The notes under the pieces are model-generated. The model was not told the origin of the DNA and did no database searches. It worked only from the letters and a program-made list of their open reading frames with translations. A stretch of 64,000 bases of DNA, taken from NCBI GenBank assembly GCA_000182565.2, contig KQ257465.1; one strand, given 5' to 3'. Source of the stretch: Spizellomyces punctatus DAOM BR117. Taxonomy: Eukaryota. Below, in pieces: positions 1 through 64,000 of this stretch (the first letter of the stretch is position 1; each line of letters starts with the position of its first letter). Both the position numbers and the translations under genes were made by a program.

Positions 1-646
<646 letters not shown>

Positions 647-2503
647 GAACTCCTTGTTCTGGCATCGAAACCACCACAACTGCTCGACTACTTGCGCTAT
701 GAACGTCTGCTACTGTTTTGTATTTACCTATGAGGACGCCATATATATATATATACATATGAATATCCTTGAAGCGGTTAATTCTCCCCAGGACGATGGA
801 AGTATGAGCACAGTCGTGTGGATCTCTAAGTGCGAGCGCAGACCATCATGATCACAAGTTCAAAGGTTCTCCCGACCAGTGTAAGTAGTGGATCAAGGGA
901 TCTAAAAGCTCTATAGCAAAATCCACGGTGGATATCCTCCAGAGTACCTCAATATTACATTCCACAATCTCCTTTGTATTTCTCTGTAACACACGTTGGT
1001 CAAATAACGGATAACCCTGCAGCGCTGACCTGACAATCAGATTCTTTTCTATCCATTCTCCGCTGAGCTTTTGCAACGGTACCGACAAGCGTATCGAACC
1101 TCAGCTGGTCGATAACATGCTGGGTCAAAAACGCCGTAAAGATAGAGTGGGGAGAATAAATTCCTCAGGGACGGAACATCAGCCGCATCACTGTGTGAAG
1201 GTATGAGCCTGTATCAAGCTTTGGCATGTTTTTCCTAAAGGATTTAATGTCCACGTCATCCCTGGTATGTTCCCAGTCCAAGTTAAGCACTGCTGCTTCC
1301 TAGACACATGTGTTATGTCTTCGGTGAGTTGCGGACTAACAAAAGGTCCCACTCTTTGATGTCCACACATATGAGAGTTTGCTAGTTTATCCTGAGTACC
1401 GTGCCATGAAGGTTGCCTTAGACTCTCACGGCTGAATAGAGCGGTATTGCAAGCCATTCTTCGCTATTGACTAGTTAATCGAAGTTTCCGACTCATAGCT
1501 CCCAGTAGCTCATAACAATCTTGGGTTGGATGCTGCTTTGAGACACCTGACGTCAAGCTAAACCGATATTGATGCCTTTCGAGAAAGTCAGAAATGGTCC
1601 ACCGGTTCTAGGGGCTCGATGACAAAGTAGTAATTTCCGGTTGCGGTGTTTCCTGTCCCCTTTAGGTACTGGATCGAAACGAACTTTATTTGCCAGCCCA
1701 GCAGGGTGAGTGGCATCTAAAAGTCGGAGGGTGGCCCATTCCACCTATACCGGTTAGCGTAAGTTGAATACAAAAGTGTATTCAACTGGAGTACCAATTT
1801 TGTTGAGGGGGTTAAGTTTAATTATGCAGTTGCTTCCAAAACCGTACCGTTTCCGTTACTTATCACGAAAATGCCGATCTTCACAGAGGTGACTTCAGCC
1901 TCGCAGCTTTGGAATCACGATCAATGACAAACTACCTGTAGAACAATATTGCTTACCTTACCGCAAGTAAGCAGGGACGGAAATGCGCAAGTATACACGT
2001 TCGGATCTTCTTTAAAAAATCAATTCCGTTAGTTGACTGGTGCTCCAAACATGACAGTCTTTCCAAATAGGATATTATTGGGGGAGAAGAAAAGTTAATA
2101 GCAAGCGATTCGCTACGCATTTTCCATAAGCGCAATACAACGATTCGGGCGGTCTTTGCAGAGGCGGAATGGCCGTTGCGCACAAAGACAGCATGTAGAG
2201 TGGTGCATCGTCCATAAGCCCACTTGAATTCAGATGAGCCGCGATTTTAGTGAGTTGCACCACACATTCGCGAATTCTTACGAGGCCCATCTTCGCCACT
2301 TCTGGCGTGATGAGCAGGGGCTACGAGAAAAATGGACCTAAAGAAGTCAACGGTACTCCCGAAAAGAGGAAAGTACAATAACGTTGATTCAAGATAAGCA
2401 TATGCTGACTATATATATTTAGTTCCTATTCAGTTGAGAATGCAGTCAGCCTTTACTGCTACTCGCATTTGGCCAGTGGTCAGTAATTCGCTCACCTAAG
2501 ACT

Positions 2504-4002
<1,499 letters not shown>

Positions 4003-4356
4003 TCAACTAGGCTTTGATTGCCCACCAAAATCGCTACGGATTGGGAGTAAATGCGGGTTGAATCTTGGACAAAGAAGCAACTCTGAGCATTCTTTCTCCT
4101 GAGATGCCCACGTTATTCCTGTATCAGTGGCCCGCAATGCCTAATTGCTTGCTCGACCACACGCTGAACTGCCAGCGTGAGGTTCTGATCATTGCGGAAA
4201 AATAATCTGGAATATGTCGGGTGGCTTCTTGCGTCCTACAGAGGCTACTCATAATTGCAGCCAGTACATGTTAATAGGTGTTCCTTGTCATCTCCAATGC
4301 TGCTGGGAGTGAAGCATTCCATCACAACGACGGCTGCTTGGTCACGTGCCGGTTCC

Positions 4357-4374
4357 TTAGGGTTAGGGTTAAGG
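4357..4374 (+). repeat. Short telomere-like tract TTAGGG TTAGGG TTAAGG in a promoter
   Basis: Read directly; lies between GTCACGTG (4341) and TATAAAA (~4417). Confidence 0.6.
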
Positions 4375-4458
4375 CGTGTGAAAAATGTTCAAGATTCAAA
4401 TGTAGCCGTCATATGTTATAAAAAAACAATCCCATCCTATATATGTCTTTCCGGAACG

Positions 4459-5568
4459 ATGAAATTTCAGGCAAACGTCAGCTCGCGGAAAGGCCTCATC
4501 TTTGGTCTCACATTTCTTGGACTCTTGGCCTTTGCCAGTATTCCCCATTCCTTTCATCACCTTCGATCAGTCAGAGAGGACACATTTTGTGGACCCGCCG
4601 TATGGGCAATTAACGACGAAAGCGCCGTCTGCAATGCGGCAAGCCAGGCAGCTATTCGGCAACTTGCGGTAACTGTATCCAAGCTGGCTGCTCCTGCAAA
4701 GATTGAGCATGCATGTGAGATCAAGAGGTTCGGCAGTGGTTGGGGAGGTGTGTATCTGCTTGTTAAATATATGGGGGTGAATGGGTCCTAAGGTCATGCT
4801 TGGCACTCCAGAACACCAGCTTTGTAATAAACCTCCGAGTGCCCAGTCTGGATGCGTATTTTACTCGTTCGGCATTGATCAAGACTACAGCTTCGACCTA
4901 CACCTGTCAAAGGATTGGAACTGTCGTGGCTGTCAGTGAGCTCATTCAACGTTATATTGGGAGCCACATACTAACGAATATCTCTACAGTTATGTTGGAC
5001 CCGACGGTCGCCCACCCAGCAAGAATTGGTAACAATCTCTACTTTTTCTCGATTGGTGCCACGTTACTGCAGGAGAAGGATTTAGGAGGGGCAGGATCTG
5101 CCATGAGGGGAACCGCTGCTAATAAATGGCAAATCACATCGCTGCCTGAATTGAAGCGGTGGCTTGGGCACAAGCATATTAATGTGCTTAAAATGGACTG
5201 TGAAGGGTGTACGTTGATAATTGTTCGTTTGCGCGTTCCCTGATTCTATCCCTAAGGTTCACTCTCTCCCAGGCGAGTATGCGCTAGCTAGGGACATAGC
5301 AAAGCAAGATCCTACCTTTTTCCACAATGTCGATCAGCTGGCCATCGAAATTCACATTTCAAAAGCCTGGATCAAAACGGATCGTCATCTGCACTACTTG
5401 GGACTTCTCTACCATATGCTGAAAGTCGCTGGACTCCACCTTATTTCTTCGGACATTACGCCTTGTATGGCTGTAGATGAGGCACCGGGATGTCCAGAGT
5501 TTCTTGTAGAAGCAGGTTATCCGTGTGGGCCAAAAAAAATGTGCCACAACTACTTGTTTAGCAGATAG
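4459..5568 (+). CDS. Type II membrane SAM-dependent methyltransferase (Methyltransf_22 / METTL24 / FkbM-like), multi-exon
   Basis: N-terminal TM (GLIFGLTFLGLLAFASI); spliced KRFGSGWG|EHQLC...CVFYSFGIDQDYSFD, HINVLKMDCEG, VDQLAIEIH. Confidence 0.8.
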
Positions 5569-6380
5569 AGATAGATAGATGGAATAGTGATAGGATACAC
5601 ATTTTTCCCCATTAATATCACGTGGTGATTAAATTCATCTTAAGCAACCGATTACAGCTGGACTGAAGCATACAGTGGCCGACTCGTTTGAGATGTGACT
5701 TTGGGACCGACACTCACTAGTATGCTTTGCAGAGCGCACAGCATCCGGTAGACGATGAATGGAGCTACGGAATCAGCATTGGGGGCCTCGCCTCAATTGA
5801 GAATGTGCAAAACGCGAAAACTACAATCGGCGAGAGCGGTCGTTTCTGCCAAAGAACATGGCCTGCGTTTCCTTGATTTACGATCTTGTCTTGCATACAA
5901 ACATCACTGCCTTGTGGCGAAGAATCTGAACGACGGTTTCAAACTTGCAATAGTCGATGCATCCAAATGGGCTGTGAGGCATCATCGTTTGGAATCCTCA
6001 CCGCTCATAAAGTGTGTGCTGCGCCTCCCGTTAAATCAGGCATAGCCACGAAAGTCGAGGGCTGAGTCAAGAAAACAGCCGTCCGAAATCACGTCCGAAC
6101 GCAAGGGACACAACTTGTACTCCATCAACAAACGACTACAACCGCATTTTCATCCCCCTTCCCTTCTTCCTTGGACTCAGCCCACGAGAAGAAACAGTTT
6201 TGCCATTTTACTCAGCAAGCAGGAAAGGAGGTGAAATCCCATAGCAACAAACCAACACACACAGACAATCTGCTTTGGGGTTGCTGTGCAAAAAGGCAAA
6301 AAAAAAATGTTCACAGGAAGGGGGGCGGATTATTGGGGCTTGGCCTTTCCCCCCACCACCCCTTTGTCCTTCTGGGTTTC

Positions 6381-6387
6381 TATAAAA
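6381..6387 (+). promoter_or_regulatory. TATA box of the Tyr-rich secreted protein gene
   Basis: TATAAAA followed by a pyrimidine/CA-rich leader ~140 nt before ATG 6523. Confidence 0.6.
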
Positions 6388-6522
6388 GCAACGCTGCCTT
6401 TGGTTCCTTCCCATTTCAGTACACAGCAGCAGTAGCAGTAGCAACAGCAACACACACACACAACAACAAATCATCCCTTCTCTCCTCCTCCTCTTCACCC
6501 CTCCCAAACCTATAACACAATC

Positions 6523-7814
6523 ATGCGTGCTATTCTCGCCGCCGCCCTTCTCGCCACCGCCGTATCGGCTGCGCCATCCCGCTACTCGTCCAACAACTAC
6601 GGCTACCAAGAGCACTACGAGCCATGCAAACATGCTGTATGTATTGGACTGTCAGATGCAATCAGTGCTTGCTATCATTGCTGACATTATTGTGGTTTCA
6701 TTAGCAAAAGCAGACTTGGTGGGACAATAATGGTGTAGAGTACGGATGGGACAACTACGCCAACAAGGCTTGCTTGGTCGTCAAGGAGCACAATTACTAC
6801 AACGACTATAAGCAGGACTACCACAACGATTACAAGCACAATGAGTACAAGAACGATTACAAGAACGATTACAAGAACGACTACAAGAACGACTACAAGA
6901 ACGACTACAAGTCGCACAACTCGTACTTTGCACCCGCCGTTCGTCCCTACTACGCTGCACCATACGCGGCCAACAGCTACGAGTCTTACTGCGATGCCAA
7001 ATACCAGGACAAGAGCTACAACGAGTGCAATGAGTCTTACGAATACGCCAAGAAGAACTACTGCAAACAGTACGGTTCCAGCGGAACCAAGCACGGTGAT
7101 TGTATCACGGAGCTTTCCAAGAAGAAGGACGAGTGCGTCAAGTCGATTGACCACCACAAGTCTTACTGCTGGGACAAAAAGTACCTTCCAGAGGGAGGTT
7201 ACTACGAGACTCCCAAGAACGACTATTACGAAGAACCCAAGAAGGATTACTACGAGGAACCCAAGAAGGACTACTACGAAGAGCCCAAGAAGGATTACTA
7301 CGAAGAGCCCAAGAAGGACTACTACGAAGCTCCCAAGAACGACTACAAACAGGACTACTACGAGGCCCCAAAGAGTTCTTACCTGCGCCACCCTGCTGCA
7401 TACGAGCAACCTAAGCAGGACTACTACAAGCCTGAAAACCAATACTACGAAGCCCCCAAGCAGTCTTACTACGAAGAGCCCAAGAAGGACTACTACGAAG
7501 AACCCAAGAAGGACTACTACGAAGAGCCCAAGAAGGACTACTACGAGGCGCCCAAGAAGGACTACTACGAGGCGCCCAAGAAGGACTACTACGAGGCGCC
7601 CAAGCAACACTACGAGGGCGGCAAGACCTACGACTGCTCTAGCGCCAAACATTACTTCGACTCTACGGGCTCCCCTACTTTGAAGCAATGCGCATCCCTT
7701 GCTTGCAGCCCTGGCCAGACTTCCGACTACATCCAGCGTGCATTATACCAATGCTATGCACTTGAACAGGCTGCCAAGCGCAACAACGGTGGCTACCTTC
7801 CCAAGGGATGGTAA
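6523..7814 (+). CDS. Secreted Tyr/Lys/Asp/Glu-rich repeat protein (~407 aa); exons 6523-6636 and 6705-7814
   Basis: Signal peptide MRAILAAALLATAVSA; GTATGT..CTGAC..TAG intron joins in frame; KNDY and EEPKKDYY arrays; strong TAC/AAG/GAC codon bias. Confidence 0.88.
7213..7605 (+). repeat. Coding 24-nt tandem repeats (E[EA]PKKDYY) in two arrays; 12-nt KNDY array at ~6849-6911
   Basis: Repeated gaagagcccaagaaggactactac units visible in the sequence. Confidence 0.95.
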
Positions 7815-8189
7815 ATAGGTTATTCTGCTGAGCGAGATGCAAGGGTGGATGTAAATACTGTTGGATAACCGGTTAGTGGATCTTATGTAAAGTGGGTCGT
7901 GCTTTGGGCAAGCTAGAGTGTCGGCTAGTGAAGTTAGACATGAAGTGGACGGACATTGGAGGAAATGGCTCTTTCTGTGTTATTGTTCTCTACCACTGTT
8001 GTAAAGTGGCCCAATGTTGGAAAGTTTCCAAATACACATTCTTTTTTCTATTTGAACATATTGCGCAACCAACACTAGAGTATGCTTCATCCTGTGACAA
8101 CGAGCTGCGATTATAAGGTTTGTGCCGGAAGTCTCCTGGCATGCTTTAATTTCCTTCATACCAATTCTACATGGATTGGAAACAACATC

Positions 8190-9301
8190 CTACAAGTCGG
8201 GCCACCCATATGACTCGTTATTCTCAACACATATTGCGCCGAGACCCGAATCCCCAACATACTTTTCTGGTCCCAAATCCTCAATCTTATATCCGCCCTT
8301 GTAGACACCAGTACCGTTCAAGTCCCATTGCGGAAAGTATCGTCCTTCACTCATGCCCAAAGGTGTTCTCCGGGAAACTCGTATCCTTGGTAGCATCAGC
8401 CATCCTACGAAAATCCCATGTAGCTTGGCAATGCCGCGAACAAATGATTTGTAGATTGGATTTGGTTCTGGGAATCCCATGGCGACTCGAAGTCGCTTAT
8501 CGCATAGGGAATGAAGTGCGGGGCGAATAACCGGCTGAAGAAAGCGCGGGTACCGGTTTAAAAAGAGTTTGAATGTAGCATTGGCGAGGATGACGTTGCG
8601 TGGTAGAGGATGCATATATTTAGTCTCATATTCTTCCACCAATCTTTCCATTTCATTGTAGGAATGCGGCATGTGTTGGAGACCCATTTTGATCCCGATT
8701 TGGGTCCAATACCTATATGTCGCCTGGACGAAGGAGATACTTGAGTATGCAGCCTTTTTGGGCTTCGGTTTAAAAAACTATTGGTTACCTCCTTCTCAAC
8801 TTCGTCCAACCCTCTCCATCCGTATTTGCTAACCCATGTTGCCGGCTGTGTAATGAACAGCGCAAGAGTATAGACAAAATCCGTGTTATCAATTGTGTAT
8901 TTGCCATGTAAATAGTTCATTCTTTTCAATGCCAGCACCGCTCGATCTGTGTCCAATATATTCTCTGTAAATTCCCTGATAAGAAGCTCAGTGTCATCGT
9001 ACCGCCGCGGACACCTATGCACAAGTTCTCCCGTCGCGATTAGCAATTTATTTGCTTCAACGCCATAGGTTCGAAACAAGGCAAACTCTAAAGCTATTTG
9101 GGAAAGGAAGGGCAAGTCTCTGTTTGCAAAGAAGGAGAGACCTTGGTGGGCCCATTTTATGTCCCGCTTCTCGGGGGGAACCACTTTGAGGGTTCGAAGG
9201 TGTTTTCTGACTATGTAGAGGCGGATTAAGCGGACAGACGTAATGTATAGGGTGAGTGTGAGAGCAAGACGGCCAAGGAACCCCGAAGAAACAGCCATCA
9301 T
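8190..9301 (-). CDS. ER-bound oxygenase MpaB/Lcp-like (DUF2236-type) protein; intron 8724-8788
   Basis: N-terminal TM; ALEFALFRTYG, RRYDDTELL, ALKRMNYLHGKYTIDNTDFVYTLALF, GWRGL, LRVAMGFPEP, GYKIEDLGP. Confidence 0.85.
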
Positions 9302-9653
9302 GTTGACGAATGCCGATGGACCCTGTCGACTTTGGGCCCACAAAGCCGCAGATAAGCAAACGGCCGTGTGGCTTGTGCTGAGCGCGCGTGCGCAGTCGGC
9401 AGCGTCAATCTGCGTTAGCTGACAGTTTTCCAACTGTAATGTCGATGAAAGAGGAAAAAACAAAAAAAATATATATCAATCACATAGATGTTTGAGCAGA
9501 TATCCAGCTCTATAAGTAAAATGTCTATACATCGACAGAAGATGGCAGACAAAGCAACATAAATCAGTCATATTAGAAGCTGGCGCAGATGTACGCAATA
9601 ACAAATGATGATCCCATATAAAACGCCCTTCAACACCACCACCATGCTAGGAT

Positions 9654-10490
9654 CTATTCCTTCACATAATCTGGCACCGACACCGCCGACCAACTACTCT
9701 CGGTCCTCGAGAGCACGGAGGCAACATCTTCATCCACAGACGGTACATCCGTGAGGGAAACCATGGACTGCCCATCATAGTCCGCTTCGGAAAGGGTTGG
9801 TGGGAGACAAGGTGTTGGCTGGATCGTTGGTGATATGTCCGTACCAACAAAGGAGCTGGTATCTGGCTGTGCGGATGACACATGGAGATTTTGATCGGGC
9901 CTGGTTTTACCAGATTCCATAAAGATGCGAATCTGTTCTTCTTTCCAGCCTAAATCTGCCAGTTCTTGTTGGAGGGCGGAGCGTTTGGAAATCAATTGTT
10001 GCTTGAGGGTTTGGATGGAGGATTGGAGTGTGGTTGTCGAGTCTGTGCTGTCAGAATCTGTATCGCTGTCGGCTTCGTTGGTAGTGTCCGCGGGGGGGTT
10101 TAGATTCGATAAATTAAGTCCAGGTTCATGAAAATTGGTGAAAAGTGGGTGGAGAGAAGGGATGTCATGCTGCACAACAGGCTCGTCAGAGCGCTGCAGT
10201 TCTGGCTCCACTTCTTCTTCAAGGTTTCGTACTTTTCTCTTTCGTAGTTCTACTTCCTCCCTAGAGTTCGAGCCTCCTCTTTCCTCCTCTTCCCGCGGCT
10301 TGTCTTCACTCGTCTTTCGCCCGAACCCATTGCGCTCATTGCTCCTCGACTCATTTCTAGAATCACCACTCCTCGACTCGTGCCCTGACTCAAACCATTG
10401 ACTATTCAAACGAATAATCTCTAACCCGACAATAACAAGAACAGTTACGATACTTCCGGCGCCGAGAGCTGCGAGAAGGCCACGCATCAT
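9654..10490 (-). CDS. Hypothetical protein with N-terminal membrane anchor, short coiled coil and Ser/acidic disordered regions
   Basis: Uninterrupted ORF; hydrophobic LLAALGAGSIVTVLVIVGLEII; LQSSIQTLKQQL heptads. Confidence 0.7.
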   Translation of the reverse strand: MMRGLLAALGAGSIVTVLVIVGLEIIRLNSQWFESGHESRSGDSRNESRSNERNGFGRKTSEDKPREEEERGGSNSREEVELRKRKVRNLEEEVEPELQRSDEPVVQHDIPSLHPLFTNFHEPGLNLSNLNPPADTTNEADSDTDSDSTDSTTTLQSSIQTLKQQLISKRSALQQELADLGWKEEQIRIFMESGKTRPDQNLHVSSAQPDTSSFVGTDISPTIQPTPCLPPTLSEADYDGQSMVSLTDVPSVDEDVASVLSRTESSWSAVSVPDYVKE

Positions 10491-11370
10491 TATATGGTGT
10501 GTAAGAGAGGAGCAGGTAGATATTAGCAGAAACGTCAAGATATGGCGGCGGTGTCTGGTGACTCACGTGAAACTATTACGTAAACAAACCCGCAACAATC
10601 TCATCCTGTTGACTATGGAGACGGTAAGTCCTCCAAATCCAATACACCGTGCCCGATAGGAATCACTTGGTGTTAACAACTCCAAAATTCCAGGCAAGCA
10701 GATTCGCCCCCAGTGTACTGGCTTGCAGGCGATCCAAGTCATTCGAATTCATTCTTTAAAATTCAGGAATATAATGTAAATTTTCTGACGTTGCGAGCAT
10801 TGGCAGCCCAACTCCAGTGTGTCAAGCAACTGTCGCTGCAGTCTCAAATATTAGTTCTCCCCATTTTCATCAATCTCCATGTCCATGTTTTACTTTCCGT
10901 AGCTTTGCATTGACGGATCGGTTTAATTTTACCCTTCGGCGTTAACATGAATCGTATGTTTGCATTGCTATTGTTTTCCAGGAACTGGCTCCAGTAGGTT
11001 ATCGGAATGAATGGCAAACTGAAAATCTGAGATCTAAATAACAAATAAATATCCTCGAATTTCCTAATTACAAACCATTCCCTAAATCTGGAACGAATGC
11101 GAGATCGGAGCGTAGATCTGCGCGGAATGGGAGACAATAGACGCGATTCAGTGCCAGGTGATGATAGCAAACCTTAACGAGAAGCATCAATATTTATATT
11201 TAGACCGCGGGTCAGTTGAGCCGGCGCATGGGTCCCGGAAAGTGTTACTCTGGCGTTTGGATTTCAGGATCATTAGCACTAAAAGGGGCTTTGAGTTGCG
11301 TTAGACGTACTCTTGTGTTTTTCCGTCACTTACCTTGCCCGCGTTCTTTCTCTGAGCTCCGTTTCGTGCC

Positions 11371-13065
11371 ATGTCAGACTTGAACCAGACCGATGTATTC
11401 AATTTGGTATGAATATCATTAGATACTTGCTGCTGTGGGGGCGGGGCGCATTCGCTAAACTCCTCTTTCAAATGTACCTAGTGGTTCTCACCAGAGTGGT
11501 GCGACTGGCGATGTAAGTTCATGCAGTTTCTTTCATGCGCGGCTGCCAAAGTTTAACTGTTGCTACAGGGCGGATATCAGGATGCAACGATGAATCGCTG
11601 TGGAAAATTGTCTACATTGGTACGCTATCCTACCAACGTCAGAAGCAGCAAGACTCGAGACTCGCTACTTACGTTGTTTGGATTATCTATTTTAGGCCAC
11701 ACAATTTGGGGACTGTTCGTCATGCGTAAGCCTTTCGCTCAAACGTACCAAAGTGCACGGAGGCCATATCCCATACTCATCACTTCAATTAGTGTTAGGC
11801 ATTGCCATTATTACCAGAAAAATTTACTTTAAACTCTGGAGGAAGGGTGGAAGCTTATTGAAGTTGTTAATGGGGGCTTCAAACCGCGTGCTGCTGAGGT
11901 ATTCATATTGGCAGCTACCCTGCATATGTTCGGTGAGTTGGAGTGACATCGTGTCTCTCTATGCCGGAGCTCATGCATTTGATGCTGCTTGTAGGAAGGG
12001 TGTTGTACACATCGATTGTTCTTGGAAATGGCTTTAAACGGCATTCTGTCATAGAATTTTTCGTAAGTTCACTTTTGACTCAATGTGTCGTGCGCCCTTC
12101 TTCTGATCCTTTTGGACGTTAGCATGAATGGCCATGGACGGTACTTTACGATGGAGGGGTACTGTTCAACATCGGAATGTAGGGACTAGCAATCATTTCC
12201 GTTTATAGACTTATAAGTAACACATCGCAAGCAGCATCTACGCAACACCACGGTTTAAAGTGACCCCCGGGGCCAGAGCATCAGGCATCGAGAAAGTTCG
12301 TCTCCCAGGGCCCCGAGCGCTCAACCTCATTACGGCAATCTACATCGTCATCCCATCGATAACTCTTTCCCTCTTTGCCATTCTCGACGGACACGCCAGG
12401 GACAATGGAAACTGGGAGCTAGCAGCAACCTATAATTCAATCCACTACGCCTTGTGGGGCACATACTGCTGGTCGTTGGCCGCTCTGTCGTCATATTTTG
12501 GAGTCAAGTTGACTATGTTGTTGGGGGCAAGTGCCAGTGGGGCTGTGGAGAAAACGGAGAGCCGCGGGGACTTCAGGAGGGCCATATTAACGGTATTTTA
12601 TTACTTCTCTGCGTGTTTTGATGCGTCGATTAACTCATAATCTTCGCACCAGCTCATCATAACCCTTTCTTGCACAATTGTCATCGAAGTGAGTTTTGCG
12701 CTCGTCCTCGTCTTTTACTCCATATTCCGCGAAAGTATGCACGTCCATCGATGGGTTTCTATTTGGATCGGACTTGTTTGGATATTAATTACGCCAGCCA
12801 TGTTGACTCCAATATTTGTTATGGTGGCATATGGGTGAGTCCATTAGTTTTTTTTCCTGATTCGTCTCGAAATCAAGATCTGATAAAGTCAATCAATAGA
12901 CTCATCAAAGACAAGCAAGAAAAAATGTCCCGCAATGCATCCACATCAGCCACATCTGGAAAATCCTCGAATGGGGGCAAATCTTCGGGAGCCCAAGCTT
13001 CTGAGGTGACGCCATCGACGGTTGTGGGGAGCCCACCTACGGACAGAATCATGAGTAGGGTTTAG
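11371..13065 (+). CDS. Multi-pass (probably 7-TM, GPCR-like) membrane protein with many short exons; internal boundaries approximate
   Basis: Spliced N-terminus MSDLNQTDVFNL|WFSPEWCDWRW|RISGCNDESLWKIVYI; several hydrophobic exons; Ser-rich tail ending DRIMSRV-TAG. Confidence 0.65.
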
Positions 13066-13403
13066 GAGTTAAGGAGAGGGATACCATTTAGGATATATAA
13101 GACTTTCTTCAGAAAATATACCCTTTTCGCAGCGTACATGTTCTTAGCTCATGAAAGTCTACTATGTAAGTGCTCCAACACCCTTGCAGATGCTTCCCAG
13201 CGCAGCGCAACGTCTACTCCTCTTTTTGGTGACGAGGTCTACTTAATCCTATTGAGAAATTGAGCAATACATCATACTTTGACGAACAATGGGGAACAAT
13301 TTAATGACTATAATATTGTCAGAATAAATATAATATAATCTATGATAATTACAAGTGAGTTTTTCACTGAAGACAATCTTCAACAACACCGAGTATATGC
13401 ACA

Positions 13404-15233
13404 TCACAAACGAATCTCCCATCCAAGGTCAAATGCGGTTTCCAAAAAGCCGATATCTGCATTTGGCTCATCCAGATTCCGTTCTCTTACAATGGCAGAA
13501 CCCAAATTGGTAATGCCCTTGTCGGCATCCATAGTGGACATTGTGAACTGCTGAAAGACTTCCTCTTCGAAACTCATCGCATCAAAGTCGAGATCAATGG
13601 TTGCAATAGTCACTCTGGACATATGGCTAACGTAAGTCTCGATCGAATCTATAGAGTAGCGGGAGGGAGAGCTGGGAGATTCGGGTTCCTCAAGCGTAGC
13701 CGAGATCGGTAAATTATAAGATACTTCTGGTTCTAAAGGCTCCAATGCGGTTGTAAGATTGGGTTCGGATTGGAAATCCGTGCGTGGAATGAACTCATAT
13801 TTTGGCGTCGTCGGCAATGTCGGAGATCTGTCTTCAGAACGGGTCTTCCATTCGCCGCTTTCGACGGCAGTGGCAATGAAGAGGACATTTAATGCAGGTG
13901 TTGATGAGGGTTTAGCGCGTCGCAGAAGTGCAGTTTTCAGGAGACCTAATGATCGGCGTTTACGAGGCGCGATTGTAGACGGTTTGAATGAAACCGGGGG
14001 TGCAGGAGGGACGGGTTGCATATGATGTACTGCTCTGTTTGTATCTGCCGATTCGTTGGTTTTTGCTGATGGCTTGGGCGGGGTGTGTGTTTCAAGTCTG
14101 GTAAGGTCGGATATTGATGATCGGCGGGGAGGAGGGATGGGATGTTGGTTAGGGTCTGAGATTAGCGGTTTACTGCAGTCCTGGAGCATTGGTCGCTCTT
14201 GGTGAATTGGTTCTGATTCGCGTCCGTCTCCCTTATTCGGCTGCTCTTTTGGCAGGTTGCTCTGGTCTTCCTTGACTTCCTTCTGGAGAGTTGCAAGTCT
14301 CGATTTCTCCTGCAGTTCCATCTTCTCGATTAGTGTCATGCTAGGCTTGGGTCTCACCGCACTCATCGGTGCTGGCTTTGGTGGGGCATCTAAGCTGTCG
14401 TCAGATTCCAACGATGTAGAGACGATACGTAAAGAGCTCTTTTGTGCAGTCGGTGCTCTTCTCGCTCTGAGGGTTGGTGCGCTAGTAACTGCGACAGGTC
14501 GCGATGTTGATTGATGCGCTGGTGATGCGCCGGTGATCCGTGGGGGAGGCTGCGAAATAACAGGCTTTGGTCCAGATTGCGCAAAAGGTAGGTTCCCAAG
14601 TGGAATCTCGTCATCCTCATCTTCGTCAGGTTTTTTCTTAACAGTTCGCCCCGGATGAAGGATGCGTGGTGTCGACTGCTTTGCGTTTGGCAGTTGCTCG
14701 GTCTCTTCATCCGACGATGAATCGGAAGAGTATCCGCTATCTCGTGGATTGGCAGTTTTATCATCGGTTACAAGCTTCTTTGTGCGAATCAAAGCGCGTT
14801 TTGATATATCCGCCATCCGTGCAGACGAAGACCGCATCTTCCCTCGTCTGCCGATCCCGCCCAATCCCGCCAGCGCCCTGACCGGGCGCTCCGAGGCAAT
14901 GTCATCAAATACATTGCCTGCCGAGAGCACTTTGACAGGTCTGCCCATTAAACCACTCCACGTGCGATAAACCCTCTTTAGCAAATTTTGGATCAAAACT
15001 ACTCGGTGCATGTCGCAAGAAGCCCTGTGTCGCTCAGTTTGGAGCTTTCGATGTGATAGGTTGGCGAGAACGATAGGATCAATGGCAGGGCGAGCTCTTC
15101 GTCGCCGAGTGGGGGTGATGGAGTCATCGCTCCGTAGTCGTTCAGGTGGCGACGTTGACGACTTTGGCTTTGTTCTTTTACCTCTCGTGCTCGGAGAGAC
15201 TTTACGGTCTGCGAGGGCAAATAGACTAAGCAT
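13404..15233 (-). CDS. Large disordered Ser/Pro/Arg-rich protein with an N-terminal SERTA-like helical motif
   Basis: Intronless ~610-codon ORF; motif LANLSHRKLQTERHRASCDMHRVVLIQNLLKRV. Confidence 0.75.
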   Translation of the reverse strand: MLSLFALADRKVSPSTRGKRTKPKSSTSPPERLRSDDSITPTRRRRARPAIDPIVLANLSHRKLQTERHRASCDMHRVVLIQNLLKRVYRTWSGLMGRPVKVLSAGNVFDDIASERPVRALAGLGGIGRRGKMRSSSARMADISKRALIRTKKLVTDDKTANPRDSGYSSDSSSDEETEQLPNAKQSTPRILHPGRTVKKKPDEDEDDEIPLGNLPFAQSGPKPVISQPPPRITGASPAHQSTSRPVAVTSAPTLRARRAPTAQKSSLRIVSTSLESDDSLDAPPKPAPMSAVRPKPSMTLIEKMELQEKSRLATLQKEVKEDQSNLPKEQPNKGDGRESEPIHQERPMLQDCSKPLISDPNQHPIPPPRRSSISDLTRLETHTPPKPSAKTNESADTNRAVHHMQPVPPAPPVSFKPSTIAPRKRRSLGLLKTALLRRAKPSSTPALNVLFIATAVESGEWKTRSEDRSPTLPTTPKYEFIPRTDFQSEPNLTTALEPLEPEVSYNLPISATLEEPESPSSPSRYSIDSIETYVSHMSRVTIATIDLDFDAMSFEEEVFQQFTMSTMDADKGITNLGSAIVRERNLDEPNADIGFLETAFDLGWEIRL

Positions 15234-15722
15234 CGCTAACAGATAGTTTAGCTCTGTAAACAAATCAACTCGTTAGAGAAGAGGAAGCAAAAAGGACGAC
15301 GAAGATAAAAGCAAAATCCTGCAAATACCTGGTGCCTGGCCAGGAAGGCTAGCTGAGTCTGCCACAAAGAGCACAGAGGAATTAAATCGAAAGCTGCGAG
15401 GGGATTTTCATGCAGAATGACAAAAGTGGTTTGATCATTGAAATGCATTAGAATGTGCGATAGGGGTGAACGCCTCGTTTTCATCTCACATTTGTTGAAC
15501 ACTTTCGGAATCGACACGCACCAGTGACTTCAACAGGCAACATGAATTTCCCTTTTAAAAACTCTACACTTTCAAAAAGAACTGTGCGCAACGTGGGCTT
15601 GACAGCACGAAAGCCACTATCGGCGTATGAATATGCGGAATAATTAAAATGGCGCCAACTTAAATTGTTCAACGAAAACGATGAATTTTGTCTAAAACAG
15701 TGGTCATACACACGAGGGGACC

Positions 15723-16541
15723 CTATTTATCCTCGGGTTTGGACTGGACACGTTTGGCCAACTCGGCAAACGTTTTCCCTTGAATTTCCGCAACCTCTAG
15801 CTCAAGTTTCGACGGCTGTCGACTTCCATCACCTCCCGCAAGCGTTCCAGAACCCCAGGCACTTCCACCTCGTACCTCCGTCAAGCCAGTGAACTGCGAA
15901 AAAGTGTTGAAATACCCGAGTGGAACGTAAACCATACCGTGGTGAGCAAGTGTGGATATGAAATTAGCGGCCGTCATTTCTTGTCCGCCGCCCATACTGG
16001 CAGTCGAAAAAAAGACTCCGGCAAGCTTTTGATGAAGACTGCCCTTCACCCAAAGTTGGCCAGTCCGATCCCAGAAAGCGCGCACTTGGGCTGTCATTAT
16101 ATGGGTCATTAGAATGCTTTCCATGATCTGTTACAAAACCCGAGTAACGTACCAGATTGGTTGCCGTATCGAGTGGGCATACCGAACAGGAAAGCTTCAT
16201 ATTGTTCTAAGGTCTCCATGGTCGCCAGCGGGACGTTTGGATCCTGACCAGGTGCGTGCATTTTCTCCAATACATCCTTTGGCTGTGGGCGAACGTCAGT
16301 ATCTCGTTCTTGAGATCCGAACAACTTAGTCTAGTAAAGCGTCGTGTATACTCACCAAAGTTTCTGGGATTTGATACAAGTCGCCTTTCAAACCCACTGA
16401 TTCAACACCCTTTTTGATGGCGCGAGCCAACTGGCCAACATGTCCGTACATCGAGTAGTAGATAATGGCAACCTTTTAATGGCTGTGAGATCCAGGACAT
16501 TATTTATATCGGTTATCGAGAAACTTTACCTTTGAAACCAT
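15723..16541 (-). CDS. Flavodoxin-like NAD(P)H:quinone oxidoreductase (WrbA/Pst2 family), multi-exon
   Basis: [16 protein letters not shown]...[68 protein letters not shown]. Confidence 0.95.
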
Positions 16542-19470
16542 GGTGAGGAGCTGTCTGATCAATCTGAGAAACAAGATAGCGAGGCTGCTCATGCACAAGC
16601 CAGAGCTCTATTATATTCTCTTCCACTTTCCTGCCATGGTTTTGACTCTCACGTAACATGATATCATGCACGTTCACATTAAATGTGAGTGAGATCATTC
16701 GAACCGACAGGAAGGGATGACTTCAAATCCCCTAAAGAACTGACCAAATGCGCGGAGCAGTGCACAGTCGGCCAACATGGTCGAGTAAATGTACATTGGG
16801 AATGACATGGACGAGTTTAATGCCGTCATAATGTCCACATATCTACAGATGCGGGCTCTAAACTTCAGACGATCTTGGAGTTCGGATACGAGCACCTATG
16901 TCGCATTCACCCAGGTGCCATTGCACAATTTTGCGTTTTGACTCTTGGTTGTCTGCACCAGACTCGACAGCTGCTTGCGCCGACTGCCATATTGGTCGTC
17001 GATATTGTTGCCGCCCATATTTGCTAAGAGAGTAGAATATTCATAATCGCATGAAATATTGTCCAGATCGAGACTGTAGTTGTCCCCTCATCATATGCCT
17101 ACGGATATGCACTTTGATACCTAATGATGAATTGGTAACACCTAGCTTAATCCAATAGACGATCCACAACATTATGGCAACCAATCGCATGAAGCATTCT
17201 AACTCTCAGGCAGAGTGTCTCTTGCGCTCTACCTAATCATAGCGACGTCTATCGTCAAATCGGCTCAGCAATCGATATTTTTGCTGCACCAACACGGCTT
17301 CCACGATGCGTATGACGACCCTACACGATGAATCCAAGACTAAGGCACTATGGAACGAACCAATGCACTTGTACCGTAAAATCATTTATGTACTGTATCA
17401 TAGTACTACATAGGCGATGAGTTAGCGCATGTACAACCCAGTCTGGAAATCGTTGTCAGTGTCGTTCCCAGTTAAAATCTGAAATTAGAGTGGATCCTGT
17501 GCTGTGCTTCTTGGACGGGTTATTTAAACACATGAAGCGTATTATCATCATTCAGGTACTTGGTTCAAACAACATGCACGATGCGACCGGGCTGTTGGAG
17601 GCGGCGGATGAGGGAGTATCCTCTCGCATTGATATAGCATTCAAAACCAAAAAGTCGGGTATGATGACCCGTCGACAATCCTGTTTACAGCACGGATTCC
17701 CAGGGCATGCAAACAAGGATGTCGATAGATGATTTGGATATATTCACATCGCCCTCATCAAACAGCAACATGCCTGAAATACATTGGCGCGACGTGAGGA
17801 AACAGGGAATAACGTGGGCACGTTGCCCATTGAACAGCGAGTCACAAACCGACTGTGTTCGTTGCGTCTGTCGACCATCCTCTCGCACGAACCGCAGATT
17901 CATTACTCAATTCTCCCACGTGGTCCCATCTGTCTTCACTCAGAGTACCAAATTTTGAGATACCAAATGTTTGTTTCACACTCTATTTGTTAGAGTCCCA
18001 CCAGGGTTATGGAAAACAATATTAAAAAGTATTTGATATCGATAAAGGCAATTCAGAGGGAATCTCTGGGATCTCATTTCATCCAACGTTCACCCAGTAT
18101 GGTTCTCTTCTGACTAGTGGGGCTTCTGTGGCAGTTAGCAACGAGTCTCTCTATCATCCTCTTCCTACGATGTGTGAGCAGTGCCGTTGTTGAAACCCTG
18201 ACTGCTGATCATGGGGCCCATGGCCGTAGATTATCGTACGACAAAAGTTGTGCCGAAAATTCTCATCATGACTCGGATCTTGACAGATCATACCCATCTT
18301 CGAATTGCATTGCTGTTGGCAACACATCCGCATTCTGTATGTCCGTGATTGAGGTTGTCCGTGCTCGCCCACTACCTCGTCTGCATCACCATAATGACTT
18401 TCCGCTCTCACGCACAGCTCTTGTTTTTGCCTCAAGATGTTGCGAGGTCAAGGAATATACGGATCCATAAATACCCGAACTGTGTGTTTCAAAAGCACAA
18501 TTTTCACTGTCGACGAATGAACTTTCGACGAATGACACAAAGGTGGACTATGCTTACGTAAATGATCGGATTATGTAAGGAGCTACAGCTCTACTGGGGA
18601 CCGAAACAACGGCGTATGTGTGCCTTGAATAATTCAGTGTAAAGCTTTACGATGAGGGACCTCAAGAATTATACTAGATCAGCCAGAAACACAGCAAACT
18701 TCATTTAATCTAATTGTTTATCACTAGATTCTCTGGATGAATGAAGTAAATGCCGTTACCGTACGGGCGCGAAGGCCCTCTTCTCTGTTCATCGAGCCAC
18801 ACATCTTCGTGTCTACGGTCGCTGTTTAGTGGATTCTGGGCATCAATATTGCATCCAAAATGTCAAGGAGCAGGCAACGCCTCGGTATTGTCGTCGCTAA
18901 ATTATCGAAGTTCATGGCGCGCCAAAGATCCATTATTGCCGTCGCTCTCCCTCAAATCTCTAAGCAGGGCAACCTAATCGACACATATTCTTGGCATATT
19001 GCGAAATTGTCAGTACTCAGGTAGTGTTGTCGTCCACAGTTGCTTTAGAGCAATTCTGCGAACGCCCAAGAAGCCCGAAAACCTTGCATACATTACAAAA
19101 TAACCTTAAACATGATGATTTAGCTTGACACGGCCGTATTGCATGACACAGACGACCACCACAGGATGTTATAACGTAACTGTCTCTGTGAGGAAGAGGA
19201 CTTTTGTATTTTGCACGAAGGAAAGATCTGGTCTTCGTCCTATGATGCTAACTAACAGTATGCACTTCAGTACTTGACACGTCTCCTAGTTAATACAATG
19301 TCTTGACACCAGCTTGGCCAATTCTGGTACAAGTAGTGAAAGGTATACAGCGATGATACAAAAAAGAAATCTACATATAGAACAAAATCTCACATCTATA
19401 ACATCTACAAGCAAATCCGCGTCGGTGATAAAGGAGATATTCAACCCACACCCCGCAAATCCCTTGCTAT

Positions 19471-20910
19471 CTACATTTCCCCTCTCCATTTTGGGGTCAA
19501 ATGTTCCCTGACCACCTCTACTTTTTGTTTTGATACACCGTCCCCCGTGTAGCGATAGATGTAATTCACGAGGAGTACAGCGGCTAAGGTTAGACAGTCA
19601 GTAAAAAGGCGGGCTACCGGTGCGAAATCTCCGACGTAGAAGCAGATAAGTACCTGCAATTGCTACAAGCACCATGTTCCAGAAAAACCCAACGACGTCC
19701 ACGGTCGTTCCAATAGGAGGTGCGAGAGGCTGGCTATTGCGGATTGATGGAAGAGCGAATCTATGGCACGAAAGGTGAGCGTTTATATCCCAAGCCATGA
19801 ATACGCAATCGCTCGAATACTTACAACATGGAAATCGACACAGCAATTGTGGGCGGTTCCACTTTTCTTCCACGCACCCACACGCTCACCGCAAGAGTTA
19901 TCATCAAGAGTGACAACACCCACATGAATATCGTCAAAAGTACGACAAACACCTTTGTCGTGTGTGCACGCTTGATAACACTAGTGACTAGGATTAACGT
20001 TGCGTCAGATTTGGAGCTGGTATCGCAAACTTGGGGAAAGACGACATTATAAGCTGCGAGAGGGGCGTTGGCCTGAAGGTGCATAGCGGTTAGAAGACAG
20101 AAACATCAGCAAGATTGGGAAGACACGTACAAAGACAACAAGGGACACTGGCGAATCCACTCTGGAGGTGACATTTCGAAAGGTACCCGTCATCAGAAAG
20201 AGGTTCTGCCACTTGTCAAACGGGTATCTGTTGATGTCGCCAGTGATCGAGAAAGACGAATCTTGGGGTTGCATGGTGTCACCCGCTTTGAACCGGAAGG
20301 TTATGCTACCTGCAATATCAGTATCAGAATTAGTCCTCGTCCAAGTTTGATGCACAAAAAGGAGTTACGAACCGACGGTGATGTTGAGATCAGATCGGAG
20401 CTTGCGGTTTACCAATGACTCAAGGTCATCTCCACCACCCACAGGTTGGTCAGCCAAATCACCTTGCCAAGAGAGTGATGTGAGCCACATCTTCCTTATG
20501 AATTCCGCAAACATTCCAGGTACCTCTGGGTGTAAATTCAAAATGCAGTCTAAATGAGGAGCTTCCTGGATCGACACTCGTCACCGACATTTCAATCTCA
20601 ACCAACGTTGGTACATTCTGGAACCTCGTGCCATTGACGATGCCGCTTTGAGCGGAAAGAGGTATGTTGTAAGGGAAGGTGAAGTTGGGATCGGTAACGT
20701 TGCAAGGACCGAATGCTGTTACGTCAAGCTTGCGGTCGCCCTAGTTTGAAGAACTGAGCTTGAGCGCAGTAACACTTACAGCACACTATAAGGACTCACA
20801 GATTCTTTATTCTGCAAGCCGGCCCATAAGACGACACCAAACAAAAGTCCAAAGCCTAGGACAGCTCCAATAAAGACTTTTAGCCTTTTTGGCGTTAATC
20901 CACACAGCAT
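19471..20910 (-). CDS. DUF4436-family membrane protein, multi-exon
   Basis: N-terminal TM; GDINRYPFDKW; IKRAHTTKVFVVLLTIFMWVLS; LFALPSIRNSQPLAPPIGTTVDVVGFFWNM; TATAAAA on the minus strand at ~20957-20963. Confidence 0.82.
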
Positions 20911-22943
20911 CTCTGTCGTATGGACCAACGACAAATAGCTACTGGAGTGGAAAATATTTTATAGGTCTCGGCTTTCTACTTGCAAGTCCTTGAGCTGTAC
21001 CGCTCTGGTTGCGTAAACCTGTAGATGTTACACGCTGTAACCAAAGTGTTCCAGAAAGGAATTCCTGTTGATCAAGAGGAACGTGCAGCTTATGTTGTTT
21101 TTGGCATTTTATTAGTTTGCCGTCCCTCCCCAAACAGCGTTTCGAAGGGGGGGCCGGCCATCCAATAATTGAGAATGGCTTTAGGCCCATGCTCAGAAAC
21201 ATCGACTGCGCACAAGATTGGGGACCCCCTCTTCTTCCGTGCAGGGGGTGGATGATCGAGAATGGCAGGGCCTTTGAACCAACGTTTGTCGTTTAGCGCT
21301 GCCCTCGCCCAACGCACCCAACCAGCCACAGTCTCTCCCCTCCGGTTTGCTCCGGATTCCTGTTTCCTTTGGCGGCGGCCTACACGGTGCTTTTATTTTG
21401 TGTGCGAGTTCCCCTGTCCATGTTCTGCTACAATCTCTCCTATTTCTATTCGCCACTTTTGGTCCGCAAAATGCCAAAATCGGTTAAAGAGGGGCCGCCG
21501 CTGTGCCAAAATTGCTCTTTCCAAAAATGGCTTTTTTCTGCCGCCAGTTGAGCCGCTCTCCCGCTTATAAAAGGAGGGCCTCTTTTGGCTTTCCCCCCCT
21601 CTTTACTTTTCATCCCGCCAACACTCGGCTGGTTGGAGCAGAATGAATATTGGGTATGAGGTCATATCAAATCTTAGTCTGGGGCCCACTGCTGTTTATC
21701 GCCTGAATGACCCACACAAAGATTTGGTGTGTTCCTCACTCCCGCTTGATCATTCTTGTATTGAATAGAGCTCATGTCCACATTTGCAAGCCATATGATG
21801 TTGTTTGTCATTTCGTAAAATGTTACTAGTTTTGCAGAAACCCTGAGAGTTGCCATTGTTTGTGTACGCACCAGCCTCCAACTGTGGGGCGAAGAAGAGA
21901 AAAGGCGCGACGTACCATCGCGAACTTCATTTGCACCGCTCAGAGTCGATGCCAATTCGATTCCTACCAATCTTCTACTGGCCTGATGAATTGGTGATCA
22001 AGAAAAGAGACGGAAGGCCTGCTTGATCAAGTGTGAAAGGACCGAATATCCACGCTCCCCTTGCCAACTGGCATGCGGTAAGTTTCCCGCAAAGAGACGG
22101 CCCGTCGTGTTGCGACGACCTGCTAACCCGAAGAAACATAGCAACCCTTTCTCATTACGCAGCGCTTGGTAAACGTTAATTACTCCCGTCGTCATCGGGA
22201 TGTATCATAATTGGTCAAATGCCGTACCTCAAACGCTCCACATTGGCCATCAAATGGTTGAGCATCCTTGCTGCACGCTCGGGTGCCAAGTAATGACAAG
22301 GTCTTCATGGCGCCGCCCCCAGTCGAGAAGCTTAATGTTGCCTTGGTTGAAAAATTTAGGATATGCCATGTACTAAGCCATCTCGCGTTGAAACGGCTTT
22401 CCTCTCCATAGACAAAATTGTACAAAATACAAAATTCCTTTTCTTGACCGCAGACAAAGATACACGATCACCAGCGAATCCAACGTGTTTCACATGCGGT
22501 TGCTTATATCCAGCTTGCTAAAAACCATGTGTTCCTATCACCGTGGCGCCCTTCGAAACTTGCTTTGGGGGTTCAACGCTTGCTTTACGGGTTCAATAGG
22601 ACCCCTACTTGCCATTTGCTCGGTGTATTGGATGAACGGCCTTGCAAAAAAAAATGTTCATCTTGAGCTCTTTTCAGTGTGGAGTTCAACATGCCTCAAA
22701 TTACGCAAGGGTCCGAGATGGTTTCGGGGTCTTAAAGTTGCTTTTCAGGGTGTAAGGTTGCGCGGCGTTCGGAAGAGTGTTGGAAAGGCATAAAAAGCAA
22801 GATCTTGTGCAGATCCTTTCTCTTTCTCCATCACACACAAAAGCAGCAATCGGACAATTGTAGAATATCTTTTGTGATTGTAGACTCCTTCCCTTCCTTA
22901 GATACTTAGACCTGTGTCTTTTACCTCCTCAAGAGCTTTCACG

Positions 22944-24478
22944 ATGAAGTTTATCGTTACAGCTCTCGTCCTTTCGTTGGTTGGTACCTCCGTAGCCGAT
23001 ACTCGACTGAACCGAAGGCGATTCGGACAACAGAACCCACCTGTGGAAGGAAAGATTGGACAGGTGAGTTTGTCCGTGCAATGGCTGTGCCACATACGCG
23101 TTCAGCAACTGACTTGCCATCACGTTAGCTTCAAGCCCTAAAGAATGGTCTGGCTGGTACTCTCTCTGGACAAGTTCCCTCCACGCTTCTCGGTGCCGCG
23201 GACCCATGTGCTAAACTCCAACTGGCCGACACCATCGTCCAAGCCGCTCCTGGTGACGCAGCTACTCTGGCAGCCGCAAGGGAACTCGTCAACGCCGAAC
23301 AAAACTTTAACCCCGCCAACAACGGCAAACCCAAGTTCTGTGGAAACCCCAATCTCCCTGCTACAAAAGAACTGCGAGGAATCCTCCCCAAGATTTCGGA
23401 AGTGGACAACCTCCAGGGTGCAGCGGCGTTCAATCAGATATCGTCCAAAAGTCTGGCGGATGCCCTTGCCGGCAATGTAAAGAATGTCGATGGCAAGAGT
23501 GTAGCAGATCAGATTGTCGAGGCTGGCTTTACGGACTTTGCGGGCGCCCCTGTTGCTGGAAACAACAATAACGGTAACCAGAACAACCAGAATAATACAA
23601 ACAACGGGAACAACCAGAACAAGACAAACAACGGTAACCAGAACAACCAGAACAAGACAAACAACGGCAACCAGAACAACCAGAACAAGAACAACGGCAA
23701 CCAGAACAACCAGAACAAGAACAACCAAAACAACGGGAATAACCAGAACAACCAGAACAAGAACAACCAACACAACAACAACAACCAGAACAATCGGAAC
23801 AATGGGAACAACAACGTCGTTACAGTTACGCAGACCGTTACCCGCACCGTAGTCGTCTGCCCCACAAACGTTGCTGGTAACAACAACAACAACAACCAGC
23901 ACAACAACAACAACCAGAATAACCGGAACAACCAGAACAACCAGAACAAAAACAACCAAAACAACGGGAACAACCAGAACAAGAACAACCAGACCAACAA
24001 CGAGAACAACCAGAACAAATACAATCAAAACAACGGGAACAACAACAACCAGAACAAGAACAACCAAAACAACGGGAACAACAACAACCAGAACAAGAAC
24101 AACCAAAACAACGGGAACAACAACAACCAGAACAAGAACAACCAAAACAACGGCAACAACAACAACCAGAACAACCAGAACAAAAACAACCAAAACAACA
24201 ATGGAAATAACGGGAATGTGATTTTCCAACCCAAGTCGGTGGAGGGCCTCAACTTTGACCCCCTTGTACTCTCTAACGATCCCAACCGCCGCTTCCAAGT
24301 TGCGGGTGATACCTTTGTTGGGGCTGGAGCTGCTTGCGGGCGTGTCGGAGACCGTCTTTTCAACAGCTGTGCAAACAAATTGAATGCTGAAGGCCGTGGC
24401 AACGAGTTGGGAACAGTTTGTGCGCCTGCGCGGGACGCCGCCAAGACCGATTGTGCTGCTGCTGCCGCCAATGTGTAG
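22944..24478 (+). CDS. Secreted protein (~489 aa) with Cys-containing terminal domains and a long Asn/Gln-rich linker; exons 22944-23063 and 23129-24478
   Basis: Signal peptide MKFIVTALVLSLVGTSVA; RRRFGQ; LLGAADPCAKLQLAD; FCGNPNLP; C-terminal RFQVAGDTFVGAGAACGR...FNSCAN. Confidence 0.88.
23561..24216 (+). repeat. Coding AAC/CAG-rich imperfect tandem repeat (NNQNKNNQNNGNN)
   Basis: aacaaccagaacaag units repeated; interrupted by VVTVTQTVTRTVVVCPT. Confidence 0.95.
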
Positions 24479-25182
24479 AAAGACTTACTTGTGACATATT
24501 GTAGATTTCTCTTTTTTGAATGTTTTGTACATGCATAGTGCGTATAGATGTCGGCTTTGATGTGAAAGTCTCCCAGGCGAGCATCTTGAAGGACAGCGGG
24601 ACTAGTCCAAACAAGTAAATAAAATCATATAATTTTGCACTCATTCTGTTCCGTTGCTCTTCAGGAGTTTATTGCAGAGGAAGGAAGCAACTTTCGCTGT
24701 GCAAATGGTAAACCTGACCAGACCTGAACTGTGACATGGGCTATGAGTTGCGCAGTATGCATTCAAACCACACTGCAATTGGTGTTTGGTGACTCCGACG
24801 CGGGACCGCGTTCTTGACAGAGCAGCAGTGAGCTTTTCTCTGAACAGAGCGCGTTAAAGGTTGAGACTTGAAGCCTCGTTTGGATGGTTATACGGCAGTT
24901 GGTGAGTGTCTATGACATTGCTTTTGGGGAACCCTGGATGGTGGACACGTAATGGGAGAAGCGTCGCCCCACTGGCGAGTAAGCAGCAGTAGGGCGCGCA
25001 GCAGATGTCCAGCGATATCTATCCGGCACCGGACTGGGAGACGCAACACAGTGGATCTATTGCTAGATTTAGAGTCAATCCCGCGTTGCGTGTGCACCAT
25101 ACTCATGACGAAATGCTCCCTCTCCCCAGAAAATCAAATATCGACGCCCGTACTGAGACATTAGCCCATCTTTGCCAACAAG

Positions 25183-27394
25183 ATGCCATCCCCGTTCTCG
25201 GGCGGCCTGACAGCTATCAAACCCGACACGTCTCAACCACACGTGGCTGCATCTGCTGAAGCCGATGAGTGTATCATACCGGCGAAGAGTCCCCACCGGC
25301 CACGGAGAAAGGTTAAGAGAGGTGAGTGGCTAACCTGTAAGCGATGACATGAGGAAAGAGAAAACTCAGTTCTTTGGATCCTGTAGATGTTATACCCTGT
25401 GTAGAAGTTGTGGGTGAGGGGAAGAGGTGGGAAGTTGAAAAGCGGGAGGTGGGTGGTTCCTCCATGTTTCGGTTGGTTAGCGATGCTGTAACAAAAATGT
25501 AAAAGATTCGAAATTACCAGATCGTGGAATCCACGACAGTTTTCTCTAAAACTATGCCGCGCTTTCCATTTCCCCCGCTCATATCTGGAGCCCATCAAGA
25601 GCGGCATCGGGAAATCCTGGTATGGGTCTTCTGATCTTGAATCAATCAAATCGCTAATACCTGGTTACTCGTTGTATTCCTAGACTCAAATCCGCACACT
25701 CTTTACCGACCCCACCCAAACCCTTTCTGAACACGACTTTATTGCAGTTACTCGGATGTGCGGGATACCGCGCTACATCAATCGAGCTTTGTTCATGAGA
25801 TGTGGTGGAGAAGTTGATGGTGTCGGGGTTTGCTTTGAGGGGTTTGAGAGGTAAAGGCACTATGGAGAGAAAGTCTACAACAATCAGCGATCTGACATGC
25901 ACTTTAGGTTTTGGAGACGTTTATTAAATTGCCCGACCACGCATGAAACCGTCTTTGCAATTCTGAGAAAGGAAGGAAATTCCTTGAGTGAAGACGATTT
26001 CAGGGTTGTTGTTCAAGGTATTTCGTTCAGGTTTGAATTTCTGGTCGCCATTGCAATGTCAAACTCTGTGCTATTTATCTTAGATGTCTGTGCTCACCAT
26101 CCTGGACTGGTTTTCTTGAGAGATATGCCTGTGTTTCAGACTCGATATGGTACATTGTGTGATCTCACCCGCCTCATAAACTGGACATTAATCAATTGAC
26201 TTTCATAACAGTTGACACGGTTGTGACTCGGATATTCTACGATAAAACAAGGAATATTGTCCCTAGAATGACGTTTAAGGAATTTAAAAAGGATGGGGTA
26301 ATGGAACTCGTGCAGGGGTTGGAGAAGGAGGATGATATTAATATGGTAGGAATTTGTTTGGATTTCTTGCCGCGACACGTTCGCTTACTTACCTCTGGTC
26401 CGCAGACTCGCAACGCTTTCTCCTACAAACATTTTTACGTCATATACTGCAAATTCTGGGAGCTCGACACCGATCACGACCTTCACATCTCCTTCTCCTC
26501 GCTCTCTACCTACGAAAACTCTTGTCTTTCCGCGCCCATTCTCCGCCGAGTCTTTTCGGGGGCGGGACGAGGACAACACCTCCAAAACGATCTCATGACC
26601 TACCGCGATTTCATTTGGTTCATTCTTGCCGTTGAAGACAAAGCATCGCGAGCGGGAATGGAGTACTGGTTTCGGTGCTTGGACATTGATGGAGATGGTG
26701 TAATCTCGTTGTGGGAATTGCAAGAGTTTTTTGGGGAGCAAGCTCGGAGAATGGAAGAGTGGAGGATGAGCGATTTGTGGAAGTGGGGAGACTTTTTGTG
26801 TGCAGTGTATGTTTCGCACCTCTTGTTCTTAGGTTGTCGATATCAGGCTCACTGTGTGTTTGCCTCAGATTGGACATGATAAACCCTAAAGATCCCACTC
26901 GCATATCCCTCCATGATTTGAGACGCTCAAATAACGCCGCCCTCATCTTTGACATGCTATTTGACATCCGAAAATACGACCTGCATCTCCGACGGATTGA
27001 CCCAGGGTTCCGGGAATGGGATGATGTGTTTGGCGTCGATGATAGTGGGGACAGGGTCAAACTAGAGTAAGTTTCGAGCATGTACCAGCGTCTTTGATGA
27101 TGTAACTCACACAGAGCACTAAAAAGGGGATGGGACAAGTATGCCGAAAGAGCTTACGATGAGCTAGCCTTTGACGAATCGCACAACGAATCTTCCAACT
27201 TTAGCTCAGGCAGGTTTTACATGGACGACACAGAATTATGGGAAGATGACGATGACGTTGATCTGGCAAGGGACACGCGCTTGGAGGATGAGGACCGACA
27301 AGAAGAAAGTCCTGAGGAGCGCGGGACCAGTCCTGAACCAATGATATTGGATGAGAATGACGAGGAGGAGACTGCTGTTCCTGAGGAAGTGTAA
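25183..27394 (+). CDS. PP2A regulatory subunit B'' (PR72/PPP2R3-like, EF-hand), paralog 1; start uncertain
   Basis: HHPGLVFL..FQTRY|VDTVVTRIFY, FSYKHFYVIYCKFWELDTDHD, MTYRDFIWFILAVEDK, EYWFRCLDIDGDGVISLWEL, WDKYAERAYDEL, acidic tail. Confidence 0.88.
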
Positions 27395-27835
27395 ATATAA
27401 TGTGGACTGAGGTAGTTTAATAGAATATATTTAATTGCTGTGCTACTGCGCTAAGTTAAGGAGAGGTGGGGCGCAAGGAAATCACAATTTGTGGAAAGAA
27501 CAGTAGATTTAACCCTAAACCTAATCCTAACACCTCTCGATTATCAAAAAGTATAGAAAACAGGAATGATCAAATGCCCCTTCCGAGATACCGTAAGCCA
27601 ATGCTCAGTCACGGGATATCTGCATATTGCATTTCAGTTGTAGTTGTACGGCATGTTACTAAAAATAGCTAGCTGTCAATTTTTTGATTTTGACATGTTA
27701 ATATCAACATGTTTGAAATGTTTTTGCAATGACAGGTTCGGAGGATCTGGCGGTGCATGGACAACGACTACAAAAGAGCGCCAAAAATGGAGCAGACCAC
27801 ACCATCTTCCCAGCAATCTCTAAGCATCTACCAGG

Positions 27836-28264
27836 ATGGATATTCCAGCTTTCACAGCAGACGCCTCCCGCTCCAGTACATCCTCTACTATGGCTAGCAA
27901 AAGGCAATCAGCTTCCTCCATCCGATCATCTACTTACCATTCTACCTCATCAATGCTCAACAACCAGCAGCCACCGCTCACAGGCTGCAAAGCTGCCACA
28001 CCATTCGGCCGATGCAACAGTCCTATCGCCGAATCCGATAAATTCTGCATATACCACCGTCACTCTCCCTTAGCTGAATCCGATCGGAATGCCGAGGCCT
28101 GGATGAGTAAGACTTTAGATAGTCTATTTAAGCTGCCGAAAAGGGAAAAAAAGGAAACAGCCAAACTCGCTAGGAAGGAGGTTAAGCTTGCTCTTTGTTG
28201 TGTCTGTTTTCGTCGAATTCATGATTGTCAGTGTGATGGACAAGGTTTCTGGAGGGAGCGCTGA
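27836..28264 (+). CDS. Small hypothetical protein (142 aa) with two putative Zn-binding Cys/His clusters
   Basis: CKAATPFGRCNSPIAESDKFCIYH and CCVCFRRIHDCQC; basic segment KREKKETAKLARKE. Confidence 0.65.
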   Translation: MDIPAFTADASRSSTSSTMASKRQSASSIRSSTYHSTSSMLNNQQPPLTGCKAATPFGRCNSPIAESDKFCIYHRHSPLAESDRNAEAWMSKTLDSLFKLPKREKKETAKLARKEVKLALCCVCFRRIHDCQCDGQGFWRER

Positions 28265-29111
28265 TGTATTTTACGTAGATGCTGTTAATTTGTTTATGAT
28301 GAACATGCTTCAGTTTAAAGATACGCTATTTGTGGCTGTGACATAATATTCTGGCCTGTGATTTGTCATTAGGATTATTAGCTTTGGCTTCGAACAAGGT
28401 CGCGATATAGCTTCAGGACCCAAGCGCTTAGCTGCGCGACCTTGTGGATCAATGCCTACCTACCAGGAGCAAAAACATACAGCATACATTTGGCACACCC
28501 AAATGCTGAATTACCTGACCCAAAATGTGTCTCTCTGCCATGTAGCTCACTAGTGAAACGAAAGCAACTGTCTGTGCAAGGGGCGTCATTTCCCAAATAT
28601 CGTCCAAGAACTGAAAACCGGGTAGCCAATTCTTTGTCATCGCGATGGCCAACAAAATATCAGATTCAACTGAATGCGAAAGCTGAAAACCGAATAAGAG
28701 AAGTTGCGCATGATCGATGCCCGCGACCGTCATTCCAAATAGTGTAATTTGGTTCCGAATCGGGTCAATCATTGAGTAGCCAGTTTTTGGTTAACAGGGA
28801 GAGTGGGGATACAGGATGGGGCGACGATGGAATATCGTCTTGACATCAGTCACTAGCCCACCGCAACCTATATACGAACGATTTGTGTTTATTTGTTTCG
28901 TGATCCTAAAGATAGGCACATACCCTCAACAAGTCCCACTCGAGCTATGAATGATCCCATTCACGACCAGTGTCATGCATGGGGTTGGAAACTTCAGAAC
29001 AAAACAATGCTGACAAAACAAATCCCGTCACCCTGTATAAAATTCGCAGCATGCCTCTGCATCCCTCAACGTTCACGCTTGACGTCGACTGCACATACCC
29101 CAACCATCACT

Positions 29112-30794
29112 ATGTCGCCCATTCCACAGAGCGAATCCCCGGCCTATTCCACCTCAGAGCCACCGGCCTTTGACATTTATGATCAGAGTGACGATGTTAG
29201 CCTGCTATCATCTTCGTCAGAAAAGGGCCTCACGACATATATGCCATCGGTGATGGAGGATGTCAAATTGCAGCCGCAAGAAGTCGATGAGCAATCGCAG
29301 AAATTCACATTTGTGACAAAGTACAAAGATCTCGGTGTCGGTGCGATCTTTATGATGCAGTTGGGTAAGTGCGTGCCTCATCATGCTTATTAGTTTATCC
29401 ATGATATTCATGTTCGACACTCTACAGTTGCTGCAACTGCCATCAACGCGGTCGGCATTGTAAACTTCACTGGGAGCAGCATATCAATGTTTTCTATGAC
29501 AGACTCGAATACCCCCCAATATCCAGCAGGCAAAATCCACCCTACGGCATACATCTTGCCAATCACGTTCGTCGTTTCCGTTGCTCTTTGCCTCGTTCTA
29601 TTCACCGCCCTCCGTAAGAATGCACAGGCCACTACCTATGCCGCCTTATTTACGCCTGTTGCCCTGTTGATTCTAACTGGAGCGGCTCTCCTCCCTTTCC
29701 ACGGACCCTTGGGGGTGGTCTTCCTCATCCCTGGTCTTGTCCTCGGATATCTGATCCACATCTGGCGAAACAGAATTGGATTCGCGGTTGCGATGCTGGA
29801 GACAATCACTACCGTCATCAAAATATACCCCTCTATGTACGCCGCATCTGTCTTGGCATTGCTGGCGCAGCTTGCCTACTTTGCATTCACTATTGCTGGA
29901 TTTATTGGGTTTTTCTTTTATCGACTACGGAAGCTTGAATGGGAAGTTGATGCGGACGGCAACATCGTTGGGATTGACATTGATCTCGCTCCCGGCACTG
30001 ATGTCGCCTTGACATTTTTGTTTGTCTCGGGATATTGGACTATGCAATTTATTCCCAACGCTTTACAAGTGATTCTTTCTGGAGTTTTTGCTAGTCACTA
30101 TTTCGGAGGCGCCGTCCAACCTGCTCCTCTGAAAAGTGCCGCGCATCGTGCCCTTACCACCAGCTTCGGCCCGATTGCCTTCGGATCGTTTGTCATTCTC
30201 ATCGCTCAAGCTATCTACTCTTGCGTTCTATCCGTGACCCGCAGCAACCCCCTCATGCACGCCTGCTGCCAATGTGGATTGGGTTTCGTCCTTAGCTTTC
30301 TTGAATATGTCAACAAGTACGCTTTTGCTCAGGTCGCAATCTACGGTAAGGACTACGTCTCCGCCGCTAAGGACACGTGGAACCTCTTCAAGTCGTCTGG
30401 AGTGACCCTCATCATCAACGATAACCTGGTTAATTTTGTCATGGGGTCCTTGGCATGCACGGTTGCACTGATTTCCGGTTACCTTGGCGCCTTCCTCGCA
30501 TTTATCTCCATTCCAGACTATCGCAGCTACTCATCCTGTGCCGACCCTGACGCCTGCGAAAACCAAGCCGCTGCCATTTCTGCAGAGATCACCACAATCG
30601 GGTTGGGATGTGCTCTTATTGGCGCTGTCATCATGCAAATCTTGATCAAGGTCATTGATGCAGGAGTTGCTACCACATTCGTTGTTGTGGCTGAGGATAG
30701 GCAGGTATTGAAGAGGGGATTCCCCTCTTTCTATGAAAAGTTGAAGAGCGTATACCCCCAAGTGACTGAGAACTGGACCGAGGATGGGCTTTAA
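29112..30794 (+). CDS. PNS1: Choline transporter-like (CTL/SLC44, Pns1 family); intron 29365-29427
   Basis: WRNRIGFAVAML, RALTTSFGPIAFGS, LEYVNKYAFAQVAIYGKDYVSAAKDTWNL, IINDNL; many TMs; TATAAAA at ~29036. Confidence 0.88.
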
Positions 30795-31033
30795 AGCACC
30801 TCGCTTATACAACTATAGCATTGGGACATGTGCCTAGTTCATACTCTCTTCATAGCCATATATGTGTCTAGTTCACCTTTATTTGTGCAAGACTCGTTTC
30901 CGTGACATGCCTCGAATATCTGATCTACCAGTGCAAATTGACTACTTTGATTTTCATTCTCTAATGAAGGAGATGCTTAACATATGTACTTGCAATGCAA
31001 GGGCGTTTTGTTGCATGGCGGTAGCTGATTGCA

Positions 31034-32098
31034 TTATGATACTTCAGCACTTCCCTTCACTGCAATCCCTCCTTGTTTATTCTTGGCCCATAGCTCAAAC
31101 TGGTTTGCAGCTGTCTTCTTGCCACAGAACGTAACAGGGTCATTTACAATAAGAGGGCTCAGTGTGCGATATGAAAACGACTTGATCTTAGCACCGGAAT
31201 TGGCTAAATGCCGCTCCAGAAGATCCAACAGAAGGGTTGCTGTCAACGGGCCGTGCGTAAGGCAATCTGTGTTCCACTTATTAGAAACAAATAAGAGACA
31301 GTCTTCTGGATCAGCCATACCAGGATAACCCTCTTGATCCTTAGCATAATGATTGTCATAGTGTATGCGATGGCTGTTGAATGTTACTGCCGAATAACGG
31401 AACAGTGTAACTATGGTGGGAGTAATCGTACGTGCAAACTCAGCTACAGTCTTAACTTAAAATGCTTTGTGAGTAGGACGCTAGTGATACCCATTTAGAA
31501 ATACAGCACACTCACTGGGTACTACACGACCTCCTACTGTAGGGTTCCGTTCTTTGCCCATATACGCCAAACAACGGCGTTCTCTCAGGCTCCTGCCGTG
31601 CTCATTTTCGACTACCTTCTCCAACCAGACAAGAACAGCTTCGCCTCTGGGCCCTTGCTTGATCTGCACGTCATCCAACCTTGTGGTCTGTTTGACTGTT
31701 TGACCAACTCGAAGAGGATTGTCGGGCACAAACTCGAAACTACCGCCGGCCCACATTCGCTGTATGTAGGGTTCAGGAGGGGAAAATTCGGTGTCATAGC
31801 CATCTGGCGCAAGGTCCGATTCGGGTATCCGTGGAGGAAACAAAGCAAAGTGATAGCCTGAAGGAAGAGGATGTCCAGCAGGGAATGTTGCGAACGGGTC
31901 TCGAGGTGTACTCGGGTCAAGCGTCAAAGCGACAAGATGACTGTGGCCTGAAGTTATCTCATCCGTTTCATTTATAGCCTTCTTCTTCAGACTTTCTTGC
32001 CAAGTAGCCAGTTTTTGGTGAGACAACGTTGAGAGACTTCGTGAGACGCTTCGGGGAACTCGTTGACAGCCAAGTGCTGTCGTCCGTAACGGTAACAT
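31034..32098 (-). CDS. HTD2: Hydroxyacyl-thioester dehydratase type 2 (MaoC/hotdog fold, mitochondrial), one intron
   Basis: Presequence-like N-terminus; LAPDGYD, RMWAGG, ERRCLAY, LFRYSAVTFNSHRIHYD, HGPLT, FSYRTLSPL. Confidence 0.85.
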
Positions 32099-32325
32099 TA
32101 TACCCAACAGGAAAATTCAGGTGTGCACCCCCAGACCGTTGATACCTATTGACATCAGGTAAACCTGTGCATCTGAGAGTACTTTGCCTGGGGGCTCTTT
32201 GAATGCCAGTGCAAGCAAGGTCGCATCTCAAATTACCCCTGTCGTGATGTCAGCACAAATGACTCATTCTCCGGGCCTCCAGTCTCACACCGTCCCTTTG
32301 TGGATCGAGCACACACTTTGCAAAG

Positions 32326-33631
32326 ATGTCAACCGTTGCCCTAAAAGAACTTTCCCGTTCCAAGTGTTTTGCAGGCCATGTGATAAAGTGAGTATAATGC
32401 TAGCAAGTAGCGCACAGCATCAATCGACGACCACGTCTAAGTTGGCGACTATTTTGTAGATATTCGCACCCATCTCGTTTGTTGGGATGTGACATGAAAT
32501 TCAGCATGTTTCTTCCTGAGAGTAAACCTTTGGAAAAGAGGGAACAAAAACTGCCTGTACTATATTTTCTGTCTGGGTTGACTTGTACCGAGGACAATTT
32601 CATGCAAAAGGCTGGCGCACAACGGAAAGCTGCCCAGGAAGGAATCATTCTTGTTGCTCCGGATACAAGCCCCAGGTGAGAGACGTTACAGGAACTGTGG
32701 AATTGCTTAACACTGATATGTGCAATACTCTATGGGACAGGGGTTTGGGAATAGAAGGTGAAGATGACTCGTGGGATCTTGGTACAGGTGCTGGATTCTA
32801 TGTCGACGCGACCACAGAAAAGTGGAAGCAGTATAAGATGTGAGTATTTAAGCCATTAGTTTTATTGTATTTTCTGCTCATTGTTGATGTGAATTGGTAG
32901 GTACTCTTATATTACCGAGGAGCTGCCGGGTATCATCAATCAATCCTTTCCGGTGGATACCACTCGCGTGTCGATAGCCGGTCACAGTATGGTACCGTCT
33001 TGCCTTCCACTGATTATCCTCATATAAGGACTAAGATGTTCTTGCCTTGCTCAGGGTGGACATGGCGCTCTTGTAATCGGGCTCAAGAATCCAGACAAGT
33101 ATCGTAGTATTTCCGCGTTTTCTCCCATTGGTAAGACCCGGCAAGGACATCCGCTAACATAAATAGTCTGACCTTTTGGTGCATAGCCAATCCTACGGAC
33201 TGTCCCTGGGGTGTAAAAGCGTTTTCCGCATACCTAGGCCCAGACAAGGACGCGTGGAAGGCATACGATGCATCTGAGCTCATCGCCAACTATAGTGGAC
33301 CATCAAAGAAAATTCTCGTCGATCAAGGAAAGGCTGACCAGTTCCTCGAAGAACAATTGAAAGTAGAACGGTTGACAAAGGCCAAGAACGACTCTGGAAA
33401 AAATGTTCTGGACCTCTCTCTCCGGCTGCATGTATGTTGCCGAAACCTCAGAGCTACAACGTCTATTGGACTGACTCCCATTTTTAGGATGGATACGACC
33501 ACAGTTATTACTTTATTAGTACCTTCAGTAAGCGATGTTGTTGTTTCATCTGCGCGAAAGATGGTATTTATTGGGTTCTCCTTTCAGTCGAAGAGCACTT
33601 GGAATTCCACGCAAAACAGCTCAAGGCTTAA
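32326..33631 (+). CDS. ESD: S-formylglutathione hydrolase (esterase D), multi-exon
   Basis: [78 protein letters not shown]. Confidence 0.96.
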
Positions 33632-33988
33632 GCGAATACCTTCCTAGCGGAGCATGAATGAATATGGGCTGTATTAGAAGAAAGAGGATGCACGCCGAGA
33701 CAAGTTCGCTCGTGTTCAATAGATGAGAGGCGGCGTCCTAGCAGTGCATGACATAGTTTTATGGAAGTGCGGATGGGAAGCGAGGGCAGATAGTATTAGA
33801 TCCTTGGTTTGGCCAAATAGAGTTTTGAGCTCGGGCCGGGTTGACAACCAATATGAAAGAGTGCGGAGGGACATTATTGTGATCTTGATCGTCAGCAGCT
33901 CTGAGCAAATCAGTGCGCCACATGTGGCACAGCAAGACAACCTCAACTCTTTCCCAGATGTTGGGTCCAACTAACAAGACAACCCAAA

Positions 33989-35723
33989 ATGTCACAGTCC
34001 TATCCGTGCTACAAACCCGATGTGCTACAGGACATCCTTAAAGCCAAGGAGAGGGGCACAGAAGCATATAAAAAGGGACAGTATGGAGCGGCCTCTGCGG
34101 AGTACTCGAAAGCAATTGCGAACTTCTCCACTGCACCGATACCAGTCGATCCCGAATCTACAACCGATCCTAAGGCGGAACCGACCGTTCTCTTAGGCAC
34201 CTTGAAATCGAACCGCTCTGCCAGTTATTTCAATGAGAAAAAGTACGAGGACGCTTTGAAGGACGCAGACGACGCCGTACGATTGCGACCTGATTGGGCT
34301 AAGGTGAGAAGACACGTCGGACGGGAACTGTCAAAAGCGCACCGTGTCCAACAATCTGCATAATAGGGGTACTTTCGGCGAGCAGAGGTATATAGAGTGC
34401 TCGCTCGACATTCAGACGCACTGGAAGCGTACGAAGCTGCCCATCAAAGGGTACGTAGTGAAAAATGAACAGCGATGTCCTATCGCACGAGATTGACCCT
34501 TTGTGAGATAGGATGTTAGAGATAGGCTAATTCTGGAAAGGTTAACAAAAACTAAGATCATCCTCAAAGATGCATCAATGGGTGAGGACTTCATCTCGCT
34601 GACAAAAAGTTAAACAAACAGGTTAACTTCATAGTACTCCAGGAGTGGCGCTGCACCAGTTGGCACCCGGAAGAGATCTGTGTCAGAAGTCCTTCATGAC
34701 CCCTATACAAAATATGATTTTCGAGTATGCCGTACAGATGAGGAACTTTATTTATCTCGTTGAGAATTTGGCAAGCAAAGAATGCCTTGTAGTGGATGCG
34801 GTAGGCCGGTGCGCGTGTGACGTTCTGACTGTTTATTGTTATCACAGCGCTAATTGCACTGCAATCCCTTCGAGCAGTGCTGGGATATCGATGGTATAAT
34901 AAAGTTCGCGCAGAAGCGAGGTTTGAAGATTGTAGGAGCAATAGCCACACACTATCACGTAGATCATGGTATGTAAAACCGCGCCGCACAATGTCGTGAT
35001 GGCATGATATTCATTACTGGCTTCACAGTTGGCGGCCTCCCACCACCACCATTCGACCGCTACCGTGTGAGAGTAGACGGATTAGCAAAGCTCCTCAAAA
35101 AGCTACCAAAGATCAAGGCATATGTCAATCCGGCTGATATTCCTGGCATATTGAAAGCAAACCCGGAAATTCCCCAGGATCGGTTTTCCCATACCGAGGA
35201 TGGAGGGACCTTGTGTCTACCAATGTCTCTGAATATTGGCTTGGGAGGAACAGTGGGCGGTCAATCAGATCATGTCTCTGACGGGCGAAGTACTATAATG
35301 CAGTTTATTCACACGCCCGGCCATACACCGGTAGGATTCTTCATTCAAATCCCGAACAGTAGCCACCCATATTGATACTCTGTGCAGGGGTCACAATGCG
35401 TTTTGATTAACGGATGTAAATTGTTATCCGGCGACACTTTATTTATGGGAGCTTGTGGACGCGTTGATTTCCCAGATTCCGATAGAGATAAAATGTACCA
35501 TTCTCTGCAGCACAAGCTCGCCACGTTACCCGATGACGTATGTTGCGCTGTGGATCATCATGTGTGGATTTGTGTTTTACATTAAAATCTTGACGTTTAG
35601 GTGATCGTGTATCCCGGGCATAATTATGGCGGAGAGATGACTACGATAGAAAACGAGCGAGAGCATGGGCTGTTGAGACCTAAGTCAAAAGACGACTTTT
35701 TGAGGGAGGTTTCAAACACATGA
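33989..35723 (+). CDS. TPR-domain + metallo-beta-lactamase-fold hydrolase (glyoxalase II-like) fusion, multi-exon
   Basis: TPR: AKERGTEAYKKGQYGAA, SNRSASY..YEDALKDA..RPDWAK|GYFRRAE; MBL: THYHVDH, HTPGHTPGS, SGDTLF..CGRVD, YPGHNY. Confidence 0.87.
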
Positions 35724-35980
35724 ATTTGTGATTTAGTCGGATAGCGGATGTATTTATTTAATCAGTCAAGAAGTCCCAATTTTGGAATAATGGAATAAAG
35801 AGATATCTTCAGTGGCCCGGCACAAGCCATCGCTATAAAGGCCTTTGTACCCGTGTCCGAATGGGTGGAACCATACACTGCATGCTAATGACTGTCGGGC
35901 GGTGTCTAAAGACAGCAAAGCGATATGCGTGCAAACATGAATGATATGTTACTTTGTATACATTCAAGACGAATAATATG

Positions 35981-37529
35981 TTATGTTGGTGGATCTAAAA
36001 ACTCTAACCCCTCCGCGCTGGGTGTGAGGCCCTCTCGCTCAATATATGTATCGTCCCTGTAGGGTAGAACTTGTCAGGCTGTGTAAACAAACGGGATGCA
36101 TAATTCTGTCCACACACCAAAACTTTGTAAGATGACGAGTTCCATGATCGTTGATCATGGTAACAATTGTGTGTCCCTGTTACGAACAGCATGATGAGAA
36201 CTACCTTTGATTCTCCGTCGGTATACAAACAATCATCATACCGGTCCCAATTCTCGGGCAATGCGAACAGCCGCAACACAATTCACTGCCGACGAACTCC
36301 CCACAAATAATCCATCTTTTTTAACAAGATATCTTGACATCTCCACAGCCTCCTTATCTGTGACCCTCACGGCCTCATCCAGCCAGCCCTTTGCGACTTT
36401 GGCGAAATTTTTCGTCAGTCTGTTGATTCCTACGCCTTCGACTACTGTATCCACTTGATGGCGTTTTCTTGTTCCCTCGGCTTCCATGGGTGAGTACATG
36501 ATTCCGTGTTTGACTTTGTGGTAGAGACCGGATCCGTGGGGATCGGCCAGGACGGCAATCATGTTGGGTATCAGTGGTTTCAGGTAATGCGTTACTCCTG
36601 CTAATGTACCTCCGGTCCCTGGTTGGCCAATGATGAGTATGCTATTTCTCATGAGTTCCATATGTGGTCAAAAGAATATATTACCAGCCCCGAGGACGAC
36701 AGCATCCAATCTCCCTCCGGTTTGCTCGTAGATCTCAGGTCCTGTCGTTTGATAGTGAACCTTTCCGATTGAAAATGATCCCTTCTATTAGGAGCCTCAT
36801 TTCAAACATAATAGCCTCATATCTATGCCAACCTGATAATTCGCCAGATTTTCGAATTGATCACAAAAGAATCCCCGAGGACCATTGCCTTCCTGATCTG
36901 CCTTCAGATTCATTTCATCCGCTCTCTTCCGCGCAAGATTGACAAAATGGTTCTTGTCTACTATGGAGACTGGACGAACTTTTTCAACTGTAGCGCCCAA
37001 TTTTTGGAGAAGAGCATATTTTTCTTTGGCTTGATCGTCTTTCACCAGCCAAATAGGAGTTGATTATGGCTTCCTTCACAACAGAAAGAAGCCGGCTTTG
37101 CTCACCTGGCATAACAATGTGGCATTTATACCCTTTGGCCTTGGCAATTACCGCCAATGATATTCCCGTACTCCCCACAGTCCCCTCAAATATCGTATCT
37201 CCTCTACCGGGTTGGATTAGTCCGGCTTTCTCCGCTTCATTGATAACCGACAGTGCCACGCGATCCTTTGTGCTTCCACCCACATTCAAGAACTCCGCTT
37301 TCGCAAGTATATCGCATCCTGTCTCATCTGATAGCGATCGGATGCGAAACAGAGGTGTGTTGCCTATCAAACTTTCGACACCAGTTCGGATGGGAGGGGT
37401 GTTTGGGGACGACGAATTCCCAGCAGATTTTTTGGAGGTGAGCAGGAGGTAAACGGCTGATGCGGCCGACACTGTTGCGCCTATCAGAAGGCCTATAAGC
37501 AGAGTCTTTGCGTCTGTTCTATTAGACAT
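35981..37529 (-). CDS. PLP-dependent cysteine synthase (N-anchored 'cysteine synthase 2' type), multi-exon
   Basis: N-terminal [73 protein letters not shown]. Confidence 0.92.
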
Positions 37530-38475
37530 TGTCGGGATCCCGGAATGCGATCTCCAGGTATGTCAGGGCAGGAAGTCAGATTGGTATCGTCCACGTGAAT
37601 TATGCATCAATTGACGTTACACAGGACCATATTCAGATGGGGTTACATGAAATGCGAGAGAATAACTTATAACTTCTGGTCTGGACGGTGAGGATGCATA
37701 TTTCATAATAGACGATGAGCATTCCCAAGTAAGTGACATCGGATTTTAAATAACAAACTAATGTCTGTGTGTCATTGAATGAAATGCAGCAGCTTCAAGG
37801 TTTTTGGATATTCATTACGTAGATTCTTCGAGGAGCTAGTTTTAAATAAGCCAAGCTGCTGCTGTTCGCGGGTATATAGACTGCCATTGAAAACATGGCC
37901 TACGCTTGATGGCGAAGGTCATCCCCACTGTCCATTCCTTAGTCCATTAATTTGTCACGTTTAAAGGCTGTGAGGACTCGGGACGAAGGTAAAAACCAAT
38001 TTAAGGTAAAGAAACCGTTGCTTTGAGCAATGTGGTCATTTATTGATGCAGCTAATATCATTTTAAGCGCTTTCTTTTAAAACTATTGATGTTCGTGGAA
38101 TACGTGCGGTTTCCGTCAAATGCAGTCCGTTGCTAGTGGAACGACTAGTGTTGTGAAAAAGGTTCAGGAGGTTAATAAATCACAAGAGAAAGGGACCTTC
38201 GTCTTCATCCGCTCGGCTCTATCCGTTGGTTTAATCCCTGGTAGTCTCAATAATGTGTAAACCAGGTCAAGCCTTCTTTGGCATCGAACTTATTACTCAT
38301 CGCAGCACAGCTCGCGATTCACGTCATTCATATACGTTTTACGTACTCCCCAGTGCAGGCATCGATAAGGGACGTATATCACTGTAGCTCTTCCATTTTT
38401 CGCTTGTTGATCCGAAAGAGCGCAAGGATAAGCAACTTCAGATCTATCGAAAACTTTCACTAGTGATACCCAAAC

Positions 38476-39557
38476 ATGACCGTCCGCATATTCATCACAG
38501 GTGCTACCGGCTACATTGGAGGAACAGTCCTCACCTCCCTCCTAGAGGAACACAAGGGCAAATACGAAATCAAAGCACTTGTCCGTGACATGGATCGGGC
38601 TCGCAAGCTCTCAGAAGTGGGTGTCGAACCCATTCTCGGTTCATTGGACAATTGGCAAACCCTGTCCAAAGCGGCCAGTGAAGCGGATGTGGTTATTAAT
38701 GCAGCTGACGTGGATCATCTTGGAGCAGTCAGAGCGCTTGCGGAAGGCCTGTCAAAACGTGGTCCGCTGGCAAATGGACAGCCTCCTATACTCCTACACA
38801 CGTCTGGAACAGGTGTCCTCCTAGACCACGCTCAAGGTCGCTACGCTTCTCCCAAAGTTTATCGTGATACGGTCATGAAGGACATTCATTCCCTCCCGCC
38901 GGAGCAGATGCATCGTACTGTTGATATGGCTGTATTTGATGCCGGACGCTCGGGAAAAGTAACAACGACCATCATTTGTCCACCCCTGATCTATGGGCTT
39001 GGGACAGGTCCCTTTAACCGCCATTCACAGCAACTTCCAATGATGATTCTAGCAGCTACTAAGAAGGGAAAGGCTGTCTTCATTGGAAAAGGAGCGAATA
39101 TTTGGTCTAACGTTCATGGTATGTGGCAAAAGCATCTTTTGACTTTCAAACTAGATAGGCTAACATCCGTCAATTTCCAGTCAAAGATTTAGCGGATGGA
39201 TATCTACTCCTCTTGGACAAGCTCCTCGACGGAACGGCCCCCGTCAATGACGAAGGTTACTACTTTTGTGAAAATGGTGAACACACTTGGCGCTGGTTAG
39301 CGTATGAAATCGCCAGATCCCTCTACACCAGCGCCGAAGTAGGTGACGGACGCCCGCATCCAGTCTCAGATGACGAGGTCGTGGATGTCTTTGGAACCGC
39401 GATGGCTTGGCAAGTATTGGGTGGTAATTCCCGCTCTCGGGCTGAAAAGCTGAGAAATTTGGGGTGGTCTCCGAAATGCCATTCGTTGGCGGAGACTGTT
39501 GATCCAGAGGTTCGCTCCGTGCTCACGGAGCAAGTAAAAAGAGCTATTGAAAAGTAA
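38476..39557 (+). CDS. Atypical SDR / NAD-dependent epimerase-dehydratase family protein; intron 39119-39180
   Basis: IFITGATGYIGG, LLHTSGTG, ICPPLIYG, WSNVH|VKDLADGY, LGGNSRSRAEKLRNLGWSP. Confidence 0.9.
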
Positions 39558-39770
39558 TTATAAAAATATTGAAACCTCCCGGTTGTCCTAGTTTGATGAC
39601 AGGTAATTTTGATTAAGGAATGGCATTCGCATACGGAGTGTGACTCGCGCAGATATAGCATCCATGTTAACCATGCATCCAGAGGTTGAACAAAAGACGA
39701 AATCAATTTTAGAGAATCACTTATGCCATAACTAATCTGATATAAAGTGCATATCCACCATGGTTCACAT

Positions 39771-39853
39771 GGCGAGATGGCCGAGTTGGTCTAAGGCGTC
39801 AGGTTAAGGCCCTGATCTCTCCGGAGGCGTGGGTTCAAATCCCACTCTCGTCA
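39771..39853 (+). tRNA. tRNA-Leu, anticodon AAG, intronless, long variable arm
   Basis: Acceptor stem GGCGAGA/TCTCGTC; A-box TGGCCGAGTTGG; anticodon arm TCAGG-TTAAGGC-CCTGA; T-arm GTGGGTTCAAATCCCAC; oligo-T terminator at ~39870-39880. Confidence 0.96.
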
Positions 39854-40168
39854 CTTCCGAAACACAGCGGTTTATTTTTTCCGGCCCGACACCGACATTA
39901 ACAACGCAAAACCGACTGTGCACGGCTACCACCAATTCCCCTAGCATAGCAGATGGTATTTTGTCACTTACGCCTCAATACTCAATAGACACTTATGTTA
40001 CAATCCATTGCCAACGTCTTTTACTATTATAGTTCCTCTTTCAGCTTAAGAATAAGAATGCGCGCTCGCGCGATCGCAATGGAATGGGGAGGAAGGGCTA
40101 CACACGTCCAGATAGTTCACAAAGGACAATGGCTGTCAAAGCTCGGGAGATACTTCCTCCAGATTCCC

Positions 40169-41798
40169 TTACTTCACCTCCTGCCAAAGCGGTAATTCAC
40201 GCACGTTAGAAACGGTCCCCATGCGCGACGGTACCATGAGCGATACCCACCTCCACATTCAACTCCCCAATAAAGAGCGTTCGATCGTTGCTGGCCGAGG
40301 CAATTATACTGCCTGTCCAATCCACCTCGTTACAAACACCCTTGTGACCGGGTAACTTGTAGACTATCTTTTGTGTCGCCACGTCCCATACGACTACAGA
40401 ACGATCACCACTACCGGTGGCAACATAATCTCCGTCCGGGGACCAGCAGGGACGAAGGAGGTTCTTTTCAAAGCCGTGTGGTGCTCCTGTTAAGCCCCGT
40501 GCAGTGAGTAACGGGACGCAGTAGAAATGGGTGAAAAATGTCTGTCGTCCTCACCTTCAAATATCTTCTGTAGACGAGTTCCGGTAGGCGCAAAGGGTTT
40601 CACATCCCATATGCGAACTAGTATTAGAAGGTAAGTTTCTGGTGTATACAAAAAGTGCGGTGAGTTGGCCCAAACCTGTGTTGTCCATGGCGTTACTGAG
40701 CAAATAGTCACCATCCGGACTGATTCGCAAACCAGTGACGGTATCAAAGTGACCTGTTAGTGAATACATGACCTCATCCTTTCGCAAGTCCCATGCCTAG
40801 GTAGTATATGTTGCGCAACGAAGTCAGAAACCTTTTACAACAACCTCAAAACGACCAGGATATACTAACCCGAATTTGATTGTCAATCCCACCAGCAAAT
40901 ATCAATCCTGCATCCTGACTGAAAGCCGTTGCCGTTATGGCATATTTGTTCTCGAAGGATTTCACCGCATGCTTCTGACGTGGATCCCACACTTTTGCGG
41001 TGCCATCATCGCTTCCACTAACAACCAGTTCCGTGCCCCGGCGTGTCGACGCACATGAATTCACAAAGCCTGTATGTCCGCGTAGTCTCTTGACCCGTTC
41101 CCCGATTTCGGTATCCCATATGCACAATGTCTTATCGGTTGAAGCAGAGTAGATATTTCTGCACAGTGAAACAGTTAGTCTCTGTTGTCGATTACGGGCT
41201 CCTCCTTTTCCTGCTCCCCACCTTCCATCATGCGACCATTGCACTGATCGGAGACATAGCGGGTTAGTCAAGAATTCCAATGATCGGCAATCCAAAAGAT
41301 GCTAATACCTTCTAAAACCGCTCCTGTATGTCCCTTTAGTGCCATGTAATTATTGCACTCCCCAAAAGCATTCCACAAGTCTAAGCATCAAGAGTTCAAT
41401 GAACCAGGTCTCCTCGCTCGACAGCCCGTAACTGAGATACGTACAGATCATTTGGTCAAAGGATCCAGAAGCCAGCTGCCGCCCTGAAGGACTGAATTTA
41501 CAAGACAACACTTCGCCTTCGTGTCCGGTCAAGAGCATGATTGGCGCTTGCAGATCTGATGTGCGTTTCACCTAGAATGGTGCATTAGTTAGCTGGATTG
41601 TCACTTCTTCTGTACATTCTCTGCACAGGTCTGGAGTAGAGTCTACTCCTCCGAACCGCCGTAACATACCGTGCGCATCAACGCCCCCTTTGGTGGTTCG
41701 GTAGGTACTACAGCGAGGCTGTTGCCAGCTTCGCTTTTCTGCCTCTTCACCAACGATCCGGCCTGATTTACGCCATCTGCCTTTCTTTTGTCCGACAT
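40169..41798 (-). CDS. SNRNP40: U5 snRNP 40 kDa WD40 protein, multi-exon
   Basis: KRTSDLQAPIMLLTGHEGEV, SASTDKT, LVVSGSDDGTAKVWD, LLSNAMDNT, WDVKPFAP, GAPHGFEKNLLR, YKLPGHKG. Confidence 0.93.
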
Positions 41799-42070
41799 GA
41801 TGCGAACGAAGCTGTTGAGTGATATCCACCAGCAGAAGGATTGAGTTCTTGCAGTCTATCGGGGTCTGAGGACTCTGGAATTGGGACCTGTAAGTTTGTA
41901 GGGTGAACCACTTCCTTTCAGTCCACATTGGATCCAATTTTAACCAAAAATCAAGAGGATGTATTCTGACCTAATCATGATCACAGCTTATTTCCGACAT
42001 GCATAATCTGCTACCAGAGGACAGTGCTAGGGAATCCTTTACATTTACCTGCATAGCCGAATCCCTATCG

Positions 42071-43377
42071 CTATTGGCGTGCACTCCTGCCGGTCTTTCC
42101 TCCCGTAGAGGACTTGGATATATCTTCCACTCCCTTTGCAGTACGACCTTTGGGTAAGAGCACCGAATGGATATTGGGGAGGACACCCCCCTGGCTAATT
42201 GTAACCTACGATATCACCATTTTTAGAGTAATAACCAAATGATTGCAATCTGGATGCTCCTTACATTGGAAAGAAGTCTGTTTAACTCATCATCGTTACG
42301 AATGGCGAGTTGCAAATGACGAGGGATAACGCGAGTCTGCGAGGTTTGTTTTGTAGGCTGTTGGTTCTACAATGCTCACGCACTGTAATGTACCTTTTTG
42401 TTATCACGGGCTGCGTTTCCAGCGAGCTCAAGAACCTTGAGGTTGGGTATTGTCAAAGAGACACAAGCAAGTCAGATGAGTGTAATCAACGTTGGTGGAG
42501 AAGGTTGCGGTTACCTCAGCTGTAAGGTCTGGTGAAAGGATGAGAAGTTCATAAAACACTTAGCATAAATGTGAATGAAACTTTTACTTACACTCCAGGA
42601 CTGCTGCGAGATACACAGGGGCACCACTGCCAATACGTGGAGCATAACGACCTTTCTTCAGCAATCGGTTGATGCGACCTATATGAGAGCAAGGAGTCAG
42701 TTCTGTTAAATGGTAAGTATTCTTCTTTCTAGAAATCTCACCAACAGGAAATTGAAGTCCAGCTTTCGCAGACCGGCTCGTCATTTTGCCACGCGGAGTG
42801 CGGGGCCCCTATAGACTTTGATTAGTATCAGGAGAATCTAATAGCCCATTGACTCTTCTCCAGCATAATATACAGTCTGTGGCCTAGATGTTGGACGAAG
42901 TTGTGCGGGTGTTGCCGCCGACGCCAAGTCAATGGTTTCGCTTTCCCTGATCTCGTTCGCAGAAAGTTCCCTTTCTCCCTTCTTATGTGGCATAAGCACA
43001 CTTTCAATTCCTGTGACGCTCTTCCTACGAGGAGCTTTCAGAGGCGACCCTTGTGCCGTCCTTAGGTCACGTAGCGCTTGAGCGTCTTCCCATGTTGTCA
43101 CTGGTTCCTCCAATATTTCTACAGCGGTATGTTCCACAACAGCTGTCCCCTCAAACAACTTTTCTCCACTAGGAGAGGTTTCATTGACCGCAGTGATAGC
43201 AAACTCTGCCTCTGCTGCAACAGCTATCTGGTCCTACCAGGAGGTAAGAACATCCTTGCTACACCTATGCGTGGTCATACTAACCCTAGGACGACCGCTT
43301 TTAGCAAGGAGACTGGCAGCTTCCTTGACAGTCTCGACCATTGTACGCCCTTTCTGCATGGACGGAGTTGACGACAT
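42071..43377 (-). CDS. Histone H2A variant with long N-terminal extension, 8 exons including a 14-nt microexon (42515-42528)
   Basis: Core [103 protein letters not shown]; upstream exons 43377-43285 and 43233-42874 splice in frame. Confidence 0.85.
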
Positions 43378-43573
43378 GATTGTATGGTACTGCTCGTTGC
43401 AATATAATGTCTGTGTCAAGAGTTTGGAACGACAGGCCGCGTCTGCTTACGAGACAAGTTCCACTCCTCAATTGGGTCATGTGATTCGATCGGTGGGGAG
43501 GCTGGCAGGGTTCTGGGCAGGGTTGGCTGAAAGCGCTTGGCGATCACGGTTTTAGCAGAATTGGAGGTCTCGA

Positions 43574-45170
43574 ATGGATGCAAGACAGGGCAACAAACGT
43601 TCTAGTTCACCATCTCTGGGGCGCTCAGGCGCTTACAAGCGGATACGCAGTGATAACTACTCAAGCCGAAACGGATCCTCACCTCGCCTCTCTTCCGATA
43701 CAGCTAGCTGTACGTCGACACACCCAGCAAATTCCTTCTCCGACCGACCTCTGGCAACCTTCCCACTTTATCCCCTAGACCGTTTTCAAACGCGATGTGC
43801 ACAGTATCAACAACCAACCGAAATCGGATACTTTTCATATAATGAGAAAAGAGAGATGACCCTTCAAAGCGATGCTGAATTGGTAAGACGGATAATTTAT
43901 CCATGTACGTCTCTGAACCGTTTCCTCTCCAATGGCGAGGTGGCGAGAATGGCCTGGATATAACATTCTTATGGATCTTAGAAGTGGTACTATGAACCTG
44001 ATCTGAAAGATTGCGATTTATCGGATGGCTTCCCCGATCGCTACATTACACGAGATCCGGTTCCGGAGAGATTAGATGCCTTACTAAAGTGTCTGCAGAA
44101 TGTCAACGCACTAGCAGAAGAGTCGGGAAAAACGGGGGTTACCCCCAACTTTTGCACATGTATGGCGGTGGTCTGCTCCATCCTTAATTCCGGGAAAATG
44201 TCGATCGTATCATCTCACAATGGATTGTCTTGTAGGGCGGGGAATCATGACCAAGATTCTTTGCACACCCTACTCACGAGATGAATGGGAGCTAGGTGTA
44301 ACCCGCTACAAGGATACAATCTATATGGAGGAACATGAGTCAGACGAAAAACGGCAACATGCCTTCGGTGCTTCCGACCGGGATAAACTCATGAGTTACT
44401 GGGGATATAAATTTGAATCTCTCAGTACTATCGATAAGCCTCCTTCAACCCTCACTGGACCTGATGACGAGGCACTGCAAAGACGAAAGGAAGAATGTGT
44501 GAACACAAATGTGCAGTATTGCAGCGTGGTGCGGACACGGTTAGGGAACAACATTTTGGTCATGGGGGCGGAAGTGGATTGTCTGGTTGCTGGTGAGTGA
44601 GCCGACCTCCATGGCGATCAAGTGGGCATTCCAATGACTTCCCCAATGCAGATGCAAAGCCTACCAGTAATCCTCAAAGCGCGTATGCAGAACTAAAAAC
44701 AAATCGTATCATCTCCAATGAACGGCAGCAGAAATCGTTTGAGCGGTAGGTCTTGACCGGGCCAATTTACACGTCGTTAAATACAGATCGGTGCTTTCGT
44801 AGTAACGCTCTTCCACCACAGACACAAGCTTCTCAAAATTTGGGCGCAATCCTTCCTTCCTGGTATACCTCGAATCATTATTGGCTACCGAACGGACTCA
44901 GGTCACATCCAACATATCCAGCACCTCAAAACCATGGACATACCCCGCATGGTTCGCGGCACGCAGCCCAATATATGGGACGCAACCGTGTGTATCAATT
45001 TTGCAAATGGGCTTTTAGAGTTCTTAAAGGGTGTTGTGGTGGAGGATGACCCAGATGTGGTTTACACTGTTCGATTTGGGAAGCCTTTTGGGGAAGTCAG
45101 GGTGTTGAGGAGAGAAAAGGGGAAGGTGGGACTGGAGGGAGTATTTGTACCGGACTGGTATCGAACGTAG
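43574..45170 (+). CDS. RAI1: RAI1/DXO-family decapping nuclease, multi-exon
   Basis: YQQPTEIGYFSY, RGIMTKILCTPY, YWGYKFESL, QYCSVVRTRLG, GAEVDC, ELKT, KLLKIWAQSFLPG. Confidence 0.93.
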
Positions 45171-45590
45171 CGTAGCTTGGGTGCCGTTTTGGTGCAGTTC
45201 TGGTAGGTTGTGCAGAGTTGACCTCAGTGCGAAGATAGTGCTTGGGACATATCTACCCAACAGTCTAGAATGCTGCAGATTTCTACGATCTATTAATCTC
45301 AAAGGGCGTACATAACCCTACTCTCTGGATGGCAATGTTCAGTGTGAGCGTTCTCTGGATGTTCTGGGATGAGCCTGCACCATCGCCTCACTTTCCATCG
45401 GTTCGGTCCTTTGGATAATTCAACTGGATGTGCCATTCGCCCTGGTACAGTTCCAAATGCATTCGTTAATGAGATTTAATTGCAACCTATATACATTGCA
45501 CAAATGCATGCTGTGTATACCGCTACTCAAGCGCTTGATGCACCACCCGTGATTATATGATGCGTCGGCAGCTCAAGACCACAAGGTACA

Positions 45591-47454
45591 CTACTCCAAA
45601 AATGCATCCGCAAAACCAGGAAATCCAACAAAAACCTCCTCCTTCCAAAATCCCATATCAGCCATAAGGTGAGCCAACCCGCCGATTCCATCGAACAAGC
45701 CATACTTTTGCGCCGGTGACGCGCTTCTATCAGACGTCAGTTGCGGTGCATAGGTGGTGTCCCAGTTTATGGCGACATTGGCGAAACACTGGGCCCTTTG
45801 CCAATATGCAATGTCGTTGGTTAGGCGGTACAGGGTAAGAAAGAGGTAAGCGTTGCCTGATATGCCGTGACAGAGGCCTATGATGATCGATGGTAAGACA
45901 CTATGCAAAGGTGGTTGCGGTCATCGGTGAGCTTTTGTACATACCAACGCCCTTCCGGATGAGCCCTCGCTTCCAAACAAGATCGGCGGCTTCTTTGGCG
46001 GCCGTTAGGTATTCTTCCTTTTTGAATACCTCATACCCCCGGCACAAGCACAATGCTACACCTGTATGACAGTATCGGCATTGCGTCAGCTGCAGTAAAA
46101 ATATAACGCCAAGAAACAGCCATGAGGCCTACCCGGAGCGCCATGACAAAACTGCACAGATTCTTTTTCCTCAAACAACTGGGAAGCATTTGTCCTGGTG
46201 TCGTCGATCCTCAGCATGTAGTTTCCATTTGCCAACTTGCGACGCTGCAGATATTTCAGCGCTCGCTCCACAGGTGTAACTTTGGCACGTTCCTCCTCTC
46301 CCGCAGGTTCTAAACGGGGCATATCATCAGATTTGGCTTCATTGACGGCCTCGAGCAATGATGATGGAACGCTCAGTACGGACGTCAATGCACCCGCCAT
46401 CCCATGAGCAGCACCGACATAGCGTTCCATATACCACAGCCATATAAATGGGGATCTCGTCTGACCAAAGTCCATCTTATAACCCCTTCGATCTGACGGC
46501 CCATAAAACTGACGCTGAGCGCCTTCGGCTCCGTCATTAAGAACGGTGCTCAATATTGCTTCCACAAGATCGTTTGGGATTGTCTCATGAGCGTTGGTCA
46601 GGTATCGTCGCACATAGAGTAGCCCGTAGAGGTAGCCTGGTCGGCCATAGGAGAAGTCTTGAGGGCAGTTGGCAGACAGGGCCATGTGCTTCATGGAAAC
46701 CAACTGCTCAAGGCAAAATGCTGATCGCTCGCTATTGCCGGTATGATGGTAAACTACATAATAGACATAAATGCTTGAACGGAACTAAGAATCCACATGA
46801 TGTCGCGTACTCAGTGCCCCAGTTGCCCAGACTCCCGCCTGGCTCCTCAAATATCCGACATCGTGGCACACACTTTTAGCGTCCTTTAACTGACGAAGGA
46901 AGCTGTTACAATTCGCGATAGCTGTGTCCATGTACTGTTCAGCTAATTTCAATGCTGACAGCCCGTGGATCTGACATGCTGGATCACACTCGTGGATCTT
47001 TAAAAACAGTCGGGCCAATCCAGAATAGCCTGAGGAGCAACCAATGTTCTTAGTCTTATCGCTATCTGCACATTATTGAGCCAACCAGTCACTTACCGCT
47101 ATACACGTCCCAAGGTGCTTGATGGTCGGTTGGTTTACAGTTGGCAACAATCTTTTCACACAAATTCACAGTCTCTCTCTTCAGCGCCGTCAGAACGTCA
47201 GGTGTAGCATCAGGATGGAGAGCTGGTGGCATATTCATGGCCTCGGAATCGCTAGAACCAGCTTGCGTTGTGACAGAGGCAACATACGGATTCGGAAAAT
47301 ATTGCTTTTGGGGAAGGGGCAAGGCGTCTGGGTCGCCCAAGGGTTCGTCGGTTTCCATGCTGTCTAGCAGTTTTTCGGTGGGTGCATCCGCAGCGCTCAT
47401 CTCGACTTGTCCTTCACTTGAACCCTCCGCTAAAGTGGACTCCATTACTTCCAT
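45591..47454 (-). CDS. LanC-like protein (LANCL), multi-exon
   Basis: YGRPGYLYGL, YVGAAHGMAG, QFCHGAPG, VWKRGLIRKG, GLCHGISGNAYLFL, GLFDGIGG. Confidence 0.9.
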
Positions 47455-48161
47455 GAGCGCTCACTGATCTGTAGATCGTCGTCGCGCTAGAATGAATAGA
47501 TTGGAGCCAAAAACAAAAAGTGGTTCATCACCGTTCAACGACTGGATGGAATGCTGCTTAGCCTGGGTACACGTGGCTAAGCACACCTTCTATCCGCCAC
47601 CAACCAACCCATATCCTTGTTCATCTCCTTTTGTTTGCTAAAATGACCCATGGAGTGTTAGTCCAGACGGAGATAAACCTTTGGGGGATGAACGGTTCAA
47701 CTGTTTTTTGCACAGCTTCTTTTCCTACGACAGGAGTCCAAGGGGACGGACATTTGCAGGGGCACATTGACGCTGTGGATGGATATTTTCCATATATGGT
47801 TACATTGTTACAGAAATGGTAATATGATGGCATCACTCGGCAACATCAAAAATCTTGCCCTTTCTTTGAACACTTTTTGTATTGCGCTGTTTGGCTTTGG
47901 GTGAACTTGGTTGAACACATTACCACCTCATATATTGCTTTTCCTTCCCGCCCCCCTTCAGCTTCCTTTTAGTTTTTCTGCATTTTTTGTCTTATTGGCC
48001 TCATTGGCACCTAGCTTTTTGTTTATTCGTCCTCGGCGTATCTCACCATTTGTCTCGAAGAGCATCCCGCTTCTCCCACGTCAATAGACACGTCCAACCA
48101 TGAAGGGCACAGCTTGCCTTTCACCAAAGGAGCTCCCAATCTAAAAGCAAGACGCAACACG

Positions 48162-50620
48162 ATGCTATCCATTCTGAATCCTCATGATCACTACAATTCG
48201 CTCCTCTCCTTCCTGCCGTTCTCGCGGTCAGAAACACAGGCCGATACGTCCGGTCAATGCATTGCTTCTTCCAAAGAAGTCTTTTCGTTCCGGGCCTATC
48301 TGGAAAGTCTAGCGTCGGTAGCTGTAGTCACAGTGCGCGCATATGCACACTATGCCGCGAAATTTGTACCACACGAATGGGCTGAGACCGTGGAGGGTGT
48401 ACTGCCCGCAGAAGTTGCGAGACTTTTGAAAGGACTACTCTCCGAGGACCCTAATGGAAGCATCAAGGTCGAGAGTATATCCTTTGATGAGGAGAATGCC
48501 GTCAAGCAAAGTCTAGACGCCACCAGTGCATCCAATGTAGTGGAAATACCCGATTCTGTGACAGAAGCTGCGCGAAGGCTGGACCACAATGATCTTGATG
48601 CTGAACCTCCACCTTGTCCGGCTAGTAGCCATACTGTAGAACAACAGAAATCATCTGCGATTCCTCATGTCCAACCTTCCCCATGCAAAAAGCCAACGAT
48701 CCCTCGGTTTTATACCCGCTCGAGACCGTGTATGAAAGCCAAGTTGCAGTCGTTAATGGACACATTGCAGCCAACGTTTATGACTCCAGATGGAAAGCTG
48801 GAGAAAGCGCTTTCCGAACGGGAATTCCTTCCGGTAACCGAAGGGTGCGGGCTTCCAAGATACCTCAATGCTAGAATGTTTCAGAGGATGCAATGTCATC
48901 CCCCGTCTGTGACCTCGGTGGATGCGTTGGAACATGAGAAGGGACTTGCAGCTATTGCTTGGTCGGACTTTACGAGGTTTGTGGGAAATTGTGACGGGGT
49001 CATATGGTGGTTCCTTTAATAAGTGCGATCTGAATTGTAGGAACTGGAGAAAACTTTACACAAAGTACGACGGTAATATCGATTCCCTCACTTTTGACCT
49101 CTTGTTACCGACTGGTCAGGGCCGCGCGTACCTTGTGCCTGCTGATTTTGAGGTCGTCGTTCGAGGTAAGGTCAACAGCCTGGACATATAGGCAGCCAGT
49201 CTGGCTTGCTCAATTTAATGCATGGCCACTACATTCTAGAAATCATCGCCGCGCACCCATCGTTCGATTTCCTCCGCTCCTCACCGATATTTCAGGATCG
49301 CTACGGTGAGTCGGTTACCGTGAAAATCATATGTTCCTCTCAACCGCTAATGCATGTTAATCATCCAGTTGAGACTGTTATTGCCCGCATCTTTTATATC
49401 AAACCCACACCAGCGAAGCATCGTATGACACTTCGCGAATACCGCAAAATCAAATTTTTGGATATGCTAAGAGGAGTTGAAAATGCGGATACGTGCCTTG
49501 GTCTCTCCATGCCTCCGCCGTTCTCCTATAAAGATTTTTACGTTGTTTACTGCCGGTTCTGGGAGCTGGATACTGACCGAGATATGGTATGTTGATGCTT
49601 TCAGGGGATTTGGGGAATGATTATAGTGTCGTTAACTTTTTGGATTTCATGTAGCTGCTAACCTCCGCTGACTTGGAACGCTACAGTCAAGGAGCGTTGA
49701 CTCGCCTTGCCTGTCGAAGAGCGGTGGATTTGTATGGCACGCGGGTGGTTGTCCATGATCCGGAAGAAGGCATACCTGATGCGAATGTGCGAAAGGGCAA
49801 CAATGAGGAAAGCTATCTCGTGGAAGAGAAAGCCTTCACGTTCACGGATTTTGTCAGTGAGTATAGGGCATCTTCTAGCGTGTTTGCGTCCGAATAGCTT
49901 CTCACGTTGACGGTTTTCTAGCATTTCTTCTGGCCGTTGAGGATAAAACGACACACGCTGCCATTGAATACTGGTTTCATGTTTTGGACTTGGACCAAGA
50001 CGGATGCTTATCCCTTCTGGAACTGGAAACTATGTGGGCATGGCAAAAGAATCGATTGCTCGACTTTGAGGCCTACAACCTAGTCGACTTCTTCAGCGTC
50101 TTGTATGTGTCACCTACTTTACGAGTTTTTACCTCGTCAATACCGTATGCTAACCCGTCCTATAGAATGGACAGCCTCCATGGGAAAGCCAGTTCTGCTC
50201 CAATAATCACCCTTTCGGATTTAAAACGAGCACCCCACGCCGCCGACATGGTTTTTAACTTGCTGTTTGATGCGCGGAAGAGGGAGGAATGGGTCCGACG
50301 AACATGTGATGCTGGCTATCGAATGGCTGACGAGGTGTGGCTTGATATTGGGAAGGGCGAAACGATATGGTGGGAGTATGGTACAAGTGAGCGAGATGGG
50401 GCTACAAAAATCCGCCTCGAGTGAGTTTTGAGTTCTCTTTGCTCGGTCACATTTGTGGGGCCAGTTTCTCATCGTTATTATGTTTTTCAGGGGCTGGCCA
50501 AAATTTGTCGAAGTGGCCTATCGCGAACTATTAGGTGCCGAAACTACCGATGAAGAGGAAGATGATACATCGTCCGTCTCGTCTTTTGCGAGCGATCGGT
50601 GGGTTGGCGGGGACGAGTGA
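48162..50620 (+). CDS. PP2A regulatory subunit B''-like, paralog 2 (more divergent); start uncertain
   Basis: IPRFY, FQDRY|VETVIARIFY, FSYKDFYVVYCRFWELDTDRD, LAVEDK, EYWFHVLDLDQDGCLSLLEL. Confidence 0.85.
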
Positions 50621-50959
50621 AATAAAAAACTAGTTTTGCCACAATTTTAAGGACGTGTTTGGGTAGAGTGGGGGAATTTCAACAAGGCGTTTGTTTTAGT
50701 CAACTTTAGCGTTTTCAGTGTAGTGTATTATAGTACAGTAGTCAGAAACAGTCTTTCTTTTAAAATTCTATACTCTCGTTTTGATCTTTGCTGTTTGGTT
50801 TATTGTTTGCGTGCAAATGTGTGGGATGGGATGCTGGCAGATATGTAAATGATACCAAAACTTCACTGTACAATCCCCAGACTTTCCAAAGGCTTGCATT
50901 GCCGCACGAGAAATTACCAATATCCATATATCCTAATAACGATGAAATTCAACAACCGC

Positions 50960-52080
50960 TCACAACTCGTCCCTCTTCTTCCTCTTTATTACTACTGGTT
51001 CCGAAATACATAGCTCGGTGCCTTCTTGCGGCGGACACATTCCGGGATTCCATTCTTCGATACGTGTCCAGGGTGTTATATTGCTTGCCAGGGCCTGTTG
51101 ACAAAAGAATTGGCAATTTTAACAATCCGTTTTTGAACAAAAAACGTACAAAAGCATTACAAAAGCATACGTACAATATCTTGACACGTCTCGCCAGCAT
51201 GAGCAGTATATATCTTGCAAGGTAAAACATTCGAGGTCGTCGACGCCGCTTGTTGGGCCTCACCATACACAAACTGTTTAGCGCCAACAGGCCACTCTGG
51301 CACCGGCGTCCCCATCCCATCATAACACTGAACCACCAAACTCCCAAACTCACTCGTCCTGACGCCACCGTCCGTCCACTGAGCCTCTCCAGCCCAGGCT
51401 CCTTGCCAAATCCCAAACCACACTTGAGAGGGCGTATCGGGGAACCAATTTTCACCTGAATTCAGTAGCCGGGATTTGGCATCTTCGGCACCTCGAGAAA
51501 TGTACCGAACAACACGACCATCCACAAGCCAGGTAACACTCTCTGGTTTCCAATCCAGTTCGTACAAGTGGGTCTCAGAGATGGGAGATGAGAGAGGGAT
51601 AGAGGTTCCATGTGTGAATTCCTGACGACCTTTATAAAAAATGTTTGTGAAGAGTGTCAAGGGTTTTTTACCGATGAGTTCTATATCGAGTTCGTCGGAT
51701 GTGTCTGAGAGGGTTGTTAGGGAGGTGCATATGCCTTGGGCGGGGGAAGCTGTGATGTTTATGCTGATGCGGCCGTAGAGGATGTATCGGGTGTGTGCGG
51801 CGCGGGTGAGGGGCGTGGAGGGTGGGGCGTGCAAGTCGAGGGCGGCACCGGTAGGTGTGAAACGGATTCCTTTGGCGTTGCTTTGGGCTATAAAGTGGTG
51901 GATGGAGGGGTTGAGAGGGGTGGGGAAATGGGTGCTGGGTGGGGCGGTTAGGAGCCATGTTGCTGGGTCGTTGGCTGGGTATGTCCCTGAGACGCAGTTG
52001 CCGGTGATGTTGGGGATGATTGTGAGGGTGGATGCGAGCGGGAGGAGGAGGAGGGTTAGGAGAGGAGTGTAGGGTCGCAT
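50960..52080 (-). CDS. Secreted GH16 (Crh/Utr2-like) glycoside hydrolase/transglycosylase with C-terminal LysM; exons 52080-51175 and 51094-50960
   Basis: Signal peptide; YILYGRI, catalytic DELDIE, HLYELDWKPESVTWLVDG, FPDTPSQVWFGIW; spliced CKIYTAHAGETCQDI|ALASNIT..IEEWNPGMC..GTELC. Confidence 0.88.
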
Positions 52081-52312
52081 CGTTCTTTGTTATTGGTTCG
52101 TTGCAAACACGAAGGATGAAGGATGCAGCCGATTACGAAAGCATCGGAAACGCGAAGCGAGACATTGCGAGCCCTGCCTAAAAACGATCGACAAGGACAT
52201 CCTATTGCTAGTCAATTCTACATACACAAACTTGTTATTTTTACACATCACAAATTATAGTTTTATCCCCAAGTAAAATGCAATTTCTATGGCAGCCAAC
52301 AAACACTTTTAA

Positions 52313-53919
52313 TTACAGCTGGACGGTAGATACAGGCTGCAAGACAACTAATGGAACGCATCCATGTTGTTTCGTAGCCAAGTTTTCACCTAGAGACAAA
52401 AAAGCAACTTTAGTATCAAGGTTATAAACAAGTTTTTTAGTACCGTAGCTTACCAACAGCCCATCCAGCATCTTGCCCAGCACCCTGAATCTGCACCGCC
52501 TGACCGACTCTAACCAACAATTCATCCGGATTTGCGGGTGTGTAATCCACTTTTGCAATGTACAGTCCTGGTGCGACGCCGTCTCCGGGTGCGGGTGAAG
52601 CTGGGGGACCCGGGTACATGCCAGCGGGTACAGCTGGGACCACAATGGTTGAAACGGGTGTACCCTGTGGGAGACTCATGTGATTCGACATGGATATGAT
52701 GGAATCGCGAAAGTCGTGTGCGGTTGTGGCGGGTACGGTTGTCAACAAGCTCGTCGTTGGACCGAATGGTGACAGTGGTTGTTGTTGTGGTTGTAGTTGT
52801 GAAAGGCGGTGCTGTAGGTACGCTTGTTGTTGTCGTTGTTGTTGTTGTTGAATCGCAAGTGGGAGGGGACTCGTCGACCTCCCAACAGGAACAGAAATAA
52901 CATCATGAAAGTTTGGCTCATCTTTTGAAAGCACTGGAACATGAGTCATGTCTTTTGATTTTTTATGACGATACCGTCCGAACACATAGACACCCGCAAA
53001 GGACGCTGCCAAGAGTGCTACACCCCCCACGACCGATACAGCAATCCCCCAAGTGGGGAACGACGATGACGACGACTCGGATGCGGAGGTGGGAAGAGGT
53101 GTACCGGGTACAGATGGGGCAGCCTTGACTTTGACAATCGTACCCGAAGCACATTGGATGTTCAATACCTTGACGTGAGCCAATACGATCCACGTCTCGA
53201 CATTGGGAAGTGTCCAGTCTGAGAATTCATAGTTTGTTTCTGGGTACCCCTGCCTGGAGCGCGCTGCGGTGAAGACCATATCGGCGGGTCGGACTCCGGT
53301 CATATTTCTAAAAGCCCACGGTTCACATGCTGGATCCACATCTTGCCGACATGCATGGAATTGGACATGAGGGATGCAACTACGAAAAGACAAAAGAGGT
53401 GTCACAATCGCCATGGGTTCTACACGGTGCAAGAAAAAAATACATACCAGTTTGTCTCATCGGACCCTTTGTCGGGGCAGGCGGTCGTGCCATTCAACGG
53501 AAGGCGGTTCCAGCACAATGTTTGAAAATCCGTTGAATTGGGCATAGGGGTCATGAGAGCCAAGTTGTTGGGGTACGTATTAAAGATTGGGTCCAGATGG
53601 ACTTGGATGGCGGGTGGTGGTGAAAGGGGCTGCTCGGCGGTGATAGTGGGAGGGAGGTTCAAAAGGTTGACAGTGATCCCCTTGACGTCGATCGCTTCGC
53701 CTGGAAGCGTCCAGTTTTTTGGCTATAAAACATGATGGGTATCAACACAGGGCGTATCACTATTTTGTAAAAAGTGCCAGAAAACCATACGGCAGTATAA
53801 CATCTTGTTGTACTATCACCCAAGGCCCATGGGGGAAGTAACTGTTGAGCTACAGTTGGGGTGGTAGGAAGGAGGAGAGTGCCGCACACGGCGAGTGCCA
53901 GCGTCGTGTACGGGTGCAT
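52313..53919 (-). CDS. Type I single-pass membrane protein with Cys-containing ectodomain and C-terminal SH3 domain, multi-exon
   Basis: Signal peptide; TM WGIAVSVVGGVALLAASFAGVYVF followed by RYRHKK; SH3 YIAKVDYTPANPDELLVRVGQAV..DAGWAV|..GCVPL. Confidence 0.82.
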
Positions 53920-54537
53920 AGTGATGGAATGTTGATAAAAAACAGTTTCGAACGAAGACTGTCAGCTAGTTCTAATAAAGCTCACCCCCAAAGAGGCCAT
54001 GTGAAATGAACAAGAAATCTGGATAAAAAAAACAACGTCCATTTCGGTTGCGTTTTGCGCCCTCCGTTTATAAAGACAAAAGTGTGCTTGCTCAGCCGTG
54101 AAGTTGGTGTCGAAAATCAACACAAAATCTCCCCTCAGTCGGTCATTTGGACCTACACAGCCTTCCATCTGCTTGTGGCCCATTTTCACTCAATCTGCAC
54201 CTTTTCTGAAACAACGAAACCCATTTGAAAGTCATCAGCTGGGCTTGCCTTTCTATTTACTAAAAGTGTCATACGCACATCTCACACTAGCGCAATGGAG
54301 TGATCGGAAAAGCACGTGACTGCATAGCCACATGAATATCGCATAATATGCATTCTGCCCCTTTGCCACAGCTGGTTCAACACGAGTGTTTGGGGGGTAG
54401 AGTGTTTGGGGGGTTAGGCCTACCAGTCACGTAGGGGTTTGGGGATATCGGGAGACATGCGTAAGAACAAGTTTCATACAGTTCTTGAGCATGTTGTAAT
54501 CAGACCAAAGATGCTGTATTCAGCCTGTATTCAGGAG

Positions 54538-54549
54538 TTAGGGTTAGGG
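54538..54549 (+). repeat. (TTAGGG)2 telomere-like motif in intergenic DNA; nearby G-rich direct repeat GAGTGTTTGGGGGG x2 (~54383-54413)
   Basis: Read directly. Confidence 0.5.
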
Positions 54550-55203
54550 TTTCTATCATCAAAATGTGCCTGTGTGAATACGAATCAATGATAAACCTCT
54601 TGAACAACGCACCCGATCTTGCTGTCCGTCGCATGGCCGCTTTGACTGCGGGCTGGGATGGTGCCGATGTCCACTGATATTGCAAGGTTGCTGTAGAGTG
54701 TGGACTTGAGGGGTTTCTTGTTGTGAGATATGCGCTCAAGCCACGTGACAAGGCATGAGGATAAGGTTTGATGGTAGCTGGCGGGGGAGGAATGGTAGTG
54801 CCCTGATAGGCAATGTGTGTAGGGCATTTCCTCGTTTACAAGATCCATATGATCTATCCTACCATGAAATGACATATTTCATTCCCTGTATAAAAGAACA
54901 GACGGTCTGAACTTTTTCACCAAAAAGGTCGAAAAGACCCCGCATCCCCAACTGTCAATCAAAAAAAAGTGCTACATAAAAAGAAAAGCACACACAAACA
55001 AACATACATATACACACACACACACAAGAGTTTCGTCCCAAATAGAAACACACCCTTATCTGTTCATGTCGTTTAAAAGTCACGGTCCCAGAAGAGTACA
55101 AGGTTTAAAAAATCCAGTAATGTCCGAACGGCGAAACGCGCAGTATATTTGGAACACTTGCCAAAACACACAACCATCATCTCTCTCTCTTAAACAATTC
55201 ATT

Positions 55204-57457
55204 ATGGCGAGATTCACCCGCCACGCCCGCACAGCCTTTTTCCTGTGCGCATCATTCCTATTCCTATCGTCCATACGATCTTTTTTCAATGGACGTACAC
55301 CCGTCACTCCTGCACCCCAAGATCCAAAACCGGATATCAAGCAGAATGTTGCGACAACAGTGGATTGTAAAGAGACGAGACGGGTAGAGTATCGTGTTTT
55401 GGAGGGGAAGGGGTACCCGTTTCCATTGTTTCTTGCTACGGGACGACAGGATGGGGATCAAGACAAGATGAATGTTGTTAGAGAGGTACTTGTTTCTCAA
55501 CATCTAGTGGTTTCCCCAACAATGTTTATGAACATGTCTCAAATACAAACAATAGATGATGATACACGCATGGGACAATTACTTCCACCTATCCCCAAAC
55601 TACGACGAACTCCGCCCATCCTCTAAACACGGACACAACTGGTACCACCCCTACAACCTCCTCAGCACACCCGTAGACGCCCTAGATACACTCTATATAA
55701 TGGGTCTAGACTCCCGATACGAACAAGCAAAGAAAATGGTTATAGAGGGACTGAGAGTGGATATACCTGCTGTTGTGAATGTGTTTGAGACGACGATTAG
55801 GGTTTTGGGTGGGTTGTTGGCGGCTTGGGAATTGGATGGGGATCAGAGGTTGTTGGATCGGGCGGTTCAGTTGGGGGATAGGTTGGTAATGGCTTTTGAG
55901 ACGCCTACGGGGTTACCTGCAGGTCATTTTAATTTGTCGAGGTGAGTTCACCATTGTTTTGTTATGGAATTTTCTTGGAGTGGGCTTTTTAATGTAGAAG
56001 TAGTGGTCAACCAGGGGGCCATATGGGCGCTTATGTCAATCTTGCCGAGATTGGGACACTTCAATTGGAATTCCAGTATTTGAGTGATGTCACTGGGAAT
56101 CCCATTTACGCCCAAAAGGTGTGTAATCGCCTTTATTTTATTTTTTTTTTTTTTGGTATGCAAACATGACGTTTTCCCATTAGGCCCTCCATGTTTATGA
56201 TGTTCTCCATGATGCCGGGCGTCCCATGAAAGGACTGTACCCAATCGACTGGAGCACGTCATCCATACGTGATCGAAAAGGTATAGTCACATAATGTGCC
56301 TTATGATTGTAACAATGTATCTTGACAACGATATAAAGAACCAGCAGGCGAAGCCTATGGAATCGGAGCAGCCTCAGACTCGTTTTACGAGTATCTTTTA
56401 AAATTATGGATATCGACTGGGGATGAAAAGTATCGAGAGTGGTATGATGAAGCGGCCGAGGTACTGAAAATACCAATAATGTTCAATGTCGACGTAGGTG
56501 TACTAAGTTGAATTTCACATGTTAGGCAATTTCGAGCCATTTGGCTACAACGTCTCAAGAAGGTCGATACACATACATACCCAATGCCCGACTTTACGAC
56601 TCTGGATTCCAAAAAGAGTCTACATTCCATCACCTTGTACGTTACGCATCATCTCAAAACCTCCCATCCATCACTCAACCACATTCTTGTAGACGTGTTT
56701 TGCAGGCGGCATGTTTTCAACGGGGGCATTAACCCGTCGTCGGGGTCCATGGATTGATTTACTACGATTGGGAGAACGGGTCACGCGGACGTGTTATGAG
56801 AGTTATAATCGGACGGCTACGGGGTTGGGACCTGAGAGTATGCATGGAGCTGATTTGGGGGGATCAGATTCGAGGTATTTGTTACGGTACGTTGGAATAT
56901 CCCATTTTTGTTTTATGTATTTTGCAAGGTAGAAATATTAATGTGTTTTTTTTTAATTATTATGTAGACCAGAAACAGTTGAATCCATATTTTATCTCTG
57001 GCGATACACCCATGACCCCATCTACCGCCAAATGGGCTGGCAAATCATCCAATCCTTGAACACGTATACCCGAACACCGACGGGTTTTATCGGGTTATCC
57101 ACAGTAAGCAGTAATTCCCCCCAACCCGACGACCTACAACAAAGTTTCTTTTTAGCCGAGACCCTCAAGTATTTGTTTTTATTGTTTTGTGAGGATGATG
57201 TTGTGCCTTTGGAGGGGTTTGTGTTTAATACTGAGGCCCATGCGCTGAGTGTTCGGGGGTGGGGACGGCGAAAGGGGTTTGTGAGGGGGAGTGGGGAGGT
57301 AGCTACAAGGGAGGTTGATAAAGAAAAGGGAATAGATGAAAAGGTGAAAGGGGGATTTGAGATGCGGGATGCGGAAGCGGGTAAAGATGATACAAAAGTT
57401 GAGGATGAGATAAAGGAAAAGGTTGGTGATCGGGTTGTGAGGGATCGGGGGGTTTAG
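55204..57457 (+). CDS. Class I alpha-1,2-mannosidase (GH47), type II membrane, multi-exon
   Basis: HAWDNY, DELRP, VDALDTLYIMGL, NVFETTIRVLGGLL, LAEIGTLQLEF, DSFYEYLLK, GLGPE, LR|PETVES, QQSFFLAETLKYLFLLF, FNTEAH. Confidence 0.95.
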
Positions 57458-57778
57458 AGATAGATATGTACGCTTTTTATGTAGCTGTTTTTTTTTTTTT
57501 TACAAAAATGGGAAATATATTCGTTTGATACGAGTTGTATAAAATAGAGTACGAGATTTGGTTTTTTAAACATCTAGCTCATATTCATAGTTCTGTATTT
57601 TTTATCCCAAACCCCCGACAATACAACAAAAAAATCTAGAAAAAAACTTGCCAGCAATACAACAAACAAAAAAACTATATACACACTTTAAAAGCAATGC
57701 CCATGTACCCGATATTAAAAAGAGAAAACTTGTTAGAGAGAGATGAGGGGACTTGTGTGTAATCTAGAGGGGGATTTT

Positions 57779-60700
57779 CTAGGATTTACTAAAGACGGGT
57801 ATCATTTGCACGACACCCAATTCCGCTAAACACACAAAAAAAAAAGCATTAAAACCCCCCTTTCACAACATAAACTCGAATGATTCAATTTACCTTTAGC
57901 AATCGCCAATTCCGCTTCCAACCCCGCAATCCGCTCAGTAGCCATCCGCTGTTCCTCCAACCGTAATTTCCGTTCTCTTTCAAGAGCCAACTCCATATCC
58001 CGTCGTTCCGTCTCGGTGCTACTCCCACTCTTATCAGAATGATGCGAAGTTCTTCGTGAATCGTCATTTAATCTTGACGCGGATTGGACAAACATGTCGT
58101 TGGAGAGTTCGAGCATGCGGATAGAGTCTCGTAGGGATTTGACTGTGTTTCGGAGGGATTTGGATTCGGTTATGAGTTGGGTTATTTGGGTGCGTTGGGA
58201 GGTGATTGTTTCGGTCATTTCTTGGTACGTTTTGGAGGATTCAAAAGTGGGTGTTGAGAGCTGGGAGGTTAGGTTTGTGTGGGTGGATTGGAGGGTGCGG
58301 TATTCGAGACGGAGAGAGGCGAGGGTGGATTTTAGGGCCTTGTTTTCGGATATGAGGTCGTCCACCTATGTCTTATTTTTAGTAGGGTGCGGATTACAGA
58401 TAAAAAGAGGTTTTTAGTACCATTTCCTGGGAAGTACTCGTTCTCCGCATCTTTTCCACTACATCCAATTTATCTTCTTGAGACCGGACAACACTTTCCA
58501 ATTCCTCTTTTTGACGCCGTACATTCTCCAATTCGGTAAAGACCGCACCAAATTCCTGGACACTCGTTCCTCCCGATTGCTCAAACTCTGAAATCTGAGA
58601 GACAACAAACGGGTCTCGACTGGTTTTGAGTTGACCGATGAGGAGGGTGAGTTGGCGGATTTTTTCGTCGCGTTCGTCGATTTCGCGGATATGTCTTTTT
58701 AGGAATTCCTTGTCGCTGATATGGCGGGTCATGCGTTTGTTCGGGCCGGCCGAGGTGGGGAGGAGACCGTCTTCCATCATGACAGAGGAGCGATGGGACT
58801 AAAAACCGTGGAATATAAGCAAATTAAGATTGTTGTGTGTGATATTTAGAAACGTGACGTACAGGATCACTCACCCCTGCTTCAACGGGTGCACTCCAAT
58901 CTAGCAATTGTTTGGACGTTATGGTTTTTGATGTGAGAATGAGGTTTGTGAGGTGATCGATACGTTCCTTGAGTGCCGTGCGGACCTAAAAGAAAATATT
59001 ACACCATAAGCATCACAAAGAATAATGCAACACTCGTGCTGGAAACTTACAATTTGCCCTTCATGCAACTGCTCCTCATACTTTCGTTTCTCCGTATCAA
59101 TCTGAGAAACAGATTGCTGCTGCTGCCGCTCCTTTTCCAACAACAAATTCGTTTCCGTCAACTTTTGTTTCAAATCCTCAATTTCTTCTCGGTATTTCTG
59201 TATCAAGGCCTTTTCGTCCATAATACGGTTCGCAGAGGCTTTGATTGTGACTTTTTTGACCCGAGCAGCGAATTTGAGGGTGTTTACGGTTTCTTCGCTG
59301 TTGGCAGAGGCGGGGGATATAGTGCAAATGACTGAGATGCGGGCGTTACCGGCCAGGGAGGATTGGAGGATGCGGGTCAATTTCGAGTCTCGGTATGGTA
59401 TGTGGAGTCTAACAAGACATGTGTCAGCAACATTGTCGTTCCAATGCAATAATAAGCACCACTCACCCAGTATTCTTTTCATCCGTCAATTTCGAAATAA
59501 CTGTCCCAAGCGTCAACAATGACTTGTTAATGTACGCCCCCTCCTTTCTTCGATCTGTATCCGACGTGGCCTTTTCGGATCCCGCCAAATCAATCAAATT
59601 CTACAAAAAACCATAAATAGGTGAGACGGAGAATGTTGACAGAACGCTTTCTGGAAACGTACCAATTGTGAAATCGTCACAGCGCCCTTTGCACGGCCCG
59701 ACCCCGTCCGGCGGGGTGTTCCAGGTGAGGCTTGGCTCCGCTCTCGACTTTCAATCACCTATCACATTCATTAGCAAAACCAAAACATCACATAATAAAA
59801 TAATCGCATGATGATATACCATTTGGAATATGGTATGAGATCGACTACTATGCTCATTATAATCGGTTGCACCAAAATGTCGATTTTCTTCCCCCTTTTT
59901 GATGATTCTCATGACCTGTTTGGGAGAGGTGACGATTTCTTCTTTGAGTGGGGAGACAAAGACGCCGCGCTAGAGAGAGGGTTGAATCACATTTAGCTTA
60001 AGCCCTGCTAGCTCGCTCTACGCCTATTTCCAAAGTGCTTACCTTGCGATCTTCGTGGATGCGTAGATCGCCTTGGTCGGGGGCCAAGAGGTCTCGAATT
60101 GTTTCGTTGCTTTTTTGATAAACGGTTAACACAAAAGGTGGAAAAAGACCATTATCCTACAAAAGACTCACTAAATCTCCATATAAGAAACCCGTAACAA
60201 GTACTCTCGGTCTCCACTTTGCTAAAAACCAAAGACATTACTCGATACGCCCCACTCTGAACAACTCCAAACGTGGGAAAACACATACCTCCCGAATATA
60301 CCCAAAAATATCGTCCACGGCTTGGGGTATCACACCGGGCTGCTCATCCACACCCATCATACTATACGTTTTTCCAGACGCTGTTTGTCCGTAGGCAAAG
60401 ACGGTGCCATTGATGCCTTCCATGGAGGCACGGACAACAGCCCGTGCAGAGCCTTCATAGAGTTCTTTATTGTCGCTTCCAGTCTGAACGGCATCTACAA
60501 AGATTAATAGTTATAAAATGACCCTTCCACATGCAAATGACCAACAAAAAAAAAAAAAAACAACAAACCAAAAAAATAATCGACAACCGCCTTCCGATTC
60601 CGCTCTGCGAATTCCTCAGAAAGCCCAACCCGTCCCAAACTCGGTTCCACCTGCCACACCGTTCCCCCATTCACAGCCTCCTCACTCGCCGTCAAAGGCC

Positions 60701-61052
60701 TCACACGGACTGTAACATGACATGCATCCTTTCCCGTCTTTTTCTCGGATCGAGTGGGTGTGGGTATGGATGGGGGTTTGGGTGGTGGGGTTGGGAGTGT
60801 GGATGCGACGGGGGAGGTGGGTGACGGGGAGGGAGTCGGGAGACCGGACATTGAGCGGGTTGGGAGGGAGGATGTTGGGGGTTTGATGGAGGATGGAGAG
60901 GGAAGGGAAGGTTGAGAAGAGGATCGTTTAATGGGTTCTGGGTCGAATTCGGTCGTTGCTGTTGCTGTTGTTGATGGTGTTGTTGTTGTTGTGGGAGGAG
61001 TTGCGGTTCCTGCGCCGACAAAGCGACCCAAGCCGCGCAAGCCGGCAAACAT
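57779..61052 (-). CDS. Kinesin-7 (CENP-E/Kip2-like) motor with Pro/Ser-rich N-terminus and coiled-coil tail, multi-exon
   Basis: [77 protein letters not shown]. Confidence 0.93.
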
Positions 61053-61416
61053 GGCTAGTGGTGCGCCACGAATGCACTATTCGAAAATAAAAAACGGGAC
61101 GAACAAAAAACTAGAGTGGAACGTAATTGCAGTTCAAAAAGCTCTAAAGTCCAAAACAGAATCTCTCTCTCTCTCCCTCCCTTTACTCGCGCATATGTTC
61201 CCAAAATGCTACTAGCACAAGTCTCCAAAACCGACTACGTGGGGGGGGACCCAAGAACAAAAAGTAGGTGACTAAACGCGTCTCTCTCTCTCCGACTCTA
61301 TGCAAAACAATAGCCCCCCTCCTCTCCAACTTGTTGTTGTTGTTGTTTCAAAGGCTGCTGGGTGAGGGGGAATTGAAACAACCGACACTATAAAACTCAG
61401 CTGCTTTCCTTGCAGT

Positions 61417-61727
61417 TCTCTCTCTCTCTCTCTCTCTCTCTCATAGAGCATAACATGCGAGTAAAAGGGAATAAAACACATACACAAGGAAACGCCTTCA
61501 AAATGCAACGCTCTACAAAAAATGATTTTGTACAGTCAATAAAGCACACACACACACACACACACACATAAAAAAAATCATCTGTAGCCCCAGCATTGTA
61601 TTTGTCAAAACAAGAATCTCTTGCAAATGCCGTTCCGATAATCACGGAAAAGTTTTTGACTAGAAAAGATTCTCACAGTTGGGGAACTTGCAGTCTGGGA
61701 TCTCTGATCACACACACACACACACAC
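61417..61727. repeat. Microsatellite cluster: (TC)n ~61417-61442, (CA)n ~61545-61568 and ~61709-61727
   Basis: Read directly. Confidence 0.9.
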
Positions 61728-62025
61728 AACACCCTTGTTCATTGAGAGTGTGTGCACATGATGATATGTCCATGGATCGTTCATGTTTTGCAAATTCCAA
61801 CCAACCCCTACTAAAAGTATCTTTTTACAATTGCAACCCTTGTTGGCATTGGCTTTCCTGTCGTTGAAGAAACGTGTGCAGGATCAACAGTTTTTCCCCA
61901 ATCTCCCCGCTCCAAATAACAAGAAAAAAAAAGCAAGCAACTGTCGTGTTTAAAAAAAAATTAAAAAAAAATATAAACCTTTTGCAAAAAAACGACAAAA
62001 CATAAAACTCGATACTCTTTCTAGT

Positions 62026-63468
62026 CTACCCATGCCATCCGCCTTGAAACAGTACATCCTGCAGAGGCGAAATCTCTCCCAAACCCCTTTGTCCATCGTC
62101 GACTTCAGCCACGATATTGCCAACACCATACTCTTCCTCATCCTCATCACCCTCTGCATCCTCTTCAATGTCGGGACCAGGCGGTAACGATCGTGTCGCT
62201 TCTTGTAATTGTTGTTGTTGTTGTTGTTGTTGTTGTTTGTCAGACAAGCTCGCAGCGACATCCTCGGGATGCGTAAACGTCTTTTTATGGTACCGCAATC
62301 CAGCAGCGGTAGAGTACTGCTTTGAGCATTTCGGACAAGGATAGAAATCGGGCTTGACTCGCGCAACGCGCACAGGTGGTTGGCGAGGAATGTGCGACAT
62401 TTTGTGAAAGTGACGGAGATGGTACCGCAGCCCTGCTCCCGTTCCATACGTTTTGGGACAATCCGGGACAAAGCAGCGGTACACGCGCGGCTGCGTCGGT
62501 ACATTCCCATTTTGATGAGATTGTCGCGAGGGAGGCACGGGGGACGTGGGGATGGAGGGTGCAGGCGACGACCAAGTGCTCGAAGGAGTGACGGTGCCGG
62601 ACGGAAGTCCATAGTCAATGTGGGGCGACGACGACGAGGACGGATGGTCCGCAGCAGCAGAGTGCCCATCGTCATACGCCATAGGATCCTCATATTTGAG
62701 CGAATACGTTTCGGAAGCGGCGGTGCTGCAGTCTGATGGGGAGGTGGGGGGAGCCAGAGGGGGCGGGATGCGCGAGTGATGCAGCTCGCCGCCGCTGGTA
62801 GGAGCGGAAAAGGGGGGAGTGGGGAGCGAGGACTGGACAGTGGGGGCTTTGGGGGACCATTGCTGCTGCGGAGTAATGTGAGTTTGATGAGAGGGGGGAT
62901 GATAGTCTATATCGGCAGGCACAGAAGAATGCTGAGAGTGATAGCTGCTTGCCGAGAGAATGTCTTCAAAGGTGGAAAAGACGGGAGTGGGGAGGGACGG
63001 CAGACCAGTGCCGGTTGGGGAAGGGTGGAACATGGAGACATTTGATTGATGCTGTTGATGATTGTTATTGTTGTAATGCTGCTGTTGTTGATGATGATGC
63101 AGTTGTGGATGCTGAAAATGTGGGTCTGTGACGAGGTTGGGAAGCGAGACGTGGGCCGACATTTGCATTGGCATGTGGCCGGCCATTTGAATGTGGGGAA
63201 GGGCATACCCGTTCCAAGGCATGTGCGATGGCACGACAAAGCCGTGTTGTTGTTGCTGTGGTAGCTGTGGTTGTTGTTGCTGATGTGGTTGCTGTGTCAA
63301 ATGATGCTGATGATGAACGGGAGAAGACGGAACGGGATACTGAGGCGATAGGTGGTCAGATGGCGAGTAAGGGTAGGCAGAACGGGGCATGGAGAGCATG
63401 GGATCCGACTGACTGCGCTGAACGGGATGACCGTGTTGGCGATGGCGAGTGTACTGGTCCATTGTCAT
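62026..63468 (-). CDS. C2H2 zinc-finger transcription factor (two GLRYH-type fingers, Sfp1/JAZF1-like) with Q/H/P-rich regions; start uncertain
   Basis: YRCFVPDCPKTYGTGAGLRYHLRHFH and YPCPKCSKQYSTAAGLRYHKKTFTH; poly-Q tracts; single long ORF. Confidence 0.88.
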   Translation of the reverse strand: MTMDQYTRHRQHGHPVQRSQSDPMLSMPRSAYPYSPSDHLSPQYPVPSSPVHHQHHLTQQPHQQQQPQLPQQQQHGFVVPSHMPWNGYALPHIQMAGHMPMQMSAHVSLPNLVTDPHFQHPQLHHHQQQQHYNNNNHQQHQSNVSMFHPSPTGTGLPSLPTPVFSTFEDILSASSYHSQHSSVPADIDYHPPSHQTHITPQQQWSPKAPTVQSSLPTPPFSAPTSGGELHHSRIPPPLAPPTSPSDCSTAASETYSLKYEDPMAYDDGHSAAADHPSSSSSPHIDYGLPSGTVTPSSTWSSPAPSIPTSPVPPSRQSHQNGNVPTQPRVYRCFVPDCPKTYGTGAGLRYHLRHFHKMSHIPRQPPVRVARVKPDFYPCPKCSKQYSTAAGLRYHKKTFTHPEDVAASLSDKQQQQQQQQQLQEATRSLPPGPDIEEDAEGDEDEEEYGVGNIVAEVDDGQRGLGEISPLQDVLFQGGWHG

Positions 63469-63779
63469 GTGTATGCCGCAGCAGACCACCACGGATGCTC
63501 CACCGTCAAAAGTAGTAGGGAGTGCTGGTGGTGGTAATTTCCTTGTCGTCGTCGTCGTCGTTGTCGTCGTTGTTGTTCCAGCAATAGTTGTAATGGGAGT
63601 GGGCGTTGATTGCTGACTGCCATTTGCAAACCCCAACAACAACAATGAGCATCTACTATGAACAATAATGTCCCCAAAATACAATAAAAATAAAAGTAAA
63701 AGAAATACTCACAGTGAGCCCATGGGATAATAACAAAATGTAAGAGAGAGTGTGTGTGTGGGAAAAAAAATAAAAATAA

Positions 63780-63921
63780 AAGAGAAAGCGCGCGCGCAAA
63801 CAACCAAGAAAAAAAAAAGGAGGAGAGCCAGGAAGCAAGCAAGGAAGGAAGGAAGGAGAGAGACAAGAAGAAGAAGAAGAACAAGAGAGAAGAGAGAAGA
63901 AGAAAGAAAAAGAGAGAGAGA
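63780..63921. repeat. GA-rich low-complexity tract (CT-rich leader of the zinc-finger gene on the minus strand)
   Basis: (GAA)n/(GA)n/(GGAA)n runs; TATA-like sequence at ~63985. Confidence 0.75.
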
Positions 63922-64000
63922 GCGTGGGAAAGTACTCCCTTTTCACTACAAAAGAAAGACACTACATCTACACTCATCATGTCTATATATAGTATAATTA

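Follow-up and report, generated by a model that had tools for sequence, protein, structure and literature searches.

Does a fungus carry a relative of the pentameric ion channels gated by ligands (pLGICs), a superfamily regarded as absent from that kingdom? The question is raised by a gene in a 64,000-nucleotide stretch of contig KQ257465.1 of the chytrid Spizellomyces punctatus DAOM BR117 (this whole stretch being referred to below as the window), the product of which belongs to the unstudied family DUF4436. The definition of the superfamily employed here is that of Jaiteh et al. (2016, PMC4795631), whose Table 1 gives seven superfamily-conserved positions derived from 561 pLGICs; the same paper reports that pLGICs were not detected in fungi or multicellular plants. 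Our literature search returned no description linking DUF4436 to pLGICs, the family name being met only as a table label.

Gene structure and product

The gene lies on the minus strand, with its ATG at 20910 and its stop codon at 19471-19473, and comprises seven exons encoding a protein of 354 amino acids (Table 1). In the splice model all six introns are of the GT..AG type and are 58-70 nt long. This model was built through six-frame reading and enumeration of GT/AG pairs, the acceptor of intron 2 being set by the orthologue from Spizellomyces 'palustris' (P0001). The spliced product is identical over 354/354 residues to SPPG_07500 of S. punctatus DAOM BR117 (P0187) and shares 336 of its 354 residues with P0001. 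The Pfam model for DUF4436 (PF14494) matches P0187 over residues 79-324 with 96.8 bits (E 1.7e-27; cut-off 23.2 bits), and single exon pieces reach at most 34.2 bits with the same model, the exon 6 piece alone giving an E value of 2.2e-8. A paralogue, SPPG_08196, is present elsewhere in the genome; within the window a second copy of the gene was looked for and none was found.

The preliminary description of this DNA had placed the gene at 19471-20910, and the strings that it quoted all occur in the translation, in the order that it gave. Its view of an intron-bearing gene residing in a fungus agrees with the six GT..AG introns and with the identity of the product to a chytrid protein.

Table 1. 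Features of the SPPG_07500 locus, in coordinates of the window.
Feature	Position	Strand	Basis
Complete coding sequence of SPPG_07500 from ATG to stop codon (7 exons, 6 introns)	19471..20910	-	Splice model, identity to P0187, PF14494 match
Exon 1: residues 1-37, comprising a basic N-terminus (K8, R9, K11) and the greater part of the N-terminal membrane helix	20800..20910	-	
Exon 2: end of N-terminal helix, linker 43-79, β1-β2 hairpin (D94 at the tip)	20524..20740	-	
Exon 3: outer-domain loop and short helix, residues about 110-139	20373..20462	-	Acceptor via P0001; AlphaFold2 secondary structure
Exon 4: central β-sandwich strands including the Pro loop	20131..20309	-	
Pro-loop equivalent G163-D-I-N-R-Y168-P169-F170-D171	20215..20241	-	Conservation and hhalign alignment onto FPFD of pLGICs
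Exon 5: strands β8-β10, pre-M1 Arg, M1, M1-M2 loop, first half of M2	19825..20072	-	
R234 codon (pre-M1 arginine, end of last strand)	19968..19970	-	R in 110/110 filled rows
M1 helix (236-265), lacking the proline of pLGIC M1	19875..19964	-	W250 98%
Exon 6: latter half of M2 (LFALPSIRN), M2-M3 loop, start of M3 with D303	19654..19760	-	Most conserved stretch of the family
M2-M3 loop SQPLAPPIGT	19706-19735	-	Within exon 6
Exon 7: remainder of M3 (up to residue 331), 23-residue C-terminal tail, stop; no fourth helix	19471..19583	-	

Conserved residues of the family

Across an alignment of 111 DUF4436 members a single column, that of P169, is invariant. Around it, the Pro loop retains G163 in 92% of members, Y168 in 96% (with Phe in a further 3%), F170 in 82% and D171 in 93% (Glu in 6%). 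Elsewhere in the outer domain, D94 at the β1-β2 tip is kept in 86%, and position 207 in β9 is aromatic in 92% (Phe 44%, Trp 27%, Tyr 21%). R234, which ends the last strand two residues before M1, is Arg wherever the column is filled (110/110). In M1, W250 is conserved at 98%, and a proline occurs anywhere in the M1 columns in only 12 of 111 rows, P0001 and P0187 having none. E271, in the M1-M2 loop at the cytoplasmic start of M2, is present in 78% (Asp in a further 7%). The inner half of M2 carries small or polar residues (Ala/Gly/Ser at 276, Ser/Thr/Ala at 278, Ala/Ser/Gly at 280), and its outer half is strongly conserved (L282 89%, F283 97%, A284 94%, P286 87%, R289 100%, N290 83%), as are the M2-M3 loop and M3 (P293 99%, P296 97%, G299 100%, D303 100%, W309 90%).

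These column counts place the conserved residues in a cluster at the junction of the outer domain and the membrane helices. In 106 of the 111 members an apolar window is found among the N-terminal 80 residues, and the architecture and motifs are common to all of them. As judged from the aligned sequences, conservation of the motifs exceeds chance.

Comparison with the published definition of pLGICs

According to Table 1 of Jaiteh et al. (PMC4795631), the tip of the β6-β7 loop in pLGICs bears [F/Y]PxD, its Pro being absolutely conserved, and the superfamily frequencies are 94% for the pre-M1 Arg, 77% for the M1 Pro, 88% for the Pro of the M2-M3 loop and, in β9, 71% for Trp, 16% for Phe and 11% for Tyr. 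Six of the seven superfamily-conserved positions are present in DUF4436 at strikingly similar frequencies, the M1 proline being the one that is missing. Among the features that mark pLGICs, DUF4436 has [F/Y]PxD with an invariant Pro, the pre-M1 Arg, the β9 aromatic residue and the M2-M3 Pro; it lacks the M1 proline, a match to PF02931 or PF02932, and the four helices M1-M4 with the C-terminus outside. After the outer domain come just three helices, the protein ending 23 residues past M3, and the additional helix is N-terminal.

The prokaryotic pLGICs (GLIC, ELIC, sTeLIC and DeCLIC) differ from DUF4436 in having an M4 after M3 and a proline in M1, in consisting of PF02931 plus PF02932, neither of which DUF4436 matches, and in starting with a signal peptide where DUF4436 has an uncleaved membrane helix. 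Their outer domain is of about 190-200 residues, compared to about 155 in DUF4436, in which loop C is very short and M2 has 19 residues. The eukaryotic Cys-loop receptors (GABA-A, glycine, ZAC and nicotinic) share 10-17% sequence identity with DUF4436 and, unlike it, possess the disulfide-forming cysteines of the Cys loop, a cytoplasmic M3-M4 domain and M4.

Predicted fold and topology

AlphaFold2, run on P0001 with the family alignment, gave a confident model (pLDDT 87.0, pTM 0.81) composed of a helix at 7-42, a disordered segment at 43-78, strands between 82 and 234, and helices at 236-265, 272-290 and 301-331. The strands include a hairpin (E82-94/E99-110; VEIEMSVTSVDPGSS...) and a final strand, 225-234, that ends in IKR; between them, loop 161-171 carries YPFD. 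The order of secondary structure that the preliminary description had read from the letters is reproduced in this model. The N-terminal helix is modelled with pLDDT 91-95 for residues 11-40. The outer β-sandwich is compact, with about 155 residues (80-234) and a loop C of about 8 residues, and is followed by an M2 of 19 residues. The linker 43-79 is poorly ordered and contains three N-x-S/T sequons; there are five sequons in all, each within residues 51-185. Because the N-terminus is basic, a loop reads RGRK and the sequons are confined to 51-185, we infer a topology, predicted from these sequence features, in which both termini lie inside and the outer domain outside.

Structural similarity was assessed through a Foldseek search of the P0001 model against the PDB, which yielded at least 500 matches at E≤1e-3. 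Of the 50 listed, 49 bear the name of a pLGIC subunit, and the title of the remaining one is unclear. The E value was 1.2e-8 at best, with about 300 columns aligned at 13-17% identity and TM-scores of 0.32-0.40, all below 0.5. Two DUF4436 members that are only 27% identical to each other gave the same result, their two-domain fold matches being exclusively to pLGICs. Comparison of an AlphaFold monomer by Foldseek had been proposed in the preliminary description. In the model the β-sandwich leads straight into a helical membrane domain and is superposable on solved pLGIC subunits. Three copies of residues 5-336, predicted together with the alignment unused and with no controls, gave a self-association score of 0.18 compared to a mark of 0.32, a value that counts neither for nor against assembly.

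Sequence-profile comparison with pLGICs

Conventional sequence searches do not connect the two families. PDB sequences, searched with single sequences and with profiles, returned no pLGIC at E≤10, the few matches being a designed coiled coil, a sliding clamp and a clumping factor. P0001 has no match at E≤10 to PF02931 (Neur_chan_LBD) or PF02932 (Neur_chan_memb), and neither model is among the 25 families most often matched by the 111 members, where only DUF4436 is consistent.

Profile-to-profile alignment was carried out with hhalign against a reference set of 17 acidobacterial pLGICs taken from genomes (alignment A3), PF02931 being confirmed in 17/17 and PF02932 in 15/17. The alignment extends over 126 columns with a score of 39.8, a probability of 52% and an E value of 1.4e-4. 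For comparison, the reversed template scored 19.1 (P 0.11) and 30 column shuffles at most 19.9 (P 0.088); the real score is twice the best of these 31 controls. In the resulting register GDxNxYPFD falls on LDLxxFPFD, aromatic residue 207 on the invariant β9 Trp, and R234 on the pre-M1 Arg; M1 then aligns with M1, with a six-residue gap at the 'PL' of pLGICs, and M2 with M2, P293 lying one column off the M2-M3 proline. This is the register that had been predicted from the letters. Greedy extension of the alignment, of low confidence, brings D94 onto an Asp of the β1-β2 loop and D303 onto an Asp at the start of M3. L282 would correspond to 9' and R289 to the pore-facing 16', in a prime numbering that we take over from ELIC and GLIC.

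Interpretation and a possible mechanism

We consider it probable that DUF4436 proteins are remote homologues of pLGICs. The reading of the preliminary description, a divergent Cys-less relative that has a helix at the N-terminus and no M4 at the C-terminus, is strengthened as regards relatedness by the fold searches with two members, by the controlled hhalign alignment and by the six of seven conserved positions; this support does not extend to the chemosensory role that it had also raised, which is speculation because loop C has only some 8 residues and conservation in the rest of the outer domain is poor. With no M1 proline, no M4, an added N-terminal helix and failure of the Pfam models, the family is to be regarded as a separate, remotely homologous branch and not as a canonical member of the superfamily.

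The mechanism that we favour, and hold to be somewhat likely, has SPPG_07500 as one subunit of a DUF4436 membrane protein remotely homologous to Pro-loop receptor subunits. Subunits would stand side by side, probably as a pentamer, with their M2 helices lining a central pore. A signal from the outer domain would reach M2 through a cluster at the domain interface made up of the Pro loop (Y168/P169/D171), R234, the outer half of M2 with R289, and the M2-M3 loop (P293, P296, G299, D303); nowhere is the family more conserved than in this cluster. E271, where M2 begins on the cytoplasmic side, could form an acidic ring of the cation type, and L282 would be the 9' leucine; by analogy, both would resemble cation-selective pLGICs. 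The N-terminal helix may sit at the M4 site on the lipid-facing rim. Replacement of M4 in this manner is compatible with the model, in which the helix would run from inside to outside, as M4 does, with pLDDT above 90. Channel function as such we put at slightly under an even chance, and the literature on M4 deletion consulted contains no passage settling whether a three-helix pLGIC conducts.

A bolder version of the same mechanism, which we think rather unlikely, is that DUF4436 represents a hitherto unrecognised, circularly permuted branch of Pro-loop receptors, the fourth helix having moved from the C- to the N-terminus, and forms gated pentameric channels. If this were so, fungi (chytrids, Mucoromycota, Basidiomycota and Ascomycota), oomycetes and green algae would own receptors of the pLGIC type, and the several paralogues could be fast environment sensors in the motile zoospores of chytrids. 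Should DUF4436 be a divergent branch of pLGICs, whether permuted or not, the range of the superfamily would grow to include fungi and further algae, and nature would have provided an experiment on the roles of M4 and the M1 proline, with a minimal three-helix pore domain. The family would also supply candidate receptor genes for chytrids, whose zoospores swim and sense.

The foremost alternative, which we regard as improbable though deserving of weight, accepts the remote homology and supposes that the protein is no channel: it might be a signalling receptor, a sensor bound to a partner or a membrane factor concerned with lipids or the cell wall, and perhaps not pentameric. Loss of M4 and of the M1 proline, the short M2 and the very short loop C all fit such a role. 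Moreover, the conserved M2 residues 281-290 are contiguous and not periodic, a pattern that suits tight packing more than a pore face alone, and in the hhalign register the invariant R289 would be at the pore-facing 16' in our own mapping. On the other hand, the positions that are kept, taken from the published table, are exactly those coupling binding to gating in pLGICs, the inner part of M2 is small and polar (276, 278, 280) with the acidic E271 at its cytoplasmic end, as in channel pores, and two acidobacterial loci are without common partner genes.

Convergence is harder to maintain. On this explanation DUF4436 would be an unrelated family of β-sandwich plus three helices in which the YPFD and arginine matches are coincidental, and it could draw on the empty HMM-to-sequence searches, on the hhalign probability of 52%, on TM-scores below 0.5, and on our own estimate that a bare [FY]PxD is expected by chance in roughly one in 15 proteins of this length. 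However, coincidence would have to produce six conserved positions in the same structural places and order, with conservation close to that in the published table and including the single invariant proline, as well as a profile score twice the best of 31 controls and the same exclusive two-domain matches for two members at 27% identity. We judge it quite doubtful and retain remote homology.

Distribution and origin of the gene

A scan of 1.84 billion cluster representatives gave 1391 DUF4436 relatives at E≤1e-3, of which 60 reached E≤1e-30. A word-indexed search gave 43 matches, every one already annotated as PF14494, and the 12 with a named organism are all chytrids by name. Orthologues are found in Gaertneriomyces and Phlyctochytrium, and further named relatives come from Batrachochytrium, Rhizophlyctis, Quaeritorhiza, Blyttiomyces, Phycomyces and the green alga Edaphochlamys. 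Of four clusters shown in a protein atlas, three are 80-96% eukaryotic and one is 100% Bacteria; atlas clusters include some dominated by Chytridiomycota and by Basidiomycota and one named for an oomycete.

On the bacterial side, metagenomic matches at 25-28% identity are Acidobacteriota MAGs (Blastocatellia/Pyrinomonadaceae; loci L001-L010). Five of 301 sampled Acidobacteriota genomes contain DUF4436 and 16 contain a true pLGIC. Both occur together in two of the four DUF4436-bearing Blastocatellia genomes tested (L011, L012), where the pLGIC genes match PF02931 at 57 and 55.8 bits; DUF4436 and pLGICs are therefore separate, coexisting genes.

The phylogeny with bacterial DUF4436 that had been suggested as a check was computed with FastTree on 110 rows. 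A branch with 100% local support divides the 17 labelled chytrid rows from the 8 labelled acidobacterial rows, and SPPG_07500 falls with its paralogue in an all-chytrid clade (local support 98%); the other 85 rows are unlabelled, several branches of the tree are long, and it bears on the chytrid/acidobacterial separation only. From this tree and from the wealth of chytrid and other eukaryotic relatives, SPPG_07500 is a resident, diversified fungal gene. The same evidence leaves unsupported the earlier characterisation of DUF4436 as mainly bacterial, a view at odds with 12/12 named matches from chytrids, 3/4 of the atlas clusters shown at 80-96% eukaryotic, and only 5/301 Acidobacteriota. Recent acquisition from bacteria, or contamination of the assembly, could appeal to the bacterial members (loci L001-L010 and the wholly bacterial atlas cluster) but is extremely improbable in view of the six introns of spliceosomal GT..AG type, the annotation of the product on a 579-kb S. 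punctatus contig, the paralogue SPPG_08196, the orthologues in Gaertneriomyces and Phlyctochytrium and, with 85/110 rows unlabelled, the 100% split of labelled rows and the all-chytrid clade at 98%. Within DUF4436, SPPG_07500 is a eukaryotic, intron-bearing member of a chytrid-specific set of paralogues.

Some variation within the family may be recorded. Acidobacterial DUF4436 proteins (L002:5995-6990; alignment A2, columns about 147-205) have an insertion of ~55 residues in the outer domain, rich in Lys, Glu, Ala and Pro, which is of low complexity and comes out disordered in the model (pLDDT 54-60); the chytrid protein lacks it. Shared neighbour genes or a functional hint were sought at acidobacterial loci L002 and L007, and none was found. 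Certain long DUF4436 proteins (P0183, P0077, P0060, P0045) bear an additional F-box with FBO_C (Phycomyces), p25-alpha or DUF5092, or contain two stretches of DUF4436; they may have arisen by the merging of gene models and not be real fusions, and their extra domains, considered as a functional clue, gave no lead. The label 'metal-dependent hydrolase', set beside DUF4436 in a single table row for Aspergillus flavus, was likewise discarded, nothing in the present data supporting it.

Transcription and neighbouring features

Raw RNA reads bearing the same species label (run X10, 6% of which was read) placed 178 reads. Depth is 19-46 over 19350-19577, comprising the last exon and 3' flank, 0.63 in the bin holding intron 6, 3.2-3.5 over exon 6 and, in the 6% read, 0 over 19749-20147. 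No splice joint appeared in the X10 reads at the listing threshold. Transcription of SPPG_07500 is thus indicated, with partial support from the 3' end and no reads over the middle exons in the 6% covered, and the splicing stays a prediction from the sequence. Runs X4-X6 were rejected as RNA evidence, consisting of genomic contigs that read through the introns. At 20148-21050 reads of low depth (0.25-3.4) have their first mate on the plus strand, opposite to the reads at the 3' end of the gene, and may reflect an antisense or neighbouring transcript or a property of the library.

Neighbouring ORFs of the window gave nothing above the Pfam cut-offs. On the plus strand, 23129-24478 is an ORF of 449 codons with a long Asn/Gln-rich repeat (NNQNN-type) in the middle of the frame and ordinary, cysteine-bearing flanks, and with no Pfam match. 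On the minus strand, 13404-15272 is an unbroken ORF of 622 codons, rich in Ser, Pro and basic residues, also without a Pfam match. The minus-strand ORF piece at 15723-16130, which resembles PF03358 (NADPH-dependent FMN reductase; E 9e-4, 19.3 bits, below the cut-off of 24), is probably, on this sequence match, an exon of a flavodoxin-like gene.

Follow-up and report, generated by a model that had tools for sequence, protein, structure and literature searches.

A candidate in-frame cassette exon in the N-terminal tail of an unpaired histone H2A gene of Spizellomyces punctatus

The minus strand of a 64-kb window of Spizellomyces punctatus DAOM BR117 DNA (the whole stretch analysed, 64,000 nucleotides) carries an unpaired, intron-rich, polyadenylated gene for an H2A variant with a canonical core and no SQ(E/D) motif. 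One stop-free stretch of this gene, here called E2, may be a cassette exon that allows it to encode isoforms of 169 and 289 aa, a reading whose chances stand at about even. On this reading some transcripts would include E2 after splicing and be translated with it, the protein would be incorporated into nucleosomes, and the cassette would alter the contacts of the tail with DNA or partners. An initial annotation, made from the letters of the window, had described a possibly undescribed, lineage-specific H2A. That description holds for the extension, which is found only in Spizellomyces, and a literature search found no paper on this gene, nor on an N-terminally extended H2A in any chytrid (one apparent match, PMC6597758, concerned eIF4E rather than histones and was set aside). 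It does not hold for the gene as such, already known as 'histone H2A'; what is new relative to the existing annotation is the candidate exon E2 and the longer N-tail that it would bring.

Exon structure and the proposed cassette

A single GT-AG exon chain on the minus strand translates letter for letter into P0007, the 169-aa reference 'histone H2A' of DAOM BR117, which is encoded via 7 exons. The locus is the gene already annotated in the S. punctatus reference proteome. Its first exon, E1 (43285..43377, 93 nt), supplies the start codon and 31 codons in all (MSSTPS...SGRPR). The reference model joins E1 straight to the GPRTPRGK exon, E3 (42742..42808), in which lie an internal ATG at 42784 and the beginning of the conserved N-tail and alpha-N region of H2A. 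Five further exons are fixed by identity to P0007: E4 (42592..42678), which carries histone fold, a 14-nt micro-exon (42515..42528, ...YLTAE), E6 (42394..42435), E7 (42265..42336), and a last exon with the stop codon (42071..42205), which encodes the docking domain and C-tail and is followed by a 3' UTR at 41938..42070. The E1-E3 join leaves a 476-nt intron (43284-42809), six times as long as the other five, which measure 57-79 nt.

E2 (42874..43233, 360 nt, 120 codons) lies inside this long intron. It is separated from E1 by 51 nt (43234..43284, GTTAGT...CTTAC...TAG), the first part of the 476-nt intron, and from E3 by 65 nt (42809..42873, GTATAT...TACTAAT...TAG). Both intervals are GT-AG introns of phase 0. 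The two upstream exons named by the initial annotation (43377-43285 and 43233-42874), their 51- and 65-nt introns and their in-frame join are thus all present, and all three joins among E1, E2 and E3, that chain included, are phase 0. With phase 0/0 and 360 nt, E2 has the symmetry of a cassette. The branch-like site and acceptor of the 65-nt intron could also serve the long E1-E3 intron. Inclusion of E2 gives a CDS of 870 nt and a protein of 289 aa with 166 residues upstream of AGLQFPVG, close to the product of about 290 aa and the roughly 160 residues ahead of the histone fold first proposed. Because the 169-aa reference model skips E2, the securely supported extension is shorter, at 46 residues before AGLQFPVG.

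Read on from the last five residues of E1 (SGRPR) into E3, the sequence lines up with the N-terminus of canonical H2A (SGRGK) from Ser1 onwards with no gap, and the E1-E3 join recreates a gapless canonical SGR...AGLQ tail. The SGR motif is thus internal, with 26 extra residues ahead of Ser1 in the skipped form and 146 in the E2-including form. Since the end of E1 and E3 are gapless with the canonical N-terminus, E2, if used, sits inside the tail, and the simple N-terminal prefix envisaged at the outset gives way to an insertion.

In the proposed mechanism, E2, lying in the intron that divides canonical tail residues 5 and 6, would act as a genuine in-frame cassette. Skipping would yield the annotated 169-aa protein, while inclusion would insert into the N-tail an acidic block of 60 residues (13 D/E vs 3 K/R, pI 4.05, net -10) followed by a basic block of 60 residues with an SPLK motif (7 D/E vs 10 K/R, pI 9.98), the acidic-then-basic order first remarked on. 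The acidic block could loosen the hold of the tail on DNA or attract basic partners, and the SPLK-bearing block would resemble the SPKK-type tails of sperm H2B variants. Two CDK-like sites had been proposed in the extension. SPLK is the only match to S/T-P-x-K/R in the 289 aa, while 'TPR' is a minimal TP whose T-P-R-G context falls off the pattern. It is tentatively suggested, with confidence somewhat short of even, that the N-tail of nucleosomal H2A in Spizellomyces is switched by alternative splicing of a genus-restricted, 120-residue acidic-then-basic cassette, giving two packaging forms. The long form could be a built-in charge switch or a partner-docking arm, perhaps at particular life-cycle stages; the role in zoospore or spore chromatin suggested at the outset is speculative. 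No other core-histone N-tail is known to be remodelled by such a spliced cassette. Exon skipping is described as comparatively rare in fungi in an excerpt of PMC6142364, which counts against the cassette.

An H2A with a canonical core at an unpaired locus

The identity of the core is clear. The last exon matches PF16211 (E 1.4e-12, 47.6 bits vs a cut-off of 20), and P0007 carries precomputed PF16211 and PF00125. A search of the PDB gave 207 sequences at E <= 1e-10. All of the 60 best listed are named H2A-type, and the best matches are canonical H2A, H2A.J and H2A.X chains with E of about 1e-55 to 1e-56. The alignment to canonical H2A in the PDB is gapless from Ser1 through LLPK and keeps the acidic-patch and docking residues. 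Compared with human H2A, the acidic-patch glutamates in LEYLTAEVLELAGN are retained and RNDDELN replaces RNDEELN, one conservative E-to-D change. A canonical-like core with an intact acidic patch had been claimed, and these alignments bear it out. Histone fold, acidic patch and docking domain make the core complete, and the protein would therefore most likely stand in for canonical H2A within nucleosomes.

Both tails depart from the canonical form. To the 26 residues added ahead of the colinear SGR...AGLQ at the N-terminus corresponds a C-tail with Gly at the canonical Lys119 position and an end, GKTGRSARQ, that had been noted to lack SQ(E/D). The motif SQ[E/D] is indeed absent from the 289-aa translation, whose sole SQ is in the conserved VTISQGG. 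These features set the protein apart from the named variants. The C-terminal SQ(E/D)-hydrophobic motif of H2A.X is absent. By its PDB matches the core is not H2A.Z-like, as already proposed: among the best 60 of the 207 PDB matches none is named H2A.Z, the names being canonical H2A, H2A.J, H2A.X and yeast H2A.2. Only 25 residues follow LLPK and there is no macro-domain match, which separates the protein from macroH2A. As for H2A.W, the single S/T-P-x-K/R match, SPLK at residue 94, lies inside E2 and not in the C-tail.

On the plus strand, the RAI1 ORF has its first ATG at 43574 and PF08652 falls on three plus-strand ORFs from 43982 to 45167. A divergent region of 196 bp (43378..43573) separates this ATG from that of E1, in agreement with the head-to-head arrangement at about 200 bp described before. 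Downstream of the H2A gene lies a WD40 gene on the minus strand. No other histone match occurs elsewhere in the 64-kb window, so the earlier statement that no H2B partner is adjacent stands. No histone 3' stem-loop was matched in Rfam at E <= 1; a sub-threshold lncRNA match (E 0.13) was rejected. A poly(A) site near 41938 is marked by 6 reads of run X10 with a T-run loose end, and depth peaks at 120.7 at 42022-42082. With RAI1 and WD40 as neighbours, no H2B in 64 kb, no stem-loop and a poly(A) tail, the gene departs from a replication-coupled canonical one. The locus is best read as an unpaired H2A gene of the replication-independent type, with eight exons and 7 introns. Part of the text of PMC7213984 places the canonical divergent H2A/H2B pair of S. 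punctatus at another genomic locus.

Coding marks, conservation and alternative readings of E2

E2 looks coding on statistical and comparative marks. Only 500 of 262,060 mononucleotide shuffles of E2 (0.19%) were stop-free in frame, and its codon-usage score was reached by 3/500 of these stop-free shuffles and by 0/45 stop-free off-frame stretches. The score, 0.064 bits/codon, compares with 0.019 +/- 0.054 for 47 leave-one-out windows of confirmed coding ORFs and places E2 at rank 9 among the 122 ORFs of 100 codons or more outside the training set. A plus-strand ORF antisense to it (43082-43552) ranks 54 with a score of -0.014 and was rejected as a shadow ORF. The only in-frame ATG of E2 is codon 81 of 120 and the frame opens at the acceptor TAG; lacking a usable start codon, E2 is not translatable by itself. 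It has no second copy within the window, where a repeat or mobile element was accordingly rejected. A Pfam search with E1 and E2 found no family (CDC48_2 at E 0.32-0.37, below cut-off, was rejected), and a search of the ESM Atlas with E2 gave no usable match.

The comparative marks come from a second species. The model P0004 of Spizellomyces sp. 'palustris' joins E1, E2 and E3 at the same residues as S. punctatus. Across E2 the two share 95/120 identical residues with one in-frame 3-residue gap and no stop, and SPLK becomes SPQK in S. 'palustris'. Probably ab initio, the P0004 model shows a conserved frame and conserved splice sites rather than splicing; it also lacks the 14-nt micro-exon and runs into the intron there. 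E2 differs more between the two species than E1, E3 and E4 do, with 22/117 aligned residues substituted against 2/82 (Fisher p = 2e-4; identity 30/31 in E1 and 50/51 in E3 and E4). Only 3/22 of the E2 substitutions score as similar, and the protein sequence of E2 is weakly constrained, a point against the cassette. An AlphaFold2 prediction of P0004 run without an alignment had a mean pLDDT of 44.7. Since the histone-fold part scored low too, this prediction gives no reading of order or disorder.

Beyond the genus the trail ends. HMMER with E2 against 1.84 billion representatives returned 3 matches at E <= 1e-3, of which only P0004 was accepted. The others, P0005 and P0006 (E 4e-5 and 3e-4), are repeat proteins of 1616 and 1049 aa whose 24-26% identity was judged to be compositional. 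Protein searches detected no relatives of E1 or E2 outside Spizellomyces, and a collection of 5.8 billion clusters held no 289-aa gene model. When longer proteins (211-2000 aa) were searched for words of E2, 0/1793 candidates scored. Two metagenome scans were negative: none of the 595 matches to E2 protein patterns was confirmed, and 26 nt of E3 sequence matched nowhere. A search with the whole of P0007 was dominated by fish tandem-H2A models and was uninformative on chytrid orthologues.

RNA documents the 3' half of the gene, where four junctions are spliced. The junction 42203/42263 is crossed by 8 X10 reads and 42336/42394 by 1, spliced contigs of runs X1 and X2 cover E6, E7 and the last exon, and the X2 contig extends through E4 and includes the letters of the micro-exon between 42437 and 42592. 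The 5' half is sparser. X10 is a 3'-tag library, 3'-biased, whose 5' coverage of the gene (0-0.36) cannot decide 5' junctions. The joins 43285/43233 and 42874/42808, proposed in the initial annotation, appear in no read or contig, and the E1-E3 joint is likewise unlisted. A 165-nt contig of run X3, unspliced and wholly within E2 (42919-43083), has a depth of 2.6, similar to that of the spliced exon contigs of X1 (2.4) and X2 (3.9) from the same study. Both of its differences from E2 are non-synonymous, and it could originate in unspliced pre-mRNA. One contig came from each of three runs with the label root metagenome, and no habitat is claimed from them.

Three other readings of these data compete with the cassette. 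The gene may make only the 169-aa protein, with E2 an untranslated part of the 476-nt intron, either an always-skipped former exon or a chance-open stretch; this is a real prospect, if an unlikely one. It agrees with the omission of E2 from the reference model and with the gapless canonical tail restored by the E1-E3 join. X10 depth is zero in all bins spanning E2 (42815-43241) and 0.18-0.36 in E1 and E3, and by arithmetic the bins fit one E1-E3 read, with about 30 nt up to the E1 donor and the first 22 nt or so of E3. Moreover, the substitution rate of E2 is indistinguishable from that of read-through intron sequence, where 4 of 10 codons differ (p = 0.12). What this account explains poorly is how an intron six times longer than its fellows would come to hold, by small chance, a 120-codon frame in phase with both exons and with coding-type codon usage, and how that frame would stay open in a second species between the same junctions with a single in-frame indel. 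The E2 fragment at exon-like depth in X3 also speaks against it. The same observations could be pressed further, making E2 constitutive, the 289-aa protein the real product and the reference model a gene-calling error. The coding marks, the conservation, the inclusion of E2 in the S. 'palustris' model and the X3 contig would all fit, as would the two flanking introns, whose 51 and 65 nt match the intron sizes of the gene and which both have a branch-like site. This is nonetheless held to be improbable, because an ab initio caller should include such an exon and its omission suggests that transcript evidence stands behind the reference annotation. SGR lies at the canonical distance from AGLQ solely in the skipped form, and X10 has some depth in E1 and E3 and none in E2.

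It would be very surprising if, instead, the H2A started at ATG 42784 (130 aa) from a transcript beginning in or after E2, with E1 and E2 forming a separate upstream ORF or transcript. The ATG has a good context (CAAAATGAC), and no contig extends upstream out of E3, the loose end of the X2 contig reaching only 15 nt into E3 from E4. A start there would leave only 6 residues before AGLQ, yet the translation further upstream matches the canonical tail (R11, K13, SGR). E1 and the residues preceding the ATG are also conserved in S. 'palustris' to the extent given above, E1 is part of the reference model, and a few minus-strand bases of X10 fall within E1 and immediately 5' of its ATG.

Relation to other histone variants

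Few protein segments are as conserved and as heavily regulated as the tails of core histones, and each of the variants that bear a large addition (macroH2A, H2A.W, sperm H2Bs, H2A.Y) has shown a different way to change chromatin. If the cassette reading is true, Spizellomyces would add a new lineage-specific H2A solution, with SGR buried behind 26 residues, no SQ or Lys119, and a possible 120-residue tail cassette. Spizellomyces is a genetically tractable chytrid, which makes the gene open to tagging and deletion. The two Spizellomyces annotations disagree on this gene and one truncates it at the 14-nt micro-exon, so that it will be misclassified in gene catalogues and histone-variant surveys built on these annotations.

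With respect to P0007 the gene is the same, and the proposed reading adds an in-frame cassette of 120 residues between residues 31 and 32. Canonical H2A and H2A.X share its gapless core. The Spizellomyces gene differs from them in its unpaired locus, 7 introns and polyadenylation, and its protein in the 26 (or 146) residues before Ser1 and in both C-tail features described above. The isoforms of macroH2A differ within the C-terminal macro domain, whereas the alternative part in Spizellomyces would be a disordered-looking N-tail cassette whose splicing is proposed. Isoforms made from one H2A-family gene by alternative splicing are described for macroH2A1.1/1.2 and Oikopleura H2A.Za-c in passages of PMC3380720. 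The same passages treat Tetrahymena H2A.Y, an H2A-family protein, as a lettered variant specific to its lineage; its large non-histone addition is a leucine-rich-repeat domain that regulates phosphatase activity. E1 and E2, in contrast, match no Pfam family and have relatives only within Spizellomyces. A further likeness is offered by the sperm H2B variants of sea urchin and Hydractinia (N-terminal SPKK/SPKR) and by H2A.W (C-terminal SPKK), whose added tail sequences are presumed, in an extract of PMC5011920, to contact linker DNA and make chromatin more compact. As in these proteins, a core histone would bear an added tail with S/T-P-x-K/R. Those proteins carry 5-7 tandem basic repeats, whereas E2 has a single SPLK, is strongly acidic over half its length, and belongs to an H2A rather than an H2B.

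Two annotations of one H2A gene

The gene begins on the minus strand with an ATG at 43377 in exon E1 (43377-43285, 31 codons). Re-reading of this strand bears out the layout proposed in the initial annotation, with a 51-nt GT..AG intron between 43285 and 43233, a stop-free exon E2 (43233-42874, 360 nt, 120 codons), and a 65-nt GT..AG intron between 42874 and 42808, where E3 starts and opens with a 23-residue stretch. Each of the three junctions is phase 0. With E2 and the downstream exons, the coding sequence is 870 nt and gives 289 aa. The extension does turn from acidic to basic as claimed, since the first half of E2 holds 13 D/E vs 3 K/R (pI 4.05) and the second 7 D/E vs 10 K/R (pI 9.98). 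The 289-aa translation contains no SQ(E/D) motif and ends in GKTGRSARQ, again as described; of the two CDK-like sites named, SPLK is the only S/T-P-x-K/R site, while "TPR" is merely a minimal TP site.

This gene is already annotated as H2A. A HMMER query of the E2 protein against 1.84 billion representative proteins gave one real relative (E 4e-46), P0004, a 209-aa "hypothetical protein" of Spizellomyces sp. "palustris"; two other matches, long repeat proteins with 24-26% identity, were dismissed. The extension part of P0004, used as a second query, matched only itself and P0007, the 169-aa "histone H2A [Spizellomyces punctatus DAOM BR117]". A search of all GT-AG exon chains of the window found exactly one that encodes P0007 letter for letter, with seven minus-strand exons at 43377-43285, 42808-42742, 42678-42592, 42528-42515, 42435-42394, 42336-42265, and 42205-42071, which makes the DNA that of S. 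punctatus or of a source indistinguishable at this locus.

The two models disagree on E2. P0007 keeps E1 and skips E2, taking 43284-42809 as a single 476-nt intron. P0004 joins E1, E2, E3, and E4 exactly as the initial annotation proposed, then misses a 14-nt micro-exon, continues into the intron, and stops prematurely. The protein collections searched contain no 289-aa model. Although the gene is not new, no description could be found of the cassette, of the canonical N-terminus becoming internal, or of the conflict between the two Spizellomyces annotations. Full-text literature searches turned up neither an account of this gene nor a chytrid H2A with an extended N-terminus; supplements of the papers bearing on it may list the protein or its peptides. 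Splice isoforms are described for macroH2A and for Oikopleura H2A.Z, and a leucine-rich-repeat domain for Tetrahymena H2A.Y (PMC3380720). Lineage-specific histone variants are reported by mass spectrometry in all species of a study for which S. punctatus was grown (10.1101/2021.11.30.470311).

Class of H2A, its tails, and its locus

The PDB holds 207 matches at E <= 1e-10. The 60 listed are all canonical-type H2A, H2A.J, H2A.X, or yeast H2A.2, with no H2A.Z or macroH2A names among them, and the histone fold, acidic patch, and docking domain are all present in full, in agreement with the earlier view of a canonical-like core that is not H2A.Z-like. In the C-tail (last exon, 42071-42205, minus strand), LLPKG replaces canonical LLPKK, placing Gly over Lys119 (PDB chain numbering), the PRC1 ubiquitylation site. 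PRC1 orthologues are reported from S. punctatus (PMC10638273). This H2A variant might escape that mark.

The alignment with canonical human H2A (phmmer, PDB chains) is gapless from Ser1, with 29 residues lying over 29 of the human protein and SGR, R11, K13, R17, and S18 matched. The E1-E3 join thus recreates a full canonical-length tail behind 26 novel residues, and the E2-bearing intron falls between tail residues 5 and 6. The restored tail and intron position argue that translation does not start at ATG 42784, that the 169-aa form is a functional design, and that E2, if used, would be an insertion within the tail. In the 289-aa translation, 166 residues precede AGLQFPVG.

Seven introns interrupt the gene and its transcript is polyadenylated, with no Rfam match for a histone 3' stem-loop. 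RAI1 is its head-to-head neighbour, the first RAI1 ATG (43574) and that of E1 being 196 bp apart, close to the ~200 bp first noted, and a WD40 gene lies downstream. No other histone was found in the 64 kb, which also holds for the partner H2B reported as missing; the canonical divergent H2A/H2B pair is placed at another locus, SPPG_02344/02345 (PMC7213984). Judged by core, tails, gene structure, neighbours, and this separate pair, the gene falls outside H2A.X, H2A.Z, macroH2A, H2A.W, and the replication-coupled genes, yet it is clearly an H2A. X10, a 3'-tag raw-read RNA library, has about one read of sense-type minus-strand signal at 43608-43700, antisense to the RAI1 coding start, and about one plus-strand read at 43486-43546, upstream of the RAI1 ATG. 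This suggests that the divergent promoter is very compact, perhaps overlapping.

Transcripts, coding potential, and conservation of E2

Spliced contigs of RNA libraries X1 and X2 confirm junctions 42203/42263 and 42336/42394. An X2 contig also confirms the micro-exon between 42437 and 42592, which the P0007 chain places at 42515-42528 (14 nt, minus strand) and which encodes part of the histone fold (…YLTAE), and a loose X2 contig end running 15 nt into E3 confirms the E4-E3 join. X10 depth reaches 120.7 at the 3' end of the gene, where a T-run at 41938 in six reads marks the poly(A) site, and is just 0-0.36 upstream of 42450. In that thinly covered region, the E1/E2, E2/E3, and E1-E3 joins are absent from the reported RNA joints.

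Two weak hints contradict each other. In X3, a library of the same study as X1 and X2, a 165-nt contig lies wholly within E2 (42919-43083) at depth 2.6, similar to their exon contigs and above expectation for an intron when the gene has only about 3-fold coverage. In the X10 bins, some 30 bases end at the E1 donor, about 22 fall at the E3 start, and none lie in E2; by arithmetic on depth bins, this fits a single read spliced from E1 to E3, given the ~51 aligned bases usual for the library.

Codon tables were built from 19 window ORFs (17 with Pfam support and two of 560 and 622 codons; stops excluded). E2 scores 0.064 bits per codon vs 0.019 +/- 0.054 for 47 leave-one-out coding-ORF windows, a value above those of all 45 stop-free off-frame stretches spanning 80 codons or more (maximum 0.060). 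Shuffling E2 left 500 of 262,060 sequences stop-free, and three of the 500 reached its score; its ORF ranks 9 of the 122 ORFs of 100 codons or more outside the training set. The frame opens right at the acceptor TAG with its only in-frame ATG at codon 81, so E2 would be translatable only when spliced to E1, and it is single-copy in the window. A 157-codon plus-strand ORF (43082-43552), antisense to E1 and E2 and stopping shortly ahead of the RAI1 ORF, has a negative score (rank 54/122); it was therefore rejected as a gene and read as a shadow cast by coding sequence on the minus strand.

The window's top codon score (0.255) belongs to a 369-codon plus-strand ORF at 6705-7811, which encodes tandem NDYK and (D)YYEEPKK repeats with Cys-rich ends, has no Pfam match, and lies opposite an open 351-codon ORF. 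Both strands are likewise open at 23129-24484 (449 and 448 codons), where the plus-strand ORF, also without a Pfam match, has long Asn/Gln-rich NNQNK-type repeats between ordinary-looking ends.

Compared with S. "palustris", E2 is identical at 95/120 residues, has a single 3-residue gap, contains no stop, and keeps its flanking junctions; E1 is identical at 30/31 and E3+E4 at 50/51. Divergence in E2 is well above that in the other exons (22/117 vs 2/82 residues, p = 2e-4) and not significantly below that in the 10 intron codons through which the S. "palustris" model reads, of which four differ (p = 0.12). Only 3/22 replacements are conservative, and SPLK is kept as SPQK. The X3 contig differs from the window at 43013 and 43023 (E2 codons 74 and 71), giving T74I and K71E, both non-synonymous, and the K71E state also occurs in S. 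"palustris". E2 protein is thus weakly constrained, like a disordered tail or non-coding DNA; what is kept between species is the open frame, phase, and splice sites. A stop would arise from about 3.3% of single-base changes in E2, and the two species differ there by one indel and no fewer than 26 base changes (one alignment artefact removed), so survival of the frame in both adds modest support, roughly ten-fold by estimate, to the much stronger intrinsic signals.

Candidate isoforms

The favoured reading, at even odds, is that E2 is a cassette exon, yielding isoforms of 169 aa and 289 aa whose tails would differ in charge and contacts. Against it, exon skipping is reported to be low in fungi (PMC6142364). 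Ab initio gene calling should have picked up an exon scoring like E2, so its skipping in P0007 suggests transcript support behind the reference model. Exclusive production of the 169-aa form is an unlikely rival, against which the coding signal and X3 contig speak. Constitutive production of the 289-aa form, the arrangement of P0004, is improbable given P0007 and the restored tail. A 130-aa form from ATG 42784 is very improbable, as the E1-E3 join already restores a canonical-length tail upstream of that ATG. Stage-resolved S. punctatus RNA-seq exists (10.64898/2026.10.14.759114; PMC12695648).

With its complete core, the protein would be expected to enter nucleosomes with H2B. The H2A N-tail exits the nucleosome between DNA gyres, so sequence added there meets DNA or neighbours. 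The 26-residue prefix, common to both forms, makes SGR internal (E1 as a whole has pI 11.0), and N-terminal modifications needing a free Ser1 should be altered. The optional cassette would add a net -10 acidic block followed by a basic one that carries SPLK. In sperm H2B tails, motifs of the SPKK type are considered linker-DNA binders that compact chromatin (PMC5011920).
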